Below are positions 1-64,000 of a stretch of DNA of 64,000 nt, in pieces. The notes beneath the pieces are model-generated. The model saw only the letters and a list, made by a program, of their open reading frames with translations. It had not been told where the DNA came from and did no database searches. The translations under genes were made by a program, and so were the position numbers. This DNA comes from Chrysomallon squamiferum (taxonomy: Eukaryota; Animalia; Mollusca), in contig CM022674.1 of the NCBI GenBank assembly GCA_012295275.1, forward strand, positions 7,812,001 to 7,876,000, written 5' to 3'. Position 1 is the first letter of the stretch. Each line of letters begins with the position of its first letter.

Positions 1-105
1 CAGATTTAATTTTCCGTAAAGCATTTTCTATATAAATCTGTTCAAATGAACCTTCTTCCTCATCTTCCAAATAAAAGTTAATGTAATGACCAATATAAAT
101 GTCAG
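1..105 (-). CDS. Minus-strand gene, exon truncated by window edge (ADIYIGHYINFYLEDEEEGSFEQIYIENALRKIKS), resembling the first strand/helix of a Venus-flytrap (ANF-receptor type) domain
   Basis: Acceptor GGTTTTGCAG| in phase 1, and open to position 1. The IYIG...ALxxI spacing resembles the IxIG...AxexIN start of class C GPCR/iGluR/receptor guanylyl cyclase ligand-binding domains. The domain call is tentative. Confidence 0.7.
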
Positions 106-541
106 CTGCAAAACCAATATAAAAAATTAAACAGCAGAGAGAGAGAGAGAGAGAGAGAGAGTAAAAACAGCATTAACTCAATTTCAGTTAAATAATTTTT
201 TTAAATATATATATCTCAAATATATAAATGAAAGGTAAAAACACCTGTAAGAAAAAGGGAGTTGTTTAATTTAAAAATTAAATTAAAGTACATGTTCTAT
301 AGCCTGTGTCCAAGAGACAAGACAGCATATCCCATGGTCTTTATTAACCCGGTTTATGAGCTGAGTGAATTATCTACCACAGAGCTAAATACATTTCGAG
401 TTCAAACAGTATCCAAAAAGTACATATCATATCAAGAGAAATACAATTAAAAATAGATATATAATTTAACTTGCATTTAGATAATGCATTAACATACAAA
501 ATTGTACTGTCAAGCGAGAAACAATTAAAAATAACAATTAC

Positions 542-734
542 CTGTAATTTCAATGTCATTAGTTAGTTTAGATTTCACAACAACATTGTCCATATTTGTA
601 ATTTCAAAGTGCAGTTTCACTGCTGATATTGGCTGGCATATGGAACCTTTAAAAATACCTTTGCCTTTGTACATTATGAAAGATGCATCAGTGGACAGAC
701 AGGCTGTTCCTGGTGTTGCTTTCACTGTTACATG
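542..734 (-). CDS. Minus-strand gene, exon (HVTVKATPGTACLSTDASFIMYKGKGIFKGSICQP...NDIEIT)
   Basis: Acceptor TGTTAG| in phase 0; donor ACAG|GTAATT in phase 1. It overlaps ORF 525..725. Confidence 0.82.
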
Positions 735-1024
735 CTAACATATATATACAAATAAAAAAGAAAAGAAAAGAAAAAATTATCCAATATTTATTTCAAACAT
801 CTAATTCTAATCTCCATTTGTAACACCTTTTCAATCAAATCTTTATTTATTTCAAGTAACTATTTTCAAAAGTCCTTTTCAGAAATTAATTATTTTTGTC
901 ACTTGGCCAACAAAATATTATTATCCCAATTCCTTTGTTTGAACTCAGTGTAATAAAAAAAAGATACTCTTTTATTTTGTGCTCTTTGTATGTACAGTAA
1001 ATTATTTTTAAAGTGTAAACTCAC

Positions 1025-1173
1025 AAGTCTAGAGTCACGTCCTGTTTTAATTAAATCTTTTTTTCTATCTATAACTGCCACTTCAATGTAAGGATAAATA
1101 GGAAAATTGGCTCCATTCTTCTTAGATATCGTATTTAATGGTGTTAATATAACAAGTTCTGCTGCAGTTTGGG
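1025..1173 (-). CDS. Minus-strand gene, exon (AQTAAELVILTPLNT...IEVAVIDRKKDLIKTGRDSRL)
   Basis: Acceptor TTTTCCAG| in phase 1; donor CTT|GTGAGT in phase 0. It is similar to exon 4 (LEVLDFKKKRLTTGLDSS vs VAVIDRKKDLIKTGRDSR). Confidence 0.82.
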
Positions 1174-1439
1174 CTGGAAAATAAAAATCAACATAAAAAT
1201 AAAAATAATATACATCTGTGCACACACACACACCCGCACACACACACACACTGAATAACACTGAAAAAGCACTACCAAGAAAAGTTGGGTTTCTAAAAGA
1301 TAATCTAAGAAATAAATGATTATGCTGTGAACAGCAACAAACAAATGATTGATAGAGACAACAAATGAAAAAATGAAAAAGGCCACACAATCATTAATTC
1401 ATCTACGTATAAAAAACATGTGGGATCACAATGAAAAGT

Positions 1440-1990
1440 CAAAAGCACATTTCATCATTGTCTGCAGCAATATAAATTATTCAACATCTTCTCATTGACC
1501 TATTAAGTCTGTGAATTGTGTTCTGTGGAATATCATTTCATTCCTGCTGTAGTGTTTTTTCCAGTTATGGAACACATAAACATGCATTCACCAAGGCAAT
1601 CTGAAAGATGCTCAACAGGTGCTGTGTGAACTAAGGCATTGTCTTGCTGAAATGTGTGCCTATCCCTATGTTGATGAAATAATGGAATGACATTATCCAG
1701 AGTTCTGTTCAATGATGACAACTACCAATGATCCATCTGCACAAGGCAGCACTGTGGCAATGAACACTATACCTCTGCCATATCTGCAGCTGACCATCAG
1801 CATTCCATAAATGGAAATGGGATTCCTCAGAAAATACCATTATAATCTTCAATGACAATACCTTTCTGCCAAATACTGACATTCATTTCAGTATCAGTCA
1901 GTCAAGTGAGCATGCAGCCCAGCAATACAACATGGCTGCACTAATAACCTTCATCAAAATGAACAGATGGTTCAGTTCTGGCACCTCACA
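1440..1990 (-). mobile_element. Degenerate Tc1/mariner DNA transposon (transposase relic) in an intron
   Basis: Minus-strand translations give, in the correct order, VFSEESHFHLWNADGQLQIWQR (Tc1 VLFSDES.F.L...DG..RVWRR), FQQDNALVHTA (FQQDNA..H.A) and NDIPQNTIHRLNRSMRRC (W..IPQ..I..LI.SM.RRC), with stops and deletions. Confidence 0.85.
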
Positions 1991-2524
1991 GTGTACACAT
2001 ATATACATATATATTTACTTCTAATTTATGGTAAAGCAGTTAACAAATATCAATACATTTTAAACTATTTCACTAAAATGCATTAAAAATAGATTCCAAA
2101 GTTAGACATCAGCTTTTCAAACAGATATTAAAAATTGAAACTTTAATATTAGCAAACAGAAAATAATTCTAATGAATGAAATTAAATGAAAGTTACATCT
2201 GTTTTAGTTACATTATTCATACATTTTGCATTTTTAATCACTGCTTTAGTTTTATTATCAAAAATTTTAAAACTATTTTGTCCATTTAAAATATACAAGA
2301 AATAAATCATTTATGAAATATTATTTGGCATTTTAAAATCCATTTAAGACTTTTTCTACTTTAAAATAAACCTTTTTCTACATAATTTAATAACCTGCCC
2401 CAAATTTAAAAAAAAATAATCCACATAAAAATGCACATAAACACAATATGACAATAATTATCAGATATACATTTTTGAATAATTTATAATATGACACAAA
2501 GCAAATACAGTTTTTTCATTTTAC

Positions 2525-2864
2525 CTTTAATAATAAAGGCTTTAGCATGTTTGTAAATTGGAAATTCTGATTTATTCTGGATTCTTAACTCTTTTACACT
2601 TTGTGCAACTGGCTTCATAGAATTTAAACTTTTCTCATCTTCATCATCTTTATAGATGTCACCAAGAACTGGATAAAGCCCCCATGGATCATTTGATGGT
2701 TTGAAAGTTGCTTTTAGTGTTATATTACCAGTTGCCAAGATCCTGATATCTGAGAAAACTGCCAGTCCTTTTTGTGCTCTCCTTATAACATAGGTGAAAC
2801 CTGTTTTGGGATCTGCAGCACTGTTTGTGCCATTCATCTCTACCTTTGGAGAAATATTCAACAA
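2525..2864 (-). CDS. Minus-strand gene, exon (…EMNGTNSAADPKTGFTYVIRRAQKGLAVFSDIRILATGNITLKATF…AFIIK); 5' boundary uncertain (2864, 2843 or 2839)
   Basis: Within ORF 2484..2864, with a phase-1 donor AAAG|GTAAAA. It carries a G.A.FSD.RI...G..TL.A motif typical of a beta-sandwich repeat end. Confidence 0.78.
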
Positions 2865-3040
2865 CTTAAAATGTAATTATGGTGATACAAATAAATGATA
2901 AAATTCTTTAAAGTTCAAAATTATTATTTTACTACTTTAGACAATCTATCATCATACATAAAGTATGACAATAAAATATTACTACCACAAACCATTGCAG
3001 TGCTGATATTTAATGCTGGAATAATGATGTTATTGCATAC

Positions 3041-3059
3041 CTGGTAGAAATGTATTTTT
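3041..3059 (-). CDS. Minus-strand gene, candidate 19-nt microexon (KNTFLP)
   Basis: Strong acceptor CATTTCATTTCAG| and donor CAG|GTATGC; phase 0 in, phase 1 out. It requires the next exon to use the TAG|AG-ATG acceptor near 2839. Confidence 0.4.
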
Positions 3060-3261
3060 CTGAAATGAAATGTCTGAGCAGTACCCATGTACATGATTAC
3101 AAGGTATTCTTTGTTTTTTCTTTTTCTAAAACTGTATTTCTAAATTTTATTATTGTTTCTATATATTTTTCAGTTTGCATATCATTTCTAGATTATGAAA
3201 ATTAAAAATAAATAATAAAAGTTAATTGTTTTTATTAAAGAACATTAAGTAAATTGCTTAC

Positions 3262-3300
3262 TGGATTATAATTCAAGGCTACATTTTCTTTTTTTAACCA
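3262..3300 (-). CDS. Minus-strand gene, candidate 39-nt microexon (WLKKENVALNYNP)
   Basis: Acceptor TTCAG|, donor CCA|GTAAGC, phase 0-0, stop-free. Confidence 0.55.
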
Positions 3301-3410
3301 CTGAATCATAACAAAGTTTTAATTTCTTAAAGCAAAATTTCTTAAAGAATTCTTTAAACAGTCATATCAAAGTTTTGTAAAATGAAGCTGAAGAATAAAA
3401 AAGAAATTAC

Positions 3411-3580
3411 ATGTGTTCCAACAGTATTATATGCAGCAATAAGAACATAAACTGAAGAATCAAGGCCTGTAGTTAAGCGTTTTTTCTTAAAATCCAGTAC
3501 TTCCAAAACCTGACTGAATCCATTGTTTGCAGTAACTGTGGTAAGATTATCATCACAAAACTGCACATATCTAGCAGTAT
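3411..3580 (-). CDS. Minus-strand gene, exon 4 (NTARYVQFCDDNL...LEVLDFKKKRLTTGLDSSVYVLIAAYNTVGTH)
   Basis: Acceptor TTATAG| in phase 1; donor CAT|GTAATT in phase 0. It contains the first half of internal repeat 1. Confidence 0.78.
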
Positions 3581-4744
3581 CTATAATAGCAAAACAGAAA
3601 TAAAAATAAATCCATTATATAACATACAAATTTAATTAAATTTTAACAGTATCTATATTTTTATTTTGTAGTGTACACACACAAACACACACACACACAC
3701 ACACAACAAAATAAATAATCTAGCATTTTTTATAATGCAGTTTATAATGATTGACTTCCACATTGAAATATTAGTTGTACTGTACTTCAGACTGAAAAGA
3801 CCTAAATTCATAACTTATAAAATTAAGATATGAACATAGCATAGGTAATAATGAATGTTAAACATTATTTTCTATATTGGTGACATGACAGAGAGAGAAA
3901 CAATACAGTTACTTAACTGACTACTGATAATAAGTAGCAAACAAGTATGCATCTTTCCCAAAGGTGTGTTAATCAGAAAAAACAAACACCTGTAATAAAT
4001 AATTTGCACTTTAGCCTGCTTTTCTGACATAGCTACACACATACACATATCTAGTTATAAATATTTTTCTTACTCTCTCTATAGGTATGTAGACAAATGA
4101 GTTATAGCTTCTTTTTTTTTATTAAGTTCACCAAATGCACAAGAATGTGTTTCTTGCAACTTGAAATATGCATTCCATATATGTGTGTGTATTTGTGTTA
4201 TAAGAAAGGAAACCCAAGTTATTCAGTGGACTACTTTTATCAATGTATTTTCCCTAAAAACAAAAAACAAACAAACAAACAAGCTGTTATTTTTCTATTG
4301 CATCTATCTATAAAATATATTTTATATTATTTTGTTTAATTGTTCACTTATTCACAAGAATATTTTTTTATACTGAATATCAGTTCAAGCAGTTATTATT
4401 TAGTTATTTTTAGATAACTGGATCAAGTGTCTTCAGTATTCATAACTGGCTATTTCTCATCACAATCAATGCTCACCATTTCTTTATTAAAAAGGCTTTG
4501 CGAAATTTTTTGTCCATGGAAAGATGAAAAATCAGGCTAAAGTGCTAATTATTTATTATAGGTGTTTGTTTTTTCTGATTAACAAACCTTCGGGAAATTT
4601 TTTATAGTGTAAATAAAAGTGTGAGCTGATCATATTTTAACTCTGTGGATATAAAAAACAGCTGTGTCTATTATTTTGCTTGTAATTATGTGCTTATTTC
4701 ATTCAGTAAATAACATTTATTTTTACATTTTTACAATTTCTTAC

Positions 4745-4947
4745 TTTCAATTAACACAGGGTATGTGATGCTTGTCACTGTTGTATTGTCTGGCAACATG
4801 ACCGTGAATTTATATACTCTTTTATTTGAAGGAATTTTAGTTACATTTCGATGATAGTGGAATAAACTGTGTGCAGAAAGCTTCCCTTCATTTAGTCTTA
4901 GTAATTTGTAAAGTTTCAATCTATCTTTGTTTTCACCACACAACAGG
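4745..4947 (-). CDS. Minus-strand gene, exon 3 (NLLCGENKDRLKLYKLLRLNEG...TSITYPVLIE)
   Basis: Acceptor GTCTTTCAG| in phase 2 matches exon 2; donor A|GTAAGA in phase 1. It lies within ORF 4731..4976. Confidence 0.82.
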
Positions 4948-5627
4948 CTGAAAGACATAGAACAAATACACAGCATTTCTCATTTACAATTTTAATTTTG
5001 TTATTTTAAAAAACACTTGTATCCACTATATAAAAACACACATGTGGACACACTTATACAGACACATTTTTAACTGATGTATTGTTTTTAACCGCAAATA
5101 TACAATTTACTATGTCATTTTTGTATTATTTCATGTTTTTTAAATTTATGAATTTTAATGAATTTAACTGAACACAATATTTTTATTGTTTATGAAATAA
5201 AATATAGTGATGTTTTCCATATGATTTTTGCTACTGTATATCTACTGTTGAACTACCAGATTTTGTAAAATATAGAGAATCTAAGAATGTAAAAATAATC
5301 ATAGAATCTTTTTTTACTTTTTAACATAAAGATTATAATTCTAGATATGTGAGATAAAGTATCTCCAAACATAAATATCTGCAGAATGGATAGAGTTAAC
5401 CAATACAAAACAAGCTTGTTAAAAAATATTTAAAGTTGATGCACCACTTTCATAACTAACAAATATTCATTAGAATCTTTGAAGAAAATTTGAGGGATTA
5501 ATGAACTCTTTATACCCTTGATAATCTGTGTCATTTGGTCACAGACATAAAGAATTAAATAGAATAATATATATATATATATTTTGTAAAAGTAAATATT
5601 TGTATTTGTAAATTTATATTATTGATA

Positions 5628-5683
<56 letters not shown>

Positions 5684-5851
5684 TTGTGTATTATTATTAA
5701 GTTTATAATACTGTTAATTCTTAATTTAATTTACAAAGTATCTGTACCTTCGTAGAAATATACCTAGATTAACTTATATTTTCTATGGTATAAATAGCAT
5801 TATAAACATGTTTAAACAATGAAAAAATAGTTTTTCCATAAAATTACTTAC

Positions 5852-6173
5852 TTTCTTTTATACGCAAAAGTAATGTCAAAAATTACTGTGTATTGACACA
5901 GGGCTCCTCCGTCATGTTTCCATTGGTCAACTGCTCCTTTTTTCTTTCTGAACACTTCATAATCAAGTGACTCTATTTTGAAAGGTGATTGAGCGATTGC
6001 CCCATGCTCTGCCGACGTTACTCTAACCTTATCTTTTACCAGGTAAGCAACTATTGGGTAAGTCGGTATATGATTTAAAGGGAGACTATAACGTTTATCA
6101 TAATCATTAGGGATTACATATGGTGGTGAATACAGTCGGTCAAAATAAAGTCCGATGTCTCCAAATGAGTAAT
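5852..6173 (-). CDS. Minus-strand gene, exon 2 (DYSFGDIGLYFDRLYSPPYVIPND...GGALCQYTVIFDITFAYKR)
   Basis: 322-nt stop-free frame between acceptor TTTAG| and donor AA|GTAAGT; phase 1 in, phase 2 out. Not listed in the ORF track. Confidence 0.82.
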
Positions 6174-6465
6174 CTAAATTTTAAATAAATAAAAAATAAA
6201 AACAAAAATACATTTACACAGATACACAAATATAAATTATTAAAAAGGAGTAATAGTATTAATACATTTAATTATAATCTAAATTGTTTTGATATTATAA
6301 TTACTCCTGTAATAGAAAAACTAATATAACATTCATGATTATCATATCGTTATTTATGAAACAAAAAATATATAAGCACAAGTTTAATTATCATTATTAT
6401 TATAATCATAATAATAAACAAATTAACAGTAGACATTACAATAGTTTTTAACATAAAACACATAC

Positions 6466-6520
6466 CAAACAACCAAAAATATCCGAAGAGATTTAACAGA
6501 ATTTGATTAATAATTTCCAT
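6466..6520 (-). CDS. Minus-strand receptor-like gene, coding exon 1 (signal peptide MEIINQILLNLFGYFWLF)
   Basis: ATG at 6520, hydrophobic N-terminus, and a phase-1 donor TTTG|GTATGT. It splices in frame to 5852-6173, giving ...FWLFDYSFG/DIGLYF, a plausible cleavage site. Confidence 0.72.
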
Positions 6521-9490
6521 TCCTTCGCTTTTCCTGTGCAGAAGACAACGTCAACAAATGACATCATATTTTTGGCGGGAATATATTGGAATAGTCGATT
6601 TCTGTTTCTCGGTTTGTTTTATATATATATATATTTTCTTTCCTTCACATTTTTAAATCAGGTCTTTTTTAGAGCAGGTCTTTTCTTGTAAAATAAATAA
6701 ATGTACTGAATTCTTTCAAGATTTAATGAGGTGGGAAAAGCTAAAGTGAAGATATTTTTCGTCGATAAATTTTGCATACTTTTATAATGGCAAAAGAAAA
6801 TTTCAAAAGCGAAACAATGAAGATATATATTCTCTAAGTCAACAGAATGGACATTGTGAACGGGTATTGGCGAAAAGTATTATTTTGTCACCTAGCTATA
6901 TCATATGAAATGTACCAAATATAAACTGTCATTCTAGTTTCACATTAAAATATATATATATATATATCCAAAAATTTAGAACAATCTAAACATTCATTTT
7001 TTATTTAAAAATAAATATTACTCTCATTGTTTATTTCTACTTCCGGTATGTTAAATATATTAATACAGAATTTGTATACACAACGGATTAAAGATAAAAT
7101 AACTTTTTGGAGTGTGAAGGAAAGATTATTAGGACACTATTAAAGCCAAAATAACAGAACTTATTACAGAAACCTGTACATATTATTATACGTACTCGAT
7201 AGATGTAAATAATATGTGTCTTTCGTTATTGGGGGTTCTCTCTTTTTTTTTTTTTTAAATACTGACTTCGATAAATTTCTTATTATTTGCACACACAGAA
7301 CTATACACATACATACTTCTCACCGATCTATCTTTTTCTGAAACATTTAATTTACATTTAATATGTTTAAGGGCGACAACTCCTCTGGATCTTATAATAA
7401 TATCACAGGTAAAACAAAAATCAGTTATATATATTTTAATAATTATTATTCAGTTGTCCCAATAAACAGTATTATTTTTTTTACTAAATAATGGAACATT
7501 TGAAACACTGTGTAAAAGTTCTATAGAACTAATTATTTCTTATTTACATTTATGTTTATTTCTCAGTCGATCAGCCATTTTAACAAAATCGTTTTAGAAC
7601 GTATACGATATTTATAGATTATCTTATTACTGAATGTAAGTAATTCTTCATAGTGATAAATATAAACATTAAATCAGTTCAGTAAATCATGTGGCATAAG
7701 ATTTTTTTAAAATTATTTTAAAATTTTTATAACGTAATATATATAATTTAATTTTTCTTTTTTCTTTTATTTATTTACTTATTATTATTGTCATTTTTAT
7801 AAAATTTTGACTTTAATAGGTCTACGCATTTAAAAAAGTCGATAGACCTACAATTAATCATTATTTTCACCGACTGGACATTAAATTCCAACAACCGCGC
7901 AATGTAATCTATTTTTACAACCTATGTGAATTGGGTTTTGTTGTTTCGTCAGCTGTCAAAATAGAATTTTTATCGCAGTGTACTTAAAAACGTAGGTTTC
8001 ACATGGCAGACATATTTTAAAACTGAATATTTTTCACTGTTTGTTCTAATGCTCCAACATGTATTGACAGACATACCAATCACAGTGCGGGAATGCTGTG
8101 TATACATACAAGAAGTACCTTTTAGACAGATCAAAATAACGCCGATTCACAACAGACGTACACAAATAGAAAGCGCGCTCTGGTTTCGTCGGCGACAACA
8201 AAACGTTACGGAGATTTCGTCTGCGTATTATTTATTATCTGCAACGTCAGCTTTTTAAAAATATTTACCTTAGAGGGGTTTTTGCTGGGAAGAGGGGACC
8301 TCACATTCTCGCGCACATGCATTCATTTCTTCGTACCCGCGCTAATAATTTTTAATGCAGTCTTCATAATAAATTACTTCAGAACTAATCATAACAGCAT
8401 ACACATACATAGCCATACCATGGCCTATAATTAAATCATGTACGGGGTACAGACTGGAATGAAAGTAGGGCAATTATCGCATTTAGGAAGACTGAGCTTG
8501 AAGACCCACCGTCCTTCAAAAAGTCAGCTAACTAAAATAATAAATAGAGTTCTAAGTTTAGTGGTTTCACTAATAATGCATCAACTGCATCAGTTGGAAT
8601 GGCGAACTTTTGGTTGCTTTTAAATAAATAACAAAAATAACAATTTAAAAAATAGCAACTAGAAGTCAGCTATTTAGTTATTTTTCTGTGTAATACAAAG
8701 GTTAGAATGCCGAAATGCAGTGAGGCTCTGCCTAGATAACGTTTTCTGTTATTTTTAAAACGAAATAGTTTTCGTTATGGTTTAATATTGTATAATTATA
8801 TGGGTCTAAGTGCAATAATTTTATTTAACGAGACAAAAGAATAAGAACAATTATAATACGTTATCGCAGTTTCTTATTATTATTACTTTGCTACGCAAAC
8901 TATTTACACATATAATCAGGCTATATTTGTATCCATTCAGTGATGCCTTTATGATGAATTTCATCTTGAAATCTTTAATATCTTCACTTTTTTTCTGCAG
9001 TCGTACTCAGAAATTTATGATAAAAAGGAAATAATTCGCCCTCATTGTACGAACGAAAATAACTTATTCCTGTTTCTTTCTCGTCGCTGTTGGCAGTTAA
9101 TTCATTTTCATCTATTTAATTCACATTGACAGTATATGAAACTAAATGCAGAAAAAACAATAAATTAAACAAATAATAATAATAATAATAATAATAATAA
9201 TCACACACTCATCAATCAGTCAATAATTTCTCACTATTCATTGATAACTGCGTTTGATGATAATATTATCGACAAGCAAGGTCCTGCTACAAATTCGGGA
9301 ATTATCGTATCTTTCCGCCGTCGCAAGTCTCGCCAGGCTGCCGAGTACATACATGTATGTTACCTTGACTGTGACAAGAGGAAACTTTACATGAGAAGTG
9401 TTCAGTAAATTTATATGGCAACCGCCCCAGAAAGAGGGTCGCATTGGATGTGAAAGTTTTTCACTTCTCCTTTAGGGAGTTCTTTCCGAA
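6521..9490. promoter_or_regulatory. Divergent (head-to-head) promoter/5'-UTR region between the minus-strand gene and agrin
   Basis: It lies between two outward-facing ATGs, and CpG is visibly retained relative to the flanking gene bodies. It contains an E2F-like TTTGGCGGGAA (6571-6581), an ETS-like ACTTCCGG (7039-7046) and a GC box CCGCCCC (~9422). Confidence 0.65.
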
Positions 9491-9944
9491 ATGGAAGGAG
9501 GTAAAATTGTGTGTGTGAGTGTTTGGGTTTGTCTCGTGTTTCTTTCGTTTTGTCAACTTCACACTTGCCGAAAGACGGGCTGTCACGAAGAAACTCTTGA
9601 AATTCGAGAGGAACATGCGAATGTCGTTATATCTGGGACTGTCAGAGAAATTATACCTGATTCGAATGGAGATAAAATGTATAAAAGCCGGATCGAGGTG
9701 AAGCGAATTTTTAAAGGCAATTCCATCGTGAACTCGGTGGCAAATTTTGAAGATCCTGTGACCCATCACAAAATGTTGATGGTAGAAGGATTTGGAGATA
9801 ACTCTATATGTGACAGTGATGTTCGACCACACGACACTAGGATATTTTTACTAAATAACGAATCTTACGGTGTGTTAAAACTTAACTCTAGCATAGTGCC
9901 AATTACTTTAATTAACCTGGAACATACAGACGCCATTGTTAAAG
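9491..9944 (+). CDS. AGRN: Agrin first coding exon: signal peptide + N-terminal agrin (NtA, laminin-binding) domain (secreted LN-type isoform)
   Basis: The ORF reads MEGGKIVCVSVWVCLVFLSFCQLHTC (hydrophobic signal peptide), then CHEETLEIREEHANVVISGTVREII...EVKRIFKG...VEGFGDNSICDSDVRPHDTRIFLL...LKLNSSIVPITLINLEHTDAIVK. This matches recalled NtA motifs (C.E..LE.REE.ANVVLTGTVEEI; V.GFGDP.ICD..V..GDTRIFF; LNSSL..ITL.NLE). It ends at a phase-1 donor AAG|GTACGT (454 nt = 151 codons + 1). Confidence 0.93.
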
Positions 9945-10928
9945 GTACGTTTTAATTTTTCTGTTTTTTTTCTTCTGTAAGTCAACCATTTTATTCATTA
10001 CATTTTAGTTATATTTTAAAATAATTTAGAAATTTTATCTTGTATTTAAATAACTTTTACATGATTCACGATATTTTAAAATAGCTAAGCTTGAAAAACA
10101 TTTAAAAGACGCTGTAAATGTGAGGCTTATGATAATAGTTAAATTTCCCGCCTCCAAAATTGTTGCAGTTGCCCAAACTGTTTTTCGTTAACCACATAAA
10201 TGAATATTTTGCTTATTAACAATTATACAGATTTAATAACAATATTAAAAAGAAACTTCCTTTAGACTGGAATGTAACTAGATTACTAGGTTAAATCCAT
10301 TTGGTGGCTGCTAAACCCGTGTTACACTCTTCCATTGTTGAAAATTACGTCTGGAAAAAAACCCGTCAAGTGACGTCTGACATTGACTGTCGCGTGGCTT
10401 ATGATCTACGTCATGTTTGTTAACATTTACAATATTCTAATCGTCTGCAATCACATTTAATGTTTTATAAAATAAGAATGACAGTATACCTGAAATTTTA
10501 AAAATTTAGTTTGTTTTAAATTAGAAACAAAAGGACTGCCTGTAGCAGTTGGTTGTGATAGTACTAGGTGTGTTTTTTTTTGTTGAATATCCAACATTTG
10601 CTGATTTTTTTTAATAATAATATTAATAAAGCTGAACATATGTTATTCTTTATACATTCATATGTGTAAAAGACAGATATTTAATACAAGTTACAGTTCA
10701 CTAGTTGTGATTAGCTACCAAGAATAGATTACCGTTTGAGAGATAACACACTATACTCAATTAGCCACCTACACTTGAGGTATACGTGCGTTTAGTGCTT
10801 GCGTGATGCATAATAATCAGATCTGATTGTTTAGACAACAGAATGGCATAAGCATGACGTGTCATGATTTGATACATTGCTTATATGCATTCATATGTCT
10901 TATTTAATGTTCCAGAATCTGCTTGTGA

Positions 10929-10998
<70 letters not shown>
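10929..10998. repeat. Compound (TA)n(GA)n microsatellite
   Basis: Directly visible. Confidence 0.95.
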
Positions 10999-11002
<4 letters not shown>

Positions 11003-12470
11003 AAGTAGAAATAACAGTAGAAAATTCCTGTTGAATAAAACCTTTTTTAACAGAATTTTAATTATAGTTTAATATAATTATTGTTGTTGTTGTTGTCACC
11101 ATCGTGATCATCATTTTTAAATATTTATTTATTTTTATACATATCTTCAGACTATTGTCAGTAGTTTAAAATAAGAAGACTGCTTTCATTATCCAAAAAC
11201 AGATAATATTGTTTAAAAAACACAGCAACAGGATATCTGAAAATTATAAATTCATTCTCTTAGTTCTATTTTTACTTATTTATTATTTAATTTTTGAATT
11301 GTATTTTATTTTATTTTTTAAAATATGTTAACTATTAATTTAACTATGCATTGGTTTTTACACAATGCTATGATATAACTGAACCAGTTGAAAACAAGTC
11401 ACGTATAACTGTGGTTTACATACTTCATTCCTATTCAGCTGCAGTCTCACTCCTTTTGTAAAATAAAAAGAAGAAAAAGATTCTCACACATGCATTTAAA
11501 CAGTTTTTTCTTTTATATGTTTATTTGAACTCATTTTTTTCCTCCACCTTTTTTATATTTAATATACAGAAGTTTAAATTTGAAAAAAAAAAAAAAAAAA
11601 AAAGAAAAGAAAGAAAAGGAAAGAAAGGAAAGAAAAACAGATAAATATAAAACTCATTCCATGATTTACCTGACTGTGAATAAAGACTAAAGTCACCTAT
11701 TGTTTAAATATATACAAAAAAGAGGTTAATATCAGACTTCACTTATTTTTTTTTTTTTCATATAAATATTAAGTTTAACACAACCGATTCCAATACATAG
11801 ACCTTGGCTATTTAAGCTACTTTTACAAACAAAAAATTAAAACATAAGAAATAATTATGACACAAAATTGATAATAATAATAATAATAGTAAGAAAAAAT
11901 TATATATAAATTATAATTAAAATGGATGGGAAGAACTTTTTCACTTTTTCTTTCACATTCTTTCTCTTTTGCTTATCGCGATTTGTCACACTGCATATCT
12001 TAAAATTATAATAGATAAATTTAAAAAATATATTTTTTATAAATTATAATTTAAATGTAGACAGGAAATTTTTTTCTCTCTCTCAATTTTTCTCTGGCAT
12101 TCTTTCTCATTTGCTTTAACACACTTTCACCCTGCATATAAATCTTAAAATGGAATTTTATACTTTAATACAGGAGTGACAAGAGGAATTTGTAATTTGT
12201 CTGTCTGTCTGCAGAAAGTGGGTTGTGAGACCTCAAGGTTAAGGTGTTATCTAGAATAATTACATACTTAAGTGATGTGAGTGTTAGCACACCATATATG
12301 TTTAATCCTATTAAATCCAGCAGTTATCTCATTAAAAGTGCACCTTCAAATTTTCTTTCTGTGTTATTTTGTTACAGGTTAATTAAAAAACAGCTATATA
12401 TTTGGAATTAAATATCCTTTTTAAAATAATTATTTTATCACTGATTCTAAATAACTTTAAATTGAATTTT

Positions 12471-12471
12471 A

Positions 12472-12521
<50 letters not shown>

Positions 12522-12551
12522 TACTATTACTATTATTATTATTATTATTAA

Positions 12552-12590
<39 letters not shown>

Positions 12591-12612
12591 TTTATTATTA
12601 TTATTACTATTT
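12471..12612. repeat. (ATT/ACT)n microsatellite
   Basis: Directly visible trinucleotide run. Confidence 0.95.
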
Positions 12613-15234
12613 AATAAACATTTAGTAAAATAACAATGGTGGCACTAATTAGAATGGGAAATAAGCTATACCTAGAATTCTGTATTTTAATGCTTATATT
12701 TTTACTAATAGTACTTTATTTTTATTTATTTTTTTATTATTATCTTTTTTTTCTTCAGTAATTAGTTTACTAAAAATAAATATAAAACAGACTATTATAG
12801 GAGTCACTGGACTGTAAAAGTGAAGCATAATGTAAATACATACATTTTACAAAAGAAAATTACCATTTTTTTTTTTTTTTTTTTTTTAATCGGTTTGTTA
12901 ATTTTCATTAAAAATATAAACCCTTCTCTGTTTTAAAAGCAAAAGTAAAATTTTAAATAAAAGCAGAACATTTTTAAATGCAAAAAAGAGGCACAAAATT
13001 ATTTTGTTGTAAAAATAAAATATAATGGGAAATAACCTTTTTTTTTTTTTTAATTTTAAAATTTAAAATTTTAGTTGCTGTTTTTAATTTTGTATATAAT
13101 TTGTATATTTATAGACTGATTAATGGTTTGATTTGTTGTAGTAATAAAATTATTATAACATCATTTGCATACAAATATCTTTAATAAAAATAGTATTTAC
13201 AATTTCATAGGTGGAACATTTACTTCTTACTACTACCACTGATGCAGTGAAAAACAACATTATATCAACTTCTTGCATATTTAATCTCATTTCAGAGGAA
13301 TTAAAACCGTGGGGTATAAAACTGATATTGTCATCATCCTAGTGTATTATTACTTTTATGTCTACTCCTGATCACCTGTTTAAAACCTCATAACCTGATA
13401 CGCTATGAAATATTATATATGTACACACCCAGCAGGCTCAATTCATGTTTAATTCTACTTTAATGAACTGTTACTTCCTTTGACTGTATTGTGTTATGTG
13501 ACAGAACCATAAACAGGAGGTAACTGGGTTCACACCTCTGATACCATCTATTAGCCAGAAATAATTAGAAGCCAATTCAGCATTTAGTTTATTCTTTTGA
13601 AAGAGGGTTTTTTTTTAAAGATTTTGATAGAAAAACCATTTATATTTTCACAAAACACAAAGATAATTTTAAATATATGTCTTATTTCATGAAAGTAAAT
13701 TTTAAAATAACTTGATGATGAATAAGATATAAATTTTCTTTTAAACATGAACAGAAGCAAATTATTTAGAAAAAATAATTTTACATATTATCTCATAAAA
13801 TTTGTTATTAAAAATAGTCTGATAAGAAATAAAATATTTATAAAATTCTTACAAAAGTGGACAGAGAAAAATTTGAATGATGAAACAACTACATGGATGT
13901 TGGTTGCTTTGAAGTGTAAATTATATTTCCTACACTAGGTAGATAAATATAAAATGTTAGTGTCTTTGTTGTTTTATTTTTGATATTCCACTGAGATCAG
14001 AGTAGAGAAAAATTCCTTTCTTTATGGTCATGTATACATGAGGCTGGATCTTCAGCCATTCTCACAGCTCTGGTTTCCTGTCCCGCTAGGATTCATCTGG
14101 TAAGGGGTCTCCATTTCTGAGGGAGGAATTTTGAGACAAAACTAAATATCTTGTTTGAAAACATGTTTGCATGGCTGGACGATTACAGTGTATCTGATAT
14201 TGTGTTGGAGAGGTGAGCTGTGAAATTGTTGATTACTGGCGAGTGTAGATAAGGGGTGATGTTTAGAAAGAGCTTTGTGTTGTCTGAGCGTTGAGAATTT
14301 CATTGATGAAAACATCCTCCCTGCCCAGCTCAAGCTGAGCGAGTGTTTTTTAATGTGACACAATCTGGAAAATACACAATACAACTGCGTGTCAGAATCT
14401 CATGGACAAATACCTATATTCTGAATTTATTCAAGCTGGTCTCAAGTAGAATAACATGGAAATTGGTTGTAAAACATCATCTGAATTCGTATCATATATG
14501 AAACATGACCTTCTGAGTGGGGTCATTTTTCATGTGTACTCAAAGAAAACAATTCAAGCATGTATGTCATGGGCACTCTCAACCAACACACAGTTGAGCT
14601 CTGTCCATATTGCTTGAATGAAACAGAAATAACTTGCAATAGAAATTGCTAATGTGATGGCTTACTGTTAATTTGTAAATGTGAAGAATTGTTTCTTAAA
14701 TAATAATTTTAATTAAAATTTTAAGTATCATTTTAGTATTGATTTACAACTTGATACAGTGTGTTTGTGTGTGTGTGCGTGTGTGTGTGATACAAAAATT
14801 GTCCATCAAGATTTGCTGTATGTGGGTAGTGCTCTCTCTCTCTCTGTCTCTCTCTGTCTCTCTCTCCAAATCAAATGTCATAAATTTAAAATTAATACAT
14901 TAAGTCAGCTCATTCTTAATTTATTTTTCCTTTTTTATGGATGAATGCACAGGAAACCATTATATTTTATTAACATCTAAGCATAATAAATTTAACGTGA
15001 AAACTCATAAAAATGATGAATTGCTCACACGTAACACAGCACTTTTGTGAGTAATTTGTCATTTTATGTGACACTTGAAGAGTGACTGTTGTTAAAACCC
15101 TGTGATACGTATTTTGTTTTAAACACATTTATACATCATTGTTTTCAGTATTTGTTAATAAATTATTATTGTTTAATGATATATTCACTAAGTTTAACGT
15201 GTTAGCTATTTTATTTCATTTCATTTCATTTTTT

Positions 15235-15674
15235 AGTTTTGTTTTGTTATTTACTTTTACTTTTCTTTACTTTTACATTTCCTTTACTTTACTTTACTTT
15301 TACATTACATTTCCTTTCCTTTACTTTACTTTACTTTTACTTTTACTTTTACTTTTACCTTTACCTTACCTTACCTTTTTACCTTTTTTACATTTACATT
15401 TACATTTACATTTCCTTTATTTTACTTTTACATTTTACATTTGCTTTTTTTTGCTTGCTTTTACATTTACTTTACTTTACTTTTAATTTACTTTTTACAT
15501 TTACTTTTCTTTTTACCTTTTTACTTTTTACTTTTTACTTTACTTTACTTTATCCTTTTACTTTTTACTTTTCTTTTACTTTTACTTTAACATTTATTTT
15601 ACTTTTTGCTTTGCTTTTACCTTTACTTTTTTACTTGACTTTACTTTTTTCCATTCCTTTACTTTTACTTTTTC

Positions 15675-15706
<32 letters not shown>

Positions 15707-15855
15707 GCTTATACTTTTTACTTTTTACTTTTGCGTTACTTTACTTTACTTTTGATTTTAATTTTAATTTAAATTTCACTTTTTACCTTTGCTTTATTTT
15801 ACTTTACTTTACTTTACTTTACTTTTATTTTTACTTTTATTTTTACTTTACTTCA
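15235..15855. repeat. Low-complexity (TTTAC/TTTTAC)n pyrimidine-rich tract
   Basis: About 620 bp of degenerate TTTAC units. The Phe/Leu/Tyr-rich ORFs here are artefacts of the tract. Confidence 0.93.
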
Positions 15856-16645
15856 AATAAAATATTTTAATATTAAAATTTATTATTTGACAAGACAATA
15901 TTTTTATTTAATTAAGATTGAAATGGTAAAAATTGTTCAACATCATTTTCATTTTATTACACGAAAGGAGAAAATCCAGTGCTTTCATTCCATTAGCCAC
16001 TCACAAAATAGCAGTAAGTAAACTTCTTAGGTCACCTTCCTTTAAACTGAAAACCCTCTATAATATAATCTAACCTTTTAATTTTTTTTGTCACAATTTC
16101 ATCTGTCCCATCTTCTTGTATTTTCTCCCATGCTTTCATCATATTTCCATGTTCACCATGATCATTAACAGGATAAAATAAAATAAAATAAAATATCTAA
16201 CAACTGAAACTTACTGAATCCACAACACGATCAAGACATTGGTGGGTTTTTTTTTTTTTTATTTTCTTCAGTTGTATACCTTTACTTTTCTTTTTTTTTC
16301 ATACCTGTGTCAGGTGAAAACTACTCATGGGAAAAGGGTTAAAATTCCAGCCAACTTTCAAGTGCCATCAAAACAAGCTTTCCCAACTACTTGTTGACCT
16401 TTGACCTCTGAAATGCTTTATTTATTAACTGTTGTTAGCCATTGTTGGTGATAATTTGAGAATACAATGTAATTTTGTTTGAATTTTGAGATAAGCTTGT
16501 TTATTTTGTTTAGAAATAAAATACAGGTACATGCTTTCAATAATGATTATCTCTACCTGTATCATGTAAAATCAGAACATCAACATGTCTTTTAAACAGC
16601 TTTACTTCTATTTCTTTTAAAGACTCTCACAGAAATATTTATTCA

Positions 16646-16726
16646 AATACTAGATATAAACTATAAATTGCTAATACTAGATATAAACTATAAATTGCTA
16701 TTACTAAATACAAACTGTAAATTGCT
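16646..16726. repeat. 27-bp tandem repeat (AATACTAGATATAAACTATAAATTGCT) x ~3
   Basis: Two exact copies and one diverged copy. Confidence 0.85.
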
Positions 16727-17697
16727 TTTGCTTGGTTATGTAACTGGCAATTGTCAACAGTTGCAGAATTTAATGTATATTTAAATAAACTATAATTATT
16801 TTGATTTTAATATTTTTACTCGGTCATATTATGTCACTGAAAGGTAATTGATTAAATACGGTTTAATCAGAACTAAGATTTTATTCAGAAATTAATATTT
16901 GTAATCAGAATTATTATCATTTATTTAGGGATGTTTTAGTTAGAATTAGGTGTTTATTTGTAGATTTCTTTTACTCAGAGACAGGTGTTTTATTCACTTA
17001 AGAATAAGATATTTATTTAAAATTAGGATGTTATTCAGAGCCTATGATTTTATTCATATTGTGGCTTTTATCTGAAAGGAAAATTTTATTCAGACCTTGA
17101 TGTGTCAGTGTTAGATATTTGTTAGAAACGAGTATTATATTCATAGTTCTGTATTTATTCAAACAGATGCTGTTAGATTTGTAGAAGTTCTTCAAACTGA
17201 TGTGTTTGTTCAAAATGGTGCCTAAAGGAAAATGTTATATAATTAATATTATCTGTTTTAGGCACTGTCATTGGAAGCAGTCAAGTTAATCATGAAACAT
17301 TTATATTTATTTTACATAATCAGTGTTCTGTACTTTTTTACAATTTTATTTGTTTATTTATTTATTTTGTATTAAATAATCAATACAGTTTTCATTCATT
17401 CTTTCTTTCTTTTTTCTGTTTTTTTTTCTCTAAAGATTAAAACATATACACACAAAATCACGTACACTGAAAACCACGACACACACACTGATTGCTTGAC
17501 TGCTTGCCAAAAAAGCAGCAAAAAAATAAAATAAAATAAAATAAAAAAAGCTGAAAGATAGTGAATGATTCATAATACATACTTAGTCCTAAATAATAAC
17601 CTATAAGCAATACAGTTTGTTTCTTAGCAGTAAAATTTGACATTTCTTCTTTTCAACCTTTTAATGACTTTTAAATTTTGTTCTAAATACCTATATA

Positions 17698-17733
<36 letters not shown>

Positions 17734-20700
17734 CATATATACATATACACATAAAAATACATATACACATATATACATATACACATAAAAATAAACAGAA
17801 AAACAATACCAGTAATTCCAACAATAATAAATACAATATATGCGTGCATGCGAGCACACACACACACAGAGAAAGATGGTAATTTATTTTGAATTGAATA
17901 ATTTAACAACTGGGAAGTACTCTTTATGCAGTAAAGTGAAGAAAGAACTTACAATACACTGTGTTGTTTTTTTTTTGAGAACATGAAAACTCCATTAATT
18001 TTGTTCTGGTGGTAAATACGACAAATCAAGGAAACCTGTTTGCTGTGACAAGCAGGAAAGTACACAATATGTCTATTGATGATAACAGAAATCAAATACT
18101 GTAACATTTTCCAAACAACTGCTTCTTAAGTAGAATCTTTTTCTGTGCTTATAAAATCTTAATATATTAATTTGCTTCAGTCTGGTTAGTTGTTTATTTT
18201 AGGGTCATTCCATGTCAAATTATTCTCAGTGACTGACTCAGAGTTTGATACCAATTTTTATATAAATTTTTTTTAACAAAATCTCACTTGGCTGGATTGC
18301 AATGTTCCACGTTATTGGGTGATTTGACACTTTAGTGTTTTATAAACAGTGTATGAATATATTTATGAATCATTATGTAACAATTTTGTGTTTGTGTGTG
18401 GTTGCAGTCATACTTTCTCTCTGCTTTCAATGTTTGTCTTTCACTTGCAAAACAAAATACTTCTTTATGCTTTCTTAATTTCAGTTTTTATTCACTGTAC
18501 TTGTTACTCTCTAAATTGAAATAGAATTTAAAAAATCAATTTGTGGCGACAAAACACACATAGATCTTTTTTTATATAATTAAACTTTCAGTATGCTAAT
18601 TTAAATTTATGCAAGGAAAGATTTATTTTTTAATTTTGTTTTGGTGTATAATGTCTTGGTTAATAGTTCAATGTGGCAGTGATGATAAACGTGTTTAATT
18701 AAATTTTCATATTCACACTTACAATCGTTGCATCTAAATTTACATAATAAAGAGCTGTGGAGGCTGATCACCTAACTGTTAAAATGGCATACAGAATGAT
18801 CATGAAAATAGTTGAATATTACTGTTTACAAACAGTTAATTTTCATGTAAGGAAAAACATTTCAGGATATGAAATATTAAAGTGTTCTCAGGACACTTTG
18901 TTCAATGCTTTCTGGTTATATGTGAGTTTATAATATTAGTGTCCTTCAAAGATTTTAGACAAGGTATGGACCAGAGAGAAAAGACATTGTGATATAAAGT
19001 GTTATAACTTAAAATGATTACAAACGTATGAATAATTACCATTTTCTCAGCCTTCAGACACTACATAGTCAGTTTTGGGGGGGGGTATTTACTGTGTGAT
19101 TGTTGTTTGTTTTTTATTCCCTTGTGTTTTTGAGTTGTTGTTTTTTTGTGTGTTTTTTGTATGTGTGTGTCTGTGTGTCTTTTACCTTCTAAACATTTTT
19201 AATGTATGAAATATTTTCAAGATAAACTTCAGAAGTAAACTGTTAACCTCTTTCTGTTGACCCAGATAATTCAGATTTATTGCACTTTTAACAGTAAACA
19301 GATAGATAAAAATCAAACACTTATTAAATTTCCCACTCAGGTTTAAAAACCACCTGTGCTGAGTTTCTGAAAAAAATCACCTGTCTGTGTTTTTGTGATT
19401 TTTCTATCATTTGGTATCTTTCATTTTATGTTCTTTTTGTTTTGTTTTTCTCTCTGATTCAGCCACCTGTTGTCTCATATTCTCATAAACATCATTCCTT
19501 CCCTCTTTCTGCTTCATATCTACTCTTTATCTGTCTCACTTTCTGCATATCTATCTGTCTCTGTCTTGTTTGTTTATCTGTTATTCTTTAATTCTTAAAA
19601 TGTGTCTGTGCCACTATATAGGCCTTGAAATTAATTATACATTTAATTATTATTGCTTAATATTAATTATTTGCCCTTAAGAACACTTGAAGAAAACACA
19701 CAATTAATATTCTATTTTTAATTACAAGATTAAAAAAACAGAAGAAAAGAAGTAAAAAGATTCACAGACCACCCAGCCTGGTGAAATTGGGTAAAGGAAA
19801 AGTTTATGTCTCATTACCCAAGTCATGACACTAGAGAGAGACACAAGTACCTGATGACACTACATCCAGAAACATGTTTTTTACTTAAAAACCCAGCAGA
19901 ATAATCTCACATTTCCCTGCTTATCTCTCATTTTGTCAACTTCTCATTCTTTCTTTTCATTTTCTGTCTTTCATTCTTTCTTTTCTTATTCTGTTATTTA
20001 TTATTATTTTCTGTATAGATAAGTATGCTTTAACCCTAAAGTGTGGACTTACTAATCTTTCTTTCACATTTCAGTAAACCTTTTCTCTGTCCCCTCTATC
20101 ATAGTTTTTAATTCTCTGCATTTATATCTTCCTCTTAGTCTTTATCTATTTAACTGATCTAAGTCTCTCCATTATTCATTCTCTGAGTCTCGTTGTCTTT
20201 TCTGTGCATCTCTATGTTTTAACTTTGTACCAGTGAGATAACACATCCTCTCAGTACTCAAAATGAAGTGAAGAAAATGCTATCTCTATATTTTTATCAA
20301 GATTATTATTTACAGATAACCCTTTATTATTAGCAAAAGTTGGTCTCCACAAAATATATTTAAGTATGCTGAATGTAGAGGTTATTTTTCACAAAAACAA
20401 ATCATTCACAAGTTTACATTTAATATAAATATTAAAAGTTGTGGAGTCTCTGAAAGTTTATGAAGTATTTCAGTAATTTGTAGAATTTCACCTCAATGCA
20501 CTCATTCAAATATTTGTTTCAGTTATTAGACACATACCTGTATGAAATGGGAAACTGTCATTAGAAATAAAACAGCAAGTTAAAAATGATAAATGTTTAA
20601 TTTTACATGACAAATTAACTGACATAATCAACTGTTCATGATAGAAAAATATTTGTGGCATTATGTAAGTTTTAAAGTCATTTATATCAGATAAAAAAAA

Positions 20701-23700
20701 AAATATATATATATGGTATGTAGTGTCATGTGATGTGTATATAAACATTGCTGCCATAAATAAGAAATTTAATGATTCATGAAGCAGATATAGCTTTTTG
20801 GCATTTATAGTTAGTTATCTGTTATTGCAGGCAAGGAAGAATTCTGTGTTACAGAATATGAGGGTAGATATCAAATGAGAAAGCATGAATTAATTTCAGT
20901 AAGAGACACTGTATTTTAATCTTTGAACTTTAAAACCATTATCCCACTTTAATAAAACACCAGATTTTCACTTCAGTTTTAAAATATGTTCAGCTACAGT
21001 GTATTTGCTGTAGAATTTAGAGTTATCTGTGGTCTAGAGTTCATAACTTTATAATCTGAACTCTTCAGGCATCTGAGTTACAAAAAGCATGACACATGGA
21101 CTTGCATACAAATAAAGTTTTGGGAAAAGCATATGATATTCACCTGGATTAACCTTTGTTTTGCTGTGAGAGTCTAGCTTGCACATTAAGTGTCTCCAGT
21201 GGCATTGTGGGTAAATTGATGATGGATTAACACATCTGTGTGACCTCTGCAATGCATTTTCTCTTGTCACTGTGGAAACTGTCAAATGGTCACACCAGTG
21301 CTTTGAGGTTAAATGAGAAAAACAAAAACAAACCCTACAACAAGAATGTATAGTGACATAATTTAAATTTAAATTTGAAAATGGTTATAATAAGATGAGT
21401 GTCTATTGTTTTATTTACCAGTGTGAACAAGTATATCTACTAAGTATAGTTGTGTGTGTGTGTCTATTGACCAGAATTATATGGATGTATTGTATTTTTT
21501 TAATTCATGTCCAAAAAATGACCTTCTAAAACATACACATAAATGCACACCATATTATGCTTGCATAAATATACGCACTAAATCTCTCTTTCAGTCTGTA
21601 TCTACCTGCCATCACTATCTGTGTTTGATACTGCGACTATATAATTATTTACACTAACACAATACATTATTTAAAACATTATAAATAGCAGGTTAGTTTA
21701 AAAAATATATATTTAAATAATTAAAAAATATATTATAATTACTTTCTTAATCTTTTTATTTTTTATTTAATAATTTATGTTTTCTTTTGAATAAGAATTT
21801 ACAGATAAAAAGTTAGAGAAATGTAATTAAAATATGATTACTGGCATCACATACATTTATATTGTGAAATAAAAACCAGTTTTATAAACATTCTGACACG
21901 TGTAGGTGTTTTATGTGATTGATTAATGAGATTAAAGTTACCTGTATTGTACTTCTTAAAAACGTAGCCTCAGGTAAATTTAGTGAATTAATTAGCTTAT
22001 GCTGCTCAAAGGTCAGTAATCTCTTAAGTTATTTTTGTAAGATATATATATATTTTGTTTAAATCTGGTTTATAAATAGGTAGCATAAAATGGCAGATTG
22101 TTTTTCAGAGTTTGATTTAGCTGTGGCCAACTTATCATTTGTAATAAAGTTGTTATCATAAACGGAGAGGATAAAAATTATCTGACACAGATTCTAAACA
22201 TTTTCATTATGGCAAAGTAAAATTTTGCTACTGTGTTTACAGATAATAAATAATACACTGGAATTGTTTTTCTGTTTTATCTAGAGGTGAGCAAAAATGT
22301 TTATAATTTGACTAGAGGTAAACTAAAAACAAACTGGAATGGCCCATGTTCTTTTTCTATAACTTAACAGAATTTAATACACATGAACAAATATCAAAGT
22401 AGGATGGCCTCATGCTTTTTGATATGTCCACTGCACATTAGTATTTATTTTGTCTACAGATAAACAAATAATAAAATAGACTGGCCTGGACGAATGATGA
22501 TTTGCAAGATATGAAGATAAATGATCTTATTCAGTTCTAACATGCCAGTTTAATAATCTCAGGTAGGAGTGTTTTTGTGTGAGTGAGCCAGTGAGTACAG
22601 TGTATTGTATTTTTGTGTTGGCCAGGTTAATCCACAACACCCACCTCACTATGTGCTGTTTGCACGTTCAGTATCTCACTGAATGAGGAGGTGGGTAAAG
22701 GCGGGTTTGCCAAAAATTACCAGCTTAAGTATTTGTTGGTTACCCTGAATACATGCTTGATCAGAAATGGTATACTGATCAAAATAATACAGAGCGTTTT
22801 CATTAATTTTGGATTTTTTCAAGTGTGCATATGTTAAAACACATCTTTTGTTATCTGGCTAATTTTCCATGCCAGCAGTTTATTTTTGTGATTTGCACAA
22901 TGGTCATATTAAGTGGTTTTTTTTTTAGCAAGTTACTAAAAATTGACTGATTTCATAATCACATGACAGCACATTATAAATCAGTTATTTTCTTATAATT
23001 ATATAAGTGCAGATTTAGATACAATTGGATACCACTATCCAAAACAAAAGGAATGCTTTATTTCATTTTAAAATGTCTTTTTGAATTTGTTCTTGAAAGT
23101 AGTTCTGAATATTATTAACTTGTGTGTTAAATTATAATGTCTGTTATTTATATTCTATTTTGTTTTTTAAATCAGTTTCTGTAATTTGGTTTCCTAAAAG
23201 AAAACGACCATAGGGATGAAATATCTGCTGGTTAACTTTTTTTTAAATTAAGAGATTCTGTATAAGTATTTATATATTTTGTTGCCTGCAAACTTTTGAC
23301 TGTAACTGTTTTAATGAGTCAACAGAAAAAAGGCTAAAGGTTTATTTGTGGTTTTCCGGTGTTTCGACTCAAGTGTAATGATAAACGTATTGAGTGTTGA
23401 ACAGTTACAATCAGCCGCACAAACACTGAGGACGTCTGATGTGCCTGCACAATTGAGAGAATCCTGTCAAACAGAAAATGAGTGTTCTTTGTGTGCGAGC
23501 CTCTTTTTTCACAGCACACAACAGGCCAGACAGAGCTTAGTGATCAGTGAATACCAGAGTCACATCTCAGTGTTATTGCATGCTGTGTACTATAAGCCTG
23601 TATTCCATACCCCAAGTGTTTAGTCTGGCATATACATCACATCATGACAAGTCTTCAGATCACTGGGACAGACTTATTTAGTTGTATGTTTTTGAAGTGA

Positions 23701-26700
23701 TGATTAATTAATAGTTAATTATATATATATATATAAATATATATATACACATACATACATACATACATACATACAATTATATTTTTTAATTTTATTTTCT
23801 AAGTATATTTGTATTTTATAGATTTTTAAAATATTTTTTAAAGTTCAACATATACTTTTTCTCTCTATTATACATTTGTGTCCATCCTTCCATCCTGAGA
23901 TTCTTTCAGTACAGCATTAAAGTCTAATTAAAAATGTATGGAAATCTAAAAGTAAAAATACGACATGAATGTAAATGAACTTAATCTTGCTAGTAAAGAC
24001 ATTTACTTTCTGTAAAGATTTAAAACCTTTTGTGAATGTATACAAATGTTTACTCATTCTTGTAAACATAATTTAAATTTTAACACACAGTGAATAAATA
24101 CTAATTCATCCAAATAATTTCATTTATCACTTCATCCATCCAGCAGTCTGGTTGCATTGTTCATTTTCTGGTGATGTTATTGTTGTTACTGCTTTAATTT
24201 CTTCTTTTTTTAACATCAACTTTATTCAGATGTTTTATCATATTTTATTTCTTTTTTGTTTTTATCGTTATTTTTTCTTTTATTTTATTTCTGCATTGGT
24301 GCTTCTACCTTTCTTTCTTTCTTTTTTTTTTTTTCTTTTTTTTTCTGAAGTTAATTCATCTATTGTTAAATTTCACTGTGCATTATATATTTTTTGAAAC
24401 TTTATGGTTAACAACAAGTGAGTCACTTGAAGGAAACAGATTTTTCTATTGCAAAGAAACTTGAAAGAGGTTTTTGTGTCAAAGCATCCATGTATGAAAC
24501 AGTGAGGGTTAAATTTTCACAACATGGTTAACTTTTTATTAAAGTCATTTTGTAGGTCATACATTTCACACAAAGACGACAGTTTTCTCTGCTTTGTGAA
24601 ATAAGAGTGGACTTCACCACAGCATTCCTCCATTATGAAATCAGTTTGTTTTTCTGCTGGATTCTACCCTCTCTTTCAAGATTAAGCCCATTTTAAGTTT
24701 TAATTAACCTTTTTAATATTGTCATTGTTATTTCTATTCACTGAATGCTGTAAGCAATATTAATATATCTTATTTTCTCTTAGATAAGGATGATGGACTA
24801 CATTTACTTACAAGTTGCATTTTTAGAGCTTGGAGTGAGGAGGTATCATTCATCAGTCTTTTTAGCATACCTATACACTTGTTTCACATTCAAATCAACT
24901 CCTTTTTCCTTATTTATATAAGGCCTTCATAGATGTTGTCATGCCTATGAAAAATGCCTTCCAGCAAGAAATAGAATAGAAAATTTCCTTTCCTCATTAT
25001 TTTAATATTCTCCTCCAGACTGATGTGTCACAGAGCTTGTTTCTTTATTGTGCTTGGCTCAGACACTCCATTGTTATGTTATAGCTTAATAAAAGATGAT
25101 AAAATTTTAATTTTGTATCAGATTACCCCATAAATTATTTTGAGTGTTGTAAATAAGTGGGTGCAATTGTCTTTCTATGTTTTAGCTGTGTGCATAAGAC
25201 AGTTATGTTTAAATATACTTTATATCCATAAATTTTCATAGTTCTAAATATTTTATGCATAGTCACTATGATTTTTAAAAAAAAGAGAAAAAAAAAGAGA
25301 AAAAAGTAAGAATTTATTTAAATGTTTAAAAATAGTTAAGGTACATTTTTATTCATAATAAATAGCAATTAATATGTTTGTAACAAAGTATTTTTCAAAA
25401 TTTTGAAATCCATCTTTGTATTCATACCACAGTGCTATGCAAGGATGTAGAAAAATCTTGGAATTTGTTTTAGAAATGTCTTACATCTGTGAAATTTGTA
25501 ACAGTTGTGATTTCTGAATATTATCCACAGTTCCACAGTGAGGATTAAAGTGATGAATGACAAAAGAATACTGTTTGTAAGGTAAGCAGTGTTTGATATA
25601 GAACACCTCAAGTTACCTGAACCAGGTGAACTATATTTGACTGGAACAAAAGACTGGATGCTAACACATCATATTTACTTTAATACTTACAGTAATATCA
25701 TATCGCACCATTAAAATATCATATTCACTCTTTCATTATCATATCAGAAGTTAAAGATTCAGATTAATAACTTATGATATCATGTTGCAATTTAAAGGTC
25801 ATGTTAATATTAAAATTTGCAGTATCAGATGTCAAATTAAAGATCTGTAAAGATATTATAATTTAAAAATTATATTAATACTTAGTAAAAAGTTGTATCA
25901 AATCATAATAATAATAATTATGTTTACGTTAATATTAATTTTGTGTTCTTTTTATTATTTAATTATTATTTTAAAAAACCCCAAAATGACCATAACTAAA
26001 AACAAAAATATAAGAGATATGTTGAATTTTATTGACCATGAAAATTGTTATTTATTTAAAATCTACATCTACTGTCTTTTGTTAAAAAAAAAAAAAAAAA
26101 AAAATAAAATGTTGCATAGAAATTCCATTTATTTTACCTATTATTTTTCTGGTAACAGTATTTCATTACTTTTTTTTTTTTTTTTCATTTGCGAAGAGTT
26201 TGTAATTTATTGAAGTATGTACCTGTTTTTTTGTCACATGTTAATGTATTTATACTTAAAGAGGAAACTATTTTTACAGAAACCTGTGTCATATGTAAAT
26301 ACTTAACATAATTTTCTTCTTTCTTTTATGTTTTCAATAGATACTGGCACATCTCCAGTAAAGTCTCTGTTTCATATATTAAATGTCCATAGAAGCAGTA
26401 TGTTAGTACATTAAAGGTAAAAAGAAAATAAATGTTCCAGACATATTTCATGGACACTACTTAGAGTTAGTGAGAAAACAAGTCTAGTCGGTTAGGAAGT
26501 TAAAGTCAAAAAGGAAACAAATATTTTACAGAAATTATTAATTTCTTTCCCTCTCTGCAGATTCTCAGTTAGTTTTAATACTTTTGCAAAAATACAGTTT
26601 TCATTTTTGCTTCAATTTATGTCTTGACATAGCATGTTAGTATGTTAATAAGAAAACAAATGTATTCAGTTAGGAAGTTAAAAAGGAAAGAAATTCTTTA

Positions 26701-26752
26701 CAGAAATTATATTTTCATTGTAAATAGTTCTTTTCTTCTTTTTTTGTTGTAT

Positions 26753-26783
<31 letters not shown>

Positions 26784-29700
26784 CTTATAGACAGAGAACA
26801 AGTGACTATGAGTTTTTATGCCCGAAATTTAAAAAAAAAAAGTGCATTAACAAATTACTGCAGTTTATAATAAATTTCATCACAGCAGTATAATTCATGT
26901 TTTGTTTTAAGACTAAAGCTTTATTCTTACAAGTAGACAGTGTATTAGAAACTTTGTATTGGAGCGAAATCAAATATTCCATATCTCAGAATTTATTTTC
27001 TGTGATTTGTAAATAATCATCTCCATCGAGCAATTTCCTTTTGTTTGCTTTAACAATAAAAGCTGGCAGTGAAACACATACTTGTCTTGGTGACTTAATC
27101 TCACAGAATCAATCCATCAATCAAAGGAATCAATTCATTTCCCTTCGCTTTGATTCAGAAACCACTTCATTGATTCAGTAATTGGTTTTTATGAGGTGTT
27201 TTTTCATCTGCATTCAGCAGTATCAGTTTTGTCCAGTGGACTTGTTACTGCTTATTGACAACACTGGTATTTTTTTTTAAAAAAGAGAAAAGAAAAATAA
27301 ACAAAAAGAAAACAGCTTGTATCGATTTCCATTTGATACCGGAACAAATTCGGTTCAGTCATTATTTCTGTGATAATTTGATAAAATTACTTTTAATGGT
27401 ATTAATTTACTATGTGCATTAATTCAAAAATGTAATAGTCATCTTTTTTTTTATTATTGTTATTATGTTTTTAATATATTATTATTTATTTTAATTTTAT
27501 TATTTATGTTGTTATTATTATTAGTAGTAGTAGTAGTATTAGTTTAGTATTATTATCATCTTTTTTATTATTTTTTTTATTAATATTTTTTTTTTTTTTA
27601 GTACATGATAATTTGATAAAATTACATTTAATGGGATAATTTACTGAGTATTAATTTGAAAATATTGTGGTAATTTAGGATGAAGAAAATAAAGGTGCTT
27701 TTGTTTCTTCTTTTTTCCCAAAATTTCTTCTAAAAACAATTATTAAAAAAATTAAAATGTTTTTTTTCTTTCCTTTTATCTTTGTGTTTAAATATTTGTG
27801 GATCAATGTTTTATTTTCCCATGAGAAATTTTGTATTTTGTATTTTTTGTAATAGCACTTAGTTATTTTACAGACTTACTTTTTTTTTTTCAGTCAATTA
27901 ATATTTATTTTGTATTTAAAGTCAGTGGTACGTGCTGTCACAATGCCTGTATATTGAAAGCAAAGGAATTTTAATTTTTTTAAATAGTAAGTTAAAATTA
28001 ATTATCATCTTTTCTTTTATTGTTAATAGTATTTAATGATCTAAGGAGTTCAAATTACTAAACATTTCAGTCATTCTTTGTACCTTTTGAAGAAGCATAT
28101 CAGATGCATTAAAAGTTATATTGTCTGTGAGTCATATGAACTGTCTGTGATCTTGTGAATCTGCTGTTCTCCAGTCTGATATCTATACTGCGCAGTTAGC
28201 TATCAGTGTCATGAAGTTTCTTGTTTTGTAATGTTGAGTGCAGTGTCTGTGTTGGGAAGTCTAGTGTTTTTTGAAGTCTTTTGTCTATATTTAAATGGTT
28301 CAAGGACAGTCAGGGAATCAGACATTGTTTGTTTCAGATGTTTATACTCAGTTTATGGTCATATGAAACTCCATGTTTATTGAAGAGTTGTGGTTGTTTA
28401 CGTCATTATTATTAAATGGTTTACTCGCAAATGAAAATTTCATAGCATTGTTACTATCCATTATTGTTTATTATCACATTAAAACTGGAATTTATTTTCA
28501 GCAATAGAAATTTGTAGCTAACAGCATTTTACAATATCTGCTTATATAAAAGATTTTGTTATTTTATTAATTTATTTTCAAAAATATACAAGAATAAGTT
28601 TAAAGATTTTTGAGTGAATCAGTATTTTAAAATTGGAACATTTTTATGGCTCTTTCATTTATACAGTTAGAAATAATTTAAAAAGTAACATTTTATTAAT
28701 TAAAAATAACACTGACTGCAAGAGAGAGTTTATATTCTAAGTGTGATATACAGCTTGTATTACATACACATTACCAACGACATTGTTATACAGTAACAGA
28801 CAAAAGACAAATACAAAAGGTGAGCTCATTTTTTACACCTAGTTAACAGCTACCTGCTTCAACAGCACATTCCATGAATTCCGTGTGTCTGGGTTACTGA
28901 CAAGGTGGAGCTATACTGAATTGTGGACTCTTTGTGGTTTGTCACTCAGATCATTGACACCATTCAGAGTTCCGTTTTCCTACCTCCCACTATGAAGAGT
29001 GCACAAAACTGAACAGGTCAAATGAATTCTGTTTCAGTCTGGTGTGTATTTAAAACACATTGGTTAAGCTTGTGTTGAATTTAGTTCATAAATTATTTCT
29101 TTAGACTAAAATTAATGGAGGTTTTTGGTGGGGTTTTTTGGTGGGGTGGTGAAAATTCATATTTAGTTTCTTCTTAAATTTTTAATGGCACTTTGAAAGT
29201 CTGTTGTCATTATAGCAGTTTTAGAATAAAAATTTAAGTAGAAAAAACTCATCAAAGATGCTAATATAAAAAAATGATAATAAAAATAAACATATTTTCT
29301 TTCTTATATATATATATGTCCATAATACCAATACTAGCAGAACAGTAGACTCCACTTTAATAATTAAAACAATTTCTATATTTAATTTAATGTTTGATAG
29401 ACAGGTTAGCACATACCACAAAAAAAAAATCATTCTGTTCATTCCACACTAGTTATATTTATCCTTTATATAATATTACATAATCCTTTATTCTTTGAGT
29501 GATATTAAGACAGATAATGCAACTATTTTAACACCAAACTGAAAAAATACAAGAAAAGGAATAAAAACAGAAACAACAATTCCAGGAACTTCACAATGAC
29601 ATCAATAAAACCAAACATTTAATGTAACTATCAAAATAATTAATCACCTACCTCTGCTACTGATATCAAATGTTAGACTTGATGCCATGAATGAATGTTA

Positions 29701-30007
29701 AATCATGAATGAACTGGCTTAAAGGATTTAATTTTAGACATCAAACATGTCAGTTAGTAATATGATCTGTGACAAAGTTAAGTTACCGAGTTTCGCCACA
29801 TTTTTTTATGCAATAAATACCTGATATTTGATACAGTTTTTAATAAATGCATGTTAAATTATTAAAAAAAGAAAAAAAGCAGTGATTAATAGTTATTATT
29901 TTGACCATAGCATTTAATAACTTAAATACCACATTATCTCTGTTAAAAATGTTAATTAATATAAGATAATAAGAATGATAATTAATACTTATTGTGATAA
30001 TAAAACT

Positions 30008-30059
<52 letters not shown>

Positions 30060-32744
30060 AATTTTTTATATTGATTTTGCAGCTGACATTTATCTGTTTG
30101 AGATATATATATTTAAAAAAATTATTTAACTGAAATTGAGTTTAAGCTGTTTTTACTCTCTCTCTCACTGGTCTTTCTCTAACCTCAGTAAAGATATATC
30201 AGTTAAAAAATAGAAAGTAAGAATATGAATTTTAAAAATATCTCTGGTAGATAAATTTTGAGAGACAAACATGTAGAAGAAATATATAAATTTATAAATA
30301 AAAAGCATATTTAGATAAAAAAACAACAACATAGTGAATGCAGATACCTTGTTTTTAATGTAATCTTTGTGTAAATTTATGTAAATTTACAACTCCGAGA
30401 AGTGTAGATAAAATATGTACAATAGCTGACCTTTAACCTGGAATGAAGAAAGTAGAATGCAAATTAATGTCTCTGGGGAGGCTGAATAAAATGCAGCTTG
30501 TTGACAGAAGCCATTACACAAACACCAGGTACTCTCGCACTAAATCTGTCTGAAATGCAAATCACCAGGTCTCACATAACATTTTAAAAGTGCAGTAACA
30601 GTAAATAAAAACCATTTATTGGTATCTTTTGTGATGCTTGCTTTTATGGGTGTGTGTTTTTGGTTCTGTTTTAAATGCCATTGTTTGAGGCTATCAGTCC
30701 ATCTGGGTTTTTGTTACCTGTTGTGTTCATACTAATTTAATTTTTACCTTGCCAAAGTTCATTCAGAGTTGATTTTTCATTGGTGATGAAATGTGTTGGT
30801 TAAACAGTAACACTACAGACTTCAAAAATAAAAAATATAATTCTGTTCAGTTGAGTGGAAAATATTGTTTTATTGTTATTATATTTATTTTGTTTTCTTT
30901 ATTTACTGAATTTTATTTTGTTTTATTTTATTATTTATTGTCATTTAAATTTTCATGTGTTTTATTTTATGCTACATATTTACTTACTTGTTTTTTTTTT
31001 AAATATTTGTCTTTATATTTTAAGAATATTCATATATATCTTTATATTTGTTTAATAGTTTTCTCTGTGTTAATACTTACAACATATGGAAAAATAAGTA
31101 AAATGATTTTATTAAATATCATTAAGTGTTATAAAAGTTAATTTAAATTATTAATCTCAAAATAAATAAATAAAAATCAGGAAGAAAAGAAAACTTTAGG
31201 ATAAATTTGTTTTTCTGATGACTTTAATAAATATATTGAAAATATTTGAAGCTTAATACATGAAAGGTTAAATTCATGTTTTTGACATTTGTATTGAAAC
31301 AAAATTAATAATAAAAATAATAAAAATAAAATAAATAAATTTTAAAATAAATTGTTATATTTGGTAGGAAAAAAGTTAAAATATTTATAATAATGAGATA
31401 TCTGAAAATTTCAGGATCAGATATTGACATGTGTAACTTGTTTTGTTTGAAACAATTTTTGAAGCAATATTTGAATGGAATTTTACTTGGCTTATCCTAA
31501 ATGGTAGACTTTACTTTTAGTTCACAGAATTGCTTCATTTTGTAATAGTCATGAAAGCACATACCACCAATTTTTACACATGAATTAATTAGGCCTGATC
31601 TTTAAAGTTTATTATTTGAAATAATAAATTAGTAAAAATGATAAATTTAAAAATTTAAAATACAAAATTCTATATTCAAAATAAATAAAAATAAAAAGTA
31701 AAAGAAATAAACTGAGGTTAGGAATGGAATGGAAGCCATTTAGCTAATGCATTCTGGGTATTTGAACATGAGATAATGCCCACCACTGAGCGGGACAGAG
31801 AGTAAACAGAGACAGAGAGAATAAATCCTTATACCAATAACACATAACGACCAGCATATGTAAGCAAAATGCTGTACTTTTGTTGTGTGCTTATAAAAAT
31901 GAGCTTTCTACGACACAGCTTACCTCTCTTTAGCCATAGCGATGTTGCCATGATGAGGTCCATTCTGTTGAAGAGGTTGGACAAACAAAGAAGAATATTT
32001 TTGTAGTATTGATGTGAAATATTGGTTCTGTTGTAATCCATTTGAAGATGAAACCACTTCAGCTGTTTAATTTTCTATTAGCAGTGTTTAGTTTTGGAGC
32101 AAAATCAACAAAGACTGGGTCTTGTTGGGTTATAAACAAGAAAGCAGTTAGCATGGTCTGTGATTGTAGTGTATATTTTATGATGGATATCAACTGAATG
32201 CAGATACCCTGTGTTATAATGTAAATTTATAAATCCAAGATGAATATCATTTAACTCTATAGTCACTATGCAAACCAGATAGTGATTCTTATTTTAAATT
32301 ATATACCTTGTTTTGTTTTATGATTTTTTTTTTTAAATGGTTTTTGTTTTTTAAATTTATATAAAGTAATATCAGCAACAAAACCCCCAATGCACTAGGA
32401 GCTCAGGCAGAAAGTGTGAGTGAAAGATAGAGACAGAGGTACAAGAGAAACATAGAGAAAGAAACAAATAAAGGAAACAGGTACAAGTTGAAAAGATAGT
32501 GAGAGAGAGAGAAATAGTCTAGTGTGAAAATTTAGAGAGATGTGACATATACTGAGGAATATAAATTTGACAAATTGAAATGACACAGCATAAATCAGTA
32601 ATCATGTCTGTTTATATACAATGCTGCGTGAAAAAACAATAATCACCAGGCATTTGTTAACAGGGTAGTCTACCAGCTGTAAAACATTATTTACTTTGAC
32701 AGAGCAGTGTAATTTAGGCATATTCTTTAATACCTTCTCACAAC

Positions 32745-33050
32745 TAAGTGACGTGTAATATTTTGAGTATTAACTTTTCATGTTACTACGCCTGTGCAAT
32801 AAATCATGTAATATTTCACGCAGGGTGGAATACGGCACAAAGTACAAAATACTTCGATAATCCTCGAATCATACCCAGTTATTGTACTCAGACGGGTGTC
32901 GTTTGATCTTAACACACTCAACACTAATCGTGGCCAATCACGTGTGGAAATGAAGCCTCTCAAAGCAAGTCTGTGACTGGCGGGTGAATGAGGTGGATTA
33001 GCTATTGTCATAATGATATATCATGTGTGTCTGCCACGCTATCTTCACAG
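32745..33050. promoter_or_regulatory. Intronic CpG-retaining island; candidate enhancer or further alternative promoter
   Basis: Dense CpGs in an otherwise CpG-depleted intron, with TGACGT (~32749) and GGCCAATCACGTG (CCAAT box abutting a CACGTG E-box, ~32931-32943). Confidence 0.45.
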
Positions 33051-33324
33051 TGCTGTCATATATTTGTGTAAAGGAGGTTCTCACCTATGTTCTTGTCTTA
33101 ATAATCGGTTAATTAGTTTTTATGGTGGAAACAAATTTGTTGGTGCTTTTTTGTTGTAGTTGCATACATACATAAGGTCTGTTGTTCATATTTTTAATAT
33201 CACTGAAACTGGATGGAGCAATAAAAAATGTGTGTGTCTGTCTGTCTGCATGGTCATCTTCCCTCTTTTCTTTATTAATCTGTCTGTGTGTGTGTGTGTT
33301 GTGCTGTTTTTATGTCTATACATC

Positions 33325-33357
<33 letters not shown>

Positions 33358-36300
33358 GAGAGACAGACAGACAGACTATACTAAATAGTAATAGCTGATG
33401 ATTTTGAAAATTGATATTACTCAAGAAATATAACAAAATTAGATTAATTTTTAACCTAGTAGTCACCTTCATGACCTTTTAGACCTCCAAAGTATCTATA
33501 GCAAAGTCCATAATTATTGATAAGGAGCAATATCATTTTTATTTCATGTTATTTAAGCAAGCTTGTTATGGACATAACTCCTAATGTTTTCAGAATGTCG
33601 CTAGTCTGGGATTACTGATGTATAACTGAGAGGTGAACAGTTGACCCAGTTCTAGAAAGATCAGAGAAACTTGGTTTGTTTAGTGCTTTGCTTAGTGACT
33701 GTCCACTTCTGCTCTCTGTTTGACTCTTAGAGATTAACTCAGATTAAGTACTCTTAGAGATTAGTGGGGGCGGAGCTCTCATCGTCATGGTAATGGTTGT
33801 TAAGATATTATGACAGTGTGATTTATGCTACTTGTAATGAAAATGTGATACCTAATGGCAATGGTGTTTAACATATTATTATTTTTATTTCATATTCATT
33901 GACTAATAAATTCATTAATTTATTCATTTACTCTGTCAGTATTAGTTTGTCGTTTGAACTTGATTTTTTGGTTTAACATAAACCTTAATTTTTCAGGTAT
34001 ATCATTGTGAACTAAATATATTTTATTTCTTTTATTGTAAACTTGCTTCAATCATTTTGTATGTGTGAACATATTTGTTGTGAACTACATTGTCCACCTC
34101 TGCCAATGTGAACTTACTTTACTCATATTGTCTTGCTGTTAACATTCTCTTAGTGTGAATGTAGTTTGCTAACTTTTGGATGTGTGAACTGACTCAATTC
34201 ATTTCTCTTAAAGGACATATTTTGAGAATATGAACAATTACAGCTTTTTTTTTTAAGCATTGTGATCCCTGAGCTATATATCCCAAAGAAAAAACCCAGT
34301 AATAATAATAAAAAAATAACTAAATATAGAAATAATTAAAAAAAAGAACACGAAATCTCCTTCATTTCTTACTGACAGTTCTAGCAGTTATACACACTTA
34401 AACATTCCAGACATTATGAAATTTGAAGTAGAGATTTGTTTTCCATTCGTCGTTTCATTTGCTATAACAGTCTTAATTTGATATGTTGGCCATATATCAA
34501 GAGATTATGTGATGTAATGGGTAAACCTGTTTTTAACTACAAACAATAAATTATACAACCTCCTTCACAACACTGTATACTTGTATTTGCGCAAAGAGGT
34601 GACATACCAGTTAACCACAAAGGACTGAAAACAGCTGTACGTGTTATGTACAAGGAGACTGATATAATGGGCACCTTTAACGTGCACTTGCTATTATTTC
34701 TGAATAAAGGTATTCATAATGTAACCTATGTATAAAGGTCACCTTTTCAAAGTGAACAGTTTTTGAAATAAGTACTAAATGCATTTAGAATAAAGAAAGG
34801 AAACTAATACTTTGAATGTTCATTCAGATGTAGAGTAGTGGAACCTGTTGTGAATTTTAAGTTATAAAAGCTATAACTCTCTCTCTCTCTTTCTCATTCA
34901 CAGAAACACACACACACATACACACATTCACATACACACATTTTCACACTCACATACAAACACATGCACAAACAGAGTGACACAAACAGACATACATATA
35001 TACAGAGAGGCATACACACCCAAAACAGAAACATAAGATATAAACACAAAGACAAAAACAGGCACTTATCATTTGCTTCTGTTTAAACATATTAACAGTT
35101 GACGTATGTATGTGAGTATACATATGTTTGTGTGCATGTGCTTACTTTTCATATTTGATTTGTTTTTGTCATACACAAGAATGTGTTTGTAATGTTGGTG
35201 TCAGTATGTTATAACAACACTTCAGTTAAAACATTTCCATTCATTTCTCTGTGTTGTACAATTTGATATTGTACTCATTCACTAAACTGCTGTTTTTAAT
35301 GTATGTTTTATTTAAGTCAGACCATGCACCAGTAACTGTACAATTGAACAGAAATGGATACATCCTCTTAACATGCAAGGCTACACTTTCATTTACCTTT
35401 GCTACGTTCTTATTTTACATGTAGTAAAAACACAGACGCTTGATTTCTTGTGTCTGTGAGCAATAACATTTCTTTTGTTACCTGGTTTCCTTTAACCCTG
35501 AGATGTCCTCAACTGTCAGCAAGATTAAAAAAAAAAAAAAAGTAAAAAAAAAAATCATAGGATGCCCTTTCAAACAAAAATGTCCAACAATAAAATCTTT
35601 TATTTTGAGTTGTACTTTAACTGATGAAGTATCAAATTACAACTGCATGCTTAATTGAATCAAGGTAAATGAAGTCCTTCATTGATACAATCATTTACAT
35701 TCATTTGTAGTCTCTTTTAAGCTGTATTATCTATCTGCAGTATTTAGAAACATCCAAAATGTATTTACTTTCATTCATGGACAGTGATCTCTGTTGATTC
35801 ATCCCATTTTCTGTTATGTTGAGCCTGTCTTGTTTATATAATATATAATCTCATGGATATGTATGCTATTGTTAGAAACAGTTGATGCATGTGTTTTTGC
35901 ACCAGAGACAGTAATGTGCATGCCTACATCCATTAGCTTTCAGTTACGAATACATTTATCATATACCAGATGGCTAAAAAGAGTCTATAATACTTTCTTC
36001 TGCCTACAATAAGGATGCAATGATAAAATCTTTTGTACTCTTTTAAGATCTGTTTTCATCTAGGATCATTCATATGATGCGTTTACTCAAGATCTGTGAT
36101 ATACCTCCTTTTATTACACTTTTGTGTTATATATTCTCATCTTGTTATAAGCAGTTCACGCATGCTTTTATGCACCAATGTCAACAAGGTACATTGGCCT
36201 ATGATTTTATATCCATTAGTGCACATACATAGATATACATCCTGCCAAGTATGATGACTAGATAAATTTATATATTTGCAGTCACTGACCAGTTTATTTA

Positions 36301-37054
36301 TATATATATATTGTTAAAAGTTACTTCTTTAATTGTTTAATTGCTGGTTTAAATCTTCATAAGTTATTTTGAAAGTGGTTTTAAAAAAGACAAATTGTTA
36401 TATTTAAAAACTATTTTCTTTTGATATATAGTTTTTGTAGGTAACAATGAAATCAGAGTTGGGAATCTGGTACTCTCAATAATGGGGAGAAATAAAATAG
36501 TTAATTTCATTCAGTTTTTGTATTATGTAGGGTTGCATTTCATATGGAAAAAACAACCAGATACTGTCATAAGATAACAGCTTTATCCTGCAGAGGCTTG
36601 AATACCAAAACAAAATCAAGGCTCATGAAATGACTCAATCCAACTTTGAATAACCTCACTGAATCGGGGCATTCTAACCTTTACAGTCACACCATGCTGA
36701 CTTGCACCAGGGACAATAACATGCAACGATGCCGTGAAGAGGTGTATACAATAACACAGGTATCTGAGACAAGATCTAACCTGGTAGACTGCTGTACAGA
36801 ACAGCTCCTATGATCTCCTGTCAAAGAACCCTACTGATACCTATCTCGTTTCCGACACAATCTACCTGGAAAATCGGTCTTACCTCACCCTGAGTCTGGG
36901 ATCACCACCTTCCTAAGATATCAGTCCACATTGATACTTCTACCTGTGACATCAAAAGAACAGTTTTCGTGTTGTTTGAAGACTAACAGATTGAAATGCA
37001 ATGAGCGTGAAAAGTGTACTGCACACAGGATGAAAAGAAGCACGTACACATGAA

Positions 37055-37186
37055 GTGTGAGATCAGCACCTGCAGAGTGAGATCATTCTGTGGTGTGACA
37101 TCAGCACCTTTTGTGTGAGATCAGCACCTGCACAGTGAGATCATTCTGTGAGATCAGCACCTTTTGTGTCAGACTGTGCACCTGTG
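37055..37186. repeat. Short imperfect repeat of GTGAGATCAGCACCT / GTGAGATCATTCT units
   Basis: About 7 related ~14-20 bp units, several containing CACCTG. Confidence 0.8.
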
Positions 37187-37542
37187 TATTATTTTTGTAT
37201 TGTGTGTGTATTGTTTGTGGGTTGTTTGTGTACTTCGTGTTAGACTTTCAATGTGTTAGCTTTCACAGTGTGAACTAATTGGTTCAGTAGTCAACTGAAA
37301 TTTAATTTTTGATATGATTAGGGATTTTTAAAGTGCCATGGTCTTGTATTGATACAAATACTTGACACTGTTATTAAATTCATTACAGCTAGATAGTAAT
37401 CTAATTTACTATTTAGTTACTTTTGTTTTCTTTATTTACATTCACAAGTAGATCTTTAAATGTTTTTGTTTCACTTTGAACTAAGAGTTACATATAGTTG
37501 GAGAGAAACAGTCTTTAAAAGGCTTATTTGGTTTTTTTAACT

Positions 37543-38110
37543 AACAGATTTGTATTTCACTACATGGAGGTATGTCTAAGACACTTATATAACAGATTTG
37601 TATTTTACTACATGGAGGTATGTCTAAGACACTTATATAACAGATTTGTATTTTACTACATGGAGGTATGTCTAAGACACTTATATAACATTTGTATTTT
37701 ACTACATGAAGGTATGTCTAAGACACTTATATAACAGATTTGTATTTTACTACATGGAGGTATGTCTAAGACACTTATATAACAGATTTGTATTTCACTA
37801 CATGGAGGTATGTCTAAGACACTTATATAACATTTGTATTTTACTACATGAAGGTATGTCTAAGACACTTATATAACAGATTTGTATTTCACTACATGAA
37901 GGTATGTCTAAGACACTTATATAACATTTGTATTTTACTACATGAAGGTATGTCTAAGACACTTATATAACAGATTTGTATTTTACTACATGGAGGTATG
38001 TCTAAGACACTTATATAACATTTTTATTTTACTACATGAAGGTATGTCTAAGACACTTATATAACAGATTTTTATTTTACTACATGGTGGTATGTCTAAG
38101 ACACTTATAT
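37543..38110. repeat. Minisatellite, 12 copies of a 48/46-bp unit (AACAGATTTGTATTTTACTACATGGAGGTATGTCTAAGACACTTATAT)
   Basis: Near-perfect tandem copies, counted directly: 8 of 48 bp and 4 of 46 bp. Confidence 0.97.
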
Positions 38111-39809
38111 AACTGGCAATAGCACTGGATGAGAATCAAAACAGCTGACACAGATTTACAATTTGCTGACCCACACCTGACTTCAGAGTAGACAGGTGGT
38201 GACCCTGGACAACCTCACTTGACTGCCTACCTGCTTTTGTTACACCTGTAGCCTCAGGTAACACAAATAAAGAAAGAAAACTTAGACAGTAAATTGATTT
38301 GTGAAGCATGAACTTTTGTACAAACATTGCCCGAAGCCTGAAACACATGTCCAGTAAATCACACAGCATGCATTGAGTTAAAAAACTCATCATCTGCAAG
38401 TTGTAGAACGAGTCTAGATTAGAGTTAGAATGATCTCTTAATTTATTAACTGTCTGTAATATGGAAAATTCTAATGTATTAATATTTTTCTAGATTACAG
38501 TTTGAAAGAGAATAATTTGTATATATAAATATAAAGGGTGTCTGCAATATATTAATGTTATCCATTTTTAATCATGTGATACAAAAGAAAATGAAAAATG
38601 ATTTGTGCAAAATTACTAACTGGAATGAGTCTTCAGTTTTCTCATTGGCACAAACTTGTGTAATATTTTACTTAATAAGTGAAATAAACCATGGCATGTA
38701 TGTTGTAAATATATATTTGTGTCATTTAAATGTGTATATTCATGATTATTAATGTGTATATGTTTGTAAGCATGTATGAATGACTGAAAAAGCTAGTGAT
38801 CGCAGAGTATGTGTGTATGTATGTGTGTCTCTTTGTCTGTGTTGTTCTGGTTAGATGTTAAATAATTTTTTCCATATTGTAACAAAACAAATCTTGGTAG
38901 TTTGTTTTTCAGATGCACATTTCTTTAAAAAGTGATTTTGGCATGTTGTTCTTATTACCATAGAAAACCATTTAAAATTTTTTTTTGAAAAATTACAACT
39001 GCTTATTTGCCCAGTTAACATTTATATACAAAATACGTAGACAGTCCACTGGGATTCAACAACCATAACATAAGAAAATTAGAGAACCATTTATTGTCAT
39101 CATCCTGTACAGGCTTGTTAATCTGATGATTCAGTCTGTTGTTATTATTTCTCATAAACTTGATTACGTTCATTTAGTGGCTCAATCTAATTATTTAATT
39201 TCTCATGGGCAATGACCAAAGTGCAAATTAACTTTGAAATTTGGTGATGTATGTGAAGCTTTTAGCCATTTATCTGTATAATCTGTATAATAATCTAAAA
39301 TAATACTGAATTTTGGATCTTTGATTTTTGTCTTTGTTTAACATATAAAAGGATATACTGAAACTTTATTTCAATTTTTTTTTATTTTTTTTTTATTATT
39401 ATTTTTTTTATGAACTGTAGACAATTTTTTTTTATGGGACTCAGTCTAATATGATTTTTGGTTTAACTCTTCCAGCTAGTTATGTATTTGTTTTCATGTG
39501 TGTGTGTATGTGTTTAATTGTTTGTTGTTAAATAAATATTTATAAAATTATTTAACCATTAAAAATCTGGTGAGCATGTTTATAAGAGCTGTTTTTTTGT
39601 TTTTTAAAACTTTCTTTGTGTTGAATGCCTGTTGCCAGAATCTTGTCATTTCTATACAAGTCAGCATGTGTAGCCTGAAATACCAGTTATAAAAACTTAC
39701 TGAATAAACACATATTTAAACTACCCATATTAACAATGATTTCATATTATTTTTATAAAATTGTAATACCAATGAGGAATAACACTACAAACATTTTATA
39801 TAGGTTATG

Positions 39810-39995
39810 ATAATGAATAAGCAGTAAGAGATCTTTATTTTCACCTTCCCATAAACTCAGATCTAAATACGACTGGCATATTTGTAAATACAGTAAAGTG
39901 ACAGCAAACACTAACTTTTGTTTTGAGTAAGTAGCAAGAGATCTTTATATGCTTTTCTTTCTATAGAGGACAGCACAAACCACTGAATTTGGTTT
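39810..39995 (+). mobile_element. Decayed copies of a short dispersed repeat (SINE/MITE-like)
   Basis: The motif TAAG(C/T)AG(T/C)AAGAGATCTTTAT...(CACC)TTCCCAT occurs twice here, with looser copies near 3930, 16010, 52105 and 54295. Family not identified. Confidence 0.45.
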
Positions 39996-40139
39996 TGAAT
40001 GTGAAAAAGTTCAATCAGACTACTAATGCAAATTGATAGTGAGATCCACTGGTCGCAATCGCAGTACATACTTTTAAAGAGGTGTGACTACTGAAAAGTT
40101 GTAGTACTGCTGTTTTACATCTGCTAATTAGTTTTGTGT

Positions 40140-40368
40140 CATGATGCCACTACATACAAGTCTTTATATTGAAGGATTAACTATGTGCCATCAAGACTAG
40201 ATAGTGGGAGTCAGTACTGAGACATGATCCTACTTCATACCAGTCTTTAAACTGAAGGATTAACCATGTGCCATCAAGACTAGATAGTGGGAGTCAGTAC
40301 TGAGACATGCTCCCACTACATATTGGTCTTTAGACAAAAGGCTTAACCATGCGCCATCATGACTGGTT
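40140..40368. repeat. Tandem duplication, ~2.5 copies of an ~83-bp unit
   Basis: GAAGGATTAAC.ATGTGCCATCAAGACTAGATAGTGGGAGTCAGTACTGAGACATG occurs at 40171 and 40254, with a partial third copy. Confidence 0.9.
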
Positions 40369-40859
40369 AAAAAGAAAGGAATTAAATATTTTATTTTTCC
40401 ACCTCTTGAGATTTCTAAACTTTGAAAGCTTTGCCTGATAAATGGACATCAAAGAAGGTTATTTTTCTGCTTTATTTAACACTTGTCACATTCTGTGAGC
40501 TGTGGGTGAGTTGCGTGTCAGGTTTTGATTTTTGTTTTGAAAGCACACACAATCCGGTTAGATCAAATCAGATAGCCTGCCAACAGAATGGAGCTATTTC
40601 CTGATTGGAACGTCTCTCTGTATGGATAAAGTGACGTCTGCAGAAAAACACTGAACTTGAGCTGTATGATCCCCTCATTTCTCAACATTCTCTTGTTTGA
40701 CTCCACTATTTGACTGTGTGGCTCCATGCTGATGGCCACTTTTGATATAAGAAATCAATCTTTAGTACCACTTGTGTGTCCATGAGAGGAGCATATCAGT
40801 GAAATCAGTGAAAAAAAATTATATGTAGAAGTGACATGCAGATGAAATACTGTAACAGC

Positions 40860-41025
40860 TTACTTAGCTGATAATCTAGTTACTTTATGGTCAGTAAAGT
40901 TTGGTATACATTAATATTATTATTACTTATGTAGCTGATAATCTAGATATTTTATAGTCAGGAAAGATTGGTATACACTAATATTTTATTACTTATTTAG
41001 CTGATAATCCAATTACTTTATTGTG
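40860..41025. repeat. Diverged tandem repeat, ~2.5 copies of an ~66-bp unit
   Basis: TAGCTGATAATC recurs at ~40865, 40932 and 40998 with similar flanks. Confidence 0.75.
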
Positions 41026-42989
41026 ATCAGTAGAATTTCATTTACTCTAGATTTGTGGGTGTGTAAGATATTACAAATCAGTGTAGGTATTAAGAAAGCT
41101 CATCTAACAAATCTAGTGTACTTTATTGTGAGGAAAGTCTGGCATTAATAAAACAAATACTATAATAGTTTATATAGATAAGCTTGTGATGAGTTGAATA
41201 ATTTTATAATTGTGTATTTAGCCGCTATAATTTACTGCTCTTTATGTCTATTAAAGTTTGTCGTGTTTAATTTACATTATGATGATTGGAACAGAAAGTA
41301 GCCTGGTGGCACTCTGAAATCATTGGTTATTTCTTGGGCATAATATAATAATAAATGTATTCTGACATACTATATTAATATTCATCACTCCCTCCATCTG
41401 TCTATCCATTAATTTATCATAATCATTCATAAACTCAGTCCATCCATCATTCTTTCCATCTTTTTCCATCCAGCTGTACCTAAACAATTTTATTAGTTTC
41501 CCAATATAGTTACAAATTTTTAAAAAGGCTAGCAGATCAAAAACAATACTAAAATTTAAACATCAATTTCTTTTTATTACCTGATTTTAATACAGTATTT
41601 TTTTTTTTTTTTAAAATTAATATTTTTTTACTTCCTGCTTATTTTGGCATCATTTTATTATTCTCTGGTGTGCAATTTCACTTTTCTTTATTTATGACGC
41701 TGGTGAAATTTCAGATATTACTTCATAAAATTGTGCTGGCATTTCCATGCTTATCTAACCAGGAAAATGAAAGTGAAAAGTTTTGATAAGAAAAAATATT
41801 CCAAATAAAAGTAATGTGTTTCAGGCGATAGTGCAGAAAAACCTTCACTCATCTCCCACAAGAACCATCCCCTACATCTTCGTCGCTGAAAGAAATTGCT
41901 TTTATATTCATGATTTTCAGTCGCTCTGTTACTTCTTTGACAGTTTGCATCAACCTCGATATTTTTCTGACAAGTTGGGATAATTTAAAGGCAAGATTCC
42001 TCTGCAGAATAATAATATTGTTGAACTCAATCACAAGTGGGTTGTAGCTGGGGTCGTTTTTCTTGAAAACATCTTGTTGACTTTCACAGATAATGGCCAC
42101 TCAAGTCTTGCTTTAACGTCAAGCAATCATGACAAGAACAGTATTATCATAAAGAGTAAATGTTCTGATGTTATATCATACATACTATAATGGTCTGTCA
42201 CAACTGGCAGCATCTTTATAATAGGGCTTTAAAAGTGATATAACTCCAACATATATGATGGCAACCCATTGTCTAATGCAGATATGAATATTCATTTTAT
42301 TGACGGCTTTGCTGTAGAGTGGAATGCATTAATGGCCATATGTCTCTGGTGTTATAACACAGATATAAATACTAAGCTGTGAATTAATAATGCTATTCTC
42401 TATGGAAGATATTAAATTTTCTTAATGCTTCATGGTAATTGTGTTGATGGAAAATAACTAACCTACACATGTTTTATATATGTTACACACACAGAACTAA
42501 ATTAAAAGAAATAATACATAAATAAATAATGTTTGAAAAAAAAAAAAAAAAAAAAAAAAAAGAAAGAAAGGACAGAAACAAACAAATAATTGTGAAATAT
42601 AAAACAAAAAACAATTCCCTAAGAAAGTAAATATTACTGTTTTGAAACCAATTATATTCATGAATTTGCCTAGAACATGACGGAATCTTTTTTGTGTGCT
42701 CTGATCACATTAAAATATTTAAATTGAAGCAGTTTGTCATGTCTGTGTGTATGTCAGTCTGGCAGAATGTTGTAAATACATAATGTTCTTCATTTCAAAT
42801 ATCTGGCAAATAGTTTCAGGTTTCTTCTTTTGGCCCATACATCAACTGTCTGAATTATGTTGATGCATATTTAAAATAAACAACAAAGAAGTAATTATTA
42901 AAGCACTAACAAACAACATTAGTCATGAATAAATCAACAGAAAATCAAACTAGATATAGCAAATGTGTAGGTCATTACTATAACACTGT

Positions 42990-43180
42990 ATAGGTCATCA
43001 TTATATATCCTGGAAAATAATCAATATATAGTGGAAAACAATCAACATATAGGTCATTGTTATAAATCCTGGAAAACAATCAACATATAGATCAGTCAAA
43101 TATATCCTGGAAAACAATCAACAGATAGGTCATCATTATATATCCTGGAAAACAGTCAACATACAGGTCATTATTATAAA
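42990..43180. repeat. Minisatellite, ~5 copies of a 38-bp unit (AGGTCATCATTATATATCCTGGAAAACAATCAACATAT)
   Basis: Unit starts recur at ~43051, 43089, 43127 and 43165. Confidence 0.85.
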
Positions 43181-43309
43181 TCAAGGACAATGCATATGTC
43201 ACAATAACAGCTTAACAACACATTACCATACACCAGTGGGCAAAGAAAAGTTAGGTCATTATAAAACTGTAACAAACAAAACTAATTACTGTAGCATTGT
43301 ATGACAAGC

Positions 43310-43615
43310 AAAGGATCATTATAATAACAGTATAACAAAACAAACATTTTAACAGTGACTCCACATAACAAAACAGTAACAGTATAACAAAATAAAAACT
43401 ATAACACAATAAAATCATTATAACACACCATAACCAACAAACAGGATCATTATATCACTATAAAAACAAAAAGTATCATAATATCACACAATAACAAACA
43501 AAAAGGATCATTATAACACACCATAACAAACAAAAGGGATCATTATATCACACTATAACCAACAAAAAGGATCATTATATCACTGTGTAATAAAGAAAAC
43601 ACAGGTTATTATAAC
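43310..43615. repeat. Degenerate ~32-bp minisatellite (GGATCATTATAACACACCATAACAAACAAAA)
   Basis: Recurrent GGATCATTATA...AACAAACAAAA units. Confidence 0.75.
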
Positions 43616-44679
43616 AGTAACGTTACAATCCTGGAGGATAATAAACCTTACAGAGGTCATTATACTTAATGCATGACATGTCATGACTCATTATCATTTG
43701 CATTTGGTGTACAGTAATGAAAATAACTGTAATTATCAGTGTTAGTCATGAATTATTTCTTGCAGAGTTAAGGACAACAGTTGTACAAGTATTGATATCT
43801 GCACATTCCTATTCAGTATAATTGTTAGAGAACATGAGATGGGAGTTGGCTGATTAAACATCCGACTGTGTGATATGAGTTTTATTCCACAGTTTATAGC
43901 TGTCAGGTGAAATGGTCAAATACTGATGATAGGTATATCAGTTCACTGATTTTTGTGAAACTGATGGATTCAGTAAATTTGTTTATGTGGTGTGTGTCTA
44001 TGTATGGATGTGATTGTATGTTTGTGTGTACATGTGTGTGTGTGTGATGGTGGTGATGTGATGGGATATGATTATATGTCTTTATATGTGTGATTATGTG
44101 TGGATTTATAATTGTATATGTATGCACACAGCACAATCAGTGGTCCACATATATGAAGCATAAATGTTTTAAGTAATGACCAAATTATCAAACTTGTAAA
44201 CAATCCACAAAGAAAAGAATCAAATTTAAATGTTTGTCTAAAATGAAACACAATACAATATATATAAACTAATTAAACAAGTTAATGGATGGTCCAAAAG
44301 TAAACTTATAAACACAGGTTATAAAAGACCCACACAAGCAATGACACAAAACAAATAAGCATATAGATGTTACAGAAAGAAACTGGTGAACACTGGTGGA
44401 AATAAAACTATATCAAGATATATTAATTATGTTAATGTATGGTATAAACTAAACATTTCAGTATATGTTAATCCACAATGTTAATTAATCATATGTATCA
44501 TATGAGCCATCATTTGTGTGTAGAATTGCATTTTCCATGTAAGTGACAAAGGCTAATTTTGTAATGAATATTAATATTTATTCTGTATCAGTTGACGATA
44601 CACTTCAACAGTCTTAATTAACAGAAAGAAATAACTTGTGTGCTTTCTCACTACTATAGTAGCATTGTCAAGTATGAAA

Positions 44680-45060
44680 CTCACGCATGTTATTGATTGG
44701 TGTGGCTCAAGTCTCAAAACGTGGAGCTTTGTTACAACTACCAATACTTTTTAAAACGCCAGGAAGCATCAGCAACATCACTATTTCCGTGGTCGTTTTG
44801 CAAACAACTACTTACAGTACCGCAACTGACCAGCTACTGAAATGTCCACTTTTTGTCTCTCATTGGCTTGTTATTTGATTTTCTCTCCAAGTGAGTGTGT
44901 ATCTGCTGCTTGAGGAGAATCGTGGGGAAAAAGGGAAAAAGCCAATTACACAGTTAGCAGAGAGTTTTGTCATCAGCTGATTGGCTTTGTGGACTTCAAA
45001 AAAAAAAAAAAAAAAAAAAAAAAGTTATTCCACGGAGCTGTTTGATGTTTTTTTTTCAGT
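44680..45060 (+). promoter_or_regulatory. Candidate internal promoter for the transmembrane agrin exon
   Basis: Five CCAAT/ATTGG boxes (44696, 44741, 44862, 44942, 44980) and local CpG retention, ~0.6-0.9 kb upstream of ATG 45616. Confidence 0.55.
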
Positions 45061-45615
45061 GATTTGTTTGTTTTGTACTTACACTGACATGTAAACAGTG
45101 CTTGTTTTTCTGATCATTTTCAAATTGTGTGTGTTTAGGATTTACTGTTGAATTCCTTGTCAGAAGTTTTTGAACACTGTGGGCCGGAATGCTATTCTAA
45201 ACAAAGTTTTGTTACAGTGATAATCAGAGAATTACTAAAGCTTGATTAAAAATTTATTTCAGATATTTGTTTGTTGCTGAAGTTTGCTATAAACATAAAA
45301 TTGAAAACTATTCAATATAATTAAATTCATAATGTAATAAAAAAATTTAAACTTAGTGAAGTTAATTTACTAAAAAAATGTGACATTTTAATGATAATAG
45401 AAAGTGTGAGATAAACCATGATGTGAAACATGTGCAGATATATTATAAGTAATTCAAACCTGAACAGATGTAAATATTTCATGAAAAAGTAAGATGAATA
45501 TTTGAAAAAAGAAATCTATAAATTTTGACATTCAAAGATGAGCATTAAAGAGACAAAATAGAAAAAGTTCGTTATACAACATTATGAGGATTTTTCGTTG
45601 AATTGATTGACCATC

Positions 45616-45817
45616 ATGGTTGTCCTAACCAAACATGCCATGACAATTGTGTCAGGCAAAAACACTTGTCTGGTTTCTACTCATGTGGCTGCACGGGGCA
45701 GGGTCAGGAAGTGTGTGCGCAGAAACCGCCTGGCACTTCTCTGTGTTTCTATGGGATTATTTTGGTGTGTTTTAGCCATAGTCATGATTCTCCAGTACTC
45801 AAGACTCATAGCACAAG
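45616..45817 (+). CDS. AGRN: Candidate alternative first coding exon of agrin encoding a type II membrane anchor (TM/SN-agrin-like N-terminus)
   Basis: The ATG has strong context (atcATGg) with an in-frame TGA at 45604. It encodes MVVLTKHAMTIVSGKNTCLVSTHVAARGRVRKCVRRNR-LALLCVSMGLFWCVLAIVMIL-QYSRLIAQ, a basic cluster followed by 21 hydrophobic residues. It ends at a phase-1 donor CAAG|GTAACA (202 nt = 67 codons + 1), the same phase as the NtA exon and the downstream microexon acceptor. Confidence 0.7.
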
Positions 45818-48800
45818 GTAACAACTCTTTTGTTTCAAAGTTAAAAATATTTTCATTAATTAGTAGAAAAAATCCTGTCATTTGCTATAATGATAAAAAA
45901 ATGTTATCTAGAACATTGATTTATATCATCAGTTATTGTTTTCATTTAATAAATATCATTAGAGATCATTGCTTCTTTTTTGCAGGTTAAACTTTTGGAT
46001 ATCCTCCATAAAATATATATATAATACTTTACATCTGAAATATAATCTTTTATACAAACCTGCCCATAGGTGGGAAAATTAAATGGCCATTATAAAAATC
46101 AGTTAAAATAGGAAATGGCACAATACTTTGATTAAAGAACTGTAGCTATACTGTAACTTTAAATGTAATTAACAGTGTTAGAAGAGCATATAGAAATAAT
46201 TAAAAATTTGCAGAAATATAATCTTTTATAAGAACGTTCTCGAACTGTAACAGAAATAAGTTTAAATATAATATAATAGTCTTAGAACAGCATGTAGAAA
46301 GAATTTTGAAATTATTTTATAAAGGAAAGATTTTATTAATATTATTTTCTCTGATAGTTAACAAACTGTAACAATTGTTTATTGGCATAAATTAATTAAA
46401 AACTTACATAAAAAGATGTCATTTCCCCTAAATGACACATGGCACCAATGTTTTATAATTAAGCTATCGTAGTTCACTCTAATGTCTGTCAGTCTAAAGT
46501 TGTGATTTCTTTTTGTGCTGTTTAAATCAACTGCTTCAAGGAAATCAGATTTAAAATTTGTTATATTAACTTCATTGAGAACAACACAGAAATACATTCC
46601 CATTCAGAAAGAAAACAACATTTGTGTGTACATGCAGCTGAGAAGGAGAAAGAGAATTTTAGCTGAATTTTATTAACAGTTATATAAAAGTTCACTGTCT
46701 TATTTTGTTTCACACACACACAAAAGATAAAACATTAATTATTAATTATAATAATGTAAATATCAATATTAAAAAATTCATAATAAATTGTTGAAATTGA
46801 ATTTCCTGAATTAGAAGTTTAGAAGTCTTGAAAAATTTAGAATTATCAAAGTTTGACTGTCCTTGTAATCATAGCATTCTGGTTAAAATGAAAAAGAAAA
46901 CCCCAGTGAATTCTCACATTTCTCAGAAGAGAATTAAATGTCACAGTTATAAGAAAAAATCTTGGTCAACTAATATGGAGCTTAGTTGCCATTGACAACC
47001 ATCATTAGGTGCCATTTATTCCATTATTGAACTGTACATTATTTTTTATTGTTTTATTTTTTTTCCCTTATTTCGGTAATTTAAAACTAATGGCTGTTGC
47101 TTTTTTAAAACATGTTTAAAAATGTTCTTTTGAAACCACAAATGGAAAGCATTTTAAAATTTTAATTTGAAATATGTTTTCATTCAGATGGTCTTTGTTT
47201 ACATTACAAATTACAAAGTATATGAATATTTGTAGATACATATGTGTCTGTTTTGAAATAGAGTTAATGTAATTGCATTATAAGACCAGAGAGAGAGAGA
47301 GAGAGAGACACAGAGAGAGACAGAGAGAGAGAGACATTTGATTAACAAGATATATTTTATAAACATTTTATTTTACTGAGCAGGTATGCACATACCAAGG
47401 TCTATAGACTGCTTGGAATGGAAATTTGCTCTGTAAGCCATTGATGAAGATTGCTCTTGTAGTCTTTATACCATCTACAAACAAATTATCTGTAGCCTAC
47501 TTTATTGTCTCTGAGACAAAATTAACCTGGGGTTAAAAAAATAATAATAATAAAAAAGAAAGAAGTAAGTAGAAACAAATAAAATTGAACAAATAAAATT
47601 AGAAAAATAAAAGAAAAACTTATTTGCTTTTCACATACATAATCAGTTAGAAAAAACAAAATCAATGATAAAATGGCTTCATTTTTTTGGGTTTTTTTTA
47701 AAGTTATTATTTTTCTTTTCAACCACTTATTGCTGTTAAATTCAGTATATTGAATTTCATCTACACATGAGCACAGACATTTAGTTTTAGTTTGGGTTTC
47801 TGGTTAGAAAAATAAAAAGATTAAAAAGCAGTTATGAATTTACAATTTCTGCTGAAGTTTTAAAGCAAAATTTCTACCAGAAAATCTGTATCAGTTCTAA
47901 CAATTTTGTCACAATCTGTAGAGAAGTATCTAGAGCAAAAATAGTATTAAAAAAAAAAGAAGTCAAAAATTAAAAAAAAGTGAAGAAAATAAATGAAAGA
48001 AAAACCAGCAAGTGAACATTTTTGACCCAGTGTGCGGTGAAGTGTGTGGAATGAGGGTCCCTGTCTGCAGGTTTAATTTATAACTGTTGAGCAACACAAC
48101 AAAACAGCAAATCTTATATGCTAATCTGCACAGTGATTACCCAGATGTGTACATTTTCCACCAATAAAACCTTACATTAAATTGATTGTTGTGAAAATAT
48201 TGAGTTCCTATTGATCTTTTTAGTTTCAGCTGATGGCAATCAATGATTTAAAATCTGTGTAAAATCAGAATATGAAATGTCTGTGTATGTCTTAATACAA
48301 AATATCTGAATTCATCTAAAATGTGGAATTTTGAAGTATGTCTAAATGTGATCTCATACTTCTTATAATGATGTAAAGATATGGAATTTCAGTGTACAAA
48401 TAAATACGAAATATCTATATTATAAAGATATGAAATATCTGTGTTTATCTAAACTGTGGTATAAAGATATGAAATTTTAGAACACAATGCTGTAGGAATA
48501 CGTGAAATGTCCTTCAGTGTCCAGAATGAAGATATGAAATTTCATGTACAACATGTAAATAGCATTGCCAATACTGTTAATTGTTTTGGTAATGATTTTA
48601 TATTAAATTACATGTTTATGTATTTGTTCACTGTCTGTGGGATTGGAAAATTTAAAAAATAATTTTTTTTTTAGTTTTTTTTTTTAAATCTGAGCAAAAA
48701 TAAAAATGGATGTAAAAAAATCTGAGATATTGATTATATAAATAATTTATTCATATTTTATTATTTTACAAAAATGAGTAAAATGTTTTCAGTGATTATG

Positions 48801-50271
48801 CTTTAAAAATATATAATCTGATATTAAATGTAAATTGATAAATGATTTAAAGTATTAAAACATATGCACACTCACATCTGCACCCATCTTATAAATAAAT
48901 AAAAAAATAAAACAAATTGATAAATATATATACAAAAGATATGTGGACACACACACAAACACACACACACATAACACCATCTACACATAATACACATTCA
49001 CACACATATATACAACTATATACATAAACACAAATAATACTACTAAAGTGAAGACACTAATAAAAATGAATAATCCATAAACATATAAGCCTTATTTAGG
49101 GTACAAAAAAAATGAAAAATAGATATTATTTTTATAGGTGAAAATGTTATTAACAAATACAGGTAAACTGCAGGTAAATAACTGATATCTTTTTCATAAT
49201 CTTCTACAATACATAAAATATAAATCTATACCAGTGATAAAACATATGTATTGTATTTTTTATGTACAATTATTTGATTGCTTTGATGAAGTTGTATAGA
49301 TTATATTGATCAAAAAGTTATTTATTCCACAAAACACAAAAATATATATTTTATTCATACCACTGCAATCAGTGATCAGAGTGATGTGTTGTCATGTTTT
49401 ACAGTTATAGAACATTTTCAAGTAGATTACACTATCTGGTGTTACAATACCGACATAAAAACAACAGGCTGTGGCATCAACTTTCTTTAGTATACCCTTG
49501 AGAGAATTTCCTCTTCTGACAAATGTATCATTACGTAATAAAATATTAACATATCAAAAGGTGCCTTTTCCTCAAAATAAAAATAAATAGTAATAGTAAT
49601 AATAATAATTAAACAACAACAAAAAAAAATCGATAAAAAAATAAAAAAAAATACATGAAATGAACAAATATTATTTAAAAAATAAACATTAAATAATAAG
49701 AAATTAAGAAAAATTAAAAAGTAAATAATAAAATGTATTAAATGACAAAACGTTTTTTATTAAATTAGTTCTGATAAATAAATATCCTTGCTGTTTTGTT
49801 TATAGTCATTTGTTTATTATATAAATAATTCCACTTGAACTTGAAGAAAAACATGACACTCTTATATTTTTCAGTTATATTTTTTAATTATTATTATTTT
49901 TACTTATTTATCATCATTATTATTATTATTATATATACATTGTCATTTTTCTTTTCATCACATTTAAGAAAAAGGTGTGTTTTTGTTTTTTTATACTTAT
50001 CTTTGTATGAAAATATAAATATGGTTAATTTCAGCTGTTACTAAAAAGAATATTCAAATATTTATTTCTAAATAATTTTGTTTACAGCTTAGTCATTATG
50101 ATTTCCTGTTATATCTGGTGCCTACAGAATTTAAATATTATACTTTTTTATTAACAAAGTTTGTTATAACATATATTGTTAATAAATTTTGTTTTTATAT
50201 TTTTTACAGGTAGAAATGAAATACTTGTTAGATGGTTTTTGTTAAGAATGATTATTTTTTTTTTTTTACAG

Positions 50272-50307
50272 GTAGACCTTACAAAGTGCCAGAAGAGCCT
50301 AAAAATG
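50272..50307 (+). CDS. AGRN: Agrin 36-nt phase 1-1 proline-rich linker microexon, (G)RPYKVPEEPKN
   Basis: It has a long poly-T acceptor TTTTTTTTTTTTTACAG| and a consensus donor ATG|GTGAGT. It is 36 nt and open in the frame set by both upstream phase-1 donors. It is positionally analogous to the short Pro-rich vertebrate exon (KPG.HFTP.PPTPPD) between NtA/TM and the first follistatin domain. Confidence 0.8.
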
Positions 50308-50404
50308 GTGAGTAAAATCTATTTCTTGTTTATGTAGCTGTGATTACATTAAAACTTACTAAACCTACAAATACTAAACTGAAGTATAAATGTATTCAGT
50401 AACT

Positions 50405-51108
50405 ACAGATTCAGATTCAGCTTATACCAACATACTGAAATTCAGCTCATTCCTTTTTGAGTTTCAGCTTATTACAAGTACACTGAGATTCAGCTTATTA
50501 TAAATACATTGAGATTCAGCTTATTACCAATACACTGAGATTCAGCTTATTATCAAAACACTGATATTCAACTTATTATAAATACATTGAGATTCAGCTT
50601 ATTACCAACAGACAGAGATTGAGCTTATTACCAACAGACAGAGATTCAGCTTATTACCAAAATACTGAAATTCTGCTTATTACCAACAGACAGAGCTTCA
50701 GCTTATTACCAATGCACTGAAATTCAGCTTATTATCAAAACACTGGTATTCAACTTATTGTAAATACATTGAGTTTCAGCTTATTTCCAACACACCAAGA
50801 TTCAGCTTATTACCAGTGCACTGAAATTCAGCTTATTACCAATGCATTGAAATTCAGCTTATTACCAATGCATTGAAATTCAGCTTATTACCAACGCATT
50901 GAAATTCAGCTTATTACCAACGCATTGAAAGTCAACTTATTACCAACGCATTGAAATTCAGCTTATTACCAACGCATTGAAAGTCAACTTATTACCAATG
51001 CATTGAAATTCAGCTTATTACCAATGCATTGAAATTCAGCTTATTACCAACGCATTGAAAGTCAACTTATTACCAACGCATTGAAATTCAGCTTATTACC
51101 AACACACT
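50405..51108. repeat. Minisatellite, ~27 copies of a 26-bp unit (TTCAGCTTATTACCAATGCATTGAAA)
   Basis: The 26-bp period is read directly (e.g. TTCAG at 50827 and 50853). The 5' copies are diverged and the 3' copies homogeneous. Confidence 0.95.
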
Positions 51109-54100
51109 GCTAATAAAAAAGTTCAGTTTTCCTTTCAGATAATAATAATAATTAAAAACAGTCATATACTGGCTGCTGAAAATAATTTTGACTAAAATTC
51201 TTGGAAAAAACCCAGATGTTTTTCATTATCATAAAATTCCATTTAATACTTTTCACCCAACTTAGCTTTGTTTCATGAACATTAAAATGATACCAAACCA
51301 AGTGAATGTCTATTATTAAGGCAGCAAACGTCATTGCAGATGTTGTGATGGCGGTGTTTTTCATGTCATGTGAAAATCTTGTTTATGAGACACTCATAGC
51401 CATGATTTGAGCTTTAGAACTTGATTTAATTTCTGCCCTGAATCATAGGTGTGATGTATTTATCAGATCTTTGCACTGGTTTTCTCAACATCCCAATTTC
51501 AATGGCAGAAAAAACACATTTCAGCTTTGATGTCTATATTTCATTAAAAACAAACCATATAGCTTTTTTTTCCTTTCTTTTTTCTTTTTTTTTTAAATTA
51601 AAAAGAGTAAGCTATTTTCCTTCTAATTTGCATATACATAATTTTGGACCTCATTTTATATATATCTTTTGAATGCAGTTCAAAATTACAGGAAATAAAT
51701 ATATGCAAATTGTAAAAAAAAAAAATAAAAAGTAAATGAATAAATAAATAAATAAAAAATAAATAAATAGAAATTTGTCTCTCTTTTTGTGAGTTTCCAT
51801 GTAGATTAGATAAAAAGTGGAATGTTTCTGGTCATCTGATTTTAACACATAAATGTCTGTGTGCAGCTTTCATTTGTTTAATAATGAACCATGAGCTGAC
51901 ATTTAAAGATTCCCAAATGGGGTGGAGATCTGACAGACAGACAAATATGTTCATGTATGTTCATGTATGTTTATTTTCTTGTGATTATGATATTTTTTTG
52001 AATCCATAATTGAATAACAACTCCTGTTTAAACCGGTCACAAACCTCTTGTATAACTGATGATTTGAAAAGAAGAAGAAAAATCCTCCCAGAGGCTACTT
52101 TATCAGTTAGCAGTAAATCAGTGATACAGACCTTCCCATGAACAGAAGAAAACAAATTAGACATTTAAAAAAAAAAAAATCTTTTTTCAAGATTGATAAG
52201 TTAGCTATGATAAAAGTTTAATTGTTATAATCACTTGATTTGTCTATAATAATAATAACATTAATAATAACAATAATAATAATAATAATAATAATAACAG
52301 TAATAATAACACTTATATAATAATAATAATAATAAAAGTAATAACACTAATAAAATAATTTTAAAAAAACATGATATTACATAAAAAAAACATGAACATA
52401 ATCATAACAGCAAAAAAAAAAAAAAAAAATAAAAATAAATTATTATTTTTTAAAACTGAAAGATATTTTAAGAAAACTGAGTCTAATGCAATAGTACTAA
52501 AATAATGATTTTTATCAGTTTCATTTTACGATGTCCTTATTTTAATATTTATGACTAAATCAGATTTGTCTGGTTCACAGTATGTTAAAAATAAAAATGA
52601 AATTTACTTTTTATAGACAATATTTAATACTGTGTTGATGCCAGAGATAGCTTCTGTTTTGCAAATTTATAATAATTTTCTGAATCAATATAGTTTTATG
52701 AGCTTGTAAAATGTCAACAGTTTGATATCTGTGTTTGTTTATTGCTCTGTTTTCTTTCTGATACATACAAAGATTAAAATTGTTATCTTCTATTTTTTAA
52801 AATTTAAAGATAGTGAATTTAATCATAATAAAATTTGTTTGTGATGTATGTTTTTAAGACCAAGTGTCCAACATCTAAATGAACTTATAAATAAATAAAA
52901 ATAGATTTATGATTTGTAGGTTGTCCATAAAATTATTTAGTATTTAATTTTAAAATTCTTCATTAGTTGTTAAGTGTTTTATATGTAATGCCTAAATTAA
53001 ATAAAAAATAAATAAATAAAAATAATTAATTAAAAACAAATTTAGGAACAATAATATATACACATTTGTTAAGATATATAAATGATTTAATATTAAATTA
53101 TGAATTATCTTGTATTTATGCAGAACATTTTTTTTTGTTCTCTTTCCAAACTGTTTTATTTATTTATTTAGTAGGCAGGTAGGTATTTTTAATAACATAT
53201 TATAATTATTCATTGAATGAAGTTTTCTCTAAAGTAAAATTAACAATAAGTCTAAAGTGTTTCTGAAGACTGACTGTCAAAATAAATATTATGTTAAGAC
53301 TTTTATCAAATTATAACTGTAAAGAATTGTAAAGGAGATATTGTCTTTGTGTGCACTAGTTCTCTAAATTAACTTTTAATTATTAAATTATGAGTTCATA
53401 TAAAGAAGATATTGCTTTATAGTTAACTGGCTGACAAAATAAATATTTAAAATGTAAATCTGTTAAAACACGAACATTATTTACTGAACAAAAGTTTACT
53501 GATTACAAACATTTATCTAACACTAGTATTTAGCACAGACAGAAATTATAAATTCAGCCATTTTGGTTTCTAGTTTTCCAATTCAGTGAGACCTTTTACT
53601 ACTCCTGGAATAAAGAGTTTGTGTGCACATTCACCTTGTAATCCCTTCTAATGAATAAATGAATAAATATTCGGCAGTATGCTGTCATGTATTGCAGAGA
53701 TTACTGCAGTGGGAAATTATGATTGCTATCTTAGAAAAAGAAAGAATGAAGAAAATCCACTTTCAAGCTTTCTATTTAATTTCTAATACTTTTTAAAATA
53801 ATTTATTGAAAAAATAAATTGATAGTAATATGCAATTAAATTTTTTTTAAATTATTTGTCTGTGGGATTTGTTTGTTTTTTTAAAGAATTTTTTAATTTT
53901 ATAATTATTATTACTACTACTACTACAACCATTATTATTATTATCTTTTTTATTTATTTATTTTTAATTTTATTATTTTTATTGTTTGTTTCAGTATTTC
54001 TAGACCTTTCCTTTTTCTTCCAATTTTGTCAAGAAACATGAAATAATTATTTTAAAAAAAAATCATTTCAAATCTATGATAAGAATTATAAACTAAACTG

Positions 54101-56048
54101 ATTTTTAAAAAACAACAATAAAAAATATATTTTAAAATTACTCATTAAAAATATTTAATATGCCAAATAAAATGAACATTATAATACATTATCAGGAGAT
54201 AGTATTGAAAACAAAAATAAAGACATTCTTAATCTAATGGCATTTAGTTAAACAATAATATATCAATAATTCAGAATGAGTACATCAGTCAGAAGAAAGA
54301 TATCTTTCATATCTACCTGCCATTAGACAGGAAGATAAACATACAACATTGATATACTGTTCAACATTGATATACTAGTCACTGAGCTACCATCTGAAAC
54401 ACATGATAATTTATTTAGTTATATTTAATACACATTGTACATAAAGGTGTAACAAATGTGGTTGTGTAGAATAACAACATGATGCCATTAAAAAGTGTAT
54501 CTTGTGTGGTAGAAGAGTTTAACATTTTGAGGTCATAGAAAATATAAGCAGTATTAAAGCTGGATGATATCAAAATTATACAAAGTTATTTTTTATATTT
54601 TTCTAAAATTAAATAGTACAGTTTATATGGTTATATTTCATAACTTTGTGTAGTATGATTCTGTTATGAGATTGTCTTATGTGGTTTTGTGTAATTTAAA
54701 AGGATAACTTAAGTGCTATGTTTTCTCACTGCCTGGTAGCTGGTGTGTGACAACAACATGCATGTATTTAATGATGAGCAAGTTGTAAAAGTCTCATTAA
54801 AAATACATTATTTATCATCACACTGTGGCAGGCAGCTGGAAGTGTTGTTTTATCTTGTATCTGCCTCATAAAAAAAAAAGTCATGCTTACTATAGTAAAA
54901 TCAGTCAGTGGTCCAGTTTTTGAATGTGGGTGGTGGGTGTGGTTGTGTGAGGGTGTGAGTTTGAGTGTGTGTGTATAGGGGAGTGTATCTAAGGGTGCCT
55001 TTGTATGAATGGGTACATATTTATGTGTGAGTGTATGTGTATGGGGGGGTGGAAATGTTTTCTGTGGATGTGTGAGTATGTAGATTAATAGATTATTTAT
55101 TTGTTGTTTCTGCTTAGTCTAAATCCAAAGTTGCCTTGACATGGCAATGTTTCTTGTACATATATTTTTCATATCATGTGTGATGCCAATACAGTGAATA
55201 TTTTTATTGTAATATTTTTACCTTGGCTTTTTACTTAATAATGTAGCATCTACACTAGAATGACCTAAGAAAGTCAAACTTGTTCAACAGATGAAAGATG
55301 TATTAAAATAACTTTAGTTTGTTTGTGAATATAGGTTATTCATATTACTAAACTACTAACCACTGAATTTCTGTAATATTTCTGTGTTGTAAGTTGCTGG
55401 GTTCTGTACCAGTTCAATATAGGATCATGTCTTCTGAACCAGACAACCTAAGTTAGACAGTTCAGTCACATTTGTAAACTTTGATAGGATTGCTGAATAA
55501 TGTCTTTTATACTTCCTCCCTTGAGAACAGAGCACCATCAAGACAAGAGGAGGTAATCTGTTTTATGTTGAATGTTGTGCAGCCAGGGATCCATAGTAAA
55601 GTCTTTAAGCTAACTAAAGCTGTCAGCAGTCAGCCGGTGACTTCAGCAAATTGCTTTTGTTTTATTTCATAGCAGAGGCAAATGTTTGCATCACTTAATT
55701 TGTCATTGAAACTCATTTTCACACAAGTAAATGTTCCTTGAAGATCTTCTGGCTGTTATAGAATTACTTCCCCTGCTGTTACTTTTTCACAACTTTTCGT
55801 GCTGAAGATTTTCACTTCCTGTTATCTACTTTATTACTACATGCCTTGATCTAATGTTTTCAGTGTCTGTTTAGAACAGTAAAATAAATTGTTTCACAAT
55901 GAATAAAAGTAAATCTACATTTAAAGATATTGAAAGAAAATTTAAAAGCCTTATATCAGGCATTTAATGAAAAAAAAGCCCATACAAATTTAGTCGAAAA
56001 ACAATTTTGATTTTTTGTTACTCTCAGTAGTCAGAAATACAAATACAT

Positions 56049-56153
<105 letters not shown>

Positions 56154-57174
56154 ATGGTGCTCTTTTTTTTTTATTTATGTTGTTGTATCTCTGAATCTTA
56201 TATTGTCTAGATCTTTCTCACTCTCTCTTTCCACTGTATTCTCTCACTCTAATTGATTCAATCTTTCCTTTCTGTATGTTACCAGTGATTTAATATGGCA
56301 GCATTTTGATATTTGATTCCTCAAACACCAAATATTTTTAATGCACAACTAAAAAATGTTTTGTTCTTTTTACTTAATTTTATTTCATGTAAAATGTTAA
56401 ATTGCTTGAATTTAATTTATTAGCAGTACTTAGCAGAGCATTTTGAGAGATTTTTAAGTATTAAAAAAAATGACAAAACAAAAAATTAGACAAATAAATA
56501 ATAAAGAAAAAATGGAAAGTAAAAAGCATGGATTTTAAAAAAAAAAAGAAAATTGAAAAAAGCTATTTAGAATGTTCTAGTCTAGGTCTGAATTTTTCAG
56601 CTAACTCTATCATTTCCTTATGCTTGAAGTGATGATCACTAAATTAAAGAGACAGTGTGACTAGACTAATAAGACATGGTGACACATCTGATGAGACAGT
56701 GAGACACATTTTAAGCCTCTTTGATGTATGTTCTGTTTCCGATGGTGACAGATGACTTTTTTTCTGTAACTTTACCCATTTGTTACATTTTCTGCTCTCA
56801 TCAACGTGACCTAGTTAAAGTGTTAAGTAGATCTTCACTAAAATTGCATGAAAATCATTTTAGCTTGCCACTCCGGGGAACACATGCAGAGAACTCACAG
56901 AAGTGAACATCTTGTTTTATAACTGTAGACACAGCTAGCAGAGTGAATAATATCAAAGCTGTTTTCTTTCTGCTTAGCTGTCTTCTGTGATTACAGAAAA
57001 TGAATTTTTTTTTTTGGTATACTCTTATTCTGTCTATTTCTTACATTTATTTTCATCTTTTCTCTCTCTCTCTGTGTCTTTCATTCTCTCCTCTCATTCT
57101 CTCTCTCTATCTCTATCTATATCTCTATCTCTATCTCTCACTCTCTCTATCTCCCACTCTCTCTATCTCCCCTT

Positions 57175-57229
<55 letters not shown>

Positions 57230-57888
57230 CCTCTTGCTTTTCCCATCTTTCTCATTTTCTTTCTTACTCTCACTCATTCTCTCTCTGTCTCTCTTTCTCT
57301 TTCAGTATCTCATCCTCTCTCTCTCATTCTTTCTCTCATTAGCTTTCTTTTTATATATATCACTTTCTTTTACTGTCTTTGGCATGTTTCTTCTTCTTTT
57401 CTTCTCTCTCTCACTATCAGTATCTGTCTTGTCTCAGTTACTGACTGCCTGCCTCTTTCATTCACCTCCTGTCTCTTTTTCATTCATATTTACTCCGATT
57501 CATTCACATTCTCAAATATTTCTATTGTTAAATTTTGTTGGAAATTTTGAGTACTCAGCAATTTCCTGCTGGTTTTTATATTTTATGACACGTATTCAGT
57601 AACCTGACAATAATCATATTAGTTATACATTAGTAATGTTATTAAACTTCGTTACCCAGTTGAGAATCTTTCTTTGATTAATCAAGTGATAATAAATTTG
57701 TACTATTAATCACATAAAAGATTTGTAATCACCATTATTATTTATTATTAATTTAATACATTTATAATAATGATTAATTTTACATTTCTACTATTAATTA
57801 ATGCTATCGTGAAAAGTAGGCCTATAAAAATATCTTTACATGATGTCAGCTATTCTTTTACATGTTCCTACTATATATGTGTACATGT

Positions 57889-57932
<44 letters not shown>

Positions 57933-58034
57933 AAAAACACATCTTTTTTTCTTTTTATTACTGGTACAAAACAAAAAATAACTATAAAATACTAAATAAG
58001 AAAAAAGAATAAAGTATTATTTATAAATTGGCTG

Positions 58035-58185
58035 TTAAAAAAAAAAGTATCTAACACAAACCAATTATTTACTCAGGAACAATGTGCTGTTTAAAATTCT
58101 TCTATGTTAACAAAAAAAGTATCTAACAGAAACCAATTATTTACTCAGGAACAATGTGCTGTTTAAAATTCTTCTATGTTAAAAA
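58035..58185. repeat. Tandem duplication of an ~71-bp unit
   Basis: AAGTATCTAACA.AAACCAATTATTTACTCAGGAACAATGTGCTGTTTAAAATTCTTCTATGTTAA occurs twice. Confidence 0.9.
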
Positions 58186-61100
58186 AAATAAAAAAATAAA
58201 AATAAAGAACAAAAAAATAAAAAAGAGTGTCTAACATGAGCCAGTGACATTTCAAATAGTCTTGCACAGTTTTCTTATAAGGTATCAATTATGCTGTCCG
58301 ATCACTTACAAGGACTGCAGTTATCCTCAGGACAATGCTGATTTCTACTTGAGCCAGTGTCTGTGACAGTGCCTGTGAGATACGTGTTGTTACTCACCAG
58401 ACACTGTGGTATATAGGTAATTACGTTACCAGCCTTTCACTGTGTCAACTTGTCAGTGGTGAAGGGAACTCACATCGTCTCCGTTAATGCAAAATTAATT
58501 GGAAGTTAACTTTTAGGTTTGCTGTTAATCTGATTTTATACAGATTTATGTTTGGTCTAGGAAATGCTTGTGGACAATAGAACGACCACCAGTCAACAGG
58601 TCATCAGCCAGACATTTTTTTTCAGGCAAAATTGATTCAAGATGTTTTATTGAAACTGAAGATTTTGTTTTATTTGTCTGTCTGTCTGTTTTCCTGCTTG
58701 CTGATTTGTATCAAGTTGTCATCCATCAGTCTGACTGTCAGTACATCTGTTCTGTTTCCTCTCTCTGTGTATTTTGATGTCTATACTGATGTCAAAGGTA
58801 CAGATATTATTCAAAAATATATTTAAATGATTTTTTTTGCAAATAGCAAACAGTGTAACTTGTTTTCAGACAAGTATGTTTTTCATTTTTGTATGAACAC
58901 ATACACACCATTATTGAAACATTTCAAGTTGAACGTTTTCACACACAGTTCTTCTTTTCACTTGTTCCTTTCTTTTAAAACCACAATACTTTTACATATC
59001 TTACTGGGCAAAATATTTTTCTCAGAGTTTAGAACTTAAGAAATTTAAAACCATATCATCACAGAGAGAAAAATACCAGAGTTAGATGTAACATTTTAGT
59101 CTGAGTTTTATTCAATGGACAGTTTAGAATACTGACATTTAAAACCAATTGATGATACAAATAGGTGAAAAACACCTGAATTAGACAATGAAACGGCTGT
59201 AAATTGTGTAATGCACCTGAGCTAGGTTATTGCTTCTGTGTTTGTTACCTTTATTTGAGTCATGATCGATGTTTGAGTGTTTTCAGCTAAAATCTTTTTC
59301 AGCTGCTTTTATTTCAAGGCCTCAGAGAACACAGGTTTCATTATCCCAGTTTATGATCACCATAATAAAACAAGATGAAAAGGAAATAGAAATTCTCCAT
59401 TAATCAATGTTCATGTGCTGGTCTTGGATTTATCACCGATAATTACAGACTTTTAAAGTCATTAATGTTTAAGAACATACAGGCTTTTTTTTTTTTTTCA
59501 AATTGTATTTTTTTTTTATTTCTTCTTTTTTTTTCATGTAATTTAAATGCACATAATTTTGTTTTATCGTTTCAAAACATACAATTATCTACAAAACATG
59601 AATTTTTTTTGTTTTCAAAATGTGATTTTGTAATGACCGTGTCACAAACACCTGATATTTCAATTTATCATTTCAAAACTTTATATTTTTAAGTTCTTAA
59701 TGTTTCAAAAAAGTTTTTTTATATTTTTAATTTTTAAAATTTTTAATTAAGTTCACTGAGTGTGATAAGCTTTATAAGCAATTAACAAATCGTTGGAGTA
59801 GTCACAGTACAAGAGATAATAAAGTGTGGAATAAACGTTCATACCTAGGATTTCTCAAGGATGTGGTGGAATGGAAATTGAATTAAGTATTTATAACTTC
59901 CCACACATGCTGCATTTTCAAAACTCTTTTCTTTTCTTGAAAAAAGTTCATTGATTTTTGTTTTACTATTCATTTTAAATTCTACAAAAGTAAAATTTAT
60001 TGACAGAAGTTTTAAATATTTGACAAGGTAGCCATTGAATTGGTTAATCTCAATTTGAATACATATAAAATATCATTTAGTTAGTAATAAAAATATATAA
60101 AATACCATTGTGAAGATTTTCAATAAATTACTGAACACATATTGAATAAATAAAATATGAACACCCACAGAGTGTAATAATGAAAGATTAAAAAAGAAAA
60201 ATGAAAATGGGTATTAAAAGCAGAAGAAAAAATGATAGAAGATTTAAAAAACAAAATTAAATTAATCAGCTATCAAATGAAAAAAAATAATTAGTTAATA
60301 AATATTAATAAATTAGGACAGATTTTATGCATTAATAATAATTAATTATGAAAAATGATTTTGATAAGATAATAAAATTATAACAAAGGAAAGTTGTGAT
60401 AAACACACTCCAGAAAACTGTTTTCAAATTTATACTCACAATGAAAATATCACAGTCTTTTTTACATGATTTTGGAGACTCAGGCTGGAATGGAAAAATC
60501 AAGTCGGACAGCCAAATCCAAATAGAACTATAAACTATCTTTCCTAAAGAAAATGCACGACGTGATTCTGTAATTTGAAAAGTAAATTTATGAAATGGAG
60601 GCAGTGGTTTTCCTCTCTCATTTATTATTTCATCCATCCATCCATCCATGCATCCATCCATGAATCTGTCTGTCAGTTTGTTCATCATTCTCTTTTTCCA
60701 CAACTTTAGATCTCATCTTGCATCTGCTGTGAGGTCTAAAAATAATTTGTACTCAGTGCAGGAGAATGCAGCATGTAACATGGTTTTTAAAATTCCATTC
60801 ACAAATAGCTGCCAATCTTGCAATCCATCAGTTTTAGAACCACTTAATTACCCAGAACAAAATTCATTTTCAAACCTCTGACTGGATGCATAACAGCTTC
60901 ATTAACCCTTTTGCACATGATACAGATGATGTCTTCATACTATCTATCACTTGTGTGATTTTTTGCAGGAGTAAAAGGGTTAAGGCTAATCATATTAATT
61001 ATATGTGTTTTGTATCCATTATCCATTTCTAGTTATAAAGTGTAAAGTTTAAACCTGAGCAGAGTTTTCAGTGTACATTAGGAAAAACTAGCTTTTGATA

Positions 61101-62005
61101 TTATCTGTCTGGTATGAGCTTTATAGAATGAAAAGAGTTAAATCTAATTCCATATTTTCATCCTATCAGCAGTTTGATTTATAGGAGTTAAAAGGGGTTA
61201 AATCTAATTTTGTTAATTTGTTAATATCGAATCAGTAGGAAATACAGAACAAGGTAGAAAGTTTAAAGATGGTTTATATCTTAAAAGTGTAATTTTCTAA
61301 TTTAAATGTACTATATTCCCTTTACTTGCAAACTCTAGATGTGTCTATGAATCTTTCATTTCTGCAACAAGCTCAGAATTTTTTTTGTGTTTTTCTTTTT
61401 TTTTTCCTGTTTCTTATTTGGCTGATTTTGTTGATGCTAGTAAAATGTTCAGACAAAGCTCACACTTGAATGCATGTTTGATTGATTGTTTTCCCATCTA
61501 ACAGACGCTGTAATTCTGATCTTTTTACTGTTCCCAGCATCTCAAGTCAAAACTCAGCCAATGATGGATACATTTCAGATTTCAGTATTTTTTATTTTCT
61601 TTTTTTTTTTCATATCTGTATATCGTCCTTACCTTGTCTTTTTTAAAAAAGTAAAATATATATATATATATATATATACAACTTCATTTCTTCATTTTTA
61701 ATTCTTTCAAAAATTTCTCTTTTCTTTTCCTTTCTTACCTTTTTTTTTATCTGTTTTATTATTATTTTTTTTTTCAAATTTCATTTCATTTATTTTTTTT
61801 TTAATTCAATTTTCATAAAAACTTTTAAATGCTGTTTTGGTGTTAACTTTATGAGATTCTGAAATGACAATGTTTTTAGTCAAGCCTTTGTCAGCTTGCA
61901 ATATGTATGCCTTAGGTCACCAAGTTCTATACTGTCTTCATATATATACTCACACACACACACACACACACATGCATGCACATATACATACATACACACA
62001 CACAT

Positions 62006-62040
<35 letters not shown>

Positions 62041-62516
62041 GTAAAATAAGAAGAGAAACATTTTTTAGAAATAAAATGTTTGTTTTTCAAGTGTTTTTTC
62101 TTATTAAAAACAAATAATGACAAATGTGAATTCTCTTACTATTATGTTTAAGAAGACAATAAGGAAATTGTATTTACCTTGGTAATGTAGAAGGTATGTT
62201 AGAAATGTCTTAGTAATTTATGATTTCAGTTGTAATAAAATTAAAATTAAACTTTTTCTCCAGATATGTTTTATTAGTTTTAAAAATGTCAGAAAGTTCT
62301 TCCTTCAACATCATTGAAAAAAATCCCAGTCTTAAGAAAATGGAGATTTCAGTTATTCAAATATATACTTATATATAAACAACAAACACGTACAGATACA
62401 CACACAGACAAATACCCAGATATAACACAAGGACCCAGGCAGAATTACAACAGACATCATAGTACAAAATGTACATACAAGTGGAGACTGTGATGTTTTA
62501 TAGCTAGGGGAAATAC

Positions 62517-62562
<46 letters not shown>

Positions 62563-64000
62563 AGGAAAAGAAAATGTCTGTGACTTTTATGCACAGTTCT
62601 GCATGTATCATCATCTAGATTTCTATTTCAGTATCTACATCTTATGTGATATGAACAAATATGTTATCATACTTGTGTAATTCAATAGATTTGCTCCTTC
62701 TGCATACTTACAACTCATACTGTGCCTGACTTAATAACATAATATTTTTCAAATATGAAATGAAGCTGTTTTTTTTTTAACTGGTTTGAAATGTTGCAAA
62801 GGAGCATAGATGTGTAATAATATCAGAAAACCAGACATATATATAAAAAAAGTTTATTAAGAGATATTCTTGTCATTCATATAACATTTCTACTCTCTTA
62901 AATGTTCTTAATTTAGTTTTGGGCAGCATATTTGCAGTATGAAGATGTGTCAGTATATTTTAAAAATCAGGATAAGGCTTTAGGAAGCGGAGGTATAGTT
63001 ATGTGTGTTGTAATGCCTAATTAGAACTCCAGTGTGAGATAAATCTCGTATCTGAGGATCATTAGTAGTTAATACCATATCTCATGGGTGAAGTTACTGA
63101 TACTTTTATCTCTGATTAGCCAGGATCTTCATTTTCATTGCAGTTGTAAACACTGTTCAAGAATGGATATAGTATAAAAAATGTCTGCTAATATATCTAT
63201 CTTTTTTCTTTTGTTGCATCATTTTCTTTTCCTTCTTTTCCTGTTGTTTTAGTTTTTCTTTATTATTATTTTTTTTTTCCCTTAATGTACTATTTTTTTC
63301 ATTAATTTAGTTTTTCTTCTTTCACTTTTTATATTTCATCTTTCATCTTTTTCCACCTTCAATTATATTTTATTATTTTCATTTTTCGTTTTTGCATTCT
63401 AATGATCAGATTTTCTATAATGTTTTTTAAATTTCTATTTTTTAAATTTTATTTTCTTTTTCTTTTTTCTTTTTTTTTTCCTTTAACTTTTCCTATTATC
63501 TTTAATTCTAATATTTTTTTATAATAAAAGTTTTTTCTTTCATTTGTACTTGCCATCACTTTTTTAATGGTTTGTGATTTTGCAAGGATTTCACGTACCT
63601 TTTATAATTTAAATTTTTTTATTTTCTCTTCCGTTATATTTTTCATTCCAGCTGAGGTGTGTCTTTCCTGCTTAAAACAAAATTTGTCAATAATTTCCCT
63701 TCAATAATTTCCCCTCCATTTAGAGGCGTCTGAAGATAAATTTATAAAACTGTCTGACGAATAATGCCATATTAAAAACAAGTTTGTAATCACATTGATC
63801 CATCTAAAATCTTTTTTGGAATTTCATTACACTAACATCTTTATATTTTGATTTTCTGAATTCAGTTGAAATCTCTGTGTTTCATCTTGACACATCTGAG
63901 ACACTTCAAACAAATTATCTAATTTACAATCAGCCTTTTATGGAAATGTTTGAGTATTCTGTTTTGTTTAGCTCTTCCATGTTTTTCATATTTGAATCAG

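Follow-up and report, generated by a model that had tools for sequence, protein, structure and literature searches.

Introduction

Agrins of vertebrates are described with two alternative N-termini (PMC2874008), and in what the papers on the subject say of it this pairing is presented as a vertebrate feature (PMC2874008; PMC1939731; PMC11200632), one of them assigning the N-terminal splice choice to mammalian agrin (PMC11200632). The best described case is the mouse gene, in which, by the account of Burgess et al. (2000; PMC2189804), a single SN exon follows the LN exons: LN-agrin goes to the basal laminae, SN-agrin is cell-bound and neural, and the two transcripts proved separable with a gene trap. 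Outside vertebrates, Table S1 of Banyai et al. (2010; PMC2874008) gives the agrins of Apis mellifera and Tribolium castaneum as type II proteins with the N-terminus inside, as predicted by TMHMM; this table does not use the word 'alternative', and the main text of the paper names no mollusc. The same survey states that practically nothing is known of agrin function in invertebrates, and that the receptor-clustering inserts and neurotrypsin sites are absent from those it covered. Echinoderm agrins are reported to be mostly without the NtA domain, two sea stars having a membrane-type segment labelled MFS (PMC10381214), which may be a membrane start of the kind considered here. We found neither the mollusc exon reported below nor any invertebrate dual switch described in print, although such a statement may exist in subscription papers or in further supplements.

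The DNA analysed is a stretch of 64,000 nucleotides from the mollusc Chrysomallon squamiferum (contig CM022674.1, positions 7,812,001 to 7,876,000 of the forward strand), called the window below and numbered from its first letter. A preliminary description of it had taken transmembrane agrin to be known mainly from vertebrates; in print, type II agrins had been predicted for bee and beetle in 2010. Our explanation, which we hold with good confidence, is that positions 45616-45817 are a coding exon conserved in molluscs, which likely has its own transcript start in the intron behind the NtA exon and is likely spliced to a 36-nt exon. The predicted product is a type II membrane agrin lacking NtA and having a short cytosolic tail.

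The agrin gene and its NtA exon

Judged by its sequence, the gene is a gastropod agrin, because its NtA region resembles those of gastropod agrins: the identity is 84% with Gigantopelta aegis and 60-65% with Haliotis and Patella, and all eight matches of this region in a homologue search are mollusc agrins. An agrin is expected to have NtA followed by follistatin, laminin-EGF and LamG domains; here the Pfam NtA match (Table 1) is complemented by a follistatin-type exon in the RNA contigs. The remaining domains lie beyond the window, which ends before the exon following 50272-50307.

Five sequencing runs cover part of the window. Four of these are RNA runs from one study, seen as assembled contigs, which drop rare forms. 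The NtA exon, directly followed by a phase-1 donor, is joined to the common exon (9944->50272) in three of three RNA runs with contigs over 44300-50420 (depths 77, 27 and 44), and in two contig sets of three RNA runs the contigs extend past the common exon to the follistatin-type exon. These contigs use the true acceptor at 50272 and not its near copy at 50190-50215, which lies 61 nt 5' of the common exon and whose use would lead to a frameshift into a stop. The introns also contain minisatellites at 50415-51106 (26.8 copies of a 26-nt unit) and 37542-38113 (12.1 copies of a 48-nt unit). The membrane-type exon stands between the two joined exons, with 35.7 kb separating it from the NtA exon and 4.5 kb from the common exon; this is the placement of an SN/TM-type exon.

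Table 1. Features of the Chrysomallon squamiferum agrin locus, in window coordinates
Feature	Position	Strand	Basis
NtA first exon, coding part (signal peptide and complete NtA domain in one exon)	9491..9944	+	Pfam NtA, E 5.1e-27
In-frame TGA 5' of the start codon	45604..45606	+	sequence
Alternative (membrane-type) first exon, coding part, 67 codons and one base	45616..45817	+	sequence and homology
Basic juxtamembrane stretch, residues 27-38, six K/R and one Cys, predicted cytosolic	45694..45729	+	sequence; flank charge of homologues
Predicted signal-anchor helix, residues 39-59, with G-x-F-W-C motif, then invariant Tyr	45730..45792	+	sequence; mollusc alignment
Phase-1 splice donor GTAACA (CAAG|GTAACA)	45818..45823	+	sequence; unspliced in the one listed RNA contig covering it
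First common exon, 36 nt, Pro-rich linker ahead of follistatin domain 1	50272..50307	+	both ends spliced in RNA contigs

An intronic exon conserved across molluscs

The intronic 67-codon frame is, on the evidence of sequence comparison, a real exon conserved across molluscs, because agrin isoforms of other molluscs begin with the same segment. Its ATG has A at -3 and G at +4; the basic stretch (residues 27-38) is devoid of acidic residues, and residues 39-59 form a 21-residue uncharged run with a mean Kyte-Doolittle value of 2.74. As read from the sequence, this exon and the NtA exon both end in phase 1 and both run in frame onto the common exon. A rule-based exon filter retained one donor in the 40-kb intron, none on the antisense strand and none in 20 of 20 shuffles, a weak control whose rules were set post hoc.

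The same exon starts the models Haliotis rufescens X5 (XP_048250097.1), H. cracherodii X6, Biomphalaria glabrata X6, Argopecten irradians X1, Ruditapes philippinarum X6 and X7 (two different copies), X3 of the chiton Liolophura sinensis (XP_064610787.1), Octopus sinensis X11 (XP_036359771.1) and one cephalopod-type fragment, covering four mollusc classes: gastropods, bivalves, chiton and cephalopods. Its last residues can be seen by eye in truncated models of H. asinina and Potamilus. All are automatic RefSeq gene models from agrin isoform lists, named only 'agrin-like isoform', and not cloned cDNAs. The start of H. rufescens X5 is identical to residues 30-67 at 29 of 38 positions (76%). A Leu, the G-x-F-W-C motif and a Tyr are invariant in all nine aligned sequences; the juxtamembrane Cys is found in six, the other three having Phe at this place. 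Ahead of the basic stretch, the cytosolic tail shows no conservation among molluscs. The common layout is a basic stretch, a helix with G-x-F-W-C, the Tyr and a junction 7-8 residues further on, and the window exon has each of these. In each of the six mollusc species examined for this, the sequences of the NtA and membrane isoforms coincide from the same junction residue onwards.

When the 2874 stop-free stretches of the window are scored with a profile of the eight mollusc homologues, from which the window sequence was left out, this frame comes first at E 8.6e-20 and the runner-up stands at E 0.27. Against 411 collected proteins the profile gives ten matches at E 4e-21 or better, namely the eight training sequences, the window peptide (3.7e-21) and the cephalopod fragment. 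Searches with the 67-residue peptide itself return less: none of nine candidates in a direct homologue search (proteins over 118 residues), no Pfam family, and in the ESM Atlas unrelated matches alone, at 0.79 or less. Among listed isoforms, the membrane start is absent from those of the closest relative, Gigantopelta (0/3), and from those of Babylonia (0/4), Littorina (0/6) and Patella (0/1).

The preliminary description had recognized an apparently invertebrate agrin, and the Pfam and Gigantopelta matches place it among gastropod agrins. Its reading of a start codon in good context behind an in-frame stop, of 38 residues ahead of a 21-residue hydrophobic segment and of a phase-1 donor in frame with the exon that NtA also joins was reproduced, the last at the level of sequence. 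It had further proposed a candidate TM/SN-type first exon in the large intron, for which conservation in relatives was to be sought. The annotated isoforms of four mollusc classes, with their shared junction, now support such an exon, its type II anchor being a prediction.

Two bivalves are set apart by their isoform lists. In Ruditapes philippinarum, two copies of the membrane exon (working labels P0192 and P0194) join the same common exon, and NtA is found in none of 13 listed isoforms; it is likewise found in none of six in the scallop agrin cluster. Some bivalves may have lost NtA, or the domain may lack annotation in them.

Agrin starts in other phyla: one origin or several

A membrane-type start directly before follistatin domain 1 is present in insects, horseshoe crabs, a tick, a barnacle, Priapulus caudatus, the crinoid Anneissia japonica and teleosts. 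Both an NtA-like and a membrane isoform occur in the beetles Tribolium castaneum and Tenebrio molitor: among 25 sequences tested with an NtA profile made for this analysis, their non-membrane isoforms score E 1e-11 to 4e-10, and membrane starts E 2 or worse. The two beetle forms diverge up to a D/Y junction residue, as expected from a phase-1 intron. In fish, a phase-1 junction is suggested by a fragment that apparently continues past the donor unspliced and carries Cys where that Tyr would be. The helix is directly followed by [N/H/K]-Y in 50 of 53 non-mollusc membrane starts, many of them from related insects (one low-complexity row of 63, P0105, was removed before the count), whereas the mollusc exon extends six residues beyond its Tyr. 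No membrane start was seen in Lingula (0/7), Lineus (0/2), lamprey (0/7) or amphioxus (0 of 15 listed among 84 members).

Two further observations concern the other N-termini. The NtA-like domain of beetle and bee agrins is divergent; it is missed by precomputed Pfam lists and detected by the profile built here (E 1e-11 to 3e-7; working labels P0404, P0399, P0406, P0072 and P0069). There is also a third agrin start, in which a classic cleavable signal peptide is followed by C-Y-x-[FY]-P and joins at follistatin domain 2; the product would be secreted and would lack both NtA and follistatin domain 1. It was found in gastropods, bivalves, cephalopods, horseshoe crab and insects (working labels P0018, P0050, P0063, P0151, P0325, P0390, P0408 and others), and within the window no convincing exon of this kind was detected, the best hit (E 0.011) being on the wrong strand.

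Position, phase and a helix-polar-Tyr ending are shared across phyla; sequence is not. The order of helix residues was compared by column permutation (1000 permutations, 15 comparisons, p-values uncorrected), a test with little power on 22 hydrophobic residues. It relates insects to chelicerates and crustaceans (p 0.001) and gives uncorrected hints, which are hints only, for crinoid-priapulid (p 0.011), insect-priapulid (p 0.034) and fish-crinoid (p 0.057). For the mollusc helix this low-power test detected no homology with any other group (p 0.35-0.63), vertebrate SN exons as represented by fish included (p 0.43); fish and insect helices are likewise not significantly related (p 0.36). Of the non-mollusc membrane starts among the 411 proteins, none scores below E 1 against the mollusc profile.

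We lean slightly towards a single bilaterian origin that includes the molluscs: the ancestor would have run agrin from alternative promoters, one for a matrix form with NtA and one for a membrane form of type II topology, the two meeting at one phase-1 intron, and molluscs, arthropods, priapulids, echinoderms and vertebrates would have kept this arrangement. In this reading, to which as a whole we give slightly better than even chances, protostomes would add the third, short secreted start skipping follistatin domain 1. A serious contender, though we rate it below even chances, is that the mollusc exon arose independently of those of vertebrates and arthropods at the same favourable phase-1 intron, which would be compatible with our explanation of the locus itself. 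It accords with the mollusc helix matching no other clade while insects match chelicerates and crustaceans, with the six residues past the Tyr, and with the four groups of animals in which no membrane start was seen; against it stand the same junction and helix-polar-Tyr ending in five phyla, the weakness of the helix test, which does not relate fish to insects either, and the incompleteness of isoform lists. The matrix-or-membrane switch of agrin is likely to be far older than vertebrates or to have been invented more than once. If ancestral, cell-surface agrin would have existed more than 500 million years before the neuromuscular role of agrin in vertebrates.

Anchor or signal peptide

An uncleaved type II signal-anchor with its N-terminus inside is the favoured reading of the helix, as a prediction, because of helix length, basic flank, high conservation and the lack of a shared cleavage site. 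An uncharged run of 21-27 residues is found in all ten mollusc membrane starts, behind tails of 12-44 residues, and the N-flank carries a net charge of +1 to +5 in nine of nine mollusc homologues. Over the 25-residue helix region the window sequence shares 20 residues with Haliotis, 17 with the chiton, 15 with Biomphalaria and 11 with Octopus. In the same pairs the NtA signal peptides share 8, 6, 6 and 6 of 25 residues, and the NtA domain is 74, 53, 47 and 36% identical. The helix is hence conserved at least as well as the folded NtA domain and, in this respect, is unlike a signal peptide. The third class of agrin starts serves as an internal control: its uncharged runs measure 7-17 residues, and the -3/-1 pattern is present in 20 of 21, with the cleavage site picked by eye before the conserved Cys-Tyr. 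The positive-inside, N-in topology proposed earlier likewise stands as a prediction.

It is improbable, in our estimate, that the exon is real and its helix a cleaved signal peptide, which would give a secreted agrin without NtA. A looser -3/-1 rule does allow a site at residues 64-66 in the window species, and two of ten homologues have a strict one, at differing positions; yet the length of the helix and of the tails before it, the absence of a common site and the level of conservation speak against cleavage, and molluscs already possess another start that lacks NtA and has the features of a classic signal peptide.

RNA evidence and use of the exon in Chrysomallon squamiferum

Junction reads for both first exons had been suggested as a check. 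The RNA contigs answer for one of them: the NtA joint is present in three of three runs, and the joint 45817->50272 in none of four, these being contigs of one study. Neither a joint nor a loose end at 45817 appears among those listed for the four RNA runs (X1-X4). Among the pieces listed, a single contig covers the membrane exon (run X2, depth 2.1) and passes its donor unspliced, like the surrounding intron, where contig depth is about 2-7 across 38-46 kb. An apparent RNA enrichment over 44.6-45.9 kb was rejected as evidence of expression, because the runs had been selected by that very stretch and the wider intron is equally low in depth.

Upstream of the exon lies an island of raised GC content at 44700-44990 (41-43% against about 25% nearby) with a strong donor after 44890, crossed unspliced by low-depth RNA contigs; an acceptor-like site is found at 45060, and 15 upstream ATGs are found within 44700-45615. 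The island is possibly the promoter and untranslated exon of the membrane form. Within the exon a single variant was seen, 45778 A>G (in a DNA-depth run and one RNA run), a conservative Ile55Val change to the residue of Haliotis.

There is a small chance that the exon is a silent or scarcely used leftover in this species, as might be suggested by its splice in none of four RNA runs and its start in none of three listed Gigantopelta isoforms. Against this, its frame, start context and donor are intact, it retains 76% identity to Haliotis, its one variant is conservative, and the RNA comes from one study in a form that drops rare transcripts. An internal cassette exon, which would be spliced behind the NtA exon and entered in phase 1 at the in-frame AG of 45654-45655, is very improbable, since this AG has no pyrimidine tract and no acceptor-like site lies past 45060, the segment is skipped in all RNA contigs, the homologous models all start with the exon and none has NtA ahead of it, and the product would place the follistatin domains in the cytosol. 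The alternative first exon is thus the reading retained; we infer its splicing in C. squamiferum, and likewise the topology, promoter and any neural bias of the membrane form.

A proposed matrix-or-membrane switch

Two promoters, as in the mouse, are the most likely arrangement by analogy. From the upstream promoter would come the form with signal peptide and NtA, whose splice is seen in RNA; once secreted, it would bind laminin in the basement membrane, judging by vertebrates. A second, intronic promoter would exchange NtA for the 38-residue tail and the uncleaved helix. The basic flank would hold the N-terminus inside the cell, with the follistatin, laminin-EGF and LamG domains facing outwards at the cell surface; the ectodomain would be that of the NtA form. 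The juxtamembrane Cys is a candidate palmitoylation site, and the invariant G-x-F-W-C face might, hypothetically, pack against another helix.

An exon shared across the molluscs, its intramembrane motif unchanged, shows that a membrane-type start has been subject to selection throughout this group. Through probes or knock-down, the exon gives isoform-specific access to cell-surface agrin in snail and cephalopod neurons. The role of this form could thereby be addressed in animals presumably without the vertebrate receptor-clustering inserts and neurotrypsin sites, going by the invertebrates surveyed in PMC2874008. Membrane-type starts also explain the apparent lack of NtA in many invertebrate agrin models.

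Comparison with known agrins

The locus resembles the vertebrate pair of SN/TM- and LN/NtA-agrin, as described for the mouse (PMC2189804), in having NtA-coding sequence, a short intronic exon and a short common exon in the same order, in replacing NtA by a short tail with a hydrophobic helix, and in the phase-1 junction (inferred for fish). It differs in having a single NtA coding exon, against at least three in the mouse, in the spacing of the membrane exon, which in the mouse lies 8 kb after the NtA exons and 0.4 kb before the common exon, and in the length of the unique part of the membrane form, 67 residues against 49 in vertebrate SN-agrin (PMC2189804). Promoter and neural bias have been demonstrated for mouse SN-agrin (PMC2189804) and are presumed for the mollusc form, whose helix has no detectable homology to that of fish.

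The bee and beetle type II agrins are invertebrate proteins in which, as here, an N-terminal helix immediately precedes follistatin domain 1; for each insect this is the one architecture given (PMC2874008, Table S1), whereas we see beetles with both forms, and in residue order the insect helix is unrelated to that of molluscs (p 0.35). C. elegans AGR-1 is, like the window gene, an invertebrate agrin orthologue (Hrus et al., 2007; PMC1939731), for which 5' RACE is reported to have given one secreted isoform and no membrane form. The closest counterparts are the RefSeq mollusc agrin models, among them XP_048250097.1, XP_036359771.1 and XP_064610787.1, with an orthologous exon, the same motif and the same junction: the mollusc membrane start is latent in database models and was foreshadowed for insects in 2010.
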